In this document: piece after piece, positions 1 to 64,000 of the stretch
Numbering within the stretch: position 1 is the stretch's first letter
Layout of the letters: each line of letters begins with the position of its first letter
NCBI GenBank assembly: GCA_050015395.1
Contig: JBEKBM010000003.1
Coordinates: 32,001 to 96,000, forward strand
Length of the DNA: 64,000 nt
Source of the DNA: Candidatus Bathyarchaeia archaeon
Lineage (GTDB): Archaea; Thermoproteota; Bathyarchaeia; Bathyarchaeales; Bathycorpusculaceae
Reading direction: 5' to 3'
Program-made: the position numbers and the translations under genes
The notes under the pieces: model-generated
Database searches by the model: none
The model's input: only the letters and a program-made list of their open reading frames with translations
What the model was told of the DNA's origin: nothing

Positions 1-611
1 CCCTGCTCAAGCGAAGCGAATGTGAAGAATGCACCGAACATTGGTGAGAGAAGCCTGGAAACCTTGCCTTGTTCACCCATGCAGAAACAGACAAGTTTAG
101 CCTTGCTTGACATGGAAGAAACAAAATTCAGCACCGCCAGATTGTCTTCGATTTTCTTTGCAGCTGTCACTATTTTGCAGACGATGGCTCCGCCGGCAAT
201 TTCTTTTTCCAGAACCGTTTCCATTTCACAAACACTTAATGCGCCGTCGAATTTGTGGTAGGAAACGATTGGTTTAGCGCTCAATAGCTTGAGTTTTTCG
301 ATTGTTTCTTTATGTTTTGGGCTTGACAGGTTAACGTCAACATATTCGAAGCCGTTCTTGGCAGCGTTTAGTAATGTTTGTTGCCGCTCGGTTTCTGTTC
401 CAGCATAAAAGCCTTTTTCAATCAAGAGCTTGTTTGTTGCGATTAGCGGAACTTTGGTGCTTTTAACAAGTTCTGATAGGTTTCTGGACGCTTCAAAGCA
501 GTCTAGCCTAACTTCTATGAGGTTTGCTTGGGCTTTTTCTGCCCTCTCGATGAGACTTAACGCTTCAAGATTATTTTTTGGGAGAATCGAGACGCAGATT
601 CTCGCTGTCAC
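1..611 (-). CDS. aroD: Type I 3-dehydroquinate dehydratase (runs off the window edge)
   Basis: Translated by hand from GTG 611, overlapping the aroB' stop (GTGA): MTARICVSILPKNNLEA...ANLIEVRLD...IVSYHKFD...FCMGEQGKVSRLLSPMFGAFFTFAS; type I DHQase motifs; operon context. Confidence 0.9.
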   Translation of the reverse strand, partial: MTARICVSILPKNNLEALSLIERAEKAQANLIEVRLDCFEASRNLSELVKSTKVPLIATNKLLIEKGFYAGTETERQQTLLNAAKNGFEYVDVNLSSPKHKETIEKLKLLSAKPIVSYHKFDGALSVCEMETVLEKEIAGGAIVCKIVTAAKKIEDNLAVLNFVSSMSSKAKLVCFCMGEQGKVSRLLSPMFGAFFTFASLEQ

Positions 612-1648
612 TTTTCTATCACCGTTTCTTCAGGCACGGATACGCCGAAGTGTCGGCCTCCTTTCGCGGCTATGTGCACTATGACTTCATCGTTTGGTTT
701 TAGTTCTGTTACTGGTTTTGAAGCTTTCGGTGTCACCACTCGTATTGTTTCGGCGTTTTGAAGTATAATCTTGATTTTTGTGTCGCCGACTTGGGCTTCG
801 ATTAGGAGTAGAGGTCGAAACTCAATTTTTGACCGTCCCACATTTGTTATTCGAGCTTTTCCTTCCCTATTAATGATTAAAACTTCATCGCCCGCTTTCA
901 ACTCGGACAGATACCGAGTACCCTGCAGAGAAGTTAACGTGTAGTTTGACGCTGCCCCGGCGTTTACCCGGAAAGGCCTAGAATTTACGTAGGGGTTTTC
1001 ATTTACTTCAGCCTCTACAAGAAAGAAGCCTGCGGATTGGCATCCGACCAGCATTCCTTCGCCCGGAACCATTAAGTCAACAGTGTCCACGCAGACTCTG
1101 GCTCCACTGCTAATCGGTTTAGTTGATACGATTTTAGCTACAGTTAAAGTTATTTTGGGCATTTGCTCTTTAACGATTTTGGTGGCTTTTGAAAGCTCGT
1201 TGGGGTTTGAGGTTTTTAGCAAAACACCGTCGGTTCCTAGTTCTAGGGCTTCAAGAACCAGTTTCGCGTCTTCTGCGGTGGTGACTTCGGCGATTAGTTT
1301 GCTTTTGCCTCTTGCCTTCGCAATCAAATTTTCAAGCGGAATTACCCGCCAATCAAGACAGTTAATGATAATGTAATCAACCCCGAGTTCTGCCGCTTCG
1401 ACGGCTTTATTTTCGTCTTCTTTTCCCTTTATGCTGATTTTGATGGCGGTTTTTTTACCCTCGTTTTTGTGTTGGGCTATTTTTTTCTCGTTTAGTTCAG
1501 TGAGGAAGGTTATGTTTAATTTGCCAGAGCGGTTACCCGCCTGGGTATCTTCAATGATTACGTCAGCGTTTTCATGGGCGAGGCTGAGTAAAGTTTCTTT
1601 TTCTTGCGGTGAAGCAGCTTGGTCTATTTCTACCCATAGTTCCTTCAA
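608..1648 (-). CDS. aroB': 3-dehydroquinate synthase II (archaeal AroB')
   Basis: RVCVDT, GEGMLVG, SRPFRVNAG, YLSELKAG, LQNAETIR, GRHFG motifs. Confidence 0.95.
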   Translation of the reverse strand: MKELWVEIDQAASPQEKETLLSLAHENADVIIEDTQAGNRSGKLNITFLTELNEKKIAQHKNEGKKTAIKISIKGKEDENKAVEAAELGVDYIIINCLDWRVIPLENLIAKARGKSKLIAEVTTAEDAKLVLEALELGTDGVLLKTSNPNELSKATKIVKEQMPKITLTVAKIVSTKPISSGARVCVDTVDLMVPGEGMLVGCQSAGFFLVEAEVNENPYVNSRPFRVNAGAASNYTLTSLQGTRYLSELKAGDEVLIINREGKARITNVGRSKIEFRPLLLIEAQVGDTKIKIILQNAETIRVVTPKASKPVTELKPNDEVIVHIAAKGGRHFGVSVPEETVIEK

Positions 1649-2436
1649 TGGTGCTCACCGAGAATTTTAAGCGCTTGCTCTACGCTAACGCCGTCATGAA
1701 CGATTGCTGATAGCGCTTTAACTATTAAAGTTGGGTTCTCGTTTTGGAACACGTTTCGTCCAATGGAGAGTCCTGCAGCGCCAGCTTTTATTGAGTCATG
1801 TGTGGTTTGGAGGATTTCTTGGGATGTTTTGCATTTTGGTCCTCCAGCAATTACCACTGGAACTGGGCAGCTTTCGACGACTGTTTTGAAGGTGTCTATG
1901 TTGCCTGTGAAGTTTGCTTTAATTATGTCTGCGCCTAGTTCAGCGCCAATTCTTGCAGCGTGGGCTACCACGTCAGGCGCATGTTCGTTTTGTATTTTTG
2001 GTCCACGAGCGTACATCATTGCAAGCAGCGGCATACCGTATATGTCGCATTCGTCGGATACTTTGCCTAGGTTACTTAGCATTTTGTCCTCGTCTTGTGC
2101 ACCAACGTTCACGTGTACGGACACTGCATCTGCGCCTAAGCGTATGGCTTCTTGAACAGTGCACACTTGGACTTTACCGTTTATGTTCGGGCTAAGGTTT
2201 GACATGCCTGATAACTGCACTATTAAACCTGCGTTTCCAGCGTCAACGTATTTGGCTATGCCTTTGTGGACTAGTACGGCGTCGACTCCACCTTTGAGGA
2301 GTTGATTGATTATTTGCTGCATGTCGATTATTCCTTGGATTGGGCCGATTGTTACGCCGTGATCCATGGGTACGATTACTGTGCGGTTGTCTTGCCGCAT
2401 GATTCTTTTTAATCGTCGTGTTTTTCCTTGGTTCAT
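1645..2436 (-). CDS. aroA': 2-amino-3,7-dideoxy-D-threo-hept-6-ulosonate synthase (class I aldolase family)
   Basis: IVPMDHG, GADAVSVHVNVG, AELGADIIK, GLSIGRNVFQ; adjacent to aroB'. Confidence 0.93.
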   Translation of the reverse strand: MNQGKTRRLKRIMRQDNRTVIVPMDHGVTIGPIQGIIDMQQIINQLLKGGVDAVLVHKGIAKYVDAGNAGLIVQLSGMSNLSPNINGKVQVCTVQEAIRLGADAVSVHVNVGAQDEDKMLSNLGKVSDECDIYGMPLLAMMYARGPKIQNEHAPDVVAHAARIGAELGADIIKANFTGNIDTFKTVVESCPVPVVIAGGPKCKTSQEILQTTHDSIKAGAAGLSIGRNVFQNENPTLIVKALSAIVHDGVSVEQALKILGEHH

Positions 2437-2452
2437 ATTTAGTCACCTTTGC

Positions 2453-3700
2453 TTATTTGGAAGTCCTTAATGAGTTTTTAATTAGTTTCAAGGCTTTTTC
2501 ACGTTCATTCCAATCTACAAAGAGCAGAATGCTTGATGTTATGGTTAGTATGCCTGAAATGTTTATCCCGTTTAATCTGAGGTCTTCGCTGATTTTTCCT
2601 ATTATGCCGTGGGTCTCTTCTAAGCCGACACCGCTTGTTTTTATGAAGACTAGGTCTTTTTTGACCGCCATTGCTATGGTTTCTTTATTGTTCTTTGTGA
2701 TATCATGAATATCATTAAAGAGCACGTCCAAGTTTTTTTCTTGAGAAGCGTAAAGTATAATTGAGTTTGTGTTCATTGACATGCCGAGAAGCAGGGAGTG
2801 CTGTTTGGTTTTTTCCACCATTTCTTGGATGATTTGGGGGTTTGCGGAGATGCCGTTTCCGATTACTGTTATTTCAGCGACTGGAAAGGGATGTGCTATT
2901 TCCGCGTCCAGTTCACTTGCTAATGCGCCTGTGATTACTGTGCCTTCTTTAGTTAAGTTGCCGTGTGCGTGGTTGATTACTCGGACGTTGATGTTTTTTG
3001 GTTTGTACTTTAAGGCTTTGCTGTGAATAAATTTGGCGCCTGAATCAGCTAAGCCTACTAGGGTGTTAACGTCGATTTCTCTTAGGCGTTCTGGGTTGGA
3101 GACAGTCTTGGGATCACCTGACATTATGCCATCCGCGTCGGTGACTAAGACGATTTCGTCAGCGTTTAATGCTTCAGCTAGGACAAACGCGGTTGTGTCG
3201 CTGCCGCCTCTTCCGAGAGTGGTGATTTTGCCGTCTTTAGTTTTGCCAAGGAACCCAGCGACTACTGGTATTATACCCTTTTCCATAAGGGGCAGTATGC
3301 ATTCACGAATATTTTTTTCGCAATCTTTCAGGATTGGATTGGCGTTTTGGAATGCTGAGTCAGTTATTATTGGCCAGTTGTTGTCTATTGGGTCAAAGTA
3401 GCAGGATTCTGCACCGTTAGTTTTTAGCGCAGCAGCGAATATTCTTATGCTGGTTCGCTCACCCATCGAGAGGATATCATCCAAGTCTTTTTTCTCTAAT
3501 TTTCCATTGGAAGCGTTTTTCGCTGTCGTCATAAGGACATCGGTTGTTTTGCCCATAGCGGAAACTACAACGGCGACCTGTGTGCCTTTTTTGGCTTCGT
3601 TCACGACGGCAACAACCGCTTTTAAGAGCCTCTCGTGATCCGCTAGGCTAGAACCACCAAATTTAACAACAATTCTTTCGTTAGAGGTATTTTTTTCCAT
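2453..3700 (-). CDS. lysC: Aspartate kinase (feeds aspartate semialdehyde to AroA')
   Basis: VVKFGGSS, VVVSAMGKTTD, TTLGRGGSDTTA, TDADG motifs; C-terminal ACT-like region. Confidence 0.92.
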   Translation of the reverse strand: MEKNTSNERIVVKFGGSSLADHERLLKAVVAVVNEAKKGTQVAVVVSAMGKTTDVLMTTAKNASNGKLEKKDLDDILSMGERTSIRIFAAALKTNGAESCYFDPIDNNWPIITDSAFQNANPILKDCEKNIRECILPLMEKGIIPVVAGFLGKTKDGKITTLGRGGSDTTAFVLAEALNADEIVLVTDADGIMSGDPKTVSNPERLREIDVNTLVGLADSGAKFIHSKALKYKPKNINVRVINHAHGNLTKEGTVITGALASELDAEIAHPFPVAEITVIGNGISANPQIIQEMVEKTKQHSLLLGMSMNTNSIILYASQEKNLDVLFNDIHDITKNNKETIAMAVKKDLVFIKTSGVGLEETHGIIGKISEDLRLNGINISGILTITSSILLFVDWNEREKALKLIKNSLRTSK

Positions 3701-3718
3701 CTTTTACACCCATGCTTT

Positions 3719-3756
3719 GCCCAGAACTTTGCTTAAAAAATTTCTTAGTTCTGGGC
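3719..3756 (-). promoter_or_regulatory. Perfect 10-bp hairpin between leader peptide stop and aspartate kinase RBS
   Basis: GCCCAGAACT (3719-3728) / AGTTCTGGGC (3747-3756); 18-nt loop containing a U6 run in the mRNA. Confidence 0.7.
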
Positions 3757-3840
3757 TTAAGGAAAATAATGATAAAAGTAGTAGTCGAAGCTAAGGAGTT
3801 GTGATGCACTTGTTTCTATCTTGCTTTTGCAATTAGACAT
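3757..3840 (-). CDS. Putative Phe/Tyr-rich leader peptide MSNCKSKIETSASQLLSFDYYFYHYFP (27 aa)
   Basis: ATG 3840 to TAA 3757; 7 of the last 10 codons are Tyr or Phe; lies between a BRE-TATA element and the aromatic biosynthesis operon. Confidence 0.75.
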   Translation of the reverse strand: MSNCKSKIETSASQLLSFDYYFYHYFP

Positions 3841-3878
3841 TGTAGCTTCGAACCCTTGCTCAATCAGTCATCATCCAG

Positions 3879-3896
3879 AAAATATAAGCGTTTCGG
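3879..3896 (-). promoter_or_regulatory. BRE-TATA promoter of the leader/aro operon
   Basis: Minus strand CCGAAACGCTTATATTTT about 40 nt upstream of the leader ATG. Confidence 0.55.
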
Positions 3897-4619
3897 AAAC
3901 AGCAGTAGATCCGCAAGTGCTTTAGCAAAAAGAGCCTAAAGTTTTCATTGGTTTTGCTTAAAGTAACTTTGCTATTTGGGTCTTCTTCTATGTCATGGTT
4001 TTCAATAGGGTAAAATATACGTGTGTAGGCTACTACCTACCGGGGGGTCAAATGCATATACGTTTTGTAGATACAATTTGACGATACAGTTTCAAAGAAC
4101 AGGCGGGAGAGCATATGCCTAAAGCGTTTAAGGCATTCAAGTGCGAGGCATTGCAAAGTTAGTGCTCTTAGCCATTGGAGGAACCTGCAATGTTAGTGAC
4201 AGGCGCTCAGGTGAATACTCCACAACATCGTTTAGCAGTTTTCAAGCTTTACTAAAGCTCACCTGCGGAACTACTGAACAGGATGACAGTTTAACTGATA
4301 AGTGCCTAACTATGACATGCCAGTTTCTAATTAAATAGCATACAAGCCTAAGGGGGGTCTACTTTTAGCCTAGGTGTTTGAGTAGCAAAAAGACTACCCT
4401 ATTTGGTCAGTCGACTTGTAAAACAAGCCTTTGTATGCTGTTATGCTTTCTTTTGCTTTTCTTCAGCTAAGCATCCACAATAAAAAATGTAGTTTCAAGA
4501 AACAAAAAAATAACAAAATCGCTCCGCTAAGAGCAAATTACGAGCCAGCAGTTCATTGCGACGGGGTATAGTCTTTATCAATTTGACCGTGCTATAAAGA
4601 ACCTAAAGAAGGTATTCGA

Positions 4620-5456
4620 TTGAAAGTGCAAAGGCAAAATGATTGGCAGGAAATCCTCATCCAATGCAAAAACAACGTGCAAACCAGCATTCAACCATGC
4701 TTATCAACCGTCAGGGAACCTCAACCTAACTTGGGCACGGGCGCTGGCGGAGACGCTATGAAGCCGGTGGATTTGGCGGCTGAAAAAGCAATAGTTGACA
4801 CCCTAAAGCAGTATAGTGTTTCTTTCACTTTGATTAGTGAAGAGTCAGGGGTAAAAAAATTCGGCGCGGCACCCCAAGAATGCTTTGTTACAGTTGACCC
4901 GATAGATGGGACCACGAACTTGATGCATGGTTTGCCCTTCTATGCTTGCTCTATTGCGGTTTCGGGAAAGCCCATGCTTGCCGATGTTTACGCGAGTATG
5001 GTTGCTGACCTTTTCCACGATGTAACTTACACTGCACTTGAAGGGAAGGGGGCTTATCGGGATGGCGAAAAAATACAGACGTCAAAGACTGCTTCTTTGG
5101 ATGAGGCAGTTGTAGGCTTAGACTTAAACACTTACAAAGTCAAGGAGTTCGTGCCTAAATTAACCGCTTTGATTGAGAAAACAAAGCACATCAGGCACTT
5201 TGGCGCTAACGCACTCGAACTTTGTTACGTTGCCAATGGCTTGACAGACGCGTTTGTAGATGTTCGCGGGAAGCTTCGCACGACTGATGTGGCAGCTGGC
5301 TTTCTGGTTGTGAAAGAGGCTGGCGGAATAGTTTCTACACCTGAAAATCAAGTCTTAAACGTTGCGTTGGATCCTAAGCAAACCTTAAGTTTCATAGCTT
5401 CAGGTAACATGGAAATTCATAGAAAAATCATAAGCTTGGTTAAATCCGCATGTTAA
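4620..5456 (+). CDS. suhB: Inositol monophosphatase / FBPase family protein
   Basis: ISEESG, VDPIDGTTN, ALELCYVA, DVAAG motifs. Confidence 0.88.
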   Translation: MKVQRQNDWQEILIQCKNNVQTSIQPCLSTVREPQPNLGTGAGGDAMKPVDLAAEKAIVDTLKQYSVSFTLISEESGVKKFGAAPQECFVTVDPIDGTTNLMHGLPFYACSIAVSGKPMLADVYASMVADLFHDVTYTALEGKGAYRDGEKIQTSKTASLDEAVVGLDLNTYKVKEFVPKLTALIEKTKHIRHFGANALELCYVANGLTDAFVDVRGKLRTTDVAAGFLVVKEAGGIVSTPENQVLNVALDPKQTLSFIASGNMEIHRKIISLVKSAC

Positions 5457-6292
5457 ATTTGCTTTGGCCTCACCCTGCAGCACTCATAAAAAATGGAAAA
5501 ACTAAAACTCTTCTTATCGCTGACCCGCACCTCGGCTGGGAAATGGGGCTTCAAGAAAAAGGCATCCATATCCCAAGCCAAACGCCTAAAATTCTCAACA
5601 AACTAACGGCAATAATCACCAAGTACAAGCCAGAGCAACTGGTTATCCTTGGCGACGTAAAGTACACGGTTGTTTCCAGTGAACTGGGCGAGTGGCATGA
5701 TATCCCAGATTTTTTTGCAAAACTACAAAGCTACGTTGGCGACATAGCTATTGTACGTGGTAACCATGACGCTAACCTTGAACCGCTGCTACCAGAAAAC
5801 GTCAAGATTTTGCCTGCAACAGGAGAGGTAATTGGTGATGTAGGCGTTTTTCATGGTCACAAGTGGCCCTCGCCAGCCTTGCTGCAATGTAAAACGTTGG
5901 TTATGGGACATTTGCATCCAGTTGTGGTTTTTCGTGACCCTGCAGGCTTTAAAATTACAAGGCAAGTGTGGATGAAAGCAAACTGTGACACGGAAGCTTT
6001 AGCGAAGATTCTGTTGCAAAAACACAACGTAAAAATCGAAGGCACCGTTGCTGAAACACTCAAGAAGCACTATAATATCAGACTGAAGGCGAAGGAAATT
6101 TTCATAATGCCAAGCTTCAACGATTTCCTAGGCGGCAGACCAGTAAACGAAACAAGACCCAGAAAAGAAATTGGTAATGAAGCGTTGATTGGGCCAGTTT
6201 TGCGTTCGGAAGCCGTCGATGTTGATAATTCTGAGCTTTATCTTTTGGACGGCACTTATCTTGGGACTTTAAACCAGCTCAGGAGCCTATAA
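5450..6292 (+). CDS. Calcineurin-like metallophosphoesterase
   Basis: ADPHLG, ILGDVK, RGNHD, FHGH, MGHLHP motifs. Confidence 0.88.
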   Translation: MLNLLWPHPAALIKNGKTKTLLIADPHLGWEMGLQEKGIHIPSQTPKILNKLTAIITKYKPEQLVILGDVKYTVVSSELGEWHDIPDFFAKLQSYVGDIAIVRGNHDANLEPLLPENVKILPATGEVIGDVGVFHGHKWPSPALLQCKTLVMGHLHPVVVFRDPAGFKITRQVWMKANCDTEALAKILLQKHNVKIEGTVAETLKKHYNIRLKAKEIFIMPSFNDFLGGRPVNETRPRKEIGNEALIGPVLRSEAVDVDNSELYLLDGTYLGTLNQLRSL

Positions 6293-6686
6293 GAAAAGTC
6301 CAAGTGAACTACTCGCCCGCTTACAAAAAGAAAGAAAAAAATTTTTAATGAACCTTTCAGCACCCGTTTTAAGCTTATTTTACATAACAGAGCCTGTTTC
6401 AGGCTGATTCGTCATGTCACGCATCAACATTGAAACTCGTCACGCAAATACATAGAAACCTGACAATATCAATAACCTAAAACAACTACCTTGAAGGGCA
6501 CCTACGCCTTCCTTTTCCTTCCCCTAATGGCCGAGGGATTGGCTGAGAAAGAAGTCACATTTGCCTAAGATGGCACTTGAGGTTCTAAATTAGCTGAGAA
6601 GACTATTGATTAGTGAGGGTTTGCTGGTTAACTCTTATATTTCCCTGCATGTTATAAGCATAACATAGTTTGAGGGAGGAAAAAAA

Positions 6687-6842
6687 ATGAAACTAGTAAC
6701 AGTCCTGTTACCAGAAGCTTATCTGGAAGGTTTAGATGAATTAGTCCGTGCTAACATGTATCCAAGCAGAAGCAGCGTAATTAGGTCTTCAGTACGCGAC
6801 CTACTTAAAAAAGAGCTCTGGGAAAACAAACGCCAAAGATAA
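6687..6842 (+). CDS. Ribbon-helix-helix regulator, CdrS-like (51 aa, not in ORF track)
   Basis: MKLVTVLLPEAYLEGLDELVRANMYPSRSSVIRSSVRDLLKKELW...; GGAGG SD; TATA-like CTTATAT upstream. Confidence 0.85.
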   Translation: MKLVTVLLPEAYLEGLDELVRANMYPSRSSVIRSSVRDLLKKELWENKRQR

Positions 6843-6846
6843 ACCG

Positions 6847-7614
6847 CTAAGTACGCTTTAATGAAGCACAAAGTTTCTTTGCCACTTGAGCTGGGTCTTC
6901 TGCAAGAGTGATTTCTCGCCCAACGATGAGGTAGCTGGCGCCTGCTTTAAGCGCCGTTTCCGCGGCTCCACCCTGGACGCCGATGCCAGGTGAGTAAATG
7001 GGCACTTTTTCCCCAAGAATCTGCTTTATTTCCGCTATTTTTTGCGGGTAAGTTGCTCCGACCACCACTCCGTCAGCACCCCACTTCAAGGCTTTTTTAG
7101 CAAAAGAAACATACTGCAGCGTTTTTCCTCCTGTTTCAGCGTCGATTATTGTTTGGCCGTAGCCTTCAATAGCTCCTTTATGGCTCATGTAACAGAGAAG
7201 TATGACGCCTCGCCCAAGCCGCTGGGAAACTTCAAAGAGCGGTTTTAAGCCTTCGTCCCAGCCTACGAACGGGTTAGCGATTAAAGCGTCAAAACCAGCA
7301 GCATAATAATAATCCGCTATCACCTGATTAGTGGCTCCGATGTCGTTTACTTTAGCATCCATAATCGCCAACAGTCCTTGTCCGCGGATTTGCTCCACAA
7401 GTGGCTGCACGCCGTCAAAGGTGCCGAGCGGAAGCACAAGATGATGATTTATCTTCACGGCGCAAATGTAGGGGTGGACTGCTTTGAGGATTTTTTGGGC
7501 TTTAACCAAAATTTTACTTCGGTTCTCTGGAGCTTCAAAGGGAAAATCCAACGCCAAAACAATTGGTGAATTCTTACTTTTGGCTGCTTCTTCCATTTCC
7601 GCTTTAAACGACAA
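6847..7614 (-). CDS. pyrF: Orotidine-5'-phosphate decarboxylase
   Basis: IVLALD, DAKVNDIGAT, VVGAT, SPGIGVQGG, IVGREI motifs. Confidence 0.93.
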   Translation of the reverse strand: MSFKAEMEEAAKSKNSPIVLALDFPFEAPENRSKILVKAQKILKAVHPYICAVKINHHLVLPLGTFDGVQPLVEQIRGQGLLAIMDAKVNDIGATNQVIADYYYAAGFDALIANPFVGWDEGLKPLFEVSQRLGRGVILLCYMSHKGAIEGYGQTIIDAETGGKTLQYVSFAKKALKWGADGVVVGATYPQKIAEIKQILGEKVPIYSPGIGVQGGAAETALKAGASYLIVGREITLAEDPAQVAKKLCASLKRT

Positions 7615-7958
7615 AGTGATGCCTCTTGCTCTACTGTTGAACGCTTAGCTATTTCATTTTTTCGCCTGTTCTCGTATTTTGCTCATTGAAACAATATAAA
7701 TGATGTTGAAAAGCATTGAAAAGCAATGAAAAACACCGTCGTCGGTTCCATGCAGAACTATGTTGAATCATATTTGAAGCATATTAGAAGCATCTAGTAG
7801 ACCCGGGGGTAGACTAATGCGCACACACAACTCGAAAGCAAAAACCAGCCATTAAAAGTGAAATTTATAAGAGAAGCTTAATTTCCTTCAACAAATAGGC
7901 ATATAAGAATAAGTGCAAGCTAACTCCATAAATTTGCACTACTTGCAAGGGAAAACAA

Positions 7959-9884
7959 ATGAAAAAGACCATTGCGGAAAAAGTTATCGCTCAACACTTA
8001 GCTGCAGGAAAAATGGAGCTGGGGGAAGAAATTGCCTTAAAAATAGACCATACCTTAACTCAGGATTCTACGGGCACCTTAGCTTATCTTGAGTTTGAAG
8101 CCATGGGAGTTTCAAAGGTCAAAACTCAGCTAAGCCTAAGCTTTGTTGACCACAACATGCTTCAGAATGACTTCAGAAATGCAGATGATCACCGCTACTT
8201 GCAAGGAGTTGCAGCTAAATACGGTATTGTTTTCTCGCGTCCAGGCAACGGCATCTGCCATCAACTCTATCTTGAACGTTTTGCCCAACCATCCCTGACG
8301 CTTTTGGGAAGCGATAGCCATACTCCGACTGCTGGTGGCATGGGCATGATTGCTATTGGCGCGGGAGGACTCGGTGTTGCCGCAGCCATGGCGGGAGAAC
8401 CCTTCTATCTTGAAATGCCAAGTATCTTCGGGGTAAAGTTAACTGGGAAGCTGTCGCCTTTTGTTTCAGCCAAAGACGTTATTCTCCAAGTACTCAAAGA
8501 ATTGACCGTGAAGGGCGGAGTAAACAAGATTCTGGAATACTTTGGCTCAGGAGTTAAACCCTTAAGCGTTCCTGAACGAGGAACCATAGCGAATATGGGC
8601 ACGGAAACAGGAGCAACAACATCAATTTTTCCATCTGACGAAACAACAAGGCTTTTCCTGTGTGGGCAAGGAAGAGAAAACCAATGGAAAGAGCTCAAAG
8701 CGGATGACGACGCAAAATACAGTGAAATTCTTGATGTAGAACTTGGGGCAGTTGAACCGTTAATAGCGTTACCCCATAGCCCAGACAACGTTAAACCAGT
8801 AAGTGAAGTTGAAGGAACAATAGTAGACCAAGTGTGCATTGGCAGCTGCACCAACTCGTCACTTAGAGACTTAAAAATTGTCTCTGCTCTGCTGAAGGGC
8901 AAAAAAATCAGCGACAACGTCAGCCTTACTGTTTCGCCGGGTTCAAGGCAAGCCTTACAGAACCTAGCAGCTACTGGTGAACTTGAGCCCTTAATTCAGT
9001 CAGGCGCCAGAATACTTGAAAACGCTTGCGGTCCATGCATTGGAATTGGGCAAGCTCCGACAACCGAGGGCGTGTCGCTTAGAACGTTTAACCGCAACTT
9101 TAAAGGCCGATCTGGAACGCAGGATGCGAAGGTTTACTTGGTTAGTCCAGAAACAGCAGTTGCATCAGCTATTACTGGTAAAATTACGGATCCACGAAAA
9201 CTCGGCATGTACCCAGAGATTAGCTTACCGGAAAGGTGTGTTTTCAGCGATAACATGTTCATTTACCCCTCAGTGAAGGCAAAAACCCCCGTCGTTATGG
9301 GTCCCAACATTAAACCTCTATCATCATTCAAGCCGATGCCCGACCGATTAACAGGTGAAGTGTTGCTAAAGCTTGGCGATAACGTTTCAACCGATGACAT
9401 TTTGCCAGGAGGTACGGAAATCATGTCTTTGAGAAGCAACATTCCCGAAATAAGCAAATACACTTTCTGCCGTCTTGACAAAACTTTTGCGTCCCGAGCC
9501 ATCGAGAAAAACGGCGGGTTCATTGTCGGCGGCGAAAATTACGGTCAAGGCTCCTCGCGGGAACACGCTGCGTTGGCGCCTAAATATCTTGGCGTAAAAG
9601 CGGTTATAGCCAAATCTTTCGCTAGGATACATATGGCTAACTTGGTTAATTTCGGAATTCTACCCTTAATGTTTACAGATAAAAAGGATTATTCAGGAAT
9701 CGAGCAAGGTGACGCGTTGGATTTGGATGTTAAAGACTTAAATGAGCGCCTGCTTGTGAAGAATCTGGGTAAGGGCACAAAAATAGATGTTACCTTAAGC
9801 CTCAGCGAGTTAGATAAGGGCATTGTTAAAGCAGGCGGAAAACTAGCCTCTATAAAGGCAAAACAGAACACAAAAAACCTTTAA
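7959..9884 (+). CDS. Aconitate hydratase (single-chain aconitase family)
   Basis: GNGICHQ, GSDSHT, IGSCTNSS, ACGPCIG, RTFNRNF, NYGQGSSREHA motifs. Confidence 0.9.
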   Translation: MKKTIAEKVIAQHLAAGKMELGEEIALKIDHTLTQDSTGTLAYLEFEAMGVSKVKTQLSLSFVDHNMLQNDFRNADDHRYLQGVAAKYGIVFSRPGNGICHQLYLERFAQPSLTLLGSDSHTPTAGGMGMIAIGAGGLGVAAAMAGEPFYLEMPSIFGVKLTGKLSPFVSAKDVILQVLKELTVKGGVNKILEYFGSGVKPLSVPERGTIANMGTETGATTSIFPSDETTRLFLCGQGRENQWKELKADDDAKYSEILDVELGAVEPLIALPHSPDNVKPVSEVEGTIVDQVCIGSCTNSSLRDLKIVSALLKGKKISDNVSLTVSPGSRQALQNLAATGELEPLIQSGARILENACGPCIGIGQAPTTEGVSLRTFNRNFKGRSGTQDAKVYLVSPETAVASAITGKITDPRKLGMYPEISLPERCVFSDNMFIYPSVKAKTPVVMGPNIKPLSSFKPMPDRLTGEVLLKLGDNVSTDDILPGGTEIMSLRSNIPEISKYTFCRLDKTFASRAIEKNGGFIVGGENYGQGSSREHAALAPKYLGVKAVIAKSFARIHMANLVNFGILPLMFTDKKDYSGIEQGDALDLDVKDLNERLLVKNLGKGTKIDVTLSLSELDKGIVKAGGKLASIKAKQNTKNL

Positions 9885-9959
9885 TCAATAGTGTGCGCCG
9901 CGGCAAATGATAAACTTCGGAAGCCCTTTTTCATGTTATGTTATTAAAAAAGTAGAAGG

Positions 9960-10676
9960 TTAAACAGCCCACACCGATGAATTAGTAAGTTGCCAAGTGA
10001 TAATTAAGTTCATTTGTGGGTTGTTGTATTCTTGAACATTAGTCATGATAGTAAGCATTCCTGTTTGCTTATCGAAATAGACACCTATGAAATTATCTTG
10101 GTCTGTACTGCCTGTTGGATCATTCATATTGGTAAATACATTTTCTATTGACCAGTAGTTTCTTTGCCTAGTGCTGTTAGCATATGTTTGAGTGTCTGTG
10201 CTGTTAACAATAAGATTCTCATCTCCTCCCTTAGGGCAAAGCAGGTTATTTACGTTGAGGTTGGGAGCGTAAATACCCCAAAATCCGTTTTGATCTCCTA
10301 GGTTTCCATTAGATATATCAATCGTTTGTGACTGCTGGATGTCTGTTCCATTTTTGAATACCCAATCAGTACTAAACGAGACAATAGAGCCATTGATTCC
10401 TGTTATGGCAACTTCATAGTACTTTGTATCGTTTAAGTCCGAGAAACCAGGATATTCTGAGTCTGGATTTGCACCTGAAGTAAACAACACCGACTCGCCA
10501 GTTATGTTGTAAAAGAAGGTGTCGCCAACATGGACGCCTGGCACTATCAGCTTAGAACTTTTAGTTGAAGAAGTTTCAGTTGTATAGACTATTGCAGCAG
10601 TAGCAATGCATAATACAGCCAAGAGAATGATGGCAGCAATCAATTTGGTACTCATAACTTTCTCTTTCTTGGGCAT
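9960..10676 (-). CDS. Membrane-anchored or secreted hypothetical protein
   Basis: N-terminal hydrophobic segment; Asn/Thr-rich with many NxS/T sequons. Confidence 0.7.
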   Translation of the reverse strand: MPKKEKVMSTKLIAAIILLAVLCIATAAIVYTTETSSTKSSKLIVPGVHVGDTFFYNITGESVLFTSGANPDSEYPGFSDLNDTKYYEVAITGINGSIVSFSTDWVFKNGTDIQQSQTIDISNGNLGDQNGFWGIYAPNLNVNNLLCPKGGDENLIVNSTDTQTYANSTRQRNYWSIENVFTNMNDPTGSTDQDNFIGVYFDKQTGMLTIMTNVQEYNNPQMNLIITWQLTNSSVWAV

Positions 10677-10829
10677 AAATTATGATTGCAGTATTCGGGT
10701 ATTTAGTTGTTTTCCCAAAAGCCGTCATAAAACAGGCGCTGGCTAAATTGCAGAAAAATTAAATTATTCATTTCTAATAGGGAAGTCTTTGCGGTAAATT
10801 TAAGAGAAAGGACTTTTAATAAGAATTCG

Positions 10830-11903
10830 GTGGAAAATTTGATTTGTCACAATTGTGGTGCTCAGATTCCAGATGATGCAGCGTTCTGTGAAAAATGTGG
10901 AACAAGCACAACATTAACTACGCCTAAAGCAGCTGTAGCTTCGGCTTCGCCTGTTGTTGCGCCTTCTGGAGTAGCATCGTTGAAATGCCCGAGTTGCGGT
11001 GCGCCTATCGCGCCCAAGTTTGGAGAGATGGTTATAACCTGCGAGTATTGTGGCAGCGCAGTTACTCTGGGAACCCAAGGCTGGACTAACATACAGAAGC
11101 AGACAATGCTTCTTTTGAAGGTCGCCACCGTTGACGAAGTGAATTCAATAATCACGCCGATGATGGACAAGGGTCTTCTGCATAGACATCTTCACGAAGA
11201 CTCCAAGCAGGAGGAAATGAGCCTCACGTACGTTCCTTACTGGATTGTGAGCGTCTCTGCCCGTACGAGCATCACCGCTACTGATGAAACCGCACAAATT
11301 GCCCAGACTGCTACAACCGCCGCGTTGATGGGCGTAATATTCGGCGGGATGGGTGGTGGTTTCGGCGGAGGAGGGCGGGGTGGTTTCGGAGGAGGCAGGC
11401 GCGCTTTTGAGGGTGGATTTGGAACAGGCGGCCTGTTGACTGGTGTTCTTGGGTTGAAGCGGATACGGATAATGGCTTTCGGAATGGGGATGGGATATGG
11501 CGGCGGAATGAGAAAGTCTGAGCAAATGGACGCGAACTACAATTTTCCCGTAATTGCGCTAAAGGCTCTTACGGACTATCAGCCGCGGGACTATCAATTC
11601 AATCTCGAGGGCAGAGCGCTGTTTGACATTTCCAAGTTGCCCAAGGGCGTTACGATCCTCAACGGGGACATCGGCGAAGATGTTGCCAAATCCCAGGCAA
11701 AGACCCTGGTCGATCAGCTTCAATCACAAAAGGCGCACGCGAAATATCACATGATCCAGTCGATAAACACCGAGTCGGACGTTGGGGACGTGGAGCTGCT
11801 CCACGCTCCGGTATGGTTCGCAAAGTACGACCACAAGGGGAACAAAATCGTGTTGGTCATTGACGCCAACTCTGGCAGAGTGATCAACAGCTTCGGCCTC
11901 TAA
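10830..11903 (+). CDS. Multi zinc-ribbon protein with Gly-rich segment
   Basis: Four CxxC pairs (CHNCG, CEKCG, CPSCG, CEYCG), GGF/GGR tract, C-terminal YVPYW...APVW domain. Confidence 0.75.
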   Translation: MENLICHNCGAQIPDDAAFCEKCGTSTTLTTPKAAVASASPVVAPSGVASLKCPSCGAPIAPKFGEMVITCEYCGSAVTLGTQGWTNIQKQTMLLLKVATVDEVNSIITPMMDKGLLHRHLHEDSKQEEMSLTYVPYWIVSVSARTSITATDETAQIAQTATTAALMGVIFGGMGGGFGGGGRGGFGGGRRAFEGGFGTGGLLTGVLGLKRIRIMAFGMGMGYGGGMRKSEQMDANYNFPVIALKALTDYQPRDYQFNLEGRALFDISKLPKGVTILNGDIGEDVAKSQAKTLVDQLQSQKAHAKYHMIQSINTESDVGDVELLHAPVWFAKYDHKGNKIVLVIDANSGRVINSFGL

Positions 11904-12238
11904 GAGCGGCAGCGCGCTTCTATGCCTTTGCGCTCGTCTCTTTTTTTCCTTTGAATACACACGTGGTACCCAAAATACTAAAAAGCAATAAGGATTCCTG
12001 ACGTTGTGGTTAACCCTGTGACTGCATTTGGAACATAAGCGGCTTCTGGAAGGATTGGCGATTATGCCTAAACCAAAAGCAGTAACGATTACAGTTATTA
12101 GTATATCCAGAGCCTTCAGCCATTCAAACCGTATTTCAACCATGTGTTTGAGGCTGCCTTGGTGGAGTTACAGGCGGTGAAGCGCTAAGGTTTGCCAACC
12201 AAACCATAAACAAAGAAGAAAGAGCAGCCAGAGCCTAA

Positions 12239-12805
12239 TCAAGCTTTTTTGGTGAAGAAGAAAACGCCGTAACTCTTGTATGGCTGCATCTGCTTAAGTT
12301 TGAAAATGCCTGCTTCAATTTCTGCTTTTAACGCTTCGGGATTTTGAACTGGCGCGCCAGGGAAGATGCCTTTCTTTGTGACCTCCACAATTATCAGCTT
12401 ACCTTCAGGCTTGAGAATCCTGCCGAACCCTTTTAAAACGGCTTCACTTTCACCAACCTCATGGTAAACTGTTACAAGAAGAATCATGTCAACTGAGCTG
12501 TCCTCGAGTTGAATGTTTGCGCCGTTACTTTGCAAAAACTGGATGTTCTTAACTCCTACCTTAGCGGCTTTGTTTTGGGCTTTCTTAAGCATCTCGAGTG
12601 AAAGGTCAACCGCCACCACCCTTTTGGCTTTTTTTGCAAGTTCTATGATGTAATAGCCTGGTCCACAACCGAAATCTACCACTACATCGTTTGGGTTTAT
12701 GGCAAGTTTCTCCACGAGTTCGGAAGGCGGCTGAATCAACCGTCTGAGCGGATTATCTAAAAAGAAGGCGCCTGATGCTGAATACGGGTGTCCTTTATGT
12801 GACAG
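12239..12805 (-). CDS. Class I SAM-dependent methyltransferase (probable CTG start at 12805)
   Basis: VVDFGCGPG, VAVDLS, RILKPEG motifs; frame stays open upstream of the track start (AFFLDNPLRRLIQPP) to a CTG preceded by GGAG. Confidence 0.85.
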   Translation of the reverse strand: MSHKGHPYSASGAFFLDNPLRRLIQPPSELVEKLAINPNDVVVDFGCGPGYYIIELAKKAKRVVAVDLSLEMLKKAQNKAAKVGVKNIQFLQSNGANIQLEDSSVDMILLVTVYHEVGESEAVLKGFGRILKPEGKLIIVEVTKKGIFPGAPVQNPEALKAEIEAGIFKLKQMQPYKSYGVFFFTKKA

Positions 12806-13265
12806 GTTTTCAACTCTCCGTTAAGTTGATGTTTCTGAACTACTTTTTGTTTGTTAAAGAATATATGCTTTATATTTAGAGTCAATGCGGTTTACTCAAT
12901 GTTAGTTTTTCCGTCGCTAAATTCCGCAGCTAACATGCTTTCCAGATGGTGTACCGGCATTTTACGCGTGGTTTTCATAGCTAAAATGCGTCCCTGGCTC
13001 CTACTTATAGGGGGATAAGTATGCTAACATGGTTTCATGATACAGGGTTTTTTCTAAAAATGTGAGTTCCAAGTTTGCAATTACGAGACACATACATAAA
13101 TGAGTCTACAAAAAATGTCATAGCATGAATAAGGAGAAACTAATGAATTGGATCCATTTTTCATGGCGCGTTTCGTGTATTTCTCAAGCACCTATTTGAA
13201 GGCTTCATCCAAATCTACGTTATAATAATTTGCTTGCGGGCCATCATACGATTTACTTATAATGA

Positions 13266-13290
13266 GTGCAGGGGTGGAATTTGGACTCCC
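13266..13290 (-). repeat. Degenerate copy of tRNA-Leu 3' end (possible old att site)
   Basis: gtgcaggggtggaatttggactc vs gtgcagggggtgggatttgaaccc at 34220; same orientation. Confidence 0.45.
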
Positions 13291-13608
13291 AATAGACAGG
13301 AGACCTTGCCAATCAAACGTTTTCCCCATTCTTTCCCTCTTTTTTCGTTTGCATTTTGGAAAAAAACATGGGCGCCTCTTTTTGATTTGCTTTATGGCAA
13401 GCTAGTGAGCGCTCTGCTGGCTTCTTGAAAGAGGTTTGCTTTCCAAAAAGAGAAAAAAGGTGTTGTGAAGGTTATTGGCGTCTATTTCTTGGTCTTGGCT
13501 GGTTGGTTTTTCTCTTTTGCTTTCGCTGCTGAAGCTACAATCTATGTCGTTGTTGTTCCATTGCTTGTCGGTGAAGGATCAGCGACTTTTTTCTGTTGTG
13601 TTGCGAGG

Positions 13609-14559
13609 TTACTTGGAGAGGAATCTCCAGGAGAGAACTATTCCGATTGCAGATAATATTATCGCGAATCCTGTCACAACCGCGAAGTCAAGCCATAGAC
13701 TATTCATGCCTGTCGCTCCAATCAATACCTGTCTTATTCCGTCGACTGCGTAGCTTACGGGGTTAACTCTTACGACGTCTTGAAGCCAAGCTGGCATTAT
13801 TTTTACCGGAAACAATGCGTTACTTGCGAATAGTAGTGGGAGGTTGAGTAGGTTTATGATTGCCATTTGTGTTTGCCAATCACCTGATCTTAGCGCGAGC
13901 ACCGTGAACAACGCAGATAACCCGACGGCCATAAGGAAGATGATGAGGAATGCACCAGCGATTCCTTGAGGGGTGAAATTTGCCGTATCCATCCCGAGAG
14001 CTACTGCAACCACTAGAACTATGGCTGCTTGTATCAGGGATCTACCGACACTTTGTAGGATTTTGCCCATCACAATTGATCCGCGTGCAACTGGTGTGCT
14101 CAGAGCTTTGTTTAGGAAACCGAATCTACGGTCGAAGACTACTGACATTCCGCTGAACGCGGAAGTGAAGAGGACGATGAAAGCAAGCATTCCGCATGAC
14201 AAGAATGAGAAGTAGCTTGTTGTTCCGAAAAAGTTCTTCAAAATTATGTCCTGTTGTGCTATGGTGGCTCCTGACCCGGCGATGAAGGACCCAAAGTTCA
14301 GGGCTTTGCCGAACAAGCCAAGCCAGATAATTGGTTGAATTAGTGACACAAAGAGTTGTATTGGGTTAGTGTACCACTTTCGAAGGTCTCTGTTTGTCAG
14401 CGCCCACAGGCCGTGAAAGGGACTCCTGCTGAGCTTTGGAGCTGTCCTGAACCTTTGTTCCTGCTGGGCTGAAACCTGTTCGGGCGTTTTGGTTTGGTCT
14501 TCGGGGTCTTTTGAAGCTTTGATTTTGGTGTTTATCGTGTCTTCGTCCATGATTGTCAC
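13609..14559 (-). CDS. ABC-2 type transporter permease
   Basis: Multiple TM segments, DRRFGFLNKALSTP, NPVSYAVDGIR. Confidence 0.9.
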   Translation of the reverse strand: MTIMDEDTINTKIKASKDPEDQTKTPEQVSAQQEQRFRTAPKLSRSPFHGLWALTNRDLRKWYTNPIQLFVSLIQPIIWLGLFGKALNFGSFIAGSGATIAQQDIILKNFFGTTSYFSFLSCGMLAFIVLFTSAFSGMSVVFDRRFGFLNKALSTPVARGSIVMGKILQSVGRSLIQAAIVLVVAVALGMDTANFTPQGIAGAFLIIFLMAVGLSALFTVLALRSGDWQTQMAIINLLNLPLLFASNALFPVKIMPAWLQDVVRVNPVSYAVDGIRQVLIGATGMNSLWLDFAVVTGFAIILSAIGIVLSWRFLSK

Positions 14560-14560
14560 C

Positions 14561-15586
14561 TTAGGATCTCGCTTTCCTCATAGTTCTCCGTTGACGGATC
14601 ATCTGCAGCTTGTCGACTTCTTCCTCTCTGAGGTTACGGCCTGTTAATTCGAGGTATGCCTCGTCTAAACTGGGCTTTGTCAGAGAGATTCTGGTGACGT
14701 GCAGTCCCTTGGATCGGATCAGGTCGGTTATCTGGGGAGATGCTTCTTCCCCGTCGTTCACCTTGATCCTGTAATTGCTGTCTTGCTTCTTGACTTCCTT
14801 GACGAGCTGGATCTTGGCTATGTCGGATGAGATGTCTGGCTCGTTTTCTTTTACGTCGACGACGATGACGTCTCCGCCTACGCTTTGTTTGAGTTCTTCG
14901 GGCGATCCGATCTTCACTATGTGGCCGTGATCTATTATGGCCACTCTTTCGCAAAGAGAATCAGCTTCTTCAAGGTAGTGGGTGGTGAGAAACAGTGTCA
15001 TGCGGTACTCTTCCTTCAGCGTCTTAATGTATTTCCAAACTGCAGTTCGCGTTTGAACGTCAAGACCGAGCGTGGGTTCGTCGAGGAAAAGCAGTTTCGG
15101 GTAGTTAATCAGGCCGCAAGCGAGCTCTAGGCGCCTTCGCATTCCTCCCGAGTAAGTGGAGACTTTCCTGTTCGCTGCGTCTTCAAGCTCAACAAGTTTT
15201 AGAAGTTCTTTTGCGTGAGCCTTCGAATCTTTTCTGGCCATTCCGTAAAGGTCTGCGCAGAGAATGATGTTGTTGATTCCTGTCATGTCCTCGTCCGCCG
15301 TGTATTCCTGCGGGACGACCCCGACGCTTCTTCGCACTTCGTTCGCGTCTTTGAATATGCTGAATCCGCAGACCACAGCTTTTCCCGACGTGGGCTTCAT
15401 GAGGGTCGTTAGCATGTTGATGGTGGTCGTTTTGCCGGCGCCATTTGGCCCGAGAAAACCGAAGATTTCTCCTTCTTTGATGTTGAAGCTCACGTTATCA
15501 ACTGCCTTGAGGCTTCCGAAGGTTTTTGAAAGGTTTTCCACTGTGATTATGTTAGAAGTTGGCGTTTCAATTTTGTTTGTCGACAT
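14561..15586 (-). CDS. ABC transporter ATP-binding protein (DrrA-like)
   Basis: GPNGAGKTT, YSGGM, LFLDEPT, TTHY. Confidence 0.93.
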   Translation of the reverse strand: MSTNKIETPTSNIITVENLSKTFGSLKAVDNVSFNIKEGEIFGFLGPNGAGKTTTINMLTTLMKPTSGKAVVCGFSIFKDANEVRRSVGVVPQEYTADEDMTGINNIILCADLYGMARKDSKAHAKELLKLVELEDAANRKVSTYSGGMRRRLELACGLINYPKLLFLDEPTLGLDVQTRTAVWKYIKTLKEEYRMTLFLTTHYLEEADSLCERVAIIDHGHIVKIGSPEELKQSVGGDVIVVDVKENEPDISSDIAKIQLVKEVKKQDSNYRIKVNDGEEASPQITDLIRSKGLHVTRISLTKPSLDEAYLELTGRNLREEEVDKLQMIRQRRTMRKARS

Positions 15587-15622
15587 TTTGTTTTCTCCTA
15601 ACTCTTTTTTTAAACGGGTTTG

Positions 15623-16045
15623 CTATGTGTTGGTTATTTTGGAGAGTCTTGACTGGATTTCCTTGATTTTTTCTATATGAGGAGAGAGTTTGGAAGGGTC
15701 GGATTTTGCGAGGTCTTCAAAGTATGAAACGAAGCTGTTCATTTCGTTTAGGACATCTTCTAGCGTGCGCGGGAGGTTTGACCTCATTCTGGAAGGCCAA
15801 GCCATTTCCTCTTTTCCCTGTTCGGTTAACTCGTACTTGCCGTCTTCTCTCTTTTTTATCGAACCCTCTTTGGTCATTGTGTCAAGCAGAGGATATACGG
15901 AGCCTGGCGACGGTCTCCACCAGCCTTGACTCATGTTTTCCATGGCGTCCATTATTTCGGCGCCGTTTTTCGGTGAAATTTCTAACGCATATAAAACCCA
16001 GCCGTGAAGGCCGCGGCGTTTGTGTTTCATCCAATCAAACCACAT
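15623..16045 (-). CDS. PadR family transcriptional regulator
   Basis: WRPSPGSVYPLL...YELTEQG. Confidence 0.9.
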   Translation of the reverse strand: MWFDWMKHKRRGLHGWVLYALEISPKNGAEIMDAMENMSQGWWRPSPGSVYPLLDTMTKEGSIKKREDGKYELTEQGKEEMAWPSRMRSNLPRTLEDVLNEMNSFVSYFEDLAKSDPSKLSPHIEKIKEIQSRLSKITNT

Positions 16046-16075
16046 ATCGAATTACCGATATCGAAATATCGATAT
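16044..16075. promoter_or_regulatory. Tandem palindromic operator ATATCGA-N4-TCGATAT (likely PadR autoregulation)
   Basis: Perfect copy 16058-16075; one-mismatch copy 16044-16061; between the TATA (about 16080-16087) and the padR ATG. Confidence 0.6.
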
Positions 16076-16164
16076 ATGCTTATAAATTTGCCTCTTTCAA
16101 AATGTGCGCCGCGCGAAACACTCCATCGATTTTGCTAATGGGCGCACTCTGAATTCGTCTGATA

Positions 16165-16425
16165 TTACTTGTTTTCAACTTTCGAGGTCGAATTCCAAAT
16201 CAGCTCAAAATGATTTTGAATTATACCGACGAAATAGGCATTGTCTGACCACAAATACACGGCTCTTTGAAAATCGATGGTTGTTCCAAAGAATATTTCT
16301 TTCTTGTCAATTAGAACCACCGCGGCTGGAATGGGTGACGTAGTGTAACGTATCTCAAAACACGGGTTCACAAGAAGAGTCTGAGGGATCTCCAGCCGCA
16401 ACTCTTTGTCTTTAGGGTTTTCCAT
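16165..16425 (-). pseudogene. C-terminal fragment of a TrmB-like regulator
   Basis: FEIRY...VLIDKKEIFF...LWSDN...HFELIW resembles the TrmB effector-domain end; no HTH. Confidence 0.45.
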
Positions 16426-16513
16426 AAGGAGTCGGAACTTGACTTCGTGTACAAATAGTTAAATATGGCAAATTATACTTTTCCTTTGTTGTGTTTTTTG
16501 GACAGTTTTAGAT

Positions 16514-16903
16514 ATGACAAAACCTCTCGATCTAAACAAGTCGGTTATTACGAAATCGACCGCCGAAAAGATTTTGGCAACGGTGCCATATGGTAATGTC
16601 TTCCATTTTTTCGAATCAATAGGCCAATACACGGGGGGAAACCGCTGTTAGTTGGCAGCCTTCGCCAAAGAAGCTGAAATCATACCAATTGAGTCAATTG
16701 ATTTTCATTCCAAAAGAGCTGACTTTCAAAAGTGGATAGCAGACACTATTGGAGACACTGAATTAGCAACAGCAATCGGGCACATTGAGAAAGAGCTCAC
16801 TGGGGAGCCATTGAAAAGAAGAATTCTCAAGATTATAAATGCACGGGTAAGAGAACTTGAAAGTCAAATCCAGCATGCAAGCACTCTTGGCAGCAAGAAA
16901 TAA
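16514..16903 (+). pseudogene. DUF5752-like protein interrupted by in-frame TAG (16649-16651)
   Basis: KILATVPYGNVFHFF..IGQYTG then garbled GNRC*, resuming LAAFAKE...SIDFHSKRADFQKWI; fits an extra G plus a missing T. Confidence 0.6.
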
Positions 16904-17036
16904 TCAACAGGTTGCCGATTCATCTGACAATAGCCTTCGATTTTTTAGATTCGATAGGTGGATATCTCGATCAGAGCTAGCATACAGAATTGTTCGACCC
17001 GGAAAGTGAGTGAGAAGATTTGGGAGGTGAATTGGA

Positions 17037-17462
17037 ATGGTGAGAGTGAAACAAATTATGAAGGATGAAGGCGAATTCTTAGAAGCTGCTAAGGTCAGCG
17101 ATTTAGAAAAAGGCGTTATGAGAAGCGTGGAGCTGAAAGGGATTGATATCTTAATAGCTAATGTGGATGGACGATTCTACGCTTTAGACGACAGATGCGG
17201 ACACATGAACGCTCTGCTTTCTATGGGAACCCTGAACGGGAAAATCGTAACTTGCCCGTTTCATTATGCTCAGTTTGACGTTACTACAGGACAGAAAGTA
17301 AAAGATCCCATGTCAGAAAGCTTCAAAGACATGGATAAACTTCCTGAAGAAATGCAGAAATTCTTGATCTACGCAAAAAAACTTATGGATCCCGTAAAAA
17401 CCTTCGACATGCAAACGCATGAAGTTAAAGTGGAAGGAAACAAGATTCTAGTCAGAATATGA
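17037..17462 (+). CDS. Rieske-type 2Fe-2S ferredoxin
   Basis: DRCGH...TCPFH motifs. Confidence 0.9.
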   Translation: MVRVKQIMKDEGEFLEAAKVSDLEKGVMRSVELKGIDILIANVDGRFYALDDRCGHMNALLSMGTLNGKIVTCPFHYAQFDVTTGQKVKDPMSESFKDMDKLPEEMQKFLIYAKKLMDPVKTFDMQTHEVKVEGNKILVRI

Positions 17463-17662
17463 AAGCATTTTTGAAGACTTAGACAGAAACCTTCTTTTTC
17501 TAATTTTTGAACTTTAGCAGTAGGAGAGTTGACCCATTAACGGTATACTCGTGGAAATACTGTTGCTCTTCTTAGGTTCTGTCATGTCATTTCTCTTGTT
17601 TAACCCGAAAGGTAAAGAAAAATTCTGGGAGGTCGTTAGATATTGAGCTTCAGCGTTATCCT

Positions 17663-18613
17663 TCATAACCAGCCTCTTCTTCTAAAAATTACTATGAGGG
17701 TCACCGCTACGCCAATCATTATCGCGTCCATGATATAGAAGCCTAAAGAGCTACTGCTGCCAGGTATAAAGAACCCTTTTCCGAAGTTGGTTCCGTATAT
17801 TTCAGCAATCAAGGCCAAGGGAAGAAAAATTGCGGAGATAATGGTGAGGATTCTGATGATGTTGTTTGTGGTTAACGTTTGAACATTGATCAAGATGTCG
17901 GTTATATCGCTGATTTCTTCCCGATGGTTATCCACCACTTCAATCAGCGAGATTGTCCTATCATAGAGATCCTCAAAGCGGGACATTGTAGCGCTGGAAA
18001 CTAGAGCAAACTCGCCTCGCGCTATTTTTCCTACTATTTCACGCATGGGACCTATGGACTGTCTCATGACCAACACTTGGTCCCTTGACTTAGAAATTTC
18101 TAATCCAAAGCTTGTTTCCGATCGTCTTGGCCTTTCCCTAAAGAGGGCTCCTGCTTTTTTGGTCAAATTCTGTAATCTTTCATGCACTAAATCAGAAATC
18201 AAAAAGAACTCATTCGTGATTAAATCCAAGAATATATACAAAAGAATATCTGTGGAAGGCGAAAGTGAAAGCGCGAAATAACCATGTGTGCTGATTTTTT
18301 TGTAAACGGCACATGTAATATCCGAATAACCCCTGTGAACTGTGATAATCCACCTTTTCCCCACCAGCAACGAGAGCCTTTCCATTTTTACGTCGGAAAC
18401 AAAGCCCTCCCTTTTAGGAAAATTAAGAACACAGGATATGCGGTCCTCTTGCTCCTCAATTTTTGACCGTTGTCCTTCTTCAATCAGTTCCTTCAGCCTT
18501 AGTTCATCTAACTCAAAATGCTGCACTATCGCTTTGATTTCGGCATCCGAGGGATCCTCAACATCGATCCACAACACGGAATCTTCGCTGATCTTCTCAG
18601 GGAGAGACTCCAA
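17663..18613 (-). CDS. corA: CorA family Mg2+/Co2+ transporter
   Basis: LWIDVEDP, NNIIRILTIIS..FLP..YGTNF (GMN variant), two C-terminal TM helices. Confidence 0.85.
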   Translation of the reverse strand: MESLPEKISEDSVLWIDVEDPSDAEIKAIVQHFELDELRLKELIEEGQRSKIEEQEDRISCVLNFPKREGFVSDVKMERLSLLVGKRWIITVHRGYSDITCAVYKKISTHGYFALSLSPSTDILLYIFLDLITNEFFLISDLVHERLQNLTKKAGALFRERPRRSETSFGLEISKSRDQVLVMRQSIGPMREIVGKIARGEFALVSSATMSRFEDLYDRTISLIEVVDNHREEISDITDILINVQTLTTNNIIRILTIISAIFLPLALIAEIYGTNFGKGFFIPGSSSSLGFYIMDAIMIGVAVTLIVIFRRRGWL

Positions 18614-18917
18614 CGTATCAGACTGCCATCTTCCTTCTTCATGCTTCCGAAGCTGAGTTATGGTTAACAGTTATGGTTCACCAGTTACTGTTAATGAAAA
18701 CTCTTGTCTAAACTTATATTTAGCCATACAAAAAAGCTGCATATTAAGCATGCGTTAGGCTTGAGTTCTCGGTCGGCTCTCCTCCAAAAGGGTAATGAGG
18801 ATGTATAGCGGAAAGTCTTTGACTTATGTAAATTCAAGCAAAGTGGACATGAATATCCTTTGTAAAAACCAAAAAATCTAGGAGCTGCTTCTTTTTAGGT
18901 AGTTCTTCAAGGAAGAG

Positions 18918-19253
18918 CTAAGTTGGCTGCTCCGAAACGTCCTTTTTGTCGCCGGATCCCTTCTCATTTAGGCGAATTATGAGTTGGTGGTTTTTCTTGA
19001 CAAGAGCTACATCTTCTTTTTCTATATTGTCTGCAATTACTTCTCCGTTGTATTTCATACGACTGGTATAGCCTAGTTCTTTTAGTTCGTTCATGAGGAG
19101 TTCGCGTAGTTTTCTTAGTTGCTCACCTGATGTTTGCGGGTCTCTGGTGAAGCAGAAAGTAATGGTTTTTTTGTCAGGGTCATAGTTTGCTCGGGTGCCT
19201 CTGCCAAGTTTTTCTACGTGACCCCATATTGTTTTGTCGCTTTCATCTCTCAT
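18918..19253 (-). CDS. Hypothetical protein
   Basis: 111-aa ORF with AGGTGG SD directly behind aIF2-alpha. Confidence 0.65.
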   Translation of the reverse strand: MRDESDKTIWGHVEKLGRGTRANYDPDKKTITFCFTRDPQTSGEQLRKLRELLMNELKELGYTSRMKYNGEVIADNIEKEDVALVKKNHQLIIRLNEKGSGDKKDVSEQPT

Positions 19254-19265
19254 GTTTCCACCTTG

Positions 19266-20054
19266 CTATTTCTCTCTTTTAAAGGAGCCGTGTCCGCCTG
19301 CCTTAGTAATGTTTGTGACTACACTTTGGCTTACTTCGTCGAGAAGCTCTTCGGCACGTTTCCAGTTATCAGCGGAGACTTCTACGCTGTATCTGGGAGC
19401 GGCGATAACGCAAAATTCGATTTTAGCGTCTTTAGCTTTTTGTGCTTTCTCGGCGTCAATGAATGCGTCTTGGATGCATTTAACGCCGTTGGGTTTCATG
19501 CAGCGAATTTCAAGCGTACCTTTGACTTTCACCATTTTGATACGGATGCGTTCTTCTGCAACTTGGACGAAGGCTTTGGCGATGTCTTCAGGTATGTCAA
19601 GTTTAGTTAGGGCTTCTGTGCCTTCTTTGAGAGCTTTTTCGAAGCCTTCATATAAACCGACGCTTTCTTCCAGGATAACGCCTGCTTTCTGGTAGACTTC
19701 ATGTACGGGCAAGCCTACTTTTTCTGCGACCGCACGCAGAAGTACTTCGCCTTTGCGGTCTCTTTTCCAAGCTTTGATTTTTTCAATTCTTTCGCGTTTT
19801 GTAACGCGTCTGAGGGATAAGTCAATGTGGCCTTTTTCAAGGTTTACATGGAGAACTTTTAGAACCATTTTTTGTTTTTCACGAACGTAGTCGTGGACGT
19901 TTCTTATTCTGGCGCTGGAGATTTCGGAGATATGAAGAAACCCGCGTTTATTGTATTCATCTAGGTTAGCGTAAGCTCCATAATCCATCACGCTCTCTAT
20001 GGTGGCGATTACGAGATCTCCAGATTCAGGCCATTCAGATTTATGTTCAGACAT
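19266..20054 (-). CDS. eif2a: Translation initiation factor 2 alpha subunit
   Basis: EWPESGDLVIAT S1 domain, LHISEIS, GHIDLSLRRV, AAPRY. Confidence 0.93.
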   Translation of the reverse strand: MSEHKSEWPESGDLVIATIESVMDYGAYANLDEYNKRGFLHISEISSARIRNVHDYVREKQKMVLKVLHVNLEKGHIDLSLRRVTKRERIEKIKAWKRDRKGEVLLRAVAEKVGLPVHEVYQKAGVILEESVGLYEGFEKALKEGTEALTKLDIPEDIAKAFVQVAEERIRIKMVKVKGTLEIRCMKPNGVKCIQDAFIDAEKAQKAKDAKIEFCVIAAPRYSVEVSADNWKRAEELLDEVSQSVVTNITKAGGHGSFKREK

Positions 20055-20101
20055 AGTTTACATCTGCTCTAACTTGCGAGAAAGAATGTGGGTTGAGTGT
20101 T

Positions 20102-20404
20102 TTATTCTTTTTTGTCCAACTTGACAATATAAATTTCTTTGTTGCGGACTCTGAGTGCTGCATTGAATTTTCTGTCTGGTTTCTTGTTGTATGACTTAAC
20201 TCTAAATGAGAATGGCGCGTACATTGATCTTACTGTTTTACCCTCAACTTCAACCTTAAACATCTTCTCAGGGCTCTCAATGATCTGCTTGAAAACTGCA
20301 TCATACTCGGGAATCTTGGCGATTTTTCTTCCTTCAGGTATTTCCTTGACTGGAGTTGCTTTTGCTACTATTTGCTTGTTCTTACTTTTTTCTAGTTTAG
20401 ACAC
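20102..20404 (-). CDS. Hypothetical basic protein
   Basis: 100-aa Lys-rich ORF co-oriented with aIF2-alpha. Confidence 0.6.
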   Translation of the reverse strand: MSKLEKSKNKQIVAKATPVKEIPEGRKIAKIPEYDAVFKQIIESPEKMFKVEVEGKTVRSMYAPFSFRVKSYNKKPDRKFNAALRVRNKEIYIVKLDKKE

Positions 20405-20699
20405 ATGTATTCACACTATATACATGTCAGTTATACTATTAAAGACTAGCAGTAACATCGGCAGAAATAATTACGGTTAAGTCAACGTAATAGTGAACTA
20501 ATGGTAATCCAAGTAAGCATTGATTTTTTTTGAATATTTCTCGCACCAATATCTGGATTGAGATGACATATTTTCGGTCGATTAACATCTAACTAACTTT
20601 TGTTCGGTGAACACGCCGAGTGCAACGCTGAATGTTTTACTCGCCTTTTATGTCATTTCTGTTACATTCCGCTTTTGGTCTATATTCTCTTTTTCTGGT

Positions 20700-20795
20700 T
20701 CATTGCTTATGATGCTTTTCGCATTCTTTTATTCTTACAAGCATCCAATCTTTTTCTTCATAAACGCATCCGCAAACCAAAGTTTTAATCGTCAA
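20700..20795 (-). CDS. Putative 31-aa metal-binding microprotein MTIKTLVCGCVYEEKDWMLVRIKECEKHHKQ
   Basis: TTG start after a purine-rich tract; CGC...CxxH pattern. Confidence 0.5.
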   Translation of the reverse strand: MTIKTLVCGCVYEEKDWMLVRIKECEKHHKQ

Positions 20796-21183
20796 GATTG
20801 CCGCCCTTCAAGCAAACTTACCAGATACACCAATGTATTAGTCACCAATATTCATAATGATTTCTCTCGGAGTTAAAAGCAAGCGAAGCGTGGACTCTGC
20901 ACGTAAGATAATTTCATAGGAAAAAGAGTCTTCTATTTTATTCTCGATCTTGTGCTTCAGTTCTCAAGCGCTGATCCGAGACAAAAAAGAAAGCTTAAAA
21001 TGGAAAGGTAAGCAACTGATTTTTGACTGTTTAGATTCAGAAAAAAACCCTTTTAAGCTCGAAAAAAATCGGACGGTTTTTGTGTTATTCAATAAAGATC
21101 ACGCGCAGTTCTCTAATTTTCTTCCAGAAAGGGTAAAGTTTTAGAATGCGGGATGCGTTTGTTTGCTTGGTTAAGGTGAATAT

Positions 21184-21306
21184 ATGAGCGTGATGAAAAG
21201 AAAAAAGAAGAATACACAGCTCGAGCAGCAAAAGAAAATGCAGCGAGAAAAAGATCTAAAAAAGAAACAGATGCGACAACAACTTCCAGCTAAAGGAAAG
21301 AAATAA
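21184..21306 (+). CDS. Putative 40-aa highly basic microprotein
   Basis: MSVMKRKKKNTQLEQQKKMQREKDLKKKQMRQQLPAKGKK with AAGGTGA SD. Confidence 0.5.
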   Translation: MSVMKRKKKNTQLEQQKKMQREKDLKKKQMRQQLPAKGKK

Positions 21307-21550
21307 CGTTCCTAAGCACGAAAGGCAAGAAAACTTCCTTTTACTTTAAGGGTAACTTGGAGAATGGTAGATGTCGCCTTTTGTGAACTTTTGTGCCGTC
21401 TGCGAGAAGAACTATCAATCGTCCCATTTGCTTATGTGCTCTCTCTTGTTTGCTTTTTCAATTCCGCGATAAATGTCCCAAGCCTTGTTTAAATTGCCGA
21501 ATTCCCCAAAAGTCAAAAAACAAAAATGATAAAAAAGGATTAAGGCTATT

Positions 21551-21967
21551 TTAAGCAATACGAATATGATAAAGATAGAATGTTATGCGTCCAGTTGAGC
21601 ATTCTGGAATTGCATCCTCATCTTTTAATGTTTTCAACCAATCATTAACCGTTGAGAAACCAGATTTCGCAACATAAAATCCTAAGTCATTATGCTTTAA
21701 ATTTATTGGAGACGTTACGTTAAATGTTGCAGTAGTAAATTCTGTTCGTGAGTTGTCGAGGCATGTTTTGCAGACATCAACAAACTCTTCGAATTCAATT
21801 ATAAGATTAGCATCATAACCCTTAATCTTGTAGTATGAGTACTGTGGATTTTCAACGTCTGTAAGTATGAAAACATTGCCATTTTTCTTAAGATAATTGA
21901 GGGCATTAGGGTCAATCTCGATTTCTAAAATGTTTGCGTCACTATTTCCGCTCATACTGCTTTTCAC
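21551..21967 (-). CDS. Hypothetical protein
   Basis: 138-aa AT-rich ORF; no family recognised. Confidence 0.6.
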   Translation of the reverse strand: MKSSMSGNSDANILEIEIDPNALNYLKKNGNVFILTDVENPQYSYYKIKGYDANLIIEFEEFVDVCKTCLDNSRTEFTTATFNVTSPINLKHNDLGFYVAKSGFSTVNDWLKTLKDEDAIPECSTGRITFYLYHIRIA

Positions 21968-22110
21968 CTACTTATCATTTAATTAATTATTTAACTTCCT
22001 ATTATTATAAAACACTATAGATAAACCCTATGTTGTTACTGTGTAAATGCGGCTTTTACGGTGTTATTGTTTGCGGTTAACTGTTTATGTGCCTATGTGT
22101 GTGCTTGATA

Positions 22111-22875
22111 ATGACTGACTGGAAAGCGTAGCTGGAGACATTTGACTCTTTGCTCAGGGAGCTAAGCCAAAACCAGCGAGAGCAAAATGGACGGTTGCGT
22201 TTCGACCGACTTTTCGCTATTGCCAGCGACGTTGCCAGCCAATTTTACTGCCTGAAAAAAGTAGAAATGCAGTATATCCACGGTAAGGTAGAAACTGAAG
22301 CGAAGAACATTAGCACGGAAGCTCATGAGAAATTGACTGAGGACTCTGTGAAAGTCAAACGGGCTGAACTGTGGCTGAAAATAAATGGGGACAAACCTGT
22401 TTTCGCTTTGGAAATGTTTCTTCTCGCCAAATACGGCGACGTGCTTTTGGCTGGTAAGCCTGAATCGGCACTTTTTGCGCGTGGCTATCCGCTTACAGTC
22501 TTTGAGTACAAGTTTAGCCGAAGCAGCGTAGTCTATCCGTCTTATCATGTGCAAGTACAAACCTGCGGTATCCAGCTTGAAAACATGGGTTTCGACACGA
22601 GCAGGCTGTTCTATGCGATTGTAGTTGCTGACCCAAAGACGAAGGGAAGCAGAGAACTAAGACAAAACGTGGTGCACACCTTAATCAGGAACGGCCCAAA
22701 GGAAGCCGTGCATTCCATTAATGACGCCAAGATTTACTATAACAAATTCAACCGCGAAATCGCAGAGAAGGATTTGACGTGGGCTACAGAGTTCTGGAAC
22801 AAATATAGAGAAGCCCAACCGACAAACAACCAGAACAAATGCTCAAGATGTGAGTACCAGACAAAGTGTGAATAA
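22111..22875 (+). pseudogene. Solo Cas4-like PD-(D/E)XK nuclease with early in-frame TAG (22129-22131)
   Basis: QFYC...GKPE...FEYK...HVQ..C-terminal CSRCEYQTKC; MTDWKA*LETFDSLLREL; could restart at TTG 22150. Confidence 0.6.
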
Positions 22876-23030
22876 CTCGTTTTGCTGTCCTTCGTTAATT
22901 TTTGCTCTTAAACAAAACTTAACTTTTTTAGTGTCTTTTGATTCTTACTCCAGAATACACAATGTTTACAAAGACGAGTGGAACCAACATTTGGCAGCCG
23001 CATCTAATTTACTATTAGCGTGTATGAAAG

Positions 23031-23891
23031 ATGTTTCCCACCAACGTCCTGCCCAAGAAACTCTATCTCATAGGTGTAGTAGTTATCTTCCTCTCTGTCT
23101 ACTCACAATACTTCATACGTTACGGGTCAATAACCGGGTACCTAGTCGTCTACGGAATACCCGTTCTCGTTGTCAGCCTCCTTTTTGGCAGGCAGCTGTT
23201 CCACCGAGCGGGCAAAAACAACAAGGACGCCGCTAAATTCGGCTTAGGGCTATTCGGCGTCTTAATCGTGATCAGCCTTTTACTCTCCATCATAGCTTTA
23301 GCTATAATAACGCATTTCGACCCGCACGCCGCAAACCTGCTAAACAAGCCAAATCCCGTGCTCAACGTGCCGTCCAACGTTGCGTGGCTGATGATTCCCG
23401 TCTCCATACTTGTGGTAGGTCCGGCTGAAGAGTACCTGTTCCGCGGCTTCATCTACGGCGGGCTCCTCAGCATCTCCAAGGGAAGATACTGGATTCTATT
23501 GGCGGCTGTTTCAAGTGTGATGTTTGCTTCCGTCCACGCCTACTACGCCCTCACATACGGCATCGCCAGCGTCCTGCCGTTTATAGACTTAATAACTTTC
23601 GGTTTAGCCATGTCCATTGCGTACTACTGGTCAGGAGGAAACATACTGGTACTTGCGCTCATTCATGGCGTGTACGACGCCACAGACTTTCTAGGTGTAG
23701 CCACCACAAGCCAAATTGGCCAAGCTGCACAGCTCGTGATGATATTTGTCGGCATAGGGTTTGCAGCAGTTTACCTTCCCAAAAAATCGCCATGCGCCAA
23801 ACGCCTAACCCCTCAGTTTCCCCTGAAACCACGCCTGAAACGCAGCCGCCACCTGCCCCTCCACAAATGTAGCTGTACGTTTAGGACTTAG
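23031..23891 (+). CDS. CPBP (CAAX/Abi) intramembrane metalloprotease
   Basis: EEYLFRG, FASVH, HGVYD motifs, multiple TM. Confidence 0.88.
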   Translation: MFPTNVLPKKLYLIGVVVIFLSVYSQYFIRYGSITGYLVVYGIPVLVVSLLFGRQLFHRAGKNNKDAAKFGLGLFGVLIVISLLLSIIALAIITHFDPHAANLLNKPNPVLNVPSNVAWLMIPVSILVVGPAEEYLFRGFIYGGLLSISKGRYWILLAAVSSVMFASVHAYYALTYGIASVLPFIDLITFGLAMSIAYYWSGGNILVLALIHGVYDATDFLGVATTSQIGQAAQLVMIFVGIGFAAVYLPKKSPCAKRLTPQFPLKPRLKRSRHLPLHKCSCTFRT

Positions 23892-24029
23892 AACCAGGAG
23901 AGGGTTCCGTTTTTTCTTGAGGTGCGCTATCCAACCAACCTGAGATATTTTGTATGCCTTTGTTTTCCATGCAAGTTAATGCAGTTAAATTCAGAACGCA
24001 GATTTTTGTACTTTGATCTGTCGGCATCT

Positions 24030-24458
24030 TTATGGAAAAGTGGCAGGGTAGCGGCCCATGGCTTCCAGTATTTCTTCGGAGGCCGTCTTTTTTCCAAGAT
24101 TTCGCACAAAATCGGCAGCGACGACTATCCCAACTAATCTGTTCTGCTTCAATACTGGAAGTCTTCTGATTTTATTGCTTGACATTAGCCTAGCTGCCTC
24201 CTTAAGCGAAGCATCAGGATCAACTGTAATAAGAGACTTAGACATAATCTCCGAGACCTTGGTATCCAGCGGTAATTTTTTCGCCACGACCCTTCTAACA
24301 AAATCTCTTTCAGTAACTATTCCAATGGGCACTTCCTCATCCATGATAACCAAGCAACCCACTCGGTTCGAACTCATGAGCTCCGCTGCTTCAAAAACGC
24401 TATTATTAACACCGATTGAAATGACATTCTTCGTCATGATATCTTTGACTGCCGGCAT
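24030..24458 (-). CDS. CBS domain protein
   Basis: VKDIMT, GIVTERD, IRRLPV. Confidence 0.92.
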   Translation of the reverse strand: MPAVKDIMTKNVISIGVNNSVFEAAELMSSNRVGCLVIMDEEVPIGIVTERDFVRRVVAKKLPLDTKVSEIMSKSLITVDPDASLKEAARLMSSNKIRRLPVLKQNRLVGIVVAADFVRNLGKKTASEEILEAMGRYPATFP

Positions 24459-24596
24459 AATCTCTCTTAAGAAAAACGCCTAAATAAGATTTTCGAGGTC
24501 AAATGTTATAACTTCAGTTAAACGCATGAACAAGCAATCCACTACTCTTTTATTTGCACGTGGGCCTCTTGAAAAAATGTTGAGGGTGCAAGACTT

Positions 24597-26276
24597 CTAC
24601 TCTTTTTCCGTGGGTTTTTTTTGTCCGTATACGTATTTTCCGCCTCTTAGCGCGGAGCAAACTGCGGCTGCAACGCACATTATCGCGCCGATGACGAACG
24701 CCTCTCTCAGCGCAGTCATGAACGGAGCTGAAATTGCATTTGGGAAGAAGGTTGATCCCGTGAGATAATTAATCGTTGCTGTTGGTATGGAGCTTACTAA
24801 CGATGAAGGAAGGGTGTGAAGTATCGTTGCGACTGGGTTGTAGCCTAGAAAGGATGCGAAGAGGGCCCCTGAGGCTGGCGTAGCACTGAAGGCCTGTGCA
24901 AGCTGCGAAGGCGCACCGGCACTTGTAACTGCAGCTGCTAGGGCACTTGGAAGACTCCCGGTGAGCGACACTATGATGATGGTGAAAAAGATAGCCTGGC
25001 TTATCGTATTTGCACTGTTCTGTATGGTTGCGCGCATTCCAGATGCGGCACCTCTGTGTTCCGCGGGTACTGAGTTCATTATAGATGCCATGTTAGGAGA
25101 AGCAAAGATGCCACCCCCGATTCCCATTATGAAAAGCACAACCGCAAAAGACAGGTAGATGAAATCAGCTGGGAGCAGCACGAACCCTGCGAAAGCAGCG
25201 GCGGAAATCACCATACCCGAAGTAGCGAGTAGTCTTGCGCCGTGTTTGTCTGATAGCCAGCCACTGATCGGTCCAGTTAAGACAAAACCTATCGACATGG
25301 GTATCATTAATATGCCACACCAAAACGGTGTGGAATCAAAGCTGTACCCATGGAGAGGAAGCCATATTCCTTGAAGCAATATGATAAGCATTATCATCAC
25401 TCCGCCCCTTGACATGGTACTGAAAAGCGAAGCAAGGTTACCTGCACTAAACGCTCTTATCTTAAACAGATCAAGCCTAAACATTGGCTCAGCGACATGG
25501 TTTTCGATAAACGGAAAAGCAACAAGAAGACCCGCCCCGACGACGAGAGAAGCAATGACCCATGGATTACCCCAGCCCATAGCCGAGTTCCCATAAGGTA
25601 TCAAACCGTAGATAACGCCTGCTAGAATTAATGTTAATCCCCCGCCAAAAGCGATGTTCCCCCAAATGTCCAATTTTTGGTTTCTTCTAATAGTGCCGCG
25701 CTCTTTCAGCTTCATGTACGACCAGACCGTGCCTATCACCCCAACTGGCACGCTCACCAGAAACACTAGCCGCCAGTCATAAATCGCTAAAATGCCTCCC
25801 AGAACCAGACCTATTATAGAACCGGCGAGGAAAGATATCTGGTTTATTCCAAGTGCTTTTCCGCGTTCATTGGTTGGGAATGCGTCAGTTATTATTGCAG
25901 CGCTGTTTGCGAACAAGAATGCTCCGCCAATTCCTTGGACTATTCTGAAAACTATTATCTCGATAGCCCCTGCGTCACCCTGATTTGGAGTTATTGAAAG
26001 CAAAATCGAGCCAACTGTGAAGATAAGGAATCCAAGGTTGTAGAGCCTTACGCGCCCAAACATGTCTGAAAGTCTGCCAAAAGTGACAAGCAACGTGGCG
26101 GTAACAATGCTGTACCCAAACAGTATCCACAGCATGTACTGAAAAGACGTAAAAGGATTAATGTTAATTCCGCGAAAGATAGCGGGCAACGCAATCAAGA
26201 CAATGGTGCCGTCGATTGAAGCCATCAAAGTGCCAAGCGTAGTATTAGAAAGCGCAACCCACTTGTACTCAACCAT
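24597..26276 (-). CDS. MFS transporter (DHA2-like)
   Basis: [24 protein letters not shown]; about 14 TM. Confidence 0.92.
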
Positions 26277-26535
26277 CTGTTTTCACTAAAGTTTTAATTG
26301 GTGTGTCTGATGGGTCATAAATAGTTTACCAACCAAAGCCCACTGTTTTCGCATAACATCTGTTACTGAAAATACATTTCTGAGGTCTTCCTGAGCTTTT
26401 GCAAACTCAAAACAGAGAAAGAAAACTGCAACTCCATAAACGCAGCGCGCAACCAGCCCTCTCGGCTAAAGAAAACTCGTTATAACAAATGATGCCTAAT
26501 TCGGGAGCACCATGCGCGCCATCAAGTTCTAGAAA

Positions 26536-26573
26536 AAATTGCGCTGTTCATGTCAAATTGCGCTGTTCATGTC
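26536..26573. repeat. Exact 19-bp tandem duplication AAATTGCGCTGTTCATGTC
   Basis: Two adjacent identical copies. Confidence 0.85.
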
Positions 26574-27172
26574 AAAAATGAAATCAGGTTATTCCAACTC
26601 TTGAAGATAGTTTCGGTTGATGAGACAGAATTTAGATAGAAATAAGGTCTTTATCAGCTTAACAAATGGGTCTATTGCCGCGATTTTGTTCAAGACAAGT
26701 TATATTAAACCTGCGCTTATTATCACCTGCAGGTCGGGGAGCACGCTTTAGACGTGATGCATTGAGGCATGGAGCGTGTCAATTAAAACAGCGGAAAATT
26801 GATACGCGGCAAAGACTTTGCTTCGATGGGCTGGACATGCAAATGTTGCACTGAGGAGATGAGCAGCGTGGTCAAAACGGTGAAAGACCATGAGGCGACG
26901 AAGACACGGCCTCAGTGGACCGCGAACATGTTTAAGGCTCAGACCCAACCTGTTCTTCTTAATAACCTAAACTATAGAAAGCTCTTTCTTTTAATACATA
27001 AAAAAGGTAAGGCCACCTACGGATTGATTCTTTCGTATATTCAAATCGTTCTTTAACAAAATAACTCCATTCATCTCTCGTTGGAGAAGTTACCCTTGTT
27101 AGCCCATATCATGAAAGGGAAAGGATATGTTTGAGAATCTCTCGCATAGTTGTGGAGAGTAAGTCTATGTGT

Positions 27173-27367
27173 ATGGGGAAAGTAGTTGTTCGTTGTCCTG
27201 TATGCAAAAACCAGATTCAGGTCACTAGACCCGACAGCAATCACCCGTTTTGGTCTACAAATAAACCTGTAAAAGACGAAGGCATAGAGAGTGTTGTTGA
27301 GCAAGTTCTTGAATGCAAAAATCCATCATGTGCTTCAAAATTTTCAATTTACTGGTACAACAAATAA
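27173..27367 (+). CDS. Small zinc-finger protein
   Basis: CPVC...CKNPSC. Confidence 0.65.
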   Translation: MGKVVVRCPVCKNQIQVTRPDSNHPFWSTNKPVKDEGIESVVEQVLECKNPSCASKFSIYWYNK

Positions 27368-27423
27368 ATAAATACACTGACAAAAAATTGCTGACAATAT
27401 AAGAAAATGACTAAACTGTTTAG

Positions 27424-27975
27424 TCACATGGGTTTAAGGGTCTTTTTGAATATTTCTTCTCGCCACTTGTGCTCCCAGCTTGCCCAACCAGTCTTCACAA
27501 GGCTTTCCCTCAAGTGAGGCTTTTCAGCAACCCACTCCAGAAATGTCCAGAAGCGCCTCTTGTCTTTGAGCATTTCCTCAGGCACCCCTTTTTCAACACA
27601 CCATCTAACATATCCTCTTTCAACCAACTGCTTAAGTTCGCCTGTGGATTCGACCCTTTGAACCTTGAACCCTAAGCTTAGTAAGTACACACCTACACTT
27701 GATAGAACGTATTCTGAACAAACCTTAAAACAGGTTTCAGCGTCAGGCTGCATAACTGCGACAATCTCGTTTGCAATCTTCACCGCGTCATCCAAATATT
27801 TCTTGTTCTTGAAGTTCGGCGGCTGAAAAGAAGAAGTGGGAATTCTGCGCTCCATCACCATAGGGTCTGGAGGCTTGAGCGCGCCAACCACCACGCCCAA
27901 TAAGAGATCGCCCCATCCTGAAGCATCTATCAAAATCGTCTTCCCAGGAAAAAAATAATCCAACGCCAAACTCAA
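27424..27975 (-). CDS. Hypothetical protein, possible RNase H-like fold
   Basis: N-terminal ILIDASGWGDLLLGVVVG resembles the RNase HII first motif. Confidence 0.6.
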   Translation of the reverse strand: MSLALDYFFPGKTILIDASGWGDLLLGVVVGALKPPDPMVMERRIPTSSFQPPNFKNKKYLDDAVKIANEIVAVMQPDAETCFKVCSEYVLSSVGVYLLSLGFKVQRVESTGELKQLVERGYVRWCVEKGVPEEMLKDKRRFWTFLEWVAEKPHLRESLVKTGWASWEHKWREEIFKKTLKPM

Positions 27976-28250
27976 TCACCACACTGAGAAATATTTAAGG
28001 GGTTTCTGTTTTTCTGTCTTTTGTTTATCTGGGGCTTTCAATTCAAAAAACAGACTTTAATTCTATTTTAGGAGTGCGTGCGCTTTAGTAAATATTATTC
28101 GGGAAAAGCTTGTGATAATTTTGGCGCATTCTTCTTTTCGTTAATTGGCTGCTTTAAAAATCGGTTAAGCTCCTATTCTGAAAGAGGCAATGGTTGGATT
28201 GGATGTTTACATGAGAATAACGGGAAAAAGAAAAAAGGGGTTTTGAGAGT

Positions 28251-28619
28251 TTACTGTATTCCCCATCTCTTTACGATTTTCACTATCAGGAAGATTACCA
28301 AGGCTACGATAAGGAAAGTTATCAACGCCACAAGGAAGTCACCGATAGTGAATACCCCAGTTGTGTAGGTCGCTAGATTTTTCATGCCTGGTATTAGGAG
28401 TCCTATTGCGGGCAGTAGCAGATCCTTGACGAGTGCCTGAACGAATCCGCCTAGATAAAGACCCAAGATGAAGGCAACGGCGAGACCAAAGACACCGTAT
28501 TTTGACAGAAAATCTTTGAATTCAGGCCACATCCCTTTAGGCGCAGGCGGCGTAGGTTTAGGCTCTAGCAGTTCACGAATTTTCTTGAGCTCATCAAGCA
28601 TTTCTTGGTCGTTTGACAT
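28251..28619 (-). CDS. mscL: Large-conductance mechanosensitive channel
   Basis: EFKDFL..GVFGLAVAFILG...GDFLVALITFLIVA. Confidence 0.85.
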   Translation of the reverse strand: MSNDQEMLDELKKIRELLEPKPTPPAPKGMWPEFKDFLSKYGVFGLAVAFILGLYLGGFVQALVKDLLLPAIGLLIPGMKNLATYTTGVFTIGDFLVALITFLIVALVIFLIVKIVKRWGIQ

Positions 28620-29254
28620 AAAAACCACACAATCTTATTTGTCGATGACTGCTAATAAAACTATGCAAGACAACAAAAAAAGATAACTATACTTCACAAT
28701 TGTTTAAATCACTATCAGAAAACCCCATAATAACTGTGCATTTGTTTAACAGTTAGAGCAAACCGAGGAAATAGGGGCATAAAACAATCTGCGCCCCTAA
28801 ACATCAAATTGAAGAACAGGCCACAGTGCTACACCGCACTACAAATCTACGAAAAAGACCACAACATACGTCCGAACTTCAGAGCTAATGCTAAACGAAG
28901 GCAAAGCGCTCAAGAAAATGCTCAAATGAAGGGTGACTACAAATTTTGTGAATGTAGTCGCCTCAAAACAAAATGTTTCCCTCCGAATCAAGGCACAGTA
29001 ATCAGCAATTAACCCTAAAGAAGTCAACAACAAATCTTTCATGATGTAGAGGATGAAAGAAAAAAGAATTGCCGTTACAGGAGCAGTTTTTTCTTCTTCT
29101 CGTTAACTGGTTGTTATGAAAATCGAGTCAGCCATAGGTCTGAAACCCCCTATACACCATTGGTTCGGAGTCTGAAGGGCGCCAAAACTCAATGGCAATG
29201 AGTCAAATTTAAATTGTACACCATCCTAAAATGTAGAGCAAACGAGTAGTATTC

Positions 29255-30424
29255 ATGAGACGGATTCCGACACAGTTCTTTACTCCGGTGTGCAGAAACC
29301 CCGAACTCTTGATGAGCTTTATTAGAGGTTCATACAGGGGGGTTGTTAAATCAAGACTAGATTATCGAAATGAAGATGGGAGCAGCTCTGCCCTTTGGTT
29401 GCTGAGCCTGAGAATTACGCATCGTTGTAATCACAGGTGCGCAATCTGTGCACAATGGGGACAAAACGGATACAACGCAAGAGAGGATACACCAAAAGTT
29501 ACCGGAGAAGTCCCAGTTGAAATTTACAAAAAAGTAATAGACGAAGTCGCCCCCAAAAAAGTTCACGTTTACATAACGGGCGGAGAACCTTTTCTCTACG
29601 AACCATTGGTTCCCTTGGTTAACTACATGAAACAAAAAAGACTAACGGTTCAAGTAGTAACAAACGGGGTCGGACTAGAAAAAAACGCTGAAACCATAGT
29701 TGAAAACGGATGGGACATGATTTGCGTCTCCTTCGATGGCCCAAGAGAAATTCACGACAAATGCCGAGGCGTCCCAGGCGCATTAGATACAGCAAAAAAA
29801 GGAATATTGGCGATCCAAAAAATAAAGAAACAGAAAAAAAAGACAAAACCGGGCATCTTCATTATCACAACAATCTCCAAGAACAACGAATCCACATTAC
29901 TTGACACCGTGAAAGAAGCAGAAAAACTAAGCCCTGACGGCATGACAATCTACTACTCATGGTTCACCAAAGAATGGATAGGACAAAAACACACAAAAAT
30001 AGCAGAAGAAAAGTTAGGCGTAACACCTTTCGCATGGAAAGGCTACGTCCGCGACACAACAAAATTGAACATAGACAAAATTGCTGAACAAGTACAACAA
30101 ATAAAATCTAAAAAAGCTTCCATACCCATTCTGTTTGTACCCGACCTCAAACCAGAGGAAATCCGGACGTACTATACTGAACCGGAAAATTTCTTCGGAT
30201 ACAAAAAATGTATTTCACCATGGTTCCAGTTAGACGTAATGCCAAACGGAGATACCGTCACATGTAGAGACTTTCCAGACTTCGTTACAGGAAACATTAA
30301 GGAATCAAGTATCCTCGAAATATACAATAGTGAAAAACACCGCAAATTCAGACGAGCCCTAAGAAGCTGTGACAATGGAGTTTTTCCAATATGCTCCCGA
30401 TGTTGCGGCTTGATGGGGTATTAA
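29255..30424 (+). CDS. Radical SAM / SPASM domain protein
   Basis: CNHRCAIC, TGGEP, C-terminal C..PW...NGDTVTC...GNI...CSRCCG. Confidence 0.9.
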   Translation: MRRIPTQFFTPVCRNPELLMSFIRGSYRGVVKSRLDYRNEDGSSSALWLLSLRITHRCNHRCAICAQWGQNGYNAREDTPKVTGEVPVEIYKKVIDEVAPKKVHVYITGGEPFLYEPLVPLVNYMKQKRLTVQVVTNGVGLEKNAETIVENGWDMICVSFDGPREIHDKCRGVPGALDTAKKGILAIQKIKKQKKKTKPGIFIITTISKNNESTLLDTVKEAEKLSPDGMTIYYSWFTKEWIGQKHTKIAEEKLGVTPFAWKGYVRDTTKLNIDKIAEQVQQIKSKKASIPILFVPDLKPEEIRTYYTEPENFFGYKKCISPWFQLDVMPNGDTVTCRDFPDFVTGNIKESSILEIYNSEKHRKFRRALRSCDNGVFPICSRCCGLMGY

Positions 30425-30562
30425 AAATGCTTTTCGCCTAAGAGGAGAACACATTTGACCGACCAGCTGCCGATTCAGCCAAAAAAGAGGACAGCAAGCA
30501 ACCAAAACTTTTCTATTCAAGCAAACACAAAAGATCATCAACAAAAAAATAGGTTGATCACG

Positions 30563-31297
30563 ATGGAGCCCATAGACGTTGCAATTCTCACCATGAACAG
30601 CGACCGAATGTTGAGGGAATGCATTAATTCTGTTTACAAGAACGTACCAGTTAACAACCTCATTATTATTGATGGCCACTCCACTGACACTACAGCAGAC
30701 ATAGTGAAGGAGTTCCAAGAAAAATACGGGAACGTTAGCTTCATTCAAGAAAAGGGAACAAGAGGCAGCGCTAGGCAGAAAGCAATTCAACTGGTAAAAA
30801 GTGACTGGTTCATGTTTGTCGACAGCGACGTTATCCTGTCAAAAAACTGGTTTGCCGAGGCGGAAAAACTAGTAAAAGACGACGTGGGCGCTATCTGGGG
30901 AATCGAAATTTGGTCAGTGCTAAAAGGATCGAAATTACTGAAGCTGTTTGAAAGGGTTACAATAAAAATATTCGAAAAAAGAGGCGGCACCCACGACACG
31001 TTAATTCGACGAAAAACAGTTGAAGACATCAAAATACCCTACCAGCTGCATACTTACGAGGACGGATACATCAAAGATTGGATCGGCAAAAAAGGCTACA
31101 AGGTACTAGGCGTCTATGAACCGTACTGCATCCATTTTCGTCCAGATGAAGTGTGGACAACCAGAAAACACGTCGAACTCATGGTCAGCGATCTTAAGTA
31201 CGCCGTTCACCGCCCCGTACTTATACTTTCATACGGCTTCTACGCAGCCATCGTTATTTACCAAATTGTCTCAAGCAAATTCAAGCGAACAGGCTAA
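30563..31297 (+). CDS. Glycosyltransferase family 2
   Basis: IIDGHSTDTT, FVDSD (DxD). Confidence 0.85.
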   Translation: MEPIDVAILTMNSDRMLRECINSVYKNVPVNNLIIIDGHSTDTTADIVKEFQEKYGNVSFIQEKGTRGSARQKAIQLVKSDWFMFVDSDVILSKNWFAEAEKLVKDDVGAIWGIEIWSVLKGSKLLKLFERVTIKIFEKRGGTHDTLIRRKTVEDIKIPYQLHTYEDGYIKDWIGKKGYKVLGVYEPYCIHFRPDEVWTTRKHVELMVSDLKYAVHRPVLILSYGFYAAIVIYQIVSSKFKRTG

Positions 31298-31486
31298 AAA
31301 GCAAACAGAGGTGGCTTCTCGCCATCGATGATTTTGGCAACAAGGTCGAAAAAACCGTAGCTCAAAAAGGGCTAAGATTAGAAAAGACTTTTCGCTTTAA
31401 GCCTTATTTACGGTCATGGTATTGTGTGGTTTCTCAAAAATATTTCAGGAAATAGTGAGTGAGCATAAAAAACGCTACTTTATTAG

Positions 31487-32068
31487 CTATTTCACTGTCA
31501 CTTTATGCTTTTTAGGTGCGGGTGCAATCGTCTTCTTTGGGATGGAGACTTCGAGTAATCCGTCCTTAAATGTGGATTCAGCTTTCTCAGGGATTACTTC
31601 TTCTGGGAACGACAGTTGTTTGTAAATATGCGAGTAAACGCGTTCTCTGACAACAAAGTTCTTCTCCGTATCTTCTGTTTCAACATCTGTTTCGGCCGAG
31701 ATTTCAATACCATCCGTCGTCAGGGCTACGTCGATCTTGTCTTTAGCTACGCCAGGCATCTCAGCATGCACCACAAACTTGTTTCCCTCATCAACCAGAT
31801 CTACAGTTGCCTCACGAACCGGAACTGTAGGTTCAAGACTTATCCATTCAAATGGAAAAGCTATACTTTCAATGAAATTTTTGCGAAAATTATCCATTAA
31901 ATCGTCAAAGGTCGTCAAAACATGAACCGCAGGAACTTGTTTGGCAGAAATACGTTTAGCAGGAACTTTGGCAAGAACGGGTTTAGCAAGAACATGCTTT
32001 ACAGGTTTTACTGCGATTTCAGATTTTGCAATCGCCTTCACCGGCGCTTTTTTTTGTTCTTCACTCAT
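31487..32068 (-). CDS. Hsp20 / alpha-crystallin small heat shock protein
   Basis: VDLVD...AEMPGV...FKDGLLEVSIPK. Confidence 0.9.
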   Translation of the reverse strand: MSEEQKKAPVKAIAKSEIAVKPVKHVLAKPVLAKVPAKRISAKQVPAVHVLTTFDDLMDNFRKNFIESIAFPFEWISLEPTVPVREATVDLVDEGNKFVVHAEMPGVAKDKIDVALTTDGIEISAETDVETEDTEKNFVVRERVYSHIYKQLSFPEEVIPEKAESTFKDGLLEVSIPKKTIAPAPKKHKVTVK

Positions 32069-32206
32069 TTTTTTCACCTCGATTAATTTATTATTAGAAT
32101 CCTAAGAATACGATAATCAACTGTTGCCTTATTTTTGGATCGACGCAGTCCTCTTTTATGTTGTTGCCGCCGTTTTATTCCGGCGCGGGAAAAGAGACTT
32201 TAGGGC

Positions 32207-32350
32207 CTATTCTTTCTGGGCAATCCACGTTTTTATTGCTTCTTCGACAGCTTTGGACAAGTCGCCTTTTTTCCCGCCGAACCTCTCGACCGTTTGTAAT
32301 CTGAGCTGCTTTTCCAACTCATTCGGGAGATCCACAGTAATTCGACCCAT
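32207..32350 (-). CDS. Small RHH-type DNA-binding protein (47 aa, not in ORF track)
   Basis: MGRITVDLPNELEKQLRLQTVERFGGKKGDLSKAVEEAIKTWI; GGTGA SD. Confidence 0.75.
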   Translation of the reverse strand: MGRITVDLPNELEKQLRLQTVERFGGKKGDLSKAVEEAIKTWIAQKE

Positions 32351-32625
32351 ATTTAATCACCAACATAGTTTTTTTGTTGTACGGTTCCACGTGTCAAGCG
32401 TTCTTCCAATAAGCGAACTGCCGGACTCCGAATTTTATTTTTGTTTGAGCTATCACTTTTCATTCACCTTTTCCGCTTATTGGCTTATCGACATAATCTA
32501 CTATGTGCTTACGCACTTATATAGGTATTGGCTCAACCTAATTCTTGCTGAAAGAAGCCAGATGAACCAAACCTCAGAAACTCCAGAAACTCGCCAGCGA
32601 GAACCACCAAATGATTTGAATATAA

Positions 32626-32653
32626 TGATGCAGGAGGTGGGATTCGAACCCTC
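32626..32653 (-). repeat. Partial copy of tRNA-Leu 3' end (att-like)
   Basis: tgatgcaggaggtgggattcgaaccctc vs tggtgcagggggtgggatttgaacccac (24/28). Confidence 0.65.
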
Positions 32654-32976
32654 ACCATGCTGGAGATATCACCCGCAAACCCCTTTTTTTCTGCTTTACC
32701 ATGAATTTCAGCTCTCCTCATTTCGCAAGTGAAATCCGGATGCATAAATCAAAGCAGTCACGGATCTCAACGGGAATCCTGAGAAGGCTTTCAAAGGAAC
32801 TCGTGGGAAAACTTTGTTGTCCATCTCAAGAAACAAAATCATAAGGGGACATGATAGTTTTTGGAATATGATAACTTACTTTGATGCTTAACGCGGCGCG
32901 GTAAAACCCTGATTACTCCTGTATCGACATCTCTTGAAGTGAAGCAAGCCCTCAAAAAGCGGATTAGAAATCCTGT

Positions 32977-33900
32977 CTACTTTATCCTTTTTGAGCAGTA
33001 TGGACAGATGTTCACGTCATCTCTAACAGTTCGTTTGCAATGTTGGCATACCCTTGTAAAGTGCGGCTGTTGAATATTAGTTGCCGGCCGATTAATGTTC
33101 GAGGGCTGATATGGCTGATAGGGCTGGTTAATCTTTGAGGGTTGATAGGACTGATAGGGCCGATTAATGTTCGAGGGCTGATAGGGCTTATAGGGCTGAT
33201 AAGGCCGATTAATGTTCGAGGGCTGATATGGCTGATAGGGCCGATTAATGTTCGAGGGCGCGTTAGACGTCATTGACGGAGTTGACGGCCTCGGCTCGTA
33301 ACGTGAGGCTTCCTCATATGGTAACGGTTTTTGTCTGCCGCGCATTACGTATACGGCAGTCATAAAAACAGCGAATGCTATCACAACTGCGGTTATGGCG
33401 ATCGCTAGCGGTGACCAAAATCCGCTGCTGCTCACGGTGACGGGGACATACGGGGTGCTAAACCCTGTTGATCCTGTTGATCCTGTGGACCCTGTGGGTG
33501 TCGCTGTGGGTGTCGCTGTGGGTGTTGGAGCTGTCCCTTGGGTGACGGTAAATGTTGCTGTGGCAACGCCTGTGGACCCCGTAGCGGTAATAGTATACGT
33601 GCCGGGAGATACTGACGGAACTGTGAATTCCTCGTATGCAATACCAATTGCACCTCCTGGTGGTGATATCACGTTTGCTGTCCCGACGTTTGTTGTGTCA
33701 AAGGTGATGCTTACTGAGGAGGATGTAAGGAACCCATTTATCGAGGCCATCACCGTCGTGCCTGCAGGACCCGTGGAAGGACTCAACGTTATGGACTGGG
33801 ACTGGGTTTGTGCCTTCGCCATTGGCGTTATTATTACTGCTAAAGTTAATATGCTTAGAAAAAGTAGAATAAGCGTTGCTTTGCTAAACCTTTTCTCCAT
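32977..33900 (-). CDS. Surface protein: signal peptide, Ig/IPT-like domain, PT linker, TM, PYQPSNINR repeats, zinc ribbon
   Basis: ITLSPSTGPAGTTV...GTYTITAT; TM helix; tandem peptide repeats; CQHC...CPYC. Confidence 0.8.
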   Translation of the reverse strand: MEKRFSKATLILLFLSILTLAVIITPMAKAQTQSQSITLSPSTGPAGTTVMASINGFLTSSSVSITFDTTNVGTANVISPPGGAIGIAYEEFTVPSVSPGTYTITATGSTGVATATFTVTQGTAPTPTATPTATPTGSTGSTGSTGFSTPYVPVTVSSSGFWSPLAIAITAVVIAFAVFMTAVYVMRGRQKPLPYEEASRYEPRPSTPSMTSNAPSNINRPYQPYQPSNINRPYQPYKPYQPSNINRPYQSYQPSKINQPYQPYQPSNINRPATNIQQPHFTRVCQHCKRTVRDDVNICPYCSKRIK

Positions 33901-34217
33901 ATCAATAAAACACTTTTGCAATGCAATCATACCTCTCCAAAATTATGTTGTCTTCTCGTAGATATAAGATTTGGCACGCTTCGGTGCGTAAAGTTTTTTA
34001 TCTTTTGAGAGCAGGATACGATAATTGGTGTCTTGTTTTTGCGGTGTCTCTTGGGCAGCTGAATTGCTGTGTTGAGATGTGTTGTCTTTTTCTCCGTGGT
34101 GTTGGAGGAGCGACCTAAGAGGCGCTCTGAGCCTTGAGCGAAATTGAGCAAAAAACCGAGCAAAACCATCATCAGACCCCGAGCCGTTGAGCGTAGAAAC
34201 AACCTTTTTGCTTATGT

Positions 34218-34305
34218 TGGTGCAGGGGGTGGGATTTGAACCCACGAACGCCTACGCGATAGGGTCCTAAGCCCTACTCCGTTGACCAGGCTTGGAGACC
34301 CCTGC
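34218..34305 (-). tRNA. tRNA-Leu(UAG)
   Basis: GCAGGGG/CCCCTGC acceptor, TAGGG-CTTAGGA-CCCTA anticodon arm, long variable arm, GGTTCAAATCC, encoded CCA. Confidence 0.95.
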
Positions 34306-34453
34306 AACTTGTTTATGCGAGTTTATTTTGCTTTCAAGACGAGGTAATCTTTGTACTAACTAATTAATATGAAGCTTTTCCTCAGTTCAGTAGATCCGTA
34401 AGTGGGTTAGCTTTGTGTGCTCTACTTCCTACGGGTAGGTGTAGTTATATACG

Positions 34454-34479
34454 TTTTGACGGTACATTTTGACGGTACA
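34454..34479. repeat. Exact 13-bp tandem repeat TTTTGACGGTACA
   Basis: Two adjacent copies between the divergent tRNA genes. Confidence 0.8.
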
Positions 34480-34758
34480 GTTGGGCTGGCGGTAAAGTTT
34501 GAGTGGTTTCTTGGCTTGGATTGCTCGGGCTTATGCAGGTGAACAGTCTTCGGCGTCGTTGAAGGCTTTCAAGCAGCCTTAAGCTGGCTTGCAACTATGC
34601 TTAGCAAGTAAAAAACGTTATAGCCAAGCAGGTGCCAGACACTTTCGGAACTACCGCAGTTGCAAGAGTTAATTGACTTGCAACATTGCTGTTTGCCGCA
34701 GGTTTAACCGTAAGCATTTTATTGCCAAGAAGCAGTTCTTTCACGGGAACACCCTTGA

Positions 34759-34835
34759 GCCTCGGTAGCCTAGCCCGGTGGGGCGTTACCTTGGTAAGGT
34801 AATGGTCGCGGGTCCAAATCCCGCTCGAGGCTCCA
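34759..34835 (+). tRNA. tRNA-Thr(GGU)
   Basis: GCCTCGG/TCGAGGC acceptor, TTACC-TTGGTAA-GGTAA anticodon arm, T-loop TCCAAAT, encoded CCA. Confidence 0.9.
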
Positions 34836-34844
34836 ATTCCACGC

Positions 34845-35069
34845 TTACTTTTCCGTTAATTCACGGAATTCTTCTTTGGTTAAACCCGCCTGCTGTATGA
34901 TTGCGAGCAGGGTGCCTTTCTTTATAGGGTCATGGCGGGGAACGGTGAGTTTGTGTTTTCCATCGGTTAAAAATATGTGGCTTCCTTTTTGACCAACAAC
35001 TTTGAATCCAGCTTTGTTGAGCGCTTTAATGACCTTTTGCCAGGAAGCGGAGGATAGCTTTTCAGACAG
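34845..35069 (-). CDS. hicA: HicA family toxin (CTG start; not in ORF track)
   Basis: (M)SEKLSSASWQKVIKALNKAGFKVVGQKGSHIFL...TVPRHDPIKKGTLLAIIQQAG; in-frame TAA immediately before the CTG. Confidence 0.88.
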   Translation of the reverse strand: MSEKLSSASWQKVIKALNKAGFKVVGQKGSHIFLTDGKHKLTVPRHDPIKKGTLLAIIQQAGLTKEEFRELTEK

Positions 35070-35286
35070 TTATTTCCACTAGCTCTCTTTTTCGCTTAAG
35101 CTGGTCAAGTTCTTCGGGGAACGCTTCCAGATAACCTTCGATGGCTTCTTTTATGTTGGAAAGGGCTTCTTTACGGTTTTCTCCTTGACTGATTGCTCCG
35201 GGAAGTTCCACACATTGTGCAGAGTATCCGCCTTCTGGTTCCTCCCTAAGAATTACTGTAAACTTTCTACCTTTAATTTCCACCAT
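35062..35286 (-). CDS. hicB: HicB family antitoxin
   Basis: GGYSAQCVELPGAISQGENRKEALSNIKEAIEGYL. Confidence 0.9.
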   Translation of the reverse strand: MVEIKGRKFTVILREEPEGGYSAQCVELPGAISQGENRKEALSNIKEAIEGYLEAFPEELDQLKRKRELVEITV

Positions 35287-35403
35287 AAATTCTCCTCTTA
35301 TCATAAAAGACATAGTCTAAACGATATAAACTTTGACGCTAAAAAAATAGTATAGCCGCTTCTTGAAAAACAAATTCGGTGTCTGAAGAGAATTGTATGT
35401 TAT

Positions 35404-35449
35404 CTTGGTAAGGTAATGGTCGCGGGTCCAAATCCCGCCGAAGGCTCCA
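35404..35449 (+). repeat. 3' half of tRNA-Thr (att-like copy 1)
   Basis: CTTGGTAAGGTAATGGTCGCGGGTCCAAATCCCGCCGAAGGCTCCA, near-identical to 34790-34835. Confidence 0.9.
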
Positions 35450-35522
35450 TCCGCCTGCCTTCCATAATTAACTTGAGTGCAAGCAAAAATGCATATATAT
35501 GCATATGTGCATAAAATCATGT

Positions 35523-35753
35523 ATGACCAAAGTTATATCCCTCTCGAACGAGGCGTACCAAACTCTGAAGGATTCCAAGAAACCTGGGGAGTCTTTTTCA
35601 GATGTTGTTTTAAGGGTCGTTAAAACGAAAAAAAAGAAGTCGCTACTGGAGTTTTCAGGCAAATGGGCAGGCAACGATATAGACGAAGTGTTTGCGCAGA
35701 TAAAGAAAGATAGAGAGCAATCAGCTTCTCGGCAGGTCGACCTGTTCAAGTGA
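35523..35753 (+). CDS. vapB: VapB-type antitoxin
   Basis: MTKVISLSNEAYQTL..K.PGESFSDVVLR. Confidence 0.85.
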   Translation: MTKVISLSNEAYQTLKDSKKPGESFSDVVLRVVKTKKKKSLLEFSGKWAGNDIDEVFAQIKKDREQSASRQVDLFK

Positions 35754-36139
35754 TCCTTGACACAGATTTATTGATTGCTTTACTGAAAGGAGAGACAGAA
35801 GCAAATAAAGCAATGGAACGGTTGGATGAGAATGGCAAACGAGTTGCAACTACAATACTCACGGCATATGAACTTTTGAGAGGAGCATACATTTCATCTA
35901 AACCAGAAAAAAACTTGGCTGAGGTTCATGAGTTGCTATCTAACATAGAGGTTTTAGATTTGACGTTGCAAGCGTGCGAAGAAACCTCTAAGATTTATCG
36001 AGACCTCCGGAAAGCTGGCTGCTTGATTGGCGAATTCGACACTTTGATAGCTGCAATAGCGAAAACGCATGCTGAGACACTTATGACAAGAGATGAACAT
36101 TTCACTCTTATTCGAGGAATAAATGTAGAAGAATGGTAA
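35750..36139 (+). CDS. vapC: VapC PIN-domain toxin
   Basis: MILDTDLLI, AYELLRG, FDTLIAA, TRDEHF. Confidence 0.92.
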   Translation: MILDTDLLIALLKGETEANKAMERLDENGKRVATTILTAYELLRGAYISSKPEKNLAEVHELLSNIEVLDLTLQACEETSKIYRDLRKAGCLIGEFDTLIAAIAKTHAETLMTRDEHFTLIRGINVEEW

Positions 36140-36158
36140 ACGTCGTTTCCTGTTGTTG

Positions 36159-36186
36159 GGTAAGGTAATGTTCGCGGGTCCAAATT
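36159..36186 (+). repeat. Truncated 3' part of tRNA-Thr (att-like copy 2)
   Basis: GGTAAGGTAATGTTCGCGGGTCCAAAT. Confidence 0.8.
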
Positions 36187-36429
36187 GAAGTCATTTTTTT
36201 TTAACCAAATTCACCCGTTTTGCCCTGTGAAAACAATAATCCAGACGCTAAATAAAAAAAGCAACTTAAAATAACCCTGACTAAAAGCGTCTACCTATAG
36301 ACCTACCCTGCTATTTGTAGCAAAAAAACAGCACAAAAAGCAACAACCGCAAAAATCGAAACAAAACCCATTCACGTTTCGAAACGTATAAGAGAAAAAC
36401 TCTGTTTCTCAAATAGCGAAGGCTCAACC

Positions 36430-38712
36430 TTGCGAGTAAAACTCAACGTCACCGGTATTGTTCAAGGCGTCGGTTTCCGCCCATTCATCTACCGCTTAGC
36501 CACAAAAAACGGCTTGGCAGGGTACGTTCGCAACAGGGGCGACGCTGGAGTAGAAATCCTCTTGGAAGGAGACGCGCAACGCATCAAGAGTTTTATGCAT
36601 GACTTAACTGAGAAAAAGCCGCCCTTAGCCCAAATTGATGCGGTTAAGTCTACTGAGCTTTCAGGCAAAAATCAACATGACAAATTCACGATTTATAAGA
36701 GTTCTGAGGAAGCGGAGTTTTCAGGCTCAATTATACCGCCGGACATCGCCATATGTAACGAGTGCCTAGCGGAGCTGCGCGACCCAAAAAACCCGCGTTA
36801 CGAATACTTCTTTATCACCTGCACCAATTGCGGGCCACGCTTCACAATCATCGAACGATTGCCCTACGACCGAGAAAACACCACTATGCGGGAGTTTCCC
36901 CTGTGCGGCTTCTGCCAAAAAGAATACAATGACCCAGCAAACAGGCGGTTTCACGCGCAAACCGTGGCTTGTCCAGAATGCGGTCCAAAAGCCTACTTAA
37001 CAACAAGAACTGGCGAACCAATCAAAGCTAAAGACCCAGTACGTGAAGCGGGAAAACTGTTATCCGAAGGCAATGTGCTTGCAATAAAAGGCTATGGCGG
37101 CTTCCACATTGCAGCATCAACCATGCAAGAGAAGCCTCTGGCGGCGCTTCGAACAACGAAGCATAGGCGCGAAAAACCCTTCGCAATCATGACAAAAAGT
37201 CTTGGGGCAGCAAAAAGTTTCGCCGAAGTAAGTTCGAAGGAGCAAGAACTGCTATCTTCCCCTGCACGCCCAATAGTACTGCTAAACAAAAGCGCCAGTT
37301 ACAATCTTTCACCTTTGGTTGCGCCGAACCTGCACAACGTCGGCGTCATGCTGCCCTACACTGGCTTGCACTACATGCTTTTTGACCGTGTTGATGACTT
37401 GGCGTTTGTGATGACAAGCGCCAACCCGCCAAACCAGCCAATCGTGAACGACAACACTGAAGCACTCAAAACATTAGGCAGCACAGTGGATTATTTCCTG
37501 TTTCACAACCGCAACATTGCCCACCGATGCGACGACTCAGTCATGCGCGTTCATGGTAGTCGCCAAGTGTTTCTTAGGCGAAGCCGAGGTTACGCTCCAG
37601 CACCAATCAGGCTCAAAGCTAAATCAAAACGGTGCGTCGTCGGTTTAGGCGGCGAACTAAACAACACAGCCTGCGTATTGCTTGATGACAAAGCCTTCAT
37701 CAGCCAACACATCGGCGACGTAGAAAACGTCGAAACACGAGCTTTCCTTCAAGAAGCCGCAAATCACCTCTACCAGTTAACCAACTGCCATGCCGAAATC
37801 GTGGTTTGCGATTTGCACCCGAAATTCACCACTACTGCTTTAGCCCAAGAGATGGCGGAAGCGGACGGTTCACCGCTGATTCAGGTGCAACATCACCACG
37901 CGCACGCCGCCGCTTTAATGGCAGAGCACAACTTAGAAGAGGCTGTTACTGTTGTTTGCGACGGGTACGGCTACGGCACGGCTGGCGAGGCTTGGGGCGG
38001 CGAAATCTTGTTTTGCACGCGTGAGTCGGCGGAGTTTAAGCGGCTTGGGCATCTGGAACCGCAACCATTGCTTGGTGGAGATGTGGCTAGCCGTTACCCC
38101 TTGCGTGTAGCCGCTGGAATGCTCGCTAAAGCTGGCGTAGAGGTTGAGCCTTGGCTGATGCAGAACAGTGCGCATTTGCCTTTCGGCGAAACTGAAGCCA
38201 ACCTGATTATTGGCCAACTTGCAAAAGGCTTTGGAACGGTTGAAACTACGAGTTGCGGCAGAGTTTTAGACGCGGTTGCTGCCGTTTTAGGCGTATGTTA
38301 CGAGCGCAGTTATGAGGGTGAGCCAGCCATGAAACTGGAATCAGCCGCGGTAAATGGCAAAGATGTTTTGAACCTAAAGCCAATCTTGCATGGAGGCATG
38401 CTGGATACTACGACCATGCTGAGATCAATCTTTGAAAACAAAGAGAACTTATCCATAGGCGATTTAGCTTATTCTGCTCATGCTTACTTGGCAAAAGGTT
38501 TAGCTTCTTTAGCGGTAGAGAAAGCTTTGGTGCTAGGCGTTAGAGACGTTGGCTTTTCGGGTGGCGCTGCCTGCAACCAGATACTTGCTAAAGTCATGCG
38601 TGAGATTGTTGAGGAGGCTGGGCTGTGGTTTCTGGTTCATGAGGCTGTTCCAGCTGGGGACGGGGGAGTTTCGTTCGGTCAGGCAGTTGTAGGTGGATTT
38701 TCACGGTTTTAG
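36430..38712 (+). CDS. hypF: Hydrogenase maturation carbamoyltransferase
   Basis: GIVQGVGFRPF, twin Zn fingers, DLHP, QHHHAH, GDGGVSFGQ. Confidence 0.96.
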   Translation: MRVKLNVTGIVQGVGFRPFIYRLATKNGLAGYVRNRGDAGVEILLEGDAQRIKSFMHDLTEKKPPLAQIDAVKSTELSGKNQHDKFTIYKSSEEAEFSGSIIPPDIAICNECLAELRDPKNPRYEYFFITCTNCGPRFTIIERLPYDRENTTMREFPLCGFCQKEYNDPANRRFHAQTVACPECGPKAYLTTRTGEPIKAKDPVREAGKLLSEGNVLAIKGYGGFHIAASTMQEKPLAALRTTKHRREKPFAIMTKSLGAAKSFAEVSSKEQELLSSPARPIVLLNKSASYNLSPLVAPNLHNVGVMLPYTGLHYMLFDRVDDLAFVMTSANPPNQPIVNDNTEALKTLGSTVDYFLFHNRNIAHRCDDSVMRVHGSRQVFLRRSRGYAPAPIRLKAKSKRCVVGLGGELNNTACVLLDDKAFISQHIGDVENVETRAFLQEAANHLYQLTNCHAEIVVCDLHPKFTTTALAQEMAEADGSPLIQVQHHHAHAAALMAEHNLEEAVTVVCDGYGYGTAGEAWGGEILFCTRESAEFKRLGHLEPQPLLGGDVASRYPLRVAAGMLAKAGVEVEPWLMQNSAHLPFGETEANLIIGQLAKGFGTVETTSCGRVLDAVAAVLGVCYERSYEGEPAMKLESAAVNGKDVLNLKPILHGGMLDTTTMLRSIFENKENLSIGDLAYSAHAYLAKGLASLAVEKALVLGVRDVGFSGGAACNQILAKVMREIVEEAGLWFLVHEAVPAGDGGVSFGQAVVGGFSRF

Positions 38713-38762
38713 ACCAATTTCTTTTTATCGCCGTTCTATGCGTGCTTAATAATTGATAGAGT

Positions 38763-38987
38763 ATGTGTTTAGCAATTCCCGCCAAAGTAATGAATGTTGA
38801 CGGCAGCAAAGCCAACGTGGATTTCGGTCAAGGCGTGCTTCGGGAAGTTAACGTGTCGCTTGTTGAGGCTAAAGTGGGCGATTACGTTCTGGTTCACGCT
38901 GGCTACGCTATTCAAGTTATCGAAGAAAAAGAAGCCTTAGAAACCCTGAGCTTATGGAATAGCATTCTTGAAGCTACCCCACAATAA
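38763..38987 (+). CDS. hypC: Hydrogenase maturation chaperone
   Basis: MCLAIPAKV, GDYVLVHAGYA. Confidence 0.96.
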   Translation: MCLAIPAKVMNVDGSKANVDFGQGVLREVNVSLVEAKVGDYVLVHAGYAIQVIEEKEALETLSLWNSILEATPQ

Positions 38988-39008
38988 AGCAGCAGGTGAG
39001 CGATAGGC

Positions 39009-40097
39009 ATGGCTGAAAACCTAAAGTTCAGAAACCCCGAACTGGCGCAAAATATAGCGTCAAAAATCAAAAGCTTAGCGCCGAAAGCTGGAAAAATAAA
39101 AATCTGCCACGTCTGCGGAACCCACGAGTGGACAATAACGCATTATGGCTTGCGTAGTCTTTTGCCTGAGAATGTTGAGGTTATTGCTGGTCCAGGATGC
39201 CCCGTTTGCATTGTGCCAGCGGCTGAAATTGATGAAGCTGTACAGTTAGCACAGATGGGCATCGTGGTCACATGTTTCGGTGACGTGTTGCGTGTGCCCG
39301 GTAGCCAAATGTCGCTTTTAGAGGCTAAAGCGGCTGGCGCTGACGTCCGAATTGTATATGCGGTTTCTGACGCGGTTGAAATGGCAAAACATGAGCCCCA
39401 GAAGCAGTTTGCATTTTTCGCGGTCGGTTTCGAAACCACTGCTCCATCAACAGCGGTCGAAGCACTCGGCAACCCGCCAAAAAACCTTAGTTTTCTAGTT
39501 TCTCACCGTTTGATTCCTCCAGCCATGGAGCTGCTGCTCGGTGTGGGCGATTTGCAGATTGACGGTTTCATTGCGCCGGGGCATGTGAGTGCGATTATTG
39601 GTTTGAAGCCTTATGAGTTGTTTCCAAGGGTTTATCGGATGCCAACGGTTGTGGCTGGTTTTGAGCCGATTGACGTGTTGATGGCTATTTACATGATTGT
39701 AAAGCAGCAAAGCGAAGGGACGGCTAAGCTGGAGAATGAGTATCCGCGTGTGGTTAAGCCTGAAGGCAACATAAAGGCGCTGGAAATGATGAATAAAGCG
39801 TTCACTGTCACAGGCGGCAACTGGCGTGGCATCGGCAGGCTTCCAGACTCAGCGTTGCAGTTGCGTGAGTCGCTTGCAGATTACGATGCAAGGTTAAAAT
39901 ATGGTGTCCATGTAGAGCAGGGCAAAGATATACTGCTTGGCTGCGAATGCCACCTAGTAATCATCGGAAAAATCAAGCCCGACGAGTGCCCTATGTTCTT
40001 AAAGGCTTGCACGCCCGAGAAACCCGTCGGCGCATGCATGGTCAGCAACGAAGGCACCTGCAGGGTCTGGGCAAAAAACGTGGCTGCCCAAGGGTAG
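39009..40097 (+). CDS. hypD: Hydrogenase maturation protein
   Basis: VCGTH, GPGCPVC, GFETT, PGHVS, GACMVSNEGTC. Confidence 0.96.
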   Translation: MAENLKFRNPELAQNIASKIKSLAPKAGKIKICHVCGTHEWTITHYGLRSLLPENVEVIAGPGCPVCIVPAAEIDEAVQLAQMGIVVTCFGDVLRVPGSQMSLLEAKAAGADVRIVYAVSDAVEMAKHEPQKQFAFFAVGFETTAPSTAVEALGNPPKNLSFLVSHRLIPPAMELLLGVGDLQIDGFIAPGHVSAIIGLKPYELFPRVYRMPTVVAGFEPIDVLMAIYMIVKQQSEGTAKLENEYPRVVKPEGNIKALEMMNKAFTVTGGNWRGIGRLPDSALQLRESLADYDARLKYGVHVEQGKDILLGCECHLVIIGKIKPDECPMFLKACTPEKPVGACMVSNEGTCRVWAKNVAAQG

Positions 40098-40246
40098 GGC
40101 GAGCCATTGTATGACGATTCATTTACCTTGTGGACAAAAATCCGATTAAACACTTTACTAATTTGTCGAAGTGAGGAACACAAAGGGCTTAGCGCAAGTC
40201 ATAAATCGTTGGGCGCTGAATAGAATAATTGTTCGGGGCATATACA

Positions 40247-41173
40247 ATGAATTATTGGTTTATTGTTCACGGTTTAAAGGCTTATGAGCAACATAATGAT
40301 TTGATCGGCTGTAGATTGAAAAAGCCTGGTGTTCATGAACCTTGGTTCAAACAGTTCTCTGAAATCAAGAAGGGTGATAAGATTGTTTATTATGCAACTG
40401 GAAGCAATGTTATCGTTGGAATTTTTGTTATAGATTCCGACATGAGATATCTTCCTAATGACCCTTACTGGGATGACATGGTTTTTGACATCCGACCAAT
40501 AGAAATGCCTCCAAACGGTTACTACATGGACTTCAAGAAAGCGATCTCCATTGACAAACGAGCCAACTTTGACTTATTTCCTAAGAAGGAAACATGGTAT
40601 TCGTATCTACAGGGTAAGCCATGTAGGAAACTCTCAGAGCATGATTTTTTGATAATGAAAGACTATTTACGAAGAAGCGAATTGTTGGTTAAAATAAATG
40701 ATGTAAAACCGCCTGAAACAAAGAAGCCGAAAGACCTCATTGGAGAAGTGGAAAATAACAAATCATCTTTGCATGATTCATTTATTGATTCTCTGGTTAC
40801 AATCGGCGAGATTTTTGGCTTCGAATCAATAAGAAAGCCGAGCGTTAATGATTTGAGGCCCGAGGGTCAGCCATTCAAAGCTAAAGACAAGGCACTAGAT
40901 CTTGCTTGGAAGATTTTTGGCTTAACGTATGTTCCTTTCGAAGTGCAAGTCCATGGTAGCGTCCCCGATTTGATTTATAGGCTACATATGGTTCATCAAT
41001 GGTCCCTTAAGATTGTAGTTATTGCTGATGAAGAATGGCATGAAGAGATATTAGAAGCTGCGCAAGTGTACCCTTTTGCGGGAAAGCTGGTTTTAATTAA
41101 GCCTAAGGAAATAGAAAGTGCAAAAAGCAATTTTGAGGAATTAAAAAAACTGCGTCAAAAAATATTTGAATAG
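40247..41173 (+). CDS. EVE-domain protein fused to a PD-(D/E)XK-like nuclease domain
   Basis: MNYWF...IKKGDKIVYY..IVGIF (EVE/PUA-like); C-terminal LHD...DLAW...FEVQ. Confidence 0.7.
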   Translation: MNYWFIVHGLKAYEQHNDLIGCRLKKPGVHEPWFKQFSEIKKGDKIVYYATGSNVIVGIFVIDSDMRYLPNDPYWDDMVFDIRPIEMPPNGYYMDFKKAISIDKRANFDLFPKKETWYSYLQGKPCRKLSEHDFLIMKDYLRRSELLVKINDVKPPETKKPKDLIGEVENNKSSLHDSFIDSLVTIGEIFGFESIRKPSVNDLRPEGQPFKAKDKALDLAWKIFGLTYVPFEVQVHGSVPDLIYRLHMVHQWSLKIVVIADEEWHEEILEAAQVYPFAGKLVLIKPKEIESAKSNFEELKKLRQKIFE

Positions 41174-41252
41174 GCTTTTTCGAGGCTGATTTTCTTCTTT
41201 ATTTTTTTTGTGTTAGCCATTCAATGTATCTGTCCATGATGAATCAAGAGAT

Positions 41253-42320
41253 TTAGCAGATTCTTGGCACTGGGTCGCCTATGGGTCTTGCGATTATTCT
41301 TTTGCCGCCGACCTCTGTTTGCATGGCGACGCCTTTGAATTGTGTTGTGGCTTCGCCGATTATCTGCGCGTTTTTGCCCTCTTCCGTCTGCTTCAAAAAT
41401 TCCAGTGCTTCCTGCGCCTTCTCGTGAACGATGCCGATTATGTATTTTCCCTCATTTCCAACTTCCAGCGGGTCTAACCCAAGCATATCGCAAGCTGTTT
41501 GCACGTCCTGTCGAATGGGAACTTTGTCTTCATGTGTTAAAATGCCGACTTTTGATTTCTCAGCCCACTCATTAAGCGCATCAGCCAACCCACCTCTAGT
41601 CGGGTCTTTCACTGAGACTACTCCGCCTACCTCGCCCAGTAAGCGTTGCGTCATGCGGTTGAGCGGTCGCACATCCGACTTTATTTCGCTCCCGAAAGTC
41701 AAGCCCTGCTGCGCCGAAAGCACAGCTAACCCGTGGTCGCCGATTGTGCCAGTCAAGATGATTTTATCGCCCGCCACAAGGTTCGAGTCAAGCGTCCAAC
41801 GTGAGGCAACGCTTCGGTATTGCCGAGCCACTTTTATGTCGCTGTCTAAGGCGGGTGTTCTTTTGCCTATGCCTGAAACGTTCATGACCAAGCCGCCTAA
41901 ACTGCCCTTCTCCACCACCTTCGTGTCGCCCGTGACGATGCCGACGCCTGCTTCAATGCAGGTTTCCCGCATACTTACCAAAATCCTTTCTAAATCAGCA
42001 AGCGGCAAGCCTTCCTCCAAAATAAAACCGCAAGCCAACGCGTAAGGCTGCGCGCCCATAGCTGAAATATCATTAACGGTGCCTGAAATTGCCAAGCGCC
42101 CAATGTCACCGCCCGGGAAAAATATGGGTTTAACCGCGTGAGAATCACTCTTAAACACCACATCGCCGATGACTGCGGCGTCATCCATAGCTTCCAATGG
42201 CACCTCAGCATCGTTGCCTAAACCGCCAAAATATTTTACAATATAGTTTTTGACTAGGTTGTGCATGACTGTGCCGCCAGCACCATGCAGCATGGTGATC
42301 TTTTCGTTTTTGCTTGGCAT
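41253..42320 (-). CDS. hypE: Hydrogenase maturation dehydratase
   Basis: HGAGG, PIFFPGGDIG, GDTKVV, DPTRGG, C-terminal PRIC. Confidence 0.96.
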   Translation of the reverse strand: MPSKNEKITMLHGAGGTVMHNLVKNYIVKYFGGLGNDAEVPLEAMDDAAVIGDVVFKSDSHAVKPIFFPGGDIGRLAISGTVNDISAMGAQPYALACGFILEEGLPLADLERILVSMRETCIEAGVGIVTGDTKVVEKGSLGGLVMNVSGIGKRTPALDSDIKVARQYRSVASRWTLDSNLVAGDKIILTGTIGDHGLAVLSAQQGLTFGSEIKSDVRPLNRMTQRLLGEVGGVVSVKDPTRGGLADALNEWAEKSKVGILTHEDKVPIRQDVQTACDMLGLDPLEVGNEGKYIIGIVHEKAQEALEFLKQTEEGKNAQIIGEATTQFKGVAMQTEVGGKRIIARPIGDPVPRIC

Positions 42321-42462
42321 TCCTTGCTTCCTGCTTAATAGATACAATAGCAAATACTCTGAGAAGTGAAACATAAACAAATCGCCATAGGAAACAGTTT
42401 TTAGTTTAACAAAACTTATTTTTAGCGGCTTCATCCATTATAAAATCTCAGGTGAATAACAA

Positions 42463-42657
42463 GTGACTGTGGCTATCGACGAAGATGAAGTGAAGCTGGT
42501 TCTTGAAAAACTTGACACGGTGAAACTTGAACTTTTACGTTTAAGAGCTATGCTTTTGTCTGAAGAGGAAGCAACTGACGAAGAGAAAAAAGAACTGGTT
42601 AAAGCCAAAAAAGAAATAGAAAAAGGGTCAAAAGTCAAATTAGAGGAATTTTTTTAA
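42463..42657 (+). CDS. Small acidic coiled-coil protein (orphan antitoxin-like)
   Basis: GGTGA SD; ELLRLRAMLLSEEE...KKEIEKG. Confidence 0.55.
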   Translation: MTVAIDEDEVKLVLEKLDTVKLELLRLRAMLLSEEEATDEEKKELVKAKKEIEKGSKVKLEEFF

Positions 42658-42922
42658 AGCTTCTCGGAAAGCATGAAACATTAAATTTTTAATTGATAGG
42701 ACGTGCTTTTCTAGGTTTCGAGCGACTATGTAGAGCCAAGAGCCTTTTTTTGGAAAAACTATAAAAGCTTAAACGTAGTCCAAAAATTATACACCTCGCG
42801 AAACGAAATTCATCCCTCTATCAGGGAACTTAACTAGTCGGTTTAGACTAAAATCTTAGTTGTGATACGGAAAGCCATATAAATTGCTTTTACGTGTTTG
42901 ATTGCGCATCGGAGATATAATA

Positions 42923-43408
42923 ATGCCAAAATGGGGATACTCAATAATCGAAGAAATGCTTGATCCAGAAAAAACAGCGAAAGCAAGCGGTAGAGAACTC
43001 AAAGTATCCCATAAAGCGGCAAGAGAAGTCTGCAAAGCCATCAAAGGCATGATGCTAAACGATGCGAAACAGTATTTGCGGGATGTTGCAGCCAAAAAGA
43101 AGGCTGTTCCCTACATGAGGTACAACAAAAAACTGCCCCATCGCCATGGGCTCATAAATGCCTTTTGTGGACGATACCCAATCAAAGCTTCACAACAAAT
43201 CCTCGACGTCCTAGGATCGGCGCAGTCAAACGCTGAAAATAAAGGTTTAGACGTAGATAGGTTGCGCATAATTCACGCAGCAGCCTACCAAGGCATCAAA
43301 CTAAAACGTTACATGAAAAGAGCGCACGGTAGAGCTTCACCAAAATATGACACTACAACGCACGTCGAAATAGTTCTAGACGAGAAACCCACCCAAGGAG
43401 CACAATAA
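42923..43408 (+). CDS. rpl22p: 50S ribosomal protein L22
   Basis: MPKWGYS, GRYPIKA, NAENKGLD, RAHGRA. Confidence 0.96.
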   Translation: MPKWGYSIIEEMLDPEKTAKASGRELKVSHKAAREVCKAIKGMMLNDAKQYLRDVAAKKKAVPYMRYNKKLPHRHGLINAFCGRYPIKASQQILDVLGSAQSNAENKGLDVDRLRIIHAAAYQGIKLKRYMKRAHGRASPKYDTTTHVEIVLDEKPTQGAQ

Positions 43409-44137
43409 ATGAGCATAGTCAAACGTTTTATAACAGAATCAATCAAAAGAACAGAAATAGATGAATTTTTACAAAAAAAACTTGACAGAGCCGGATACGG
43501 CGGAGTAAACATTTCCAAAACTCCGCTTGGAACTCATGTTGTAATTTACGCCATGCGTCCAGGTTTAGTCATCGGCAGAGGCGGAGAAACAATAAAAGAA
43601 CTCGCCTCAGCCCTAGAGCAAAACTTCAAAGTTTCCAATCCTCAGATTTCAGTTTCAGAAATCGAAGTTCCAGAATTCAACGCTTACGTGGTCGCGTCAC
43701 GAGTTGCCTCAGCGCTTCAGCGAGGCGTTCACTTTAGGCGCGCAGGTTTTTGGGCATTAAATCAAGTTATGGAAGCAGGCGCACTTGGCGCTGAAATAGT
43801 TATAAGCGGAAAACTTAGCACGGAACGAGCACGTTTTGAAAAGTTCAGAGCTGGCTACTTCCCACGATGCGGAGAGCCAGCTTTAGTGGCTATGAGAAAA
43901 GCTGAAGCTCATGTCCTATTAAAACCAGGCATTATCGGCGTGAGAGTAAAAATTATGCCGCCGGACGCGTATTTCCCTGATAGAATCAAAATTCTCGAGG
44001 CAGCGCCCGAGGAAGAAAAAATAGCTGTTCCAAAGCAAGCACCACTTCAAACTAAAGAAGAGTCTCAGGCAGAGCCAGAAGCAGAAGTACAAGCAACAGA
44101 AATCGCAGACGAACCAAAAGAGGAGGCAAAAAAGTAA
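43409..44137 (+). CDS. rps3p: 30S ribosomal protein S3
   Basis: RPGLVIGRGG KH motif, GAEIVISGKL. Confidence 0.96.
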   Translation: MSIVKRFITESIKRTEIDEFLQKKLDRAGYGGVNISKTPLGTHVVIYAMRPGLVIGRGGETIKELASALEQNFKVSNPQISVSEIEVPEFNAYVVASRVASALQRGVHFRRAGFWALNQVMEAGALGAEIVISGKLSTERARFEKFRAGYFPRCGEPALVAMRKAEAHVLLKPGIIGVRVKIMPPDAYFPDRIKILEAAPEEEKIAVPKQAPLQTKEESQAEPEAEVQATEIADEPKEEAKK

Positions 44138-44443
44138 ATGCCAAGAATGCGAATCAAAGAAATCGTCGACATGTCCTCTGAAGATAGAACAAAGAAACTT
44201 GTTGATTTACGCGTTGAACTAGTCCGCCTCAGAACCATGATTAACGCAGGCGGAGCAGTTGAAAACCCAACAAGAGTAAGAGAACTGCGAAAAACAATCG
44301 CTCAAATATTAACAGTGGAAAACGAGAATAAATTGGGAATTAGGAAAGCCTCTGAGGAACCTGAGAAGAAACAAAAGAAAAAAGCAGAGAAACCAGCAAA
44401 GAAGCCTGAGGCTGAAAAAGAAACTGAGGAGACTTCCCAATGA
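44138..44443 (+). CDS. rpl29: 50S ribosomal protein L29
   Basis: ENPTRVRELRKTIAQILT; charged tail. Confidence 0.93.
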   Translation: MPRMRIKEIVDMSSEDRTKKLVDLRVELVRLRTMINAGGAVENPTRVRELRKTIAQILTVENENKLGIRKASEEPEKKQKKKAEKPAKKPEAEKETEETSQ

Positions 44444-44721
44444 AAGTAACCCCCGATATTATTCGTTATGAGTTTATTGGCGCTGAAGGCAAAGTCGCCA
44501 GAAGCCCTCATGAATGCTACGTTGGCTTAGGCGGCAAAGTCGTTGGCGAAACAAAAAACACTTTCACTTTCCTACGGGAAGGGCAAGCGAAGAGTGTAAT
44601 TAAAGAATCAGCCGTCTTCAACTTTAAGTTTGATGATGGCACAGTTGTAGAGATTGACGGTAAACTTTTAGTCGGCAGATCTGAGGATCGACTTAAAAAA
44701 AGCATTAAGAGGTTATGGTAA
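44440..44721 (+). CDS. rnp1: RNase P protein component 1 (Rpp29)
   Basis: EFIG...GKVVGETKNT...IDGKLLVGRSEDRLKK. Confidence 0.92.
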   Translation: MKVTPDIIRYEFIGAEGKVARSPHECYVGLGGKVVGETKNTFTFLREGQAKSVIKESAVFNFKFDDGTVVEIDGKLLVGRSEDRLKKSIKRLW

Positions 44722-45041
44722 TGTCATTATCTTTTAAGCAACCTAAAAAAACATGCGATGACCAAAACTGTCCATTCCATGGGACTCTTGCAATAAGAGG
44801 GCGTGTGCTCGACGGCAGAGTCCACACGGCTAAAATGGATAAAACCGTTATAGTTGACAGAGAATTCTTACAGTTCTCATCGAAATTCCAACGGTACGAA
44901 CGAAGGCACGGTCACATTGCATCCCACAACCCACCATGTATCGATGTTAAAGAAGGCGACAGAGTAAGAATCGCCGAGTGCAGACCAGTCAGCAAAACCG
45001 TTTCTTTTGTTGTGGTTGAAAAATTAGGAGAGGAGAAGTAG
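44721..45041 (+). CDS. rps17p: 30S ribosomal protein S17
   Basis: CDDQNCPFHG, AECRPVSKT. Confidence 0.96.
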   Translation: MSLSFKQPKKTCDDQNCPFHGTLAIRGRVLDGRVHTAKMDKTVIVDREFLQFSSKFQRYERRHGHIASHNPPCIDVKEGDRVRIAECRPVSKTVSFVVVEKLGEEK

Positions 45042-45042
45042 A

Positions 45043-45483
45043 ATGGCGGCAAAAGCAAAACAGAGAGCACTTGTAGCAAAAGGAATGCTTTCACACGGAC
45101 AAAAAATTAGCCGTGGTCTTTTATCAGGTTCAGAATTAAAGTGCGCCGATAACACGGGTGCACGAGTACTGCGCTTGATTCAGGCCATGGGTTATAAAGG
45201 TCGACTGCGACGTTACCCATCTGCCACTGTAGGCGATAAAGTAACGGTTTCTGTTAGGCAAGGGTCGCCTGACATGAGGAAAAAGATTTTCCAAGCAGTA
45301 ATTGTTCGTCAAAGAAAAACTTTCAGACGCGTGGATGGTGTTTGGGTTCAGTTTGAAGATAACGCGGCAGTAATCATTACTCCTGATGGTGAAATGAAAG
45401 GTTCAGAAATAAGAGGTCCAGTAGCTAGAGAGGCAGCCGAAAGATGGCCAAGAATTGCAAGTGCCTCCAGCATAATAGTGTAG
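45043..45483 (+). CDS. rpl14p: 50S ribosomal protein L14
   Basis: CADNTGA, FEDNAAV, GPVAREAA. Confidence 0.96.
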   Translation: MAAKAKQRALVAKGMLSHGQKISRGLLSGSELKCADNTGARVLRLIQAMGYKGRLRRYPSATVGDKVTVSVRQGSPDMRKKIFQAVIVRQRKTFRRVDGVWVQFEDNAAVIITPDGEMKGSEIRGPVAREAAERWPRIASASSIIV

Positions 45484-45494
45484 GTGCAAAGACG

Positions 45495-46388
45495 ATGCAA
45501 GATACTAAACGAGTAAAAAATCCTGATAAACAACGAAAAAAGCTTTTTAACGCTCCTGCTCACCTGCGCCACAAGCGTATGGCGGCTCCCCTATCAAACG
45601 AGCTCGCTGCTTCAAGAGGCGCAAAAACTCTTCCAGTAAGAAAGGGCGACACAGTTCGCATTCAACGCGGAGACAACAAGGGCTTTGAAGGCAAAGTTTC
45701 ACGCGTTGACACGAAAGAATACCGAATCTACATTGAAGGGTTTACACGTGAAAAGGTTGATGGTACAAACATTTTCCTTCCAGTTCACCCGTCCAAAGTT
45801 GAAATAAGAAATCTCAACCTTGACGATAAATGGCGAAAAGACATCATCCTTGGCAGAAAGAAGGAAATAGAAAAGCCTGAGAAAAAAGAAAAAGAAAAAG
45901 CAAAACCATCAAAGAAAGTTGAAAAGACTCCAGAGCAGCCGCAAGCAAAGGTTGAAGAGATAGAAGAAGAAAAACCTGTTGAAGCACCATCAATTGAAGA
46001 AAAAGCAGCAGCGCCTGAAATTGCAAAAGAAGAAGCACCAGCAGAACAAGTTCCTGAGAAAGTAGCAGAGAAGGCAGTGGAAAAAGCTCCAGCAGCCAAG
46101 AAGCCTGCAGCAAAGAAAGCGCCAGCCAAGAAGCCTGCAGCCAAGAAGCCTGTAGCCAAGAAACCTGCCGCTAAAAAAGTAGCCGCAGCGAAAAAGAAAC
46201 CTGCCAAGGAAGAAGCTCCGGTAGAAGAAGAAAAGGCGCCTGCTAAAAAGGCAGCAAGGCCAAGGACAGCAGCAAAGAAAACAGCTGCATCGAAAGAAGC
46301 ACCAGCAAAAGAGGCGGTAGCCAAGAAAACGGCGCCTAAGCCGCGTGCTAAACGTAAAACCTCTAAAGAAACTGAGGGAGGACAATAA
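45495..46388 (+). CDS. rpl24p: 50S ribosomal protein L24 with long low-complexity C-terminal extension
   Basis: QRKKLFNAPAH, PVRKGDTV, HPSKV; about 170-aa E/K/A/P tail. Confidence 0.95.
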   Translation: MQDTKRVKNPDKQRKKLFNAPAHLRHKRMAAPLSNELAASRGAKTLPVRKGDTVRIQRGDNKGFEGKVSRVDTKEYRIYIEGFTREKVDGTNIFLPVHPSKVEIRNLNLDDKWRKDIILGRKKEIEKPEKKEKEKAKPSKKVEKTPEQPQAKVEEIEEEKPVEAPSIEEKAAAPEIAKEEAPAEQVPEKVAEKAVEKAPAAKKPAAKKAPAKKPAAKKPVAKKPAAKKVAAAKKKPAKEEAPVEEEKAPAKKAARPRTAAKKTAASKEAPAKEAVAKKTAPKPRAKRKTSKETEGGQ

Positions 46389-46390
46389 TT

Positions 46391-47155
46391 TTGGGTAAAA
46401 AAGGAAAAACAGCAAGGCTGAAACGTAAGCCAGCTCCAAGGTTCTGGCCAATTCACAGAAAAGATCTGCCATGGATAGTGAAGCCCTCATCTGGTTCTCA
46501 CTCGCTCCAGAGTTGTCTACCATTAACGTTAGTTCTTCGAGACATTCTAGGCATTGCGCAAACAAGGAAAGAAGGCAAATTGATACTTGCTCAAGGCAAA
46601 GTACAGGTTGACGGGAAAGTCAGGAAAAAAGATGATTTTCCAGTCGGCTTGATGGATGTTATCTCCATGCCTGATGCAAACAAGTATTACCGTGTAATGC
46701 CGTCCAATAAGGGGCTGGTTTTAAATCCAATAAGCAAAGAAGAAGCAAACTTCAAACTAGTTCGCGTTGAAGATAAAACCACTGTTAAAAACGGCATGCA
46801 AATCGCACTTCATGACGGCTCAAACATACTCATAAAAGTTGCAGACCCGAAAAAACCATCAGAAGTCACCTACGACACTTTTGATATTCTAAAAATCGCT
46901 TATCCAGAAAAACAAGTAGTTCTTAGCTTGAAAACCAAGGAAGGAAACTTAGCAGTGATTACTGGCGGAAAAAACATCGGCAAACAAGGCAAAATCGTTG
47001 AAATAGAAAAGACTGAGGCTAAAAAACGACGGCAAGCCCTAGTAGTTATAGAAGACGCGAGCGGTGTTCGTTATCAAACAATCTTAGACTTCATCTTTTC
47101 CATAGGTGAAGCTGAACCATTAATAGGTGTACCGGAGGCATCTGCGGTTGTCTGA
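46391..47155 (+). CDS. rps4e: 30S ribosomal protein S4e
   Basis: LKRKPAPRFWPI, FPVGLMDVI, HDGSN. Confidence 0.96.
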   Translation: MGKKGKTARLKRKPAPRFWPIHRKDLPWIVKPSSGSHSLQSCLPLTLVLRDILGIAQTRKEGKLILAQGKVQVDGKVRKKDDFPVGLMDVISMPDANKYYRVMPSNKGLVLNPISKEEANFKLVRVEDKTTVKNGMQIALHDGSNILIKVADPKKPSEVTYDTFDILKIAYPEKQVVLSLKTKEGNLAVITGGKNIGKQGKIVEIEKTEAKKRRQALVVIEDASGVRYQTILDFIFSIGEAEPLIGVPEASAVV

Positions 47156-47690
47156 GGAAGTTGCTTTAGTTAAGAGCTGGGAAGAGCATCCAATGCTCAA
47201 GCCCCGAATTGAAAAAGTTGTGGTGAACCTTAACGTTGGAAAATCAGGTGAGCCGCTTGAAAAAGCTAATAAAGTGCTCAAAGAAATAACGGGTCAGACG
47301 CCGATAAAGAAAAAAGCTAAAAAAACTATCCGTGACTTTGGCATACGTGAAGGAGAATCAATCGCTGTTGTCGTAACACTGCGAAAGCAAAAGGCAATTG
47401 ACTTCCTAAAGAAAGTGTTATCTGTCGTTGATAACAAGATTTCAAAGTCTTCTTTTGATGTGCATGGTAACTTTGCTTTCGGTCTTAAAGAGCACATTGA
47501 AATTCCAGGTGTAAAATATGACCCTGACATAGGCATCTTTGGAATGGATATTTGTGTTTCTGTTAATCGTCCAGGGCAACGAGTGAAAATTCGACGCAAA
47601 GAAAAGCAAGCCATTGGTCGTAAGCACATGTTAACACCTGAAGAATCAATTATCTTCGTCAAACAAACGTTAGGAGTCGAAATCGTTTAA
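47148..47690 (+). CDS. rpl5p: 50S ribosomal protein L5
   Basis: IEKVVVN, FGIREG, GNFAFG, YDPDIGIFGMD. Confidence 0.96.
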   Translation: MSEEVALVKSWEEHPMLKPRIEKVVVNLNVGKSGEPLEKANKVLKEITGQTPIKKKAKKTIRDFGIREGESIAVVVTLRKQKAIDFLKKVLSVVDNKISKSSFDVHGNFAFGLKEHIEIPGVKYDPDIGIFGMDICVSVNRPGQRVKIRRKEKQAIGRKHMLTPEESIIFVKQTLGVEIV

Positions 47691-47705
47691 ACAGAGGCTG
47701 AATGT

Positions 47706-47870
47706 ATGGGAAAACAACAATTGAAGAAAACACGAAAATACGGCAAAGGTTCACGGCCATGCGTCAGATGCGGCTCTTATGGGCCAGTTATTCGACGGTA
47801 CAATTTATATTTATGTAGGCACTGTTTCAGAGAAGCAGCCCCAAAACTTGGGTTCAAAAAATATGAGTAG
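47706..47870 (+). CDS. rps14p: 30S ribosomal protein S14 (not in ORF track)
   Basis: [23 protein letters not shown]...[12 protein letters not shown]...GFKKYE. Confidence 0.95.
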
Positions 47871-47883
47871 GAGCTAAAAAAAC

Positions 47884-48267
47884 ATGGACACTTTAACAAA
47901 TGGATTGATCACCATCGTAAACAATGAAATGCGAAACAAGCGCGAATGCATAATTAGCCCTGCCTCTAAACTTTTGGGGCGAGTCCTACGCATAATGCAA
48001 CTAAACGGTTACATAGGCGAATTCGAGTTTATCGACGATGGACGCTCTGGAAAATTCAAAGTTCAATTATTAGGCAGAATAAACAAGTGTGGACCAATTA
48101 AACCACGCTACCCAGCTAAAGTGGGTGAATTTGAAGATTGGGAAAAGAAGTACTTGCCCTCCAGAGACTTAGGGATAATGGTTGTTTCCACTTCAAAAGG
48201 CGTAATAGCACACAAGGATGCTGAAGAAAAAAACATTGGAGGAAGGCTGTTAGCCTTCGTGTATTAG
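47884..48267 (+). CDS. rps8p: 30S ribosomal protein S8
   Basis: [31 protein letters not shown]. Confidence 0.96.
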
Positions 48268-48278
48268 GGGTGTAATTT

Positions 48279-48824
48279 ATGCGGCTTCCAGAAATATCTA
48301 AAACTATTCAGGTTCCTGATAACGTGGACGTCAGCCTAGAAGGCAAAAAAGTCAACGTTAAGGGTGCAAAAGGGTCCTTAACACGCGACTTTTCCTTTGT
48401 TCCAATCGCAATAGAAGGCGAGGGCAAAAATATTCGCGTTTGGGCAAAGTGGCCACGCAAAAAGGAAGCCGCTCTTGTAGGAACAATATACTCGCACATT
48501 CAAAACATGATTACTGGAGTAACAAAAGGCTACTCATATAAACTAAAAATCGTGTTCTCGCATTTCCCAATTTCAGTAAAGATTCAAGACAAATCTGTTT
48601 TGATTGAAAACTTTACTGGAGAACGCAAGGCACGCATAGTAAAAATAATCGGCGATGTCAAAGTGAAAATTGAACCTGAAGACATCATTGTTGAAGGCGT
48701 AAACTTGGAAGATGTAAGCCAAACCGCCGCTAACATTGAACAAGCTACAAGAGTAAGACGCAAAGACCCACGTGTTTTCCTTGACGGCATATACGTATAT
48801 GAAAAAAATGAGGGAGTTGCCTAA
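48279..48824 (+). CDS. rpl6p: 50S ribosomal protein L6
   Basis: HIQNMITGV, SHFP, DPRVFLDGIY. Confidence 0.96.
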   Translation: MRLPEISKTIQVPDNVDVSLEGKKVNVKGAKGSLTRDFSFVPIAIEGEGKNIRVWAKWPRKKEAALVGTIYSHIQNMITGVTKGYSYKLKIVFSHFPISVKIQDKSVLIENFTGERKARIVKIIGDVKVKIEPEDIIVEGVNLEDVSQTAANIEQATRVRRKDPRVFLDGIYVYEKNEGVA

Positions 48825-49441
48825 TGACCGAAAAGACCGAAAGGACCGAAAAGAAGCCATCATTATCACAAAAAGCACTTAAAGTTAGAGCACGCGCTAA
48901 AAACAAGAAACCAGCATTCGTGAGAGCTGAAAGCTGGAAGTATGATAGGTTCAGCTTAAGTTGGCGGAGACCCAGAGGATTAGATAATAAGATTAGACGA
49001 AAAATCAAGGGTTGGCCAGCTGGCGTAAGCGTTGGTTATAAGGGACCAAAAATCGCCAGAGGCTTGCATCCATCAGGATACAGGGAAGTTTTAGTTTACA
49101 ATGTAAAAGACCTATCCACTGTTGACCCTAATACTCAAGCCGCACGCATAGCGCACACAGTCGGCAAAAGAAAGCGCGCCCTAATTATTGCCGAAGCCAA
49201 AAAACTTAACATTAAAATCTTAAATTTCAAAGCTTCACCAGAAACTGAAAAGAAAGAAGAACAAGCAACCGAGGGCGAAGAGCAGACGGAAGAGCAAAAG
49301 GTCAAGAAAGAAGAGAAAGAATTAGAAGATGTCTTCAAAAACGACACGGCAGTGGAAGCGGAAGATAAAAAGGTCGAGGAAGAAGAGGAGACGCCGAAGA
49401 AAACCGAGCCTAAACCTGAGGAGGAAGAAGAGGAACAATGA
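48824..49441 (+). CDS. rpl32e: 50S ribosomal protein L32e with acidic tail
   Basis: WRRPRGLDNK, RGLHPSG; Glu-rich C-terminus. Confidence 0.95.
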   Translation: MTEKTERTEKKPSLSQKALKVRARAKNKKPAFVRAESWKYDRFSLSWRRPRGLDNKIRRKIKGWPAGVSVGYKGPKIARGLHPSGYREVLVYNVKDLSTVDPNTQAARIAHTVGKRKRALIIAEAKKLNIKILNFKASPETEKKEEQATEGEEQTEEQKVKKEEKELEDVFKNDTAVEAEDKKVEEEEETPKKTEPKPEEEEEEQ

Positions 49442-49893
49442 CAGACCTAAGCAGTCAGAGACGGTTAGCGGCTCAAATCTTAAAGATTGGGCAAAACCGC
49501 GTGTGGATTGATCCTGAACGGATGGATGATGTTGATGGCGCAATTACACGTGAAGAAGTAAGAAAGCTAATTCATGAGAAAATCATCGATTCTCTGCCTG
49601 AGAAAGGCGTAAGCAGATCCAGAGCAAAGATTATCCGAGAGAAAAAGCGTAAGGGCAGGCGTAGCGGTCCCGGCAGCATCACTGGCGCTGGCCATGCTAA
49701 GGTAACTAAGAAAGAGGCATGGATGAAAAAGATCAGGTCTCTGAGGCGCAAGCTTCGCGAGTTGAAGGCAAGCAGAATCATAACTGAAAAAACATACAGC
49801 CAGTATTACAGGATGGCTGGCAGCGGAAGGTTCCAGTCTATGGCTGAACTGGAGCGCAATTTAAAAGCTAATGATTTATGGAGGAAACGTTAA
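49438..49893 (+). CDS. rpl19e: 50S ribosomal protein L19e
   Basis: QRRLAA, RVWIDP, AITRE. Confidence 0.96.
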   Translation: MTDLSSQRRLAAQILKIGQNRVWIDPERMDDVDGAITREEVRKLIHEKIIDSLPEKGVSRSRAKIIREKKRKGRRSGPGSITGAGHAKVTKKEAWMKKIRSLRRKLRELKASRIITEKTYSQYYRMAGSGRFQSMAELERNLKANDLWRKR

Positions 49894-49894
49894 G

Positions 49895-50548
49895 ATGGCA
49901 AAAAGCGGCAATTACCGTGTCAAATTAAGACGCAGACGGGAAGGAAAAACTGATTACCAAGCGCGGAAGGCTCTGGTTATTTCTAGAAAGCCTCGGCTTG
50001 TTACTCGAGCATCACTAAAGAATGTTACAGTACAAATAACGATTGCTAAACCGCATGGTGATGAGATTTTAGCTTCAGCCAACAGCCGTGAACTCGTCAA
50101 AAATTACGGTTGGAAGGCTCCAACAGGCAATATTCCCGCAGCCTATCTTACAGGTTTACTTTGCGGTTTAAAGGCGAAAGCTAAAGGCGTTGAACAAGCA
50201 ATCTTGGATATTGGCTTGTTTTCTCCCACCAAAGGCTCAAAAATCTTCGCTATACTGAGCGGGGTTTTGGATGCTGGTGTAGATGTTCCTCACAGCGAAG
50301 AGAAGATTGTTAAGGAACGCATGAAAGGCGAACACATAGTCAAGTACGCTAAAAGCTTAGGCTCTGGGTCTGAAGAGTATACTGCCAAATTCTCAAAGTA
50401 CACAGCGCAGGGTATTGCGCCTGAAAAAATCTCTGAGCACTTCGATAAAGTGAAGGCTGAAATCACAGGCTCATTTAAGGCTGCCAAACCAGCAACTGAA
50501 GCTGCACCAAAAGAAAAGGCAAGTAAGAAAGGTGGAAAGAAAGCATGA
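49895..50548 (+). CDS. rpl18p: 50S ribosomal protein L18
   Basis: RRRREGKTDY, AAYLTGL. Confidence 0.96.
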   Translation: MAKSGNYRVKLRRRREGKTDYQARKALVISRKPRLVTRASLKNVTVQITIAKPHGDEILASANSRELVKNYGWKAPTGNIPAAYLTGLLCGLKAKAKGVEQAILDIGLFSPTKGSKIFAILSGVLDAGVDVPHSEEKIVKERMKGEHIVKYAKSLGSGSEEYTAKFSKYTAQGIAPEKISEHFDKVKAEITGSFKAAKPATEAAPKEKASKKGGKKA

Positions 50549-51189
50549 GTCGAATGCACAGAGAAAGACAAACTAACTTAGAAACTTGGGTTCCAAAAAC
50601 CCGTTTGGGCAAGATGATTCAGGAAGGCAAAATAACAACCATTGAAGATGTCTTCCTTAGCGGCATAAAAATTTCTGAGCCCCAAATCGTTGACTCGTTA
50701 ATTCCTGATCTTCAAGAAGAAGTCATAAACGTTAACTTAGTACAGAAGCAAACTGATGCTGGCGAAAAATCCCGTTTCAAAGCCATAGTTGCCGTTGGAA
50801 ACAGAGACGGCTACATTGGCTTAGGCTCAGGAAAAGCCAGTCAAGTGCGAAACGCCATTGAGAAAGCTGCTGTGAATGCTCGCCTAAACATTATTCCAGT
50901 AAAACGCGGATGCGGAAGTTGGGAGTGCGGTTGCGGTAAACCTCATTCAGTTCCGTTCCAAGTTGAAGGGAAATGCGGCGGCGTACGAGTGGTTATTGTT
51001 CCGGGACCCAGAGGCTTAGGCTTAGTTTCAAGTGAAGTAGCCAAAGTCATCTTTGGCTTAGCTGGCGTGAAAGACTTGTGGATGAGAAGTTTTGGTTCAA
51101 CACGGACAGTGCCGTCTTACGCGTATGCGATCTTTGATGGTTTACGGAAGACTTATAATTTGATTACTCAAGTGGACTGGGTGAAGTAA
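50545..51189 (+). CDS. rps5p: 30S ribosomal protein S5
   Basis: WVPKTRLG, VQKQTDAG, RGCGSWE, PGPRGLGL. Confidence 0.96.
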   Translation: MSRMHRERQTNLETWVPKTRLGKMIQEGKITTIEDVFLSGIKISEPQIVDSLIPDLQEEVINVNLVQKQTDAGEKSRFKAIVAVGNRDGYIGLGSGKASQVRNAIEKAAVNARLNIIPVKRGCGSWECGCGKPHSVPFQVEGKCGGVRVVIVPGPRGLGLVSSEVAKVIFGLAGVKDLWMRSFGSTRTVPSYAYAIFDGLRKTYNLITQVDWVK

Positions 51190-51190
51190 G

Positions 51191-51679
51191 ATGGCGCAGA
51201 AAACTGAAGAGTGCAAGTGCCTTGTCGTCGTTAAAGTTCGTGGTACAATTAGTGCCCAGCGAGAAACACGAGAAACCCTTGAATTCTTGCATTTACTGCA
51301 TACCAACCATGCAGTACTCATTGATAGCCGACCATCATACAAGGGAATGCTGCAACGCGTAAACAGCTACGTCACATATGGCGAACCCTCAAAAGAAACC
51401 GTTGCCATGATGCTTCAGAAACGCGCAAGGTTAGCAGGCGACAAAAAACTAACAGATGAATACATCAAGAAAGCAGGATACAAATCCATCGATGACCTTG
51501 CAGAAGCCATAGTAAACTGCAAAGTGCAATTCCAGAAACTTCCAGATGTGCAGCCACTATTCAAGTTGCATCCGCCAAGCAAAGGCTACAAGGGCAAAAC
51601 CAAGAAAGGCTTCAAAGCAGGCGGCGAAGCAGGCTACCGCGGAGAAGCAATAAACGAACTAGTAAAACGCATGATTTAA
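51191..51679 (+). CDS. rpl30p: 50S ribosomal protein L30
   Basis: GMLQRV, FKLHPP, GYRGEAINEL. Confidence 0.95.
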   Translation: MAQKTEECKCLVVVKVRGTISAQRETRETLEFLHLLHTNHAVLIDSRPSYKGMLQRVNSYVTYGEPSKETVAMMLQKRARLAGDKKLTDEYIKKAGYKSIDDLAEAIVNCKVQFQKLPDVQPLFKLHPPSKGYKGKTKKGFKAGGEAGYRGEAINELVKRMI

Positions 51680-51805
51680 TCTCCCGTTTAAACATAGTTT
51701 TTTTTATTTAGCTTAAATTTTTTAGGTAAATCTTAAATGCAAAGAGCCGACTAGAGAGAATAACTAAGCACGGTGAGAAAATGGATTTAGTTGAGGTTTC
51801 ATTTA

Positions 51806-52360
51806 ATGGCTAAAGCTACAATTATTGCGGAAGGTTGGATTCAAAGCGTTGGGTACCGTGCTTTCGTTAAACGTGTTGCTAGTCAGCTTGGATTAAAGGG
51901 GCTTGTGAGGAATTTGCCTGATGGAATGGTTGAAATTTTTTGTGAAGGCGATTTGCCCAAGATTGACCTGCTTTTGAAAAAGATGGATTATAAGGGCAAA
52001 AAAGACGATGCCTTGAGCGCTTATGTTGAAAACTTGAGCATTTACAGAGAGGGTGAGAAAGGATACGTTGGTCCTTGGAAAGAATACAAGGGATTTGAAA
52101 TTGATTATGGTTTTAACGTTGCTTCGCCTGTAGATCGGGCACTAATTGAGTACTTAGAAAGCGGAACGTTGTATGTTGTTTCTTTAAAAGACGAATTTGC
52201 AATGTATAGAAAAGAAACAAATGATAACTTTGAAACGATGGAAGCAAAATATAGTTCAATTTCTGAAGAGATGAAGAAAATAAATATAACTTTAGAAAAG
52301 CTTGCAGATGCCTACGTAAAAAGACAATCACAAACTGTCTGCGCCTTTGGCTTGAATTAA
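51806..52360 (+). CDS. Acylphosphatase-domain protein with C-terminal coiled coil
   Basis: GWIQSVGYR...GLVRNLPDG.VE; helical C-terminal extension. Confidence 0.75.
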   Translation: MAKATIIAEGWIQSVGYRAFVKRVASQLGLKGLVRNLPDGMVEIFCEGDLPKIDLLLKKMDYKGKKDDALSAYVENLSIYREGEKGYVGPWKEYKGFEIDYGFNVASPVDRALIEYLESGTLYVVSLKDEFAMYRKETNDNFETMEAKYSSISEEMKKINITLEKLADAYVKRQSQTVCAFGLN

Positions 52361-52624
52361 AACTGCAAATCTAAAAGCCAGAATTACCATGCTGATTTAG
52401 CGTTTGAACGCTATCGCTTTAGTTCGCTAACTGACTAATTTTGATGCATGAGATAGCTAACTTAATTTTTTTTTTGATTTTTTGATAGTGATAGACTCCG
52501 AGTGCTTGAGTTTTTTGACCGCGGAATTCGCGCGCGCTTAATCCACAGCTAATAAGCCCATCTCCTTAAAAGCAGCCGAGAAAACAATTAAAGGGCGGGC
52601 AACTGAGCCCGATTCTTTTGTTGA

Positions 52625-52666
52625 TGGTGCCGAGGGTGGGACTTGAACCCACGAAGGTCTACGCCA
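52625..52666 (-). repeat. 3' end of tRNA-Leu(UAA) (att-like distal copy)
   Basis: tggtgccgagggtgggacttgaacccacgaaggtctacgcca. Confidence 0.85.
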
Positions 52667-52671
52667 AATGT

Positions 52672-53025
52672 CTAGCCTGTTTTAATAGCAATCGGCTTCT
52701 CGCTTTCTTCAACCTGTTTTTCCATTGCCTTTCTTGAAATAGTCATATCAAGCCTAATCAATTGTTTCACAATGTCGTTAGCTCTGTCAAGCTTGTACAG
52801 CGTTGCTCTTCCGATTTTACGGGTTGCTATCAGAGATCCCGACTGCTCAAGTTCTTTCCAATACTTGAAAAACGTTGCCCTGCTCATAGCGAGATTTTTT
52901 GCCGCCTCATTTTTTGAGTAATCAGAAAGCGGGTTATCTAAGAAGAAATCGATGATTCTTAACGTTGGGCTATCTCCCAAGTATTTGAGCAATAGTGTTT
53001 CATCCGCTTTGTAAGCCGTTCCCAT
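52672..53025 (-). CDS. Winged-helix DNA-binding protein
   Basis: LRIIDFFLDN...SRATF...TRKIGRATLYKL. Confidence 0.8.
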   Translation of the reverse strand: MGTAYKADETLLLKYLGDSPTLRIIDFFLDNPLSDYSKNEAAKNLAMSRATFFKYWKELEQSGSLIATRKIGRATLYKLDRANDIVKQLIRLDMTISRKAMEKQVEESEKPIAIKTG

Positions 53026-53038
53026 ATCAAAACACCTG

Positions 53039-53401
53039 CTAACGGTAACTAAACCTTGCGTCCTTAGGTGTTAAGTCCAACGCGTCGGCGATCATTTCCT
53101 TAACGAGCGGCCTTTTTCTAACTTTTTGAAACTCCTCAGGAGTATACATTAGCAGATCCAACTCTTCAACAAATGACCAATATTCCAGAAGTATCTTTCC
53201 CCGCTCAAGACTGGTTAGACCCATGAAGCTTTTCGAAACAACTATCAAATCGATGTCGCTATCTGTTTTTCTTTTTTGTTTGGCTGTTGAGCCGAAAAGA
53301 AAGACTTTTTCAAGTCCTATTTTTGCATCAACAACTTTCAGAAATTCTTTCAGTTTATCCATTAAGGGCCTGTTGTCGTCAAGCACTAAAGCCTTCGTCA
53401 A
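53039..53401 (-). CDS. Minimal nucleotidyltransferase (MNT) antitoxin
   Basis: LFGSTA...SDIDLIVVS...YTPEEF. Confidence 0.88.
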   Translation of the reverse strand: MTKALVLDDNRPLMDKLKEFLKVVDAKIGLEKVFLFGSTAKQKRKTDSDIDLIVVSKSFMGLTSLERGKILLEYWSFVEELDLLMYTPEEFQKVRKRPLVKEMIADALDLTPKDARFSYR

Positions 53402-53826
53402 GTCCTTTCCTCCTCAATCCTTGCCTTAATAACTTTGATGATGGGCAAAGCTTTTGTCATGAATTCATCCACGACGGCTTTAGTGTAGATATCACTGGGC
53501 AGTTCAAGAGTAGCATCAAAATATCTCGTTTCTCGAACGGCCAATGATAGTTGTCTGAGAAAACGAATTTGCTCTTCGGTTAGTTCGACCTTGTCAGCTA
53601 TTTTCGAATGTAATTCAACCAAATTATGCACCTTAGGAGGAGCCGCTTTCTTCAACACAACGATAGCTGCCTTCAAGGATTTTTCAACAGTCAAATGAAG
53701 CCAGAAAGCTACGACGGGATATGCCTCGCAGCTAATAACTTTCTCCAGCATTCTTAAAGAATCATCCAAATCCTTAAGCCATAATTGAATGTATTCATTA
53801 GAGAATGTGCTAGTTTTTTTTGTCAT
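53398..53826 (-). CDS. HEPN-domain protein (toxin partner of MNT)
   Basis: H..VEKSLKA...PKVHNL...TRY; ATG at 53826 (the track ORF extends into the tRNA copy). Confidence 0.85.
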   Translation of the reverse strand: MTKKTSTFSNEYIQLWLKDLDDSLRMLEKVISCEAYPVVAFWLHLTVEKSLKAAIVVLKKAAPPKVHNLVELHSKIADKVELTEEQIRFLRQLSLAVRETRYFDATLELPSDIYTKAVVDEFMTKALPIIKVIKARIEEERT

Positions 53827-53889
53827 TTGACTCTGAGTACAAGATAACTTTCTTACTATTTTGATTTTTCTATCTTCCAAAATTACGGC

Positions 53890-53955
53890 GGTGCCGGGGG
53901 TGGGACTTTTGAACCCACGAAGGCCTGCGCCAGAGGATCTTAAGTCCTCCTCCAT
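53890..53955 (-). repeat. Copy of the whole 3' exon of tRNA-Leu(UAA) (att-like)
   Basis: Identical to 55701-55764 apart from a 2-nt insertion in the T-loop. Confidence 0.9.
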
Positions 53956-54180
53956 CTCGATTATGAGAGAGGTATTCTCAAAAAAACTTTAAGCAGAGGA
54001 ATGACTAGGACTGAACAAGCCTTTAGAAAAAGAACTTGGTGAGTATTTATCAGAAAAACGAGGCTGGCCATGGACTCTTACTTGCTTTATTATTAACTCA
54101 TGCAACGAAAGCAATAAAGACAAGATTAAATGAGACGTTTTTCTTCTTTAAGCGTGTGTTATCTATTTGATTTTAATTAA

Positions 54181-55422
54181 CTATTTCAGATTGTGCATCT
54201 TTTTGAAATCATAAATATTCGCTTGGTAATTCCTAGTTTTGAATTTTGCTATTTTTTCAGATATCTTCTCGGTTCCAAAATCCATGAACTTATCTGCAAC
54301 AGCGTAACCTAATCCGGCTAGTAAACCCAACTTGCCAATAGGTCCGGCAGCTACACTACCAATAGCGGCCATCGAAAGAGGAATTCCAACCTGCAAATTT
54401 TTTATTCGGTTAACTATTGTTTTATCGTTCCAGATTGAGTCCAGTATTTCCGAAAAATCTCTAACATTCTCATTTATCAAGTCTGGTTTCCCCACCACAA
54501 TTGCCTCGTTCAATGATTCTTGTACTTTTTTTAGGTCATATGAATCATAATGATACATGATATCCTTGCAGGCGTCAAATCCCATGGGGGCATACGTTAA
54601 CTTGTTTAGGAGAAATTTTCCTATCTCGCACGGAAGCTCTATTTTAGGCTGATAGGGCTTTGGCAATATTTTAGCGTCGATTATGTCGCTGAGCGTGAAG
54701 CTCTGTACGTCGCAAAGAAAGTCACCAATTGGGTTAGTAATGAACATTCGGCATTCGGTAAGCAGAGAATCAGCCTCTTCAGGGTTATCTATCATTAGGT
54801 TCTCAATATCCTCGGCTATGGGAAAGTGACAAGTTTTTAGGGTTACATAAGTGTGATAATCGTCAACTAAAACTTCCTCAAATAAGTGAGATTGATAGAT
54901 GTTTAGCCGCTTAAGCCAATCAAAGTACTTAATTTTACCTATCGAAGTAAAGGATTCATATGCTTTCTTAACCTCTACACGATTGGCCCAGCAAGAAAGC
55001 GGCGCAACCACATACCATGGAGGATTCAACTGCTCAAAAAAAGTATCCAAGTGACTCTTGCCCTCATAAAAAAGCGGATCGTTAATTAGTACAAATTGTA
55101 TTTTGCCGGTTTCCTTGACAAAATCGATTAGTTTCTGGGCTTCCTTTATCTTAAAAAAACTACTTTCATAAACTTCTAATGGCCAAGGTGCGAGTGGCAG
55201 AATAAGGGAACCACAAAAAGGAATTTGAGCCCATACATTGTTGATTTGAGCACTTTCTAGCGAAGTCATTGCCACAGGTTTTTGTAAATTAAAAAAGCGT
55301 TCTCTTGGAGGGTACTTGTCTTTTGTGCCATCGAATTGACCATTTTCTATTCGCTTTACCAACAATCTATTGTAAATGTCCAACTCTTTCTGCTTATATT
55401 CTTCAAGATACTTTCGATCCAA
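54181..55422 (-). CDS. Hypothetical 413-aa protein, possible C-terminal membrane hairpin
   Basis: Long AT-rich ORF bracketed by tRNA-Leu copies; GIPLSMAAIGSVAAGPIGKLGLLAGLGY segment. Confidence 0.75.
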   Translation of the reverse strand: MDRKYLEEYKQKELDIYNRLLVKRIENGQFDGTKDKYPPRERFFNLQKPVAMTSLESAQINNVWAQIPFCGSLILPLAPWPLEVYESSFFKIKEAQKLIDFVKETGKIQFVLINDPLFYEGKSHLDTFFEQLNPPWYVVAPLSCWANRVEVKKAYESFTSIGKIKYFDWLKRLNIYQSHLFEEVLVDDYHTYVTLKTCHFPIAEDIENLMIDNPEEADSLLTECRMFITNPIGDFLCDVQSFTLSDIIDAKILPKPYQPKIELPCEIGKFLLNKLTYAPMGFDACKDIMYHYDSYDLKKVQESLNEAIVVGKPDLINENVRDFSEILDSIWNDKTIVNRIKNLQVGIPLSMAAIGSVAAGPIGKLGLLAGLGYAVADKFMDFGTEKISEKIAKFKTRNYQANIYDFKKMHNLK

Positions 55423-55699
55423 AACGCCAACCTGACCTTCTTCTCAAATGTATTGTTCTTTATCCATATTAGGTTTTATAAAATGGTCAAAAAGGAGCTT
55501 ACTCATTCTTTTCTAAAATTTATGGCTTTTTAAGTATATCTGCTACGCTGATATTCAGGGGAAGCGCTATCTCCGACGCTATTTTCAGTTTTCCCCATTA
55601 ACGCAAGAATCGGAAGGGCTGTTTTGCAACATGATTCATGAACTGGGCAGAAGAAAGATCTCAATCTAAGGGATAAACCCAAAACCATTTTTGCCATAG

Positions 55700-55823
55700 T
55701 GGTGCCGGGGGTGGGACTTGAACCCACGAAGGCCTGCGCCAGAGGATCTTAAGTCCTCCTCCATATCTTAGGCAATCAATTTTTTCTGGCTGCCTATTTG
55801 GACCTGGCTCGGGTACCTACTGC
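55700..55823 (-). tRNA. tRNA-Leu(UAA)-like gene with non-canonical D-arm intron (55763-55797) and poorly paired acceptor stem (possible pseudogene)
   Basis: GAGGA-CTTAAGA-TCCTC arm, variable arm, T arm and CCA intact; intron hairpin TAGGCA/TGCCTA with BHB-like ends; 5' GCAGTAGG vs 3' CCCCGGC. Confidence 0.7.
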
Positions 55824-56081
55824 GTCCGCACCGTTTCATGCAACGATTATGGAGCTTTGGGTTTTGCTTGGAGCCTCGTGCTGAATAGCTGAAATACATC
55901 TGGCCTAGCTTAACCAAAGCCTTTGCTTCCTGTAAGCTGTGAGTTGCAGATGAAACGTCCGCCAAAACCACCCTTCGCTTTACTCCGATCCCTGCCGTAT
56001 CATCCGGAAAAAAGCCTAAAACGCCAAAATAAAAACGTCAACCCAGAAAACCCACCCGTTCAAAACAGGCAGCCACACAAA

Positions 56082-56186
56082 AAAGTCGCAACCCGCAAAG
56101 ATTCAAACCCCAAACCGAAAAAGCAACCCAAAACACAAAAAGCCAAGCCTGAAAGTCGCAACTTTCACCAAACCAAAAGTCGCAAC
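56082..56186. repeat. Three copies of AAAGTCGCAAC
   Basis: At 56082, 56152 and 56176. Confidence 0.75.
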
Positions 56187-56418
56187 TTAAAAATATCTGG
56201 CAAAAGGAAATCAAAAAACCTCCAAAAATCCTCAAATCCATCGCAGAAGCCTCAAAAAAACGAAAACTGACCCATAAATGAAACCGTCAATTTCCACGCA
56301 ATCATCATTTTCATGAGTAAACTGCTTCAGGGCTAATGCGCGTTTTCTCACTGTTTATGTGCGATACGTTTTATAGTGGGAGTGAAGAAATTCGTTAGTT
56401 AATTGGAGGGGGAAAGAC

Positions 56419-56877
56419 ACGAGCGCAAAATGGCGTAGAAGCACAAAAAACCGTAAATGGCTAGATTTTAACAACCAAGCAGCAAAAAGCAAAAAACAAC
56501 GAATAATTCAACCTGAACATGCTTACCGTCTAAAATCAATATCTGTTCACTCAAGCTTTCGGCCATCTAAAAGCTTTGCTGAACGCAATTTCCAAGAGCA
56601 AAAACCGTTAATCGATATATTCCAAGAAAATAATTATATAACGATTGTAGCGGAAATCGCAGGCTTTAATAAGGAAACCCTCAAAATTCATGTAAAGAAT
56701 CAAAAACTTATCCTCTCGGCGAAGTCGAAAGATCGCAGATACTATAAAAGTTTAAATCTGCCGAAGGTAGTGATTCCAGACGTTATGTACACCAAATTCA
56801 AGAATGGTGTGCTAGAAATAAAGTTAAAAAAAGCTGAAACAGCAATAAATAAAGAAGCTGATCAAAATGCCGCATAA
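56419..56877 (+). CDS. Hsp20 family protein with apparent ACG start (not in ORF track)
   Basis: KPLIDIFQ...IVAEIAG...YYKSLNLP...FKNGVLEIKL; GGAGG SD 9 nt before ACG; upstream in-frame TGA and no canonical start before the domain. Confidence 0.75.
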   Translation, partial: TSAKWRRSTKNRKWLDFNNQAAKSKKQRIIQPEHAYRLKSISVHSSFRPSKSFAERNFQEQKPLIDIFQENNYITIVAEIAGFNKETLKIHVKNQKLILSAKSKDRRYYKSLNLPKVVIPDVMYTKFKNGVLEIKLKKAETAINKEADQNAA

Positions 56878-57292
56878 ATTAAGAAAAATACGGAAATTTA
56901 GAGGTTCAAGGACAGTAGGCTACGGAAGGGTAGGTCAACACCGAGACTCAGGGTCCAAGGGGCATAGGAAAGTTGGACGGCACAAGCACTTATGGAGCTA
57001 TGTTACAACCTATGAACCTGATTATTTCGGTAAAAATGGCTTCACCTCACCCCAAAGTCTTCATCGCCACGAAAACACGATTAACCTCAAAAAGGTAGAA
57101 GAAATAGCACAAACAAGTCAGCAGGAAAATCCTCAAATCGACCTGACAGCCTTAGGCTACACAAAACTTTTAGGCACAGGTAAAGTCACAAAACCTCTAA
57201 CTGTACAAGTGTCATCATACTCAAAATCGGCGGCTGAAAAAATCAAAAAAGCAGGCGGAGAAATCGTAGGTTCCCCAGTCAACGGAGAGTAA
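56867..57292 (+). CDS. rpl15p: 50S ribosomal protein L15
   Basis: RGSRTVGYG, YFGKNGF, KLLGTG, EKIKKAGG. Confidence 0.96.
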   Translation: MPHKLRKIRKFRGSRTVGYGRVGQHRDSGSKGHRKVGRHKHLWSYVTTYEPDYFGKNGFTSPQSLHRHENTINLKKVEEIAQTSQQENPQIDLTALGYTKLLGTGKVTKPLTVQVSSYSKSAAEKIKKAGGEIVGSPVNGE

Positions 57293-57301
57293 AGCTACTA
57301 A

Positions 57302-58735
57302 ATGCCCGGAAGATTCCTTGGTCTCTTCAAACCAATAGGAAGAGTTTTACCCGAAATTAAAAAGCCTGAGCGAAAGGTAAGTTTTAACGAGAAAATCTTC
57401 TGGACTGGGCTTGTCTTAATTATTTATCTTGTTATGGCTCAAATCCCGCTTTACGGTGTTTCAGCATCAGCCCAAAGCTCGTTTAGTTCATTGAGAGTTA
57501 TTTTTGCTTCGAACAATGGAACATTGATGCAGTTGGGTATTGGGCCTATTGTTACGGCTGGTTTGATTTTGCAGTTGCTTGCTGGTTCCTCTATTATTGA
57601 GTGTGATATGTCGAATGCTGAGGATAGAGGATTATTCACTTCTGCAAGTAAAGTGTTCACTATCGTTCTCACTGGTATTCAGGCTGCCGCGTACCTTATA
57701 AGCGGCATGTTCGGTGTGATTTCTGGATCTGCAACGTTAGTTATTTTCTTGGAGCTTCTTAGCGCTGGCGTAATTGTTATGTTAATGGATGAGCTTGTTC
57801 AGAAGGGCTGGGGACTAGGCAGCGGAATTAGCTTGTTTATCATGGCTGGTGTTGCTCAGAGTGTTCTCTGGGATACATTTTCGCCTACTACTGGTCTGTT
57901 TGTGGGTTCTCTTTCAGCTTGGCTAAGCCACGGGCAGACGTTTTTGGCTTGGGCATTTGGGACTGCTTCTGGAGTTTATCCATCTTTGCTCGGGTTCTTT
58001 GCTACTATTGGCGTCTTCTTGGTGGTTATTTATTTGAATGGAATTAGAATTGAGCTTCCAATGAGTTATGCAGGATACAAAGGCTTCAGAAGCAAATATC
58101 CAATTAAACTACTGTACGTTTCTAACCTTCCAGTCATTTTTGCGTCAGCATTGTTCGCAAACGTTTACTTCTTCTCAGAATTGCTATGGAGTTCACAGGG
58201 TCGTCCTCGTCCCGAAACGAATCTTTTATTCCGGATAATAGGTGACTTTAACGTAACAACTTCAGGTACTGGTACTAGTGCTACTACTAGTATCCGACCT
58301 GTAGGCGGGCTTGCTTACTTTACGACTGCGCCAGCTAATATTCAACAAGTTGCGCTTGACCCGTTAAGGGCTGCTTTTTACTTGGGCATTCTTGTGGCTT
58401 TCTGCGCTGTTTTCTCGCTGATTTGGCTTGAGGTTGGTGGTTTAGGTCCCTCAAAAGTTGCCAAGCAGCTAATGGATTCAGGCATGCAGATTCCTGGTTA
58501 CCGCAGGTCAGGAAGACCCATAGAAACTGTCCTTAAACGTTATATACCTGTAGTCACGGTTCTCGGCGGAATCATCGTTGGGCTGGTAGCTGCGGTTGCA
58601 GATTTCTTTGGCACTTTCGGTACGGGCGTAGGCATATTGCTGTCGGTGGGTATTATTTACCAGTATTATGAGTTGTTAATGCAAGAAAGAGCTGCCGAGA
58701 TGTATCCTGCTTTCAGGAGAATCCTTGGAGAGTAG
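57302..58735 (+). CDS. secY: Preprotein translocase subunit SecY
   Basis: LGIGPIVTAG, GLGSGISLFI, YPIKLLY.SN.P, QIPGYR. Confidence 0.97.
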   Translation: MPGRFLGLFKPIGRVLPEIKKPERKVSFNEKIFWTGLVLIIYLVMAQIPLYGVSASAQSSFSSLRVIFASNNGTLMQLGIGPIVTAGLILQLLAGSSIIECDMSNAEDRGLFTSASKVFTIVLTGIQAAAYLISGMFGVISGSATLVIFLELLSAGVIVMLMDELVQKGWGLGSGISLFIMAGVAQSVLWDTFSPTTGLFVGSLSAWLSHGQTFLAWAFGTASGVYPSLLGFFATIGVFLVVIYLNGIRIELPMSYAGYKGFRSKYPIKLLYVSNLPVIFASALFANVYFFSELLWSSQGRPRPETNLLFRIIGDFNVTTSGTGTSATTSIRPVGGLAYFTTAPANIQQVALDPLRAAFYLGILVAFCAVFSLIWLEVGGLGPSKVAKQLMDSGMQIPGYRRSGRPIETVLKRYIPVVTVLGGIIVGLVAAVADFFGTFGTGVGILLSVGIIYQYYELLMQERAAEMYPAFRRILGE

Positions 58736-58978
58736 GCTAAAGCAGGTTTGCTTTAAAAATCTCCTCTTTTTGAGTTAATTTGATTTTAGTCTAAATTCAA
58801 ATTTTTCTTTATTTTGCTTTATTAAAAAGAGGTTTTTTGATTTTTTGTTGCCGTCGGCATAATGCCTCATTAATAAATGATGTCTTTCTTGAAGAGGGGT
58901 ATGGATAATACACGTTAAACCGTTAAAGCTAAGGGACAGCAAGAAGAAGATTCAAGTTATTCTAATTTTTGCCTAATT

Positions 58979-59392
58979 TTATCCTTTTATGGTCCAGCCT
59001 TTTTTGTTCAAGATCTCCTGTACCGCTGGAAGATCGAGGGCGAATTTGGTGTGTTGGCAGTTGCTGGATTGGCAGTAATCGCACCAAACGTTGTCTGGCT
59101 TGAAGTAGACGTCTATTATTCTTCCTGTTGATGTTTTGCTGTGGAGGGTTCTGTCTAGAATTCTGACTCCTTCTTCATTTACGTTAAAGTGCTCTAGGGA
59201 TGGCAGTTTTGGCATGGGCTGTGCAGTGTTTAGTTCTTCAAACCTTTTTCTTATAGCTTCTTTTATGAATTCGGCTCGGCTTTTGTATCCTCTTATGCCG
59301 CGTTTTATGATTGAGTCAATTTCGTCCATTAACTCTTTTGGCAGTCGTACGGTTGTGTAGTCGTCTGAGTTGGTTTCTTCGTTTTGAGGCAT
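58979..59392 (-). CDS. RHH regulator with C-terminal Zn-binding domain
   Basis: YTTVRLPKELMDEID...YKSRAEFIKEAIR; WCDYCQSSNCQH. Confidence 0.8.
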   Translation of the reverse strand: MPQNEETNSDDYTTVRLPKELMDEIDSIIKRGIRGYKSRAEFIKEAIRKRFEELNTAQPMPKLPSLEHFNVNEEGVRILDRTLHSKTSTGRIIDVYFKPDNVWCDYCQSSNCQHTKFALDLPAVQEILNKKGWTIKG

Positions 59393-59457
59393 GTGACATT
59401 CATGATTCAATGGTGACAACGTGAATTTAAGCGTATTGTTGTTTAACGGTGCAAAGT

Positions 59458-59534
59458 CATTGTCGAGCGATTGAGTGGTTGGTGTCGACAATGCCTAAAT
59501 ATTCGCTAAACTTGTATGTATCAAGCGTGATACA
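59458..59534. promoter_or_regulatory. Inverted repeats between the divergent RHH genes
   Basis: CATTGTCGA-N18-TCGACAATG (59458-59493) and TGTATCA-N4-TGATACA (59517-59534). Confidence 0.55.
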
Positions 59535-59537
59535 AGA

Positions 59538-59699
59538 ATGACAGAATATACCACAATAAGGCTTCCTAAAGGCCTCCTAAAACAGGTTGATGACGTAGTT
59601 AAGAATCAAGACTTGGGGTATTCATCAAGGGCAGAGCTTGTCAAAGACGCCGTCAGAACCTACCTAGCAGCATTAAAACAGCCTAAGAGCCCACAATAA
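59538..59699 (+). CDS. Small RHH regulator (53 aa, not in ORF track)
   Basis: MTEYTTIRLPKGLLKQVDDVV...YSSRAELVKDAVR. Confidence 0.85.
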   Translation: MTEYTTIRLPKGLLKQVDDVVKNQDLGYSSRAELVKDAVRTYLAALKQPKSPQ

Positions 59700-59765
59700 A
59701 GCCCCATACATCCTATGTGTTGCTTGTTCATTTTCGCCGCCTCAGAGTGGCGTTGAGCTGATATT

Positions 59766-60002
59766 ATGCATAAAAGAAATTCTCAAAAATTGCAAGAACG
59801 AAAAATCCGCGGTATCATCCTGTGCGGCAGCTTCAACGACAGAAACGTTGGTGAAGCCGTCTCCAAAATGACGCGTGTGGACGTGATGGCGCAGTTGAAT
59901 GAGCCAGTCGAAGTTCACCTTATCCCCGACATTGAGAAAGGCGAAGTCCTGATTGATTCGCGTGGGCAAGGGAGTTTGCAGCGGGGTGGCGAATTTTGTT
60001 AG
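59766..60002 (+). CDS. Hypothetical proviral protein
   Basis: 78-aa ORF in the rightward proviral transcript. Confidence 0.55.
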   Translation: MHKRNSQKLQERKIRGIILCGSFNDRNVGEAVSKMTRVDVMAQLNEPVEVHLIPDIEKGEVLIDSRGQGSLQRGGEFC

Positions 60003-60048
60003 CTTTTTGTGGTTGGTTTTTTGCACAAATAGTAGGGTATCCCTGTAG

Positions 60049-60450
60049 GTGAGACAGTTGCCTCGTAGGTTAAGTCTTGAGAGACGAGTTAACGCTCGGC
60101 TTAACAAAATGCGCCGCATCCTACATGTTGACACTCAACACACCCGCAAGAAGCTTCTGCTGCAGTTAGAAGACCTGTTTGAAATCTCAAGCAACTATGC
60201 ACGCGGAAAAGTCCAGCGGGTAGTTGACGAAGCAGGAAAAGAGCGCCCCCTAACAATTGCCGAACGCCAGTTTTACGCGCGAATCGCAGCCTACATAGCC
60301 CAGATCATCAATAATCTCGCAAAAGGAATCGACGAACGCCAAATTGACAGAGACCTAGACAAGCTGGAGGCGATGCTGAATAAAACAGCGGCAGCGGTCA
60401 CGGCTATGGCGGATGATAGAGGGTCACCAGGAAAGTCAGAAGGCACCTGA
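60049..60450 (+). CDS. Putative terminase small subunit
   Basis: Helical 133-aa ORF overlapping the TerL start; assignment by position only. Confidence 0.55.
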   Translation: MRQLPRRLSLERRVNARLNKMRRILHVDTQHTRKKLLLQLEDLFEISSNYARGKVQRVVDEAGKERPLTIAERQFYARIAAYIAQIINNLAKGIDERQIDRDLDKLEAMLNKTAAAVTAMADDRGSPGKSEGT

Positions 60451-61777
60451 AACAGCTCCCGTGAGCATTACTGTGCCTGAGGATCCTGTTGTTTTCGCGC
60501 GAGAATTTTTTGGATTTCAGGTCAAAGAGTACCAGGCTAGCCTTCTCCGGGACAAGAGCAAACGCGTTGTGGTACGGTGGAGCAGGCAAGCGGGCAAAAC
60601 TACCTGCATTGCTTTGCGGGCGATTTGGTTCGCATGCGCCTACCCGAAAACGTTGACCTTGATTGTGGCTCCTACCCTTCGCCAAAGCATGATCATGTCT
60701 GACCGTATTGGGGATTTTCTAGGTGAGCTTCCCAAAGAGAAGAGATCGGCGCTTGTTGAGAAGTTGCAGCGCACAACCGTCCGCTTCAAAAATGGTAGCC
60801 GAATCATCGCCCTACCCAACAGCCCCCAACTGCTAAGAGGGTATGCAGCTAGCCAAGTCATTACCGATGAAAGTGCATTCTTCAAGGATGACAAGCTTGT
60901 CTTCTACAATGTCCTCTATCCCATGCTTAGCACCACTGACGGAGCCTTGATTGCTTCAAGCACGCCCTGGAGCAAGGACAGCGTCTTCTACCGAATGTGC
61001 CAAGCGCCCGAATTCAGCAAACACACCGTAACCTGCGAAGACGTCGTAAAAAGCGGCCTCACCAAACAAAGCTTCATCGACGAGATGCGGAGTCAACTTC
61101 CGTTTGAGCGCTTTCAACGGGAGTTCATGGCTGAATTCGTGGAAGACGTTGACGCCTGGTTAACTCAGAGCCTCATCGTCAGCTGCATCGACAGCCAACT
61201 GGCACCTTACGATTTTCAAGCTCAGCCTCAGGGCGAATTCTATGCGGGCGTTGACTTTGGAAAAGAACAAGACTTCAGCGTTGTCCTATTGGTCGAGAAG
61301 CAAGGCTCCGTGTTGCGGGTAGTTCATGTCCACCGTTTTCCATTGCATACTGAGTACGCCAGCGTTATCGGGTACATCAAAAGCCTGCAAGACCGTTGGA
61401 GAACAATCAGAGCAGTGTACGGTGACATTACTGGAGTTGGCAACTATATTGTTGAAGATATGGTTCATAGCGGAATCCAAGGCGTAACTGGAGTAGCCTT
61501 CACAGTTCAATCAAAAGAAGAAATGGCTACAATTCTGCGCGAAAAAATGCGAAATACTGAAATCAAAATTCCCTACGTTCCCGCTAGGAAGCTTGAAGAT
61601 ATCGATTTAACGGCTGAATTGAACATTGAAAAATATGAACTTATGAAAACCGGATACTTACGCTTTAGTCACCCAGAAGGCGGACACGACGATGTTTTCT
61701 GGAGCTGCGCTTTAGCTTGTTATGCGGCTCTGCAAGCGCCACTGCCTGGTAAGGGCGCCGTTATGCTACCACACTAG
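60413..61777 (+). CDS. terL: Terminase large subunit
   Basis: SRQAGKT Walker A, ITDESA Walker B, SSTP, GVDFG, GHDDVFWS. Confidence 0.92.
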   Translation: MIEGHQESQKAPETAPVSITVPEDPVVFAREFFGFQVKEYQASLLRDKSKRVVVRWSRQAGKTTCIALRAIWFACAYPKTLTLIVAPTLRQSMIMSDRIGDFLGELPKEKRSALVEKLQRTTVRFKNGSRIIALPNSPQLLRGYAASQVITDESAFFKDDKLVFYNVLYPMLSTTDGALIASSTPWSKDSVFYRMCQAPEFSKHTVTCEDVVKSGLTKQSFIDEMRSQLPFERFQREFMAEFVEDVDAWLTQSLIVSCIDSQLAPYDFQAQPQGEFYAGVDFGKEQDFSVVLLVEKQGSVLRVVHVHRFPLHTEYASVIGYIKSLQDRWRTIRAVYGDITGVGNYIVEDMVHSGIQGVTGVAFTVQSKEEMATILREKMRNTEIKIPYVPARKLEDIDLTAELNIEKYELMKTGYLRFSHPEGGHDDVFWSCALACYAALQAPLPGKGAVMLPH

Positions 61778-61925
61778 GAGTTGGATTGGTTGATTAATCA
61801 AACATTGGGCAAACTCTTGTCTCTATTCATATTTGGAATTAATAATCGTTAAATCCTTTGCCCCCGAAAGTAGCAAGTATTTTATAGTTAAAAGAAGAAT
61901 CAATAAAGGCAAATCGGGGACTAAG

Positions 61926-63071
61926 ATGAGAAAAGATATAATTAAGCAAATTCAAGACTTCCGAGGTTCCAAGGTTATTGTGTATTTTACCGGTGATAGG
62001 CAATTAGCTAATGCCCGTATAGCGGAAGACGCAGTGAGACCATTATACGACCATTTGTTGTCAATAGGGAAGACACCGAAAATTGATTTATATCTTTACA
62101 GTCGAGGGGGCAACGTAAGTGTTCCTTGGCGGATTGTTACCATGTTCAGGGAATTCTGTGATGAGTTATCTGTCATCGTTCCCTACAAGGCTTACAGTGC
62201 TACGACATTAATCTCCCTTGGTGCTGATTCGATCATCATGGGCAAGAAGGCTGAATTGGGTCCCATTGACCCCACGCTTGAGAAATCTTTCTCAGCTGAA
62301 AATGCAGGTCCTCCGGAACAAATCAGTGTAGAAGATGTCAACTCCTTCTTGTCATTTGTAAAAGAAAGAGGTCACATCACTGACCAAGCCGCTTTAGCAC
62401 AAGTCATGTGCTTATTAGCCAATCAGTTAACACCTTTAACGTTGGGAAGTGTAAACCGCACAAATTCACATATTCGCCTTGTCGCAAGAAAGTTGCTAAC
62501 GGCTAGGAAAGAAAAGTTTGAAGAGTCAAAAATAAACTCAATAATCGAAACATTAACAGAAAAAATGTATTCTCACGGTCACGGCATTGGACGAAAAGAA
62601 GCTTTAGAAATTGGTCTGCCCATAAAGATGCCAGAAGAAAACTTAGAAACGGTTATATGGCAGCTTTACCTAGAATATGAACAGTTGCTTAAGCTCAATG
62701 AGCACATCGACCCAATCTTTTCATTACTTGGACAAGAGCAAGTTCACTATGCTGATGTTCCTATCGGTATTATCGAAAGCGAGAACTTACTACATGCTAT
62801 TAAGATACAAATTGATATGAAGAAGAGAAGACAGATACCACCAAGCCCTCAAATAAACTTGAACGTTAATCTGTCGCTGCCACCAGGCATAAGACCTGAA
62901 GAAATTCCCCAACAAGCTCAACAGATTCTTCAACAAATGTTACAGCAAGTTACACAAAGCCTACCGCCTCTTGTGCAAGGGGAAATTATAAGACAATCTC
63001 CAGAAACGGGCATCGAATCGAGAGCTTATGGAGCGCGATGGTTAAAGTATAATAATGAGGATTTAACATGA
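61926..63071 (+). CDS. SDH/ClpP-class serine protease
   Basis: LYSRGG, AYSATTLISLGAD, ELGPIDP, HGHGI. Confidence 0.85.
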   Translation: MRKDIIKQIQDFRGSKVIVYFTGDRQLANARIAEDAVRPLYDHLLSIGKTPKIDLYLYSRGGNVSVPWRIVTMFREFCDELSVIVPYKAYSATTLISLGADSIIMGKKAELGPIDPTLEKSFSAENAGPPEQISVEDVNSFLSFVKERGHITDQAALAQVMCLLANQLTPLTLGSVNRTNSHIRLVARKLLTARKEKFEESKINSIIETLTEKMYSHGHGIGRKEALEIGLPIKMPEENLETVIWQLYLEYEQLLKLNEHIDPIFSLLGQEQVHYADVPIGIIESENLLHAIKIQIDMKKRRQIPPSPQINLNVNLSLPPGIRPEEIPQQAQQILQQMLQQVTQSLPPLVQGEIIRQSPETGIESRAYGARWLKYNNEDLT

Positions 63072-63274
63072 ATAAGAAGGGGATAAAAATGGAAACCAAC
63101 CTAAATATTCTACCCTTTGGTCAAATGGTGATTACAATTAAAAGCAGCAAAATTGTTGCCGGGAAAAGAGACCAGAACGTAGTCTATTCAGAGCCCCGAA
63201 CAACTGAACAAAGCGTTGTAGAGGTTGAGTTAGAGGGCAATTACTCAGCCCCAGAGACAACTGTAGGTTCTTAG
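63068..63274 (+). CDS. Small hypothetical protein coupled to the protease gene
   Basis: ATGA overlap with the protease stop. Confidence 0.5.
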   Translation: MNKKGIKMETNLNILPFGQMVITIKSSKIVAGKRDQNVVYSEPRTTEQSVVEVELEGNYSAPETTVGS

Positions 63275-63430
63275 CTTCATTTCTTATTTATCATCACTTC
63301 CAATGGGTCATTGCAGTAAAATATAGCGGTTATGTTACTTAGGTATTTTATACATCATGATCGCTTTTTTCTAACAAACGTGAATTATTACTAGCTTGCT
63401 GACCCTGACGCATTAGCACGCAAAAACTTA

Positions 63431-63619
63431 ATGGAAAAATTAATGGAACACAAATCAGAAACTAAACGCGACAGCAAGAATCTATGGCTACTTAAAACTT
63501 TAGATTGGAAAATTTTACGCTTTTCTGGGTCTGAAACAAACGAAAACGCGGCTAAATGTTCAAACATAGTTGAGTGTGAACTGCTCTTAATAATAGTAAC
63601 AAGGTGTAAACGAACATGA
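63431..63619 (+). pseudogene. Remnant of a DUF559/Vsr-like endonuclease
   Basis: RD...L...WKILRFSGSE matches the DUF559 C-terminus; N-terminal part decayed. Confidence 0.45.
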
Positions 63620-64000
63620 GTTTTGTTGCCGAAAAAATCAGCGAAAGCTTCCAGAAACTGCAGGCAAGATTAGGCTTTAAGGCTCAGCGGCAGGTGCCGC
63701 CTGACGTTAGCCGTCGTCAGATTGAAGAGGAGGTGCCTCTTAGCTGGAAGAAGGATGAGATGCTCTATGGTTACGTTTCCCGTTATATGCTCAAAGGTTC
63801 AGGCGCAGGCTTCGTTACTCCGCCATACACTGCCTACTGGGACCGCATTTGGGGCGCAACGCCAATAGAGGACTTGCCAAAGTACAAGGACCTATACACG
63901 TTTACTTCGTACATCAAGGCAGCAATCGATGTCACCGTTAATCTCGCCATCAGCAACGGTTTTGAGTTAAACGGCGGAGACGACGGAGTTCGCCAGTGGC
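63616..64000 (+). CDS. Probable portal protein (runs off the window edge)
   Basis: AGGTG SD; open frame MSFVAEKISES...YKDLY...IKAAIDVTVNLAISNGFEL; position after TerL. Confidence 0.65.
   Translation, partial: MSFVAEKISESFQKLQARLGFKAQRQVPPDVSRRQIEEEVPLSWKKDEMLYGYVSRYMLKGSGAGFVTPPYTAYWDRIWGATPIEDLPKYKDLYTFTSYIKAAIDVTVNLAISNGFELNGGDDGVRQW

Follow-up and report, generated by a model that had tools for sequence, protein, structure and literature searches.

A candidate Phe/Tyr leader-peptide attenuator upstream of the aromatic amino acid operon in Bathyarchaeia

A small upstream ORF rich in tyrosine and phenylalanine codons, followed immediately by an RNA hairpin, precedes the aromatic amino acid operon across an order of the archaeal class Bathyarchaeia, where 99 of 106 orthologous loci have the aromatic-rich leader, and recurs in nine further families belonging to other orders of the class. 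Its architecture resembles a ribosome-sensed control switch of a kind so far known only from bacteria, and we interpret it as a candidate archaeal leader-peptide attenuator with a one-hairpin design, the output step of which is inferred.

Anatomy of the locus

The element was found in a 64,000-nt stretch (the window) of Candidatus Bathyarchaeia archaeon (Bathyarchaeales; Bathycorpusculaceae), assembly GCA_050015395.1, contig JBEKBM010000003.1, positions 32,001 to 96,000; coordinates below are those of the window and all features are on the minus strand. The elements described in the initial annotation are present in the sequence, and its observation is confirmed. A BRE/TATA promoter element, CGAAACGC-TTATATTTT, lies at 3895-3879 (feature 3879..3896), of which GAAACGCTTATATTTT is nearly invariant in 24 loci of the genus, and conservation with relatives stops just upstream of it. 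The transcription start is inferred to be near 3857 from the usual archaeal TATA-to-start distance, giving a 5' UTR of ~17 nt. The leader ORF of 27 codons (3840..3757, including a TAA stop at 3759-3757) encodes MSNCKSKIETSASQLLSFDYYFYHYFP, ending FDYYFYHYFP, and its ATG is invariant in the 24 genus loci. The aromatic cluster occupies codons 18-26 (F D Y Y F Y H Y F; 3763..3789), the proposed stalling or sensing site; seven of the last 10 codons are Tyr or Phe (4 Tyr, 3 Phe), with no aromatic residue before codon 18.

A perfect 10-bp hairpin (3719..3756) begins at the first base after the stop, with arms GCCCAGAACU (3756-3747) and AGUUCUGGGC (3728-3719) and an 18-nt loop holding a U6 tract at 3740-3735, a candidate archaeal termination signal. 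The stem is followed by AAAGCAU. The Shine-Dalgarno (SD) sequence GGGUG at 3711-3707 lies 7 nt after the hairpin and 6 nt before the ATG (3700) of the aspartate kinase (AK) gene, and matches the genome's own 16S 3' end, GGAUCACCUCCU.

Pfam annotation identified the downstream genes as previously proposed: aspartate kinase (AA_kinase + ACT, 2453..3700), a DeoC/LacD-family aldolase (1645..2436; the name AroA', an ADH synthase type, is inferred from family and context), 3-dehydroquinate synthase II (AroB', PF01959, 608..1648) and type I 3-dehydroquinase (AroD, 1..611), which runs off the window. The operon continues beyond the window edge (Pfam, on the sequence labelled L031) with shikimate dehydrogenase (aroE), a GHMP-type kinase, EPSP synthase (aroA), chorismate synthase (aroC), an aminotransferase and prephenate dehydrogenase (tyrA). 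The ten genes are all biosynthetic, and the operon makes chorismate and Tyr. Orthologues of the kinase occur in 128/251 genomes of the order, and a second AK, 38% identical, lies elsewhere in the genome.

Conservation of the leader ORF

In this genome alone the aromatic cluster is not unique, as 5 of 6537 intergenic ATG-sORFs have at least seven F/Y in a 10-codon window, although this is the only one of the five with a same-strand gene within 300 nt. The case that it is more than chance rests on conservation. An ORF of the same design was present in 27/27 orthologous loci of a first sample and in 0/3 paralogue loci. Across the order, 99/106 loci have at least six Phe/Tyr/Trp in the last 12 leader codons, compared with 1/106 for the reverse complement, 3/1060 for shuffled sequences and 5/1111 for genes of this genome, including this one. 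The ORF was also found in 17/17 named Bathyarchaeia loci, while four out-group or paralogue loci scored 0-1. In other orders, 19 of 60 loci, from nine families, have it together with the hairpin. In contrast, two families (f26 and f35, 29 loci) carry the AK orthologue with a different 5' element and only 2-5 aromatic codons. Since related genomes are not independent, these counts and the associated p-values overstate the support.

Aromatic content is conserved while the order of residues varies between lineages. Single-nucleotide codon differences are 34% synonymous in the cluster against 25% just upstream, and aromatic-to-aromatic swaps are the largest replacement class (615/1718). Tyrosine codons are the commonest (TAT+TAC 404, TTT+TTC 348, TGG 30 over 107 loci). 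A scan of the trp, his, leu and ilv operons, which had been suggested beforehand as a check, found no further cognate leaders in this genome.

Conserved RNA structure

The hairpin starts 0 nt after the stop in 80 loci and 0-5 nt after it in 103 of 105, with medians of 13 bp, -17.8 kcal/mol and z = -4.4. An SD was found in the same position across loci, and the hairpin ends -2 to +8 nt before it in 104/105. In an alignment of 75 sequences, 9 of 13 pairs change on both sides, giving a covariation score of 0.236 against 0.111 for shuffles (0/500 as high) and 0.05-0.11 for slid registers, although the compensatory changes trace to a few lineage splits.

An RNAalifold consensus of 24 genus sequences contained only the hairpin and a second helix, stem 1. 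The 5' arm of stem 1 (3843..3851, UUCGAAGCUA region) is at the 5' end of the predicted transcript, 2-3 nt before the leader AUG, and its 3' arm (3785..3793, UAGCUUCGA) covers the Ser-Phe-Asp codons at the front of the cluster. Stem 1 is paired in 98.8% of cells, with nothing compensatory seen at this depth. Analogous helices between the 5' region and the cluster front, with other sequences, occur in 60 of 107 loci.

We folded 105 loci by partition function with ribosome masks, assuming a footprint of +/-15 nt. The only structure that changes with modelled ribosome position is the hairpin: expected base pairs were 12.3 in the free RNA, 12.5 and 12.9 with a ribosome stalled at the first and middle aromatic codons, 5.0 at the last and 2.7 at the stop. 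No alternative antiterminator structure was found, with the proviso that equilibrium folding can miss kinetic alternatives.

U-tracts inside or after the hairpin are about 3-4 times enriched. Runs of U>=4 lie between stop and SD in 77/105 loci against 26.7 expected, and U>=5 in 40 against 9.3. The run starts a median of +21 nt from the stop and lies in the loop or a bulge in 51 loci, in the 3' arm in 14, after the hairpin in 12 and in the 5' arm in none. In the remaining 28/105 loci without a U4 tract, SD:3'-arm pairing is 0.565 against 0.190 in the 77 with one, and SD pairing rises by 0.21 against 0.08 when the ribosome moves from the cluster to the stop. SD:3'-arm pairing goes from 0.02 to 0.24 when the ribosome is at the stop; it is strong in loci of families f5, f12 and f7 lacking U4 (0.72-0.82) and about 0.01 in the present locus, while over all loci the complementarity is no better than composition gives (0.290 vs 0.285 permuted, p=0.51).

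A proposed ribosome-mediated attenuator as the best explanation

We propose that the element is a ribosome-mediated (leader-peptide) attenuator of the aromatic amino acid operon. In this view, the speed at which a ribosome crosses the Tyr and Phe codons reports the supply of charged tRNA-Tyr and tRNA-Phe. When aromatic amino acids are scarce, the ribosome would stall early or midway in the cluster and the hairpin would fold, tucking away the U-tract and the pyrimidine-rich 3' arm, so that RNA polymerase reads on, a ribosome loads at the adjacent SD and the operon is ON. When supply is good, the ribosome would run to the last codons and the stop, and its footprint would melt the hairpin, exposing the U-tract (U6 in this genome) in single-stranded nascent RNA to archaeal termination, either intrinsic at oligo-U or through aCPSF1/FttA. 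In lineages without a U-tract, the freed 3' arm would instead pair with the SD; either way the operon would be OFF, which is the physiologically sensible direction. Archaeal RNAP terminates at oligo-T, hairpins can modulate this, the KH domains of aCPSF1 bind U-tracts and FttA acts on exposed nascent RNA (PMC13675443).

The analysis itself establishes the anatomy, its conservation against controls, the hairpin covariation, the dependence of the hairpin on modelled ribosome position, the U-tract enrichment and the complementary distribution of U-tract and anti-SD arm. In contrast, translation of the leader, a response of downstream expression to Tyr/Phe supply, the direction of regulation, and the termination step and its factor are inferences in this uncultured archaeon, as the only RNA contigs found cover part of the AK coding region of a relative and not the leader. 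The ON/OFF direction rests on physiology plus the anti-SD subset of loci. Moreover, where the U-tract is in the loop it is transcribed before the 3' arm, so the hairpin cannot influence intrinsic termination at that moment; the model therefore needs slow or factor-dependent termination or direct ribosome-RNAP contact, none of which is shown. We put the probability of a Phe/Tyr-sensing leader-peptide control element at roughly 0.7-0.8, but the read-out in this genome, U-tract termination gated by the hairpin, remains tentative and less likely than not.

The interpretation in the initial annotation is partly supported. It proposed a translated leader rich in end-product codons as a cis-regulatory sensor, which is supported by the conserved ORF, in-frame cluster, stop position and SD spacing, and its attribution of the DNA to Bathyarchaeia is right. 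Its proposed read-out, a helix between the leader and the SD, is not supported, whereas its side remark on termination at the U6 tract or by FttA/aCPSF1 fits the data better, since U-tracts are enriched.

It is also possible, though again less likely than not, that Bathyarchaeia evolved their own form of attenuation independently of bacteria, with a single hairpin between the leader stop and the next SD as the ON structure, and that lineages have swapped between U-tract and anti-SD read-outs while keeping the same Phe/Tyr codon sensor. This would be the first ribosome-mediated attenuator in Archaea and a natural handle on transcription-translation coupling and conditional termination in that domain. 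Control of amino acid operons by a translated leader is a textbook bacterial mechanism, and full-text literature searches found no described case in Archaea; a 2026 review of termination across domains never uses the word stem 'attenuat' (PMC13675443). The comparative signal is unusually clean, the same design appearing in well over a hundred loci spread over at least 16 families of Bathyarchaeia with controls near zero. If the element works as proposed, ribosome-RNA polymerase coupling would be used for regulation in Archaea, there would be a compact, testable model of conditional termination at a U-tract or of SD masking, and a search for leader peptides, which gene callers ignore, would be worthwhile in other archaeal lineages. 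The element is about 180 nt long and can be moved into a reporter in a tractable archaeon.

Alternative explanations

The strongest alternative, though unlikely, is the translational attenuation originally suggested, in which the Tyr/Phe codons pair with the SD and start codon of the kinase gene in the resting RNA and a stalled ribosome frees the ribosome binding site. In this genome the SD core does pair with the cluster at p=0.69 in the free-RNA ensemble, within the genus accessibility of the -13..+3 window rises from 0.44 (free) to 0.57 with a ribosome at the middle aromatic codon, and the weak YAUU:GGUG core is kept in 18-22 of 24 genus members. Translation-level attenuation by a cognate-codon sORF has a bacterial precedent in the mycobacterial poly-Cys sORFs (bioRxiv 10.1101/834739). 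However, the specific CUACUUUUA(U)CAUU : GGUG-UAAAAG-(A)UGG helix is paired in only 65.7% of cells across the 24 genus members, against 98.8% and 100% for the two truly conserved helices, and five of its 13 pairs are unpaired in 10-16 of the 24 sequences, because the SD-to-AUG spacer varies freely. It is absent from the RNAalifold consensus. Over 105 loci SD/AUG accessibility shows no consistent opening on stalling, being 0.41 free, 0.41-0.46 stalled (0.41 at the first codon, 0.45 at the middle codon) and 0.47 with the ribosome at the stop; the stalled-minus-stop difference is negative in 69/105, and in f7 (genus g16, 21 loci) there is no change at all (0.38 vs 0.37).

Less likely still, the nascent peptide itself may be the sensor, as in TnaC, an established amino-acid-sensing arrest peptide (PMC8429421), with the aromatic-rich chain binding free Tyr/Phe in the exit tunnel and arresting the ribosome at or near the stop when these are abundant, holding the hairpin open and shutting the operon. 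This gives the same sensible direction from the same structural evidence, and many leaders end in Pro-stop or other slow-terminating contexts. Arrest peptides, however, need particular residues at fixed distances from the peptidyl transferase centre, and here only aromatic composition is conserved; the order, spacing and C-terminal residue differ widely between lineages (for example SFDYYFYHYFP, FYSFGYFFYN, FSGYWYFFNY, FYRYRYFFYR, FFDFFYYYFYFE, RFFTYFSGYYTTF), a pattern that fits codon counting better than a specific tunnel interaction.

Similarly improbable is the opposite logic, in which the hairpin plus U-tract is a terminator that forms when the ribosome lags and is suppressed by a close-following ribosome, so that the operon is expressed only when Tyr/Phe-tRNA is plentiful, through translation-dependent read-through or a ribosome hand-over across the hairpin base to the adjacent SD. 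The geometry allows it: the modelled hairpin is intact with a stalled ribosome and melted with one at the stop, the stop codon and SD are brought together at the base of the closed hairpin, a U-run directly follows the hairpin in 12-20 of 105 loci as in a bacterial intrinsic terminator, and archaeal RNAP can respond to such terminators, with hairpins able to enhance termination (PMC13675443). This logic is, however, the reverse of what a biosynthetic operon needs, the U-run is more often in the loop than after the stem (51 against 12), and in loci without a U-tract the modelled SD masking goes the other way, with more masking when the ribosome is at the stop.

Finally, an incidental ORF or free-standing micropeptide beside an inverted repeat bound by a protein regulator of DNA or RNA is very unlikely, for although both helices are conserved in sequence within the genus without compensatory change (0 of 16 pairs), as a protein site would be, and known archaeal control of aromatic operons is by the proteins TrpY and Tar (PMC6737238), across lineages the stem sequences differ completely while position, stability and pairing are kept with compensatory changes, the ORF is kept open with an invariant start, a variable N-terminal part, an in-frame aromatic cluster and a stop fixed against the hairpin, none of which a protein operator would require, and no maturase or partner gene for a peptide product lies nearby.

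Comparison with known systems

In the Escherichia coli pheL-pheA, trpL and hisL attenuators, a short ORF at the 5' end of a biosynthetic operon mRNA likewise carries a run of codons for the pathway's end product, and ribosome position on these codons decides the fate of a downstream RNA structure (PMC11802643; 10.1101/834739). The bathyarchaeal element differs in domain of life and in having one hairpin abutting the stop instead of four regions with a mutually exclusive antiterminator; with the cluster masked the hairpin stays intact and no such 2:3 pairing was found. Because no antiterminator was found, the design differs from every tested attenuator. Nor is there a stem directly followed by a U-run at this locus, the U-tract being mostly inside the loop across loci; the termination machinery would be archaeal and the hairpin would be the ON rather than the OFF structure. 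No match to Rfam leader families, which include Phe, Trp, His, Leu and Thr leaders, was obtained at E<=1 for positions 3400-4800 or for 11 other loci.

The Corynebacterium glutamicum aroR leader upstream of the aroF operon is also a mixed Phe/Tyr leader (Phe-Tyr-Phe) controlling a common-pathway aromatic operon by ribosome stalling (PMC11802643, citing Neshat et al. 2014). It is bacterial, has only three regulatory codons and is reported to respond to Phe but not Tyr, whereas here there are 6-10 aromatic codons with Tyr the commonest.

In mycobacterial poly-cysteine leaderless sORF attenuators and ermC-type translational attenuation, cognate-codon or drug-induced stalling changes the availability of the downstream SD without a terminator (10.1101/834739), which resembles the subset here whose freed 3' arm is modelled to pair with the SD (f5, and f7 loci without a U-tract). 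In those systems stalling opens a closed SD, while here the modelled SD is about equally open in the resting and stalled states and becomes more paired only while the ribosome sits at the stop, an effect that is lineage-restricted and absent in this genome's locus.

Archaeal U-tract terminators read by RNAP and aCPSF1/FttA share with the element a U4-U6 tract in nascent RNA shortly after a stop codon, and their U-tract recognition and cleavage-linked termination are described in PMC13675443. Known examples are at gene ends, and a conditional one gated by a leader ORF and a hairpin is not described in that review; termination at the U6 tract here is inferred.

The archaeal regulators TrpY (Methanothermobacter) and Tar/TK0271 (Thermococcus) have the same targets, the aro, tyr-phe and trp operons, but are DNA-binding proteins acting at promoters rather than RNA- or ribosome-based (PMC6737238). 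Their discoverers note that a large part of the TACK archaea, the Crenarchaeota, mostly lacks both and may use a third mechanism, and the present element is a candidate for such a mechanism in a related lineage.

Operon context

On the minus strand of the window, a BRE/TATA, CGAAACGC-TTATATTTT, lies at 3895-3879, followed by a 27-codon ORF from 3840 to 3757 that encodes MSNCKSKIETSASQLLSFDYYFYHYFP with its stop codon TAA at 3759-3757. A perfect 10-bp hairpin has its 5' arm beginning at the first base after the stop (3756-3747), pairing with 3728-3719 and enclosing an 18-nt loop that holds U6 at 3740-3735. GGGUG lies at 3711-3707, complementary to the 3' end of the genome's own 16S rRNA, GGAUCACCUCCU, and an ATG lies at 3700. 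This ATG opens an aspartate kinase with an ACT domain (2453-3700, minus strand), which is followed by a DeoC/LacD aldolase (AroA'-type), dehydroquinate synthase II (AroB') and type I dehydroquinase as identified by Pfam. Beyond the window edge in the same contig the operon continues without gaps through shikimate dehydrogenase, a GHMP-family kinase (archaeal shikimate kinase type), EPSP synthase, chorismate synthase, a class I/II aminotransferase and prephenate dehydrogenase. The leader thus precedes the whole common aromatic pathway plus the tyrosine branch, which fits a Tyr-rich leader. The observation made in the initial annotation is confirmed in every detail, and the hairpin is even closer to the stop than it had stated.

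The genome has two aspartate kinases. The one heading the aromatic operon is consistent with the aspartate-semialdehyde-dependent route to dehydroquinate through AroA'/AroB', whereas a 38% identical paralogue lies next to a DapB-like gene (contig C1, 82664-83824). Prephenate dehydratase (pheA) is the last gene of a branched-chain (ilvB...leuA) operon (contig C3, 12141-19618, outside the window) and not of the aromatic operon, and the Phe branch is therefore transcribed separately from the genes inferred to be under leader control.

Upstream of the leader promoter, about 660 nt of non-coding DNA (3900-4565) separates it from a divergent inositol-monophosphatase-family gene (4620-5456). This region has no ORF above 65 codons, no Rfam or tRNA match, and no similarity even in relatives whose kinase is 93-97% identical, only 4566-4639 being shared. 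A scan for sigma-70 promoters and bacterial terminators, which does not apply to archaea, found only a terminator-like site at 4536-4519 on the minus strand. Two peat metatranscriptome runs with small shares gave one contig each against 3300-4300, 90-95% alike and covering only 3300-3610 and 3300-3453. Neither covers the leader or bears on its transcription start, 3' ends or expression. Programmed frameshifting or read-through into the kinase gene is rejected, because the leader is in another frame and an in-frame TAA lies two codons before the kinase ATG.

Conservation of the leader ORF

In this one genome the aromatic cluster is not more than chance would give. The genome is 42.6% G+C, and among 6537 intergenic ATG-started ORFs of 10-70 codons, five have at least 7 Phe/Tyr in a 10-codon window, although this is the only one of the five with a same-strand gene within 300 nt. 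The decisive evidence is comparative. The kinase has orthologues in 24 of 24 sampled genomes of the same genus (72-97% identity) and in three genomes of other families (52-60%). A small ORF ending in a Phe/Tyr cluster is present upstream of all 27 orthologues, and there is none upstream of the three paralogue loci.

Within the order, 128 of 251 genomes have the orthologue, and from these we examined 80 loci outside the genus together with the 27 of the first search. As a fixed statistic we used the best count of F/Y/W in the last 12 codons of any ORF of at least 10 codons whose stop lies 20-130 nt upstream of the kinase start, leaving out one locus (L069) with only 160 nt of upstream sequence. 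By this measure 99 of 106 loci score 6 or more, with a distribution of two loci at 4, five at 5, 14 at 6, 31 at 7, 45 at 8 and nine at 9; the seven low scorers still carry recognisably related tails. The same statistic gives 1 of 106 on the reverse complement, 3 of 1060 on shuffles and 5 of 1111 for other genes of this genome with at least 150 nt of upstream spacer, one of the five being this locus.

In a partial scan of named public genomes, all 17 orthologous loci (at least 49% identity) belong to MAGs labelled Candidatus Bathyarchaeia or Bathyarchaeota, among them Ca. Bathycorpusculum and MAGs labelled Bathy6, and the dedicated kinase orthologue was found only in Bathyarchaeia. All 17 have the leader while four out-group or paralogue loci score 0-1, although some of these records are probably the same genomes as those of our other samples. 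In a class-wide sample, 106 of 301 genomes have the orthologue, and we examined 60 of the 65 matches classed as the same class. Of these 60 loci from other orders, 19 have the leader with a hairpin directly after its stop; by family (our labels) these are f14 3/3, f19 1/1, f27 4/4, f28 1/1, f30 4/4, f32 1/1, f34 one (a second f34 locus is truncated), f37 3/3 and f16 1/1. One f15 locus is weak, and ten loci of f17 and f31, in which the kinase is only 39-43% identical, lack it. Related genomes are not independent, and these counts describe breadth rather than probability.

The remaining 29 loci, of families f26 (loci L230-L245) and f35 (loci L240-L279), carry a different conserved short ORF or RNA element just after a TATA box, 60-170 nt upstream of the kinase orthologue. 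Examples are MGDHLFGDGVY.., ..FGGHIYGDYYW.. and MGGHLYWH.., with repeated GG[HD]x[F/Y] units, GGUGA repeats and small hairpins that appear to covary (CCAUC/GAUGG against GUCAC/GUGAC). It has only 2-5 aromatic codons and may be a derived leader or a different regulator site.

Within the genus, the promoter element, the leader ATG, the cluster and both helices described below are almost invariant, while the N-terminal two thirds of the leader and the SD-to-ATG spacer vary freely. Between lineages the cluster keeps its aromatic content but not its sequence: SFDYYFYHYFP, FFSFDYYFYYFN, FYSFEYSFYYYFN, FSGYWYFFNY, FYSFGYFFYN, FYRYRYFFYR, RFFTYFSGYYTTF, PFFGSFGYFGYRG, FFDFFYYYFYFE and PYYYYYYYCFF. Over 107 loci the last 12 codons hold 404 Tyr, 348 Phe and 30 Trp codons, with both synonymous codons of each used. 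Single-base codon differences are 34% synonymous in the cluster (371 of 1104) against 25% (323 of 1279) in the ten codons before it, and aromatic-to-aromatic swaps are the largest replacement class at 615 of 1718; this test is anchored at the stop and blurred by length differences in the cluster, and gives only weak support. Composition without sequence is what a codon-counting sensor predicts, and argues against a peptide with a specific fold or a specific tunnel contact.

We found no convincing Trp, His, Leu or other cognate cluster upstream of a gene among the 6537 intergenic ORFs of this genome, nor at the trpE, hisG and four HMGL-like gene heads, which were inspected individually, indicating that this is not a general attenuation regulon in this genome. 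At trpE (contig C41, about 6000-6130, outside the window) the reading frame has no ATG, GTG or TTG near its conserved N-terminus, and a TATA-proximal ATG opens an overlapping 19-codon ORF in another frame, which may reflect an assembly frameshift or an unusual start; there is no Trp-rich leader. The V-L-I-L small ORF at the ilvB head is not a conserved branched-chain cluster. A conserved element of ~45 nt (GAGGGAUCGUCACCUC...GGGUAC) lies there, about 150-100 nt upstream of ilvB at C3:12141 (positions 790-845 of L119, the extracted locus of this genome; outside the window). It is present upstream of the ilvB-ilvN-...-leuA-pheA operon in 22 of 22 genus loci, is recognisable in loci of families f4, f5, f10, f11 and f12 (relatives in L121-L149), and overlaps the small ORF (MRDRHLNSWDRRV..). 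It has no Rfam match and looks like an RNA element or operator.

Structure of the leader RNA

Hairpin and SD statistics cover 105 loci, two (L076 and L118) having been left out because the start-codon assignment failed. The strongest hairpin between the leader stop and the SD begins 0 nt after the stop in 80 loci and within 5 nt in 103, with a median of 13 bp and -17.8 kcal/mol. It is far more stable than shuffles (median z = -4.4, 97% below -2) and ends -2 to +8 nt before the SD in 104 loci, most often at 4 nt. The stop-to-SD distance is correspondingly constant at about 44 nt. Rfam returned no match for the leader region of this genome or for 11 other loci.

The stems have unrelated sequences in different lineages. 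We therefore aligned 75 distinct sequences from the lineages that share the GCCCAG/CUGGGC base, leaving out families f5, f10, f11 and f12 and genera g20, g24, g25, g32, g47, g48, g75 and g84, whose stems have unrelated sequences, as well as duplicates. RNAalifold returned no consensus structure on this alignment, and a 13-bp helix was specified by hand from the per-locus folds. Because that helix was derived from the sequences, the percentage of paired cells is biased upward, and the relevant measures are both-side changes, covariation and slid controls. Nine pairs change on both sides, one of them being C-G in 36, A-U in 31 and G-C in 4 sequences, and the covariation score is 0.236 against 0.111 for shuffles (0 of 500 as high) and 0.05-0.11 for slid registers.

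A second helix, the only other one in the genus consensus, joins the very 5' end of the predicted transcript to the codons at the front of the cluster (UUCGAAGCUA at 3851-3843 with UAGCUUCGA at 3793-3785). Helices of the same kind but other sequence occur in 60 of 107 loci, and in genera g20, g24, g25, g32 and g48 the equivalent helix (CCAAUAGCCAC with GUGGCUAUUGG) encloses the leader start codon. It may restrict leader translation to one round, or act as a pause or as a structure synchronising ribosome and polymerase, but our interpretation does not build on it.

Modelled response to ribosome position

The ribosome was modelled as a 30-nt unpaired mask and partition functions were computed for the 105 loci. 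The SD/AUG window is unpaired at 0.41 in free RNA, at 0.41, 0.45 and 0.46 with the ribosome at the first, middle and last aromatic codon, and at 0.47 with the ribosome at the stop; stalled-first minus stop is negative in 69 of 105. In this model stalling does not open a closed SD. What does switch is the hairpin, with expected pairs of 12.3 in free RNA, 12.5 and 12.9 with a ribosome stalled at the first or middle aromatic codon, 5.0 at the last and 2.7 at the stop. A long-range antiterminator between the freed 5' arm of the second helix and the hairpin arms, judged by eye at 5-6 bp at best, was rejected because the hairpin stays intact in masked folding.

A run of at least 4 U lies between stop and SD in 77 of 105 loci against 26.7 expected from shuffles of the same segments, and a run of at least 5 U in 40 against 9.3. 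The run starts a median of 21 nt after the first base of the stop (IQR 19-26) and lies in the loop or a bulge in 51 loci, in the 3' arm in 14, just after the stem in 12 and never in the 5' arm. The 5' arm is purine-rich and the 3' arm pyrimidine-rich (0.63 against 0.37 purine; 83 loci that way, 19 equal, 3 opposite). With the ribosome at the stop, the freed 3' arm pairs with the SD core at 0.24 on average against 0.02 when the hairpin is closed, although over all loci this is no more than the arm's composition gives (0.290 against 0.285 after permuting the arm, p=0.51). The two features are nevertheless complementary. The 28 loci without a U4 tract have 3'-arm:SD pairing of 0.565 against 0.190 in the 77 with one, and their SD becomes more paired by 0.21, against 0.08, when the ribosome moves from the cluster to the stop. 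The f7 loci without U4 show 0.72 and +0.36, and f5 shows 0.76 and +0.25. This rests on a few lineages, and the nominal p of 4e-6 overstates it. Both proposed read-outs point the same way: ribosome at the stop would mean OFF, and a stalled ribosome with a closed hairpin would mean ON, which is the direction a biosynthetic operon needs.

Proposed mechanism and alternatives

The interpretation in the initial annotation is partly supported: comparative evidence strongly supports a ribosome-mediated Phe/Tyr leader, but not the specific mechanism of SD sequestration. We consider the most likely mechanism to be a one-hairpin, ribosome-position switch read out by U-tract termination, or in some lineages by SD masking. 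For U-tract loci such as this one, we propose that the closed hairpin hides the U-tract and the U/C-rich arm, and that a ribosome reaching the stop keeps them single-stranded in the nascent RNA, where archaeal termination can act. Archaeal RNA polymerase terminates at oligo-T with hairpins able to modulate it, the KH domains of aCPSF1 recognise U-tracts, and FttA cleaves exposed nascent RNA from vulnerable elongation complexes, according to a 2026 review (PMC13675443). If the spacing of the bacterial expressome applies, a tightly following ribosome would be decoding the last two or three leader codons with the polymerase at the end of the U-tract (about +25), and direct ribosome-polymerase contact at the decision point is therefore also possible. 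The arrangement of the leader, its conservation and the U-tract enrichment come from the sequences themselves and the toggling of the hairpin from folding models, whereas translation of the leader, its response to amino acid supply and the whole output step are inferred. A weakness is that a loop U-tract is transcribed before the 3' arm exists, so the hairpin can only matter if termination there is slow or factor-dependent.

Of the four alternatives, the best surviving, though unlikely, is SD sequestration as first proposed, in which the Tyr/Phe codons pair with the SD and start codon of the kinase gene. The helix exists in the ensemble of this genome (SD core paired with the cluster at p=0.69), but on the genus alignment it is paired in only 65.7% of cells, against 98.8% and 100% for the two real helices, because the spacer it needs is not conserved. 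Ribosome-mask accessibility, the partners of the SD core, the genus alignment and the permutation control did not support it as a general mechanism. A TnaC-like peptide sensor of free Tyr/Phe and a reversed logic in which the hairpin is the terminator are both less probable still. A protein operator with an incidental ORF is the least likely.

Comparison with known regulatory systems

For archaea, the papers found describe protein regulators of aromatic operons, TrpY and Tar, with the remark that Crenarchaeota mostly lack both and may use a third mechanism (PMC6737238). Literature searches returned no paper describing leader-peptide attenuation in archaea or in Bathyarchaeia, although an earlier mention in subscription journals or supplementary material cannot be excluded and the supplements of archaeal Ribo-seq studies might list relevant uORFs (PMC11456600; PMC10117724; PMC7261190). 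As far as these searches reach, the present candidate is the first in Archaea of a kind of control already described in bacteria. It is not a member of the classical family, having no stem-plus-U-run terminator in this locus, no antiterminator alternative in equilibrium folding, which can miss kinetic alternatives, and no match to any Rfam leader model. In the reading proposed here, it works like the bacterial leader-peptide attenuators (pheL, trpL) and especially like Corynebacterium aroR, a Phe-Tyr-Phe leader before the aroF operon (PMC11802643). In the subset of loci with an anti-SD arm, it works like translation-level attenuators such as the mycobacterial poly-Cys sORFs (10.1101/834739).

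Follow-up and report, generated by a model that had tools for sequence, protein, structure and literature searches.

Integron cassettes go together with the integrase IntI and the sites attI and attC; they are mostly promoterless and read from a common promoter, and toxin–antitoxin (TA) cassettes occur in chromosomal integrons. She and co-workers are said to have described, in 2001 and 2004, the integrated elements of SSV-type ('suicidal', class I) integrases in terms of 'gene capture'. In the available text of Badel et al. 2020 (PMC7253208), no tandem integration is given for their suicidal integrases, and the SSV-type integrase family is tied to hyperthermophiles. Moreover, cis-mobilizable elements (CIMEs) and tandem accretion at att sites are described for streptococci (Pavlovic et al. 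2004, as cited in PMC5704250), and the smallest cryptic integrated element (CIE) of Thaumarchaeota, according to Krupovic et al. 2019 (PMC6563490), is 2.6 kb long and has an integrase gene of its own. A search of the full-text literature, with subscription journals and supplements outside its reach, gave no description of archaeal TA mini-cassettes that lack an integrase and are delimited by tRNA halves. Here, such an arrangement is reported behind a tRNA-Thr(GGT) gene of a Candidatus Bathyarchaeia archaeon, within a window of 64,000 nt (the whole stretch of DNA that was analysed).

To begin with, a single family of direct repeats, 51 nt long and in three copies, was detected at the locus (Table 1). 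The first copy is the 3′ part of the tRNA itself, the second (frag1) shows 92% identity to it, and the third (frag2) shows 61% over its full length, rising to 96% in a 27-nt core (36159-36185). The start-to-start distances were 614 nt for the hicBA unit and 752 nt for the vapBC unit. In a search of the whole 2.59-Mb genome, frag1 and frag2 were the top non-self matches of the tRNA (E-values of 3.8e-14 and 2.2e-6, respectively), which excludes a chance origin of the repeats. The acceptor strand of frag1 (CGAAGGC) is of the common tRNA-Thr(GGT) type in the genus, and the resident tRNA here has TCGAGGC. The TA genes are the sole genes of both units: the hicA stop lies 10 nt past the tRNA 3′ end, frag1 lies 86 nt past the hicB start, and about 12-20 nt separate the vapC stop from frag2, with hicBA transcribed against the direction of the array. 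Thus, the sequence-only reading of two minimal units behind tRNA-Thr, each ended by an att-type repeat of the tRNA 3′ part and the distal repeat being the more decayed, was borne out, the three copies starting in register at the anticodon stem. Reading the repeats as a split or hidden tRNA was rejected, as copies 2 and 3 have no 5′ half and both ARAGORN and Rfam are silent there, and so was an RNA fold or role of the repeats or of a neighbouring 268-nt repeat, for which Rfam finds two tRNAs only and the fold z-score is -0.99.

Table 1. Coordinates of the features of the tRNA-Thr(GGT) array (positions in the window).
Feature	Position	Strand	Evidence
tRNA-Thr(GGT), array anchor	34759..34835	+	ARAGORN; Rfam RF00005, 58.4 bits
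Repeat reference copy (att), tRNA 3′ part from anticodon stem to CCA	34785-34835	+	51-nt direct-repeat family
hicA toxin, 74 codons + stop	34845..35069	-	stop-to-stop ORF; PF07927 (HicA_toxin)
hicB-like antitoxin, 83 aa	35062..35313	-	ORF; PF15919
hicBA upstream region with conserved A/T-rich box AAACGATATAAACTTTGA (+ strand)	35314..35398	-	hicBA locus comparison
Repeat 1 (frag1), copy of tRNA positions 27-77, closes hicBA unit	35399..35449	+	repeat search
Palindromic A/T-rich region before vapB, ATGCATATATATGCATATG	35471..35522	.	inverted repeat; unit alignment
vapB antitoxin	35499..35753	+	ORF; PF02697
vapC toxin (PIN domain), 129 aa	35750..36139	+	ORF; PF01850
Repeat 2 (frag2), decayed tRNA 3′ part, closes vapBC unit	36151..36201	+	repeat search
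hypF-like gene, chromosomal flank of array	36430..38712	+	ORF

All four TA domains were matched in Pfam: hicA by PF07927 (34848-35069, E-value of 1.6e-18, 67 bits, profile positions 1-58 of 58), the hicB-like gene by PF15919 (35065-35313, 1e-5; 26.1 bits, slightly below the 27-bit cut-off), vapB by PF02697 (35499-35750, 1.6e-16, 61.2 bits) and vapC by PF01850 (35750-36136, 6.9e-20, 72.3 bits). A HicA domain beside a hicB-like gene, in one operon of overlapping genes, points to a HicAB pair, and a PIN toxin following a small antitoxin gene, whose stop overlaps the vapC start, points to a VapBC pair. The earlier description of two complete TA operons therefore stands as regards the domains, and needs qualifying for hicA, whose frame has no canonical start codon (ATG, GTG or TTG) and begins with CTG right after TAA, the TGA stop of the hicB-like gene overlapping its opening. 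This layout is shared by every genome of a 15-genome alignment (the present one plus 14 relatives), so that it represents a family trait and no local defect, and a hicA pseudogene was ruled out. For vapB, the start in relatives is the ATG at 35523 (MTKVISLS...). Furthermore, a majority of the 30 hicBA loci retain the A/T-rich box upstream of hicBA, which is a putative promoter, and the palindromic region before vapB, where conservation within the vapBC unit family is highest (mean pairwise identity of 0.96 at 35489-35508 among 19 units), may serve as a promoter or operator.

No integrase lies in the units, as the sequence-only reading had stated, or beside the array: neither the ORFs nor Pfam revealed one in the window or between tRNA-Leu and hypF, and none of the six PF00589 matches of the genome falls on this contig. 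In addition, the tRNA-Thr-specific SSV-type integrase of relatives gave 0 matches in the present genome, PF16795 gave two sub-threshold matches only, and the whole-genome search returned no further copy of the tRNA-Thr att. The units are thus presently stranded here, since the genome has neither a cognate integrase nor another att copy. Within the hicBA and vapBC units no integrase remnant was found, the integrase frame, read through frag1, running into unrelated sequence, and both Int(N) beside the tRNA and Int(C) from the distal att are absent from the two units of the window. The cognate recombinase that had been called for does exist among relatives, although not in the present genome. Homologues of the Int(C) piece of genome G016 appeared in 49 of the 120 genomes of the genus, the present one not being among them. 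In 11 of 12 loci the Int(C)-type ORF starts within a 32-36-nt tRNA-Thr repeat (97-100% identity), and all five tested ORFs of this integrase family passed PF16795. In particular, G016 harbours split Int(N) and Int(C) and a 6.2-kb element at the same tRNA, with Int(C) frameshifted, and G013 has an ORF beginning inside the repeat, beside vapBC. Both G075 and G020 show the order Int(C) (reverse), repeat, vapBC, repeat, an accretion with an integrase-bearing element that fits the proposal that the newest unit lies nearest the tRNA. No relatives of the G096 integrase were found in IMG/VR viral contigs, and the 32-nt att string had no exact match in IMG/VR, so that no vehicle was identified there.

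The two units were then compared across the 120 genomes of the genus, with 30 hicBA loci and 30 vapBC loci examined. Most of these genomes are metagenome bins, in which repeats are prone to misassembly; the key layouts are shown by G003 and G086, which are single-contig assemblies. The hicBA unit appeared in 40 of the 120 genomes, and among the 30 loci it lay directly 3′ of tRNA-Thr(GGT) in 12, of tRNA-Thr(CGT) in four and of tRNA-Thr(TGT) in one, while the other 13 had no adjacent tRNA. The distal repeat was retained at 10 of the 12 GGT loci, and in G086 the hicBA unit is placed between two full, identical tRNA copies. At all three non-GGT sites with a recognisable repeat (G003, G046 and G020), the distal repeat carries a GGT-type anticodon arm, so that the GGT-type repeat has travelled together with the unit; the resident CGT and TGT tRNAs have only the last 16 nt, CCCGCTCGAGGCTCCA, in common with it, and the distal repeats of G003 and G046 are decaying. 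Regarding the hicBA tree, two groups that are clades on the flank-gene tree were rejected, namely G098+G108+G120 (p-AU of 0.003) and G123+G016 (p-AU of 0.019), and one further AU test was not significant (p of 0.066), all of which should be read knowing that the groups were chosen after the trees had been seen and that the 'species' tree is one 440-nt gene beside the hot spot. Moreover, paralogy could mimic transfer, because some genomes have two hicBA copies.

The comparison across genomes that the sequence-only reading had proposed revealed that whole units have been gained, lost or replaced among relatives and that their order differs. The unit order was hicBA then vapBC in G000, G098, G103 and G111, vapBC stood alone behind the tRNA in G004 and five others, vapBC was followed by a hicB remnant in G077, and two hicBA units were present in G123. 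The orthologous tRNA-Thr(CGT) site, with conserved flanks and variable content, was empty in four of 25 loci (3-10 nt from tRNA to flank) and near-empty in two (47 and 76 nt), and was filled by a non-coding segment of 390-652 nt in 13, by hicBA in four and by vapBC in one; the present genome has there a third TA pair (PIN and antitoxin). A chromosomal inversion between the GGT and CGT sites was discarded as an explanation for hicBA at the CGT site, both CGT flanks being as usual and the unit alone being added. As for vapBC, the unit occurred in 40 of the 120 genomes, and its downstream repeat was kept in 15 of 19 full units. Across these 19 units, the mean pairwise identity was 0.72 and 0.68 for the repeats, 0.71 and 0.65 for the coding sequences and 0.34-0.45 for the neighbouring spacers; that is, vapBC units keep their tRNA-like ends while the adjacent spacers are unalignable. 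This conservation of the repeats could stem from gene conversion with the tRNA.

Genome-wide, 7 of the 43 PIN/HicA matches had a tRNA gene, or a tRNA fragment of at least 22 nt, no more than 200 nt away, compared to a random mean of 0.80, and none of 2000 permutations reached 7. Further repeat-bounded units were found in the genome at tRNA-Arg, Ser, Pro, Cys, Ala, Gly and Leu. With respect to public reads, the stretch is present in 24 peat and wetland runs (22 studies), solely as Logan contigs, and four of these were compared (X2, X20, X21 and X24). No circle joint, leading from the end of a unit back to its beginning, was found in the Logan contigs of the four runs, which says nothing against excision, because these contigs break at repeats and omit rare forms. 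A weak joint skipping from 35449 to 36430 was seen in X20 (one of the four runs), with a depth of 4 against 14.5 and 90% likeness, and it may come from a relative.

On balance, these results are probably best explained by att-bounded, integrase-less cassettes that were stacked by site-specific recombination, are serviced in trans and are kept by TA addiction. The tRNA-Thr(GGT) gene would be an integration hot spot at which two integrase-less mini-elements were stacked via the tRNA 3′ part acting as att, each unit consisting of one TA operon, its own putative promoter region and one att copy. In the genus, this att is also that of the SSV-type 'suicidal' tyrosine integrases, which have the start of their genes within the same tRNA-Thr sequence. 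Units would enter, leave and be swapped as intact att-to-att modules, probably through circular intermediates, by an integrase acting in trans from a passing or neighbouring element, and incoming DNA would enter beside the tRNA, displacing older units outward. Rare jumps to other tRNA-Thr genes may have taken place via the common 16-nt 3′ end. The TA cargo, in turn, would retain the units in place, because cells losing a unit by repeat recombination would be poisoned. More tentatively, and with somewhat less than even confidence, a genus-wide system of tRNA-anchored cassettes can be envisaged, in which modules of 1-3 genes, mostly TA or defence, with a tRNA 3′ half as att, would be collected, shuffled and exchanged between species at many tRNA genes using a recombinase borrowed from the SSV-type integrases of passing viruses or plasmids; such a system would be the functional counterpart of an integron, made up of tRNA genes and foreign integrases, with the TA cassettes as selfish hitchhikers on att sites.

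Alternatively, the units could be immobile remnants of larger integrase-bearing elements ('gene capture' by a suicidal integrase) whittled to an addiction module and att scars, since TA loss would be lethal, and their variation could reflect ancient insertion, differential loss, gene conversion of scars and rearrangement between att copies. We regard this as rather unlikely, even though several observations agree with it. Decayed integrase-bearing elements are found at the same tRNA in G016 and G013, and the accessible part of PMC8371274 derives integrase-less integrated elements, presumably, from integrase gene loss. The decay of frag2 and of other distal repeats is what would be expected of unused scars, the absence of a cognate integrase here and of circles in the Logan contigs agrees as well, and TA enrichment near tRNA scars is also the expectation under survivorship. 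Furthermore, two site changes suffice among the 17 tRNA-adjacent hicBA units, and the four CGT-site units form one clade, so that much of the linkage between hicBA and tRNA can be vertical; similarly, vapBC is followed by hypF in 8 of the 30 vapBC loci, which suggests an old, inherited arrangement. However, independent whittling should yield differing ends, whereas the att-to-att limits of hicBA and vapBC are constant across many species, and no integrase trace is left in them, despite Int(C) starting inside the distal repeat in intact elements. Of the origin as deletion remnants, on which the sequence-only reading would have fallen, some neighbouring units in relatives (G016 and G013) are examples; the two TA units themselves show no integrase remnant. 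Whittling also fits poorly with a GGT-type repeat behind CGT and TGT tRNAs, with the existence of clean empty sites, with repeats conserved like coding sequence next to unalignable spacers, and with G004 and G019, where hypF is 90% identical and the adjoining vapBC 64-72%. If the remnants were nevertheless the true explanation, the locus would still illustrate clearly how addiction modules can outlast everything else in an integrated element that decays.

A movement free of any integrase, which we hold to be quite improbable, would consist in the loop-out of units by homologous recombination of the 30-50-nt direct repeats and in their re-entry, or their swap between species, after DNA uptake, through tRNA-derived ends and flanking genes. 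The jumps to CGT and TGT sites count for this route, because the use of the common 16-nt 3′ end, with the resident tRNA unchanged and a foreign GGT-type repeat brought in, is unlike the product of a crossover at the anticodon loop. In G130 (locus L138), 140 nt from the 5′ end of hypF are duplicated upstream of repeat-vapBC-repeat-hypF, as expected from the single-crossover insertion of a hypF-carrying circle, and PMC8371274 mentions that tandem elements can be excised without an integrase, through homologous recombination between them. In contrast, stretches of 16-50 nt are short for homologous recombination, and the repeats coincide with the att of an integrase family that is widespread in the genus. 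Moreover, the units begin at the anticodon stem, which typically bounds the att identity blocks of integrases. Site-specific recombination in trans remains the reading that we prefer.

If the units move as such, they would be among the smallest known site-specific mobile modules in archaea, at about 0.6 kb. Their movement would explain the transposase-free spread of TA and defence genes in uncultured archaea, the trails of 3′ halves at tRNA genes and the influence of suicidal integrases on host genomes outside the elements that encode them. Apart from this, 49 of the 120 genomes of this peat-dwelling genus carry SSV-type integrases whose att is a tRNA-Thr sequence, and the tRNA-Thr(CGT) site, where the flanks are conserved and the content ranges from nothing to five or more kinds of insert, offers a ready natural experiment for population studies.

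Compared to known systems, the array is not an integron, and the label integron-like does not hold in the strict sense, because a resident integrase, attI/attC and a common promoter are all lacking and hicBA reads against the array. Instead of a folded attC, directly repeated copies of the tRNA-Thr 3′ part form its boundaries, intI is missing, and the units lie in either orientation, each with what looks like its own conserved promoter region upstream. The likeness to integrons consists in an array of units of 1-2 genes with one recombination site each, in the TA cargo, in a recombinase encoded outside the cassette and in the newest unit probably being beside the anchor. With the integrated elements of SSV-type integrases, the array has in common that directly repeated copies of a tRNA 3′ part enclose the DNA, the same repeat bounding the integrase-bearing elements of relatives, in which the integrase gene starts in the repeat and is split on integration; captured DNA, too, persists there without a working integrase. 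On the other hand, the units here measure 0.6-0.75 kb, hold a TA operon and neither half of an integrase, and stand in tandem, and their host is a peat archaeon and no hyperthermophile. The description of CIMEs in the part of PMC5704250 at hand, with attL and attR kept and integration and transfer genes absent, also applies to these units, which likewise lie in tandem with other elements at a tRNA 3′ end and could move by a neighbour's integrase. Nevertheless, CIMEs are described there as decayed bacterial ICEs or IMEs, usually of several kb, while the present units are archaeal, carry a single addiction module and recur at three tRNA genes; no remnant of a parent lies within them, and decayed integrase-bearing neighbours are seen in relatives. 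Finally, the CIEs, as portrayed in the accessible part of PMC6563490, resemble the units in being small elements in archaeal tRNA genes, in the tandem arrays at one att that are known for tyrosine-recombinase elements, and in having VapBC cargo, and differ from them in that the units reported here do without an integrase and are about four times smaller than the smallest CIE.

The window lies on contig C3 of a 2.59-Mb genome in 42 contigs, which is archaeal by its markers (tRNAs, aTrm56, an acidic ribosomal stalk protein), and the stretch was present in public runs labelled as peat or wetland metagenomes. A tRNA-hicBA-repeat-vapBC-repeat array had been claimed from the sequence alone, and it was confirmed as described. 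Three in-register copies of the repeat start at position 27 of the tRNA (anticodon stem) and extend to its CCA end: the 3′ part of tRNA-Thr(GGT) itself (att) and its copies frag1 and frag2, whose identity with the tRNA across 51 nt is 92% and 61%, with spacings of 614 and 752 nt. When tRNA-Thr(GGT) was compared with the whole genome, frag1 and frag2 were the sole long matches (E-values of 3.8e−14 and 2.2e−6). Both toxin-antitoxin units are compact, with 10 nt from the tRNA 3′ end to the hicA stop, 86 nt from the hicB start to frag1, about 50-70 nt from frag1 to vapB and <20 nt from the vapC stop to frag2. The array is real and well above chance. The acceptor strand reads TCGAGGC in the tRNA gene vs. 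CGAAGGC in frag1, the latter being the common type of the genus; one relative, G098, has this tRNA/repeat arrangement reversed.

Features of the tRNA-Thr array and other tRNA-bounded units of this genome (window coordinates unless a contig, C, is named)
Feature	Location	Strand	Evidence or content
tRNA-Leu(TAG)	34218-34305	-	ARAGORN
268-nt dispersed repeat	34388-34657		between tRNA-Leu and tRNA-Thr
tRNA-Thr(GGT)	34759-34835	+	ARAGORN, Rfam
hicA	34845-35069	-	ORF, Pfam
hicB-like	35062-35313	-	ORF, Pfam
Repeat 1 (frag1)	35399-35449		repeat search
vapB	35499/35523-35753	+	ORF, Pfam
vapC (PIN)	35750-36139	+	ORF, Pfam
Repeat 2 (frag2)	36151-36201, core 36159-36185		repeat search
hypF-like gene	from 36430		ORF
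tRNA-Leu(TAA)-type repeats	52625-55762	-	412-aa ORF unit, then HEPN-MNT-wHTH unit, between three repeats
Leu-type 3′-part copies	about 55700-55762, 53890-53952, 52625-52664
412-aa ORF	54181-55422		no Pfam family
HEPN (second Leu-type unit)	53398-53955
Nucleotidyltransferase (same unit)	53039-53401
wHTH-like (same unit)	52672-53025
tRNA-Arg(CCT)	C25 (41942-47692)		PLP enzyme, repeat, hicBA (656 nt), repeat, sensor kinase + exchanger, repeat
tRNA-Arg repeats	C39 (12136-15457)		994-aa Eco57I-like methylase between two repeats
tRNA-Ser(GCT)	C2 (137117-138860)		AAA ATPase + 159-aa gene, repeat
tRNA-Pro(CGG)	C26 (36516-39402)		UvrD-like helicase, repeat
tRNA-Cys repeats	C2 (56507-57382)		antitoxin + PIN between two repeats
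tRNA-Ala repeats	C4, C32		MazE-type antitoxin or unknown gene + PIN beside each repeat
tRNA-Gly(TCC)	C1 (63047-63903)		MazE-type antitoxin + PIN, 19-nt repeat
tRNA-Thr(CGT)	C9		PIN + antitoxin

The hicA frame has no canonical start codon (no ATG, GTG or TTG; window 35055-35075; hicBA loci L013-L033). The overlap ...ATAACTGTCTGAAAA..., which holds the hicB stop, is conserved throughout the alignment of 15 genomes (14 relatives plus this one), and in each of them the hicA frame opens with CTG right after TAA. As all 15 genomes have this layout in common, the odd start is, judging from the alignment, a family trait and not decay in this genome, and it suggests that hicA may be translated from a non-canonical start, by termination-reinitiation, or through a +1 shift at the stop fusing HicB to HicA.

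A scan of all tRNAs for such repeats had been suggested, and in the comparison of all 39 ARAGORN tRNAs with the whole genome a total of 24 non-genic fragments of at least 22 nt were found, nearly all 3′ parts, many of them closely spaced behind a tRNA or one another and with small cargo. Moreover, 7 of the 43 toxin-domain matches (37 PIN and 6 HicA) were located ≤200 nt from a tRNA gene or fragment, the random mean being 0.80, and none of 2000 permutations reached 7. At the Leu-type array no tRNA gene was called; C16 has the matching anticodon arm as well. The C39 methylase unit is immediately preceded by an ApeA-HEPN gene. The 268-nt repeat has imperfect terminal inverted repeats, CAGTAG(A/T)TCCG, and at least 10 copies in the genome (7 at 93-95%, the window's included, 4 more at 69-81%, and one short piece), one of which immediately precedes tRNA-Thr(CGT) on C9. 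Contig depth over it rose to about 20 times that of the flanks in one run, it showed no Rfam match or unusual fold, and it looks MITE-like.

The hicBA unit was found in 40 of 120 genus genomes (E≤1e−10). Among 30 loci examined for an adjoining tRNA, it was directly 3′ of tRNA-Thr with anticodon GGT (12), CGT (4) or TGT (1); among the other 13, which had no adjacent tRNA, three lay 0.4-1.25 kb downstream of a tRNA-Thr gene and some followed a decayed repeat. A distal repeat of 18-79 nt was kept in 10/12 GGT loci. At all three non-GGT sites where it was recognisable (in G003, G046 and G020), this repeat carried the GGT anticodon arm, while the resident CGT and TGT tRNAs were unchanged and had only the last 16 nt in common with it. 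On the simplest interpretation, hicBA brings its distal repeat along when it moves, and in the rare transfers to other tRNA-Thr genes crossover would have taken place within the shared 3′ end. In G086 (L029, C1:2553457-2556928), hicBA sits between two complete, 100% identical tRNA-Thr(GGT) genes instead of a gene and a 3′ part (79-nt repeat, locus positions 1404-1482 and 2004-2082). Genomes without toxin-antitoxin units at tRNA-Thr(GGT) hold other islands there, with a Cdc6-like fragment and a DNA methylase in G003 (L041, C1:1846500-1852500), and a row of small genes and a 585-aa ATPase-like ORF in G014 (L042).

The flanks of the tRNA-Thr(CGT) gene are conserved across the genus, and the content between tRNA and flank gene was compared at 25 loci. 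The site was empty (3-10 nt) in four (G022, G105, G021 and G078) and near-empty in G094 and G096 (47 or 76 nt), and held a homologous non-coding segment of 390-652 nt in 13, hicBA or its variants in four (G003, G046, G130 and G095), vapBC followed by a hicB remnant in G077, and a different PIN-antitoxin pair in this genome. Longer arrays of 1.2-4.7 kb, as judged from match spacing, were present in further genomes. The anticipated turnover among relatives was seen as gain of hicBA behind different tRNAs, an empty or variable CGT site and varying unit order. The 390-652-nt segment (L083-L094, L096) lies directly behind the tRNA, is missing from the empty sites and is distal to hicBA in G095; it has no convincing ORF, a 55-aa frame being common to three loci, and may either be a unit without genes or encode a small RNA or protein.

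The vapBC unit likewise appeared in 40/120 genomes. Of 30 loci, seven had a tRNA-Thr gene directly upstream (6 GGT, 1 CGT), 11 a tRNA-Thr-like fragment of at least 20 nt within about 110 nt upstream, six a preceding hicBA unit, and eight hypF behind. The downstream fragment was kept in 15 of 19 full-length units, whose alignment gave mean pairwise identities of 0.72 (upstream repeat), 0.68 (downstream repeat core), 0.71 (vapB) and 0.65 (vapC), and 0.34-0.45 for adjacent spacers and flanks. In G004 and G019, vapBC is just 64-72% identical beside a 90%-identical hypF, which is more suggestive of a related unit having replaced the earlier one than of simple vertical descent. In G130 (L138, C35:9307-12567), the 5′ end of hypF is duplicated over 140 nt in front of repeat-vapBC-repeat-hypF (locus positions 1092-1230 and 2306-2676), the trace expected if a circle with hypF sequence had inserted through a single crossover.

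Co-occurring integrases, suspected earlier, were found in relatives: an SSV-type family with a tRNA-Thr att is present in 49/120 genus genomes, with no match in this genome. Here, none of six PF00589 matches is on C3, two PF16795 matches (C4 and C34) are sub-threshold, and no further att copy occurs in the assembly except one 19-nt piece on C32. In G016, a 6.2-kb element behind tRNA-Thr(GGT) ends in a perfect 46-nt repeat; one ORF runs outward into the tRNA, a second begins within the distal repeat, and both translate att as ...WSLRRDLDPRPLPYQ..., which is the layout of SSV-type integrases, split into Int(N) and Int(C). It is homologues of this Int(C) piece that occur in the 49 genomes; at 11/12 loci the ORF starts within a 32-36-nt tRNA-Thr fragment (97-100% identity; 255-334 aa where intact), and all five att-starting ORFs tested passed PF16795 (29-34 bits, cut-off 27). 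G075 and G020 show Int(C), reading away from vapBC, then repeat, vapBC and repeat; in both, the vapBC unit is the older one and an integrase-bearing element is closer to the tRNA. A different PF00589 integrase and a 28-nt repeat occupy the tRNA-Thr site of G040, from another family of the order. SSV-type (PF16795) integrases with att inside the gene are common in the peat-associated genus (e.g. L149, L153, L154, L156 and L159); in the abstract of PMC7253208, this family is presented as one of hyperthermophilic archaea.

In the hicBA DNA tree (24 rows), the four CGT-site units formed one clade (99/95) apart from the TGT unit, and two tRNA site changes suffice. Clades of the 440-nt CGT-site flank gene (37 rows), a rough species proxy, conflict with it: holding together G098+G108+G120 or G123+G016 was rejected (p-AU of 0.003 and 0.019), while G002+G119+G047+G048 was not (0.066). 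As the groups were named after the trees were seen and the proxy is a single short gene, this conflict is supporting evidence only. Hand-summed path lengths point the same way (G000, this genome, to G047: 0.24 vs. about 0.8 in the flank tree; to G130: 0.25 vs. 0.14). One of four public runs had a contig joining 35449 (frag1 end) to 36430 (hypF start) at a depth of 4 vs. 14.5; with 90% likeness, this joint may come from a relative. The assembled contigs of these runs, broken at repeats, contained no circle junction and are neutral on mobility.

Judging from the anatomy of the array and the integrase-bearing neighbours in relatives, it almost certainly arose through recombination at the tRNA-Thr att. 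As to the units themselves, we lean towards cassettes bounded by att: they would move as modules, att to att, with the recombinase supplied in trans, and addiction to the toxin-antitoxin pair would hold each in place. Counted for this were the identical att-to-att boundaries in many species, the lack of an integrase remnant in the units, even though in intact elements the distal att contains the beginning of Int(C), the GGT-type repeat carried to other tRNA sites, orthologous sites empty or filled differently, variable unit order, conserved ends beside unalignable spacers, and the tree conflict. That the units are immobile scars of larger elements is a rather unlikely explanation, which draws on the lack of an integrase or circle in this genome, the rarity of tRNA site changes, the decay of some repeats and of integrase-bearing neighbours in relatives, and the expectation that, through addiction alone, toxin-antitoxin pairs would be over-represented in what survives. 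That the units move solely by homologous recombination is considered improbable.

In the openly available article texts that were searched, no description was found of archaeal mini-cassettes that carry a toxin-antitoxin pair, lack an integrase and are bounded by tRNA halves. Integron cassettes are one of the closest kinds for comparison, and She et al. reportedly treated suicidal-integrase elements and 'gene capture'. The other closest kinds are such SSV-type elements and gene capture (PMC7253208, PMC8371274), bacterial CIMEs with tandem accretion (PMC5704250), and thaumarchaeal cryptic integrated elements, the smallest of which has 2.6 kb and encodes an integrase (PMC6563490). Structurally the array qualifies as a CIME, but the origin by which CIMEs are defined is doubtful for it. 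From the sequence-only reading, the minimal tRNA-att-bounded units without integrase stand, while the likeness to an integron in the strict sense does not; the array fails the integron's defining tests.
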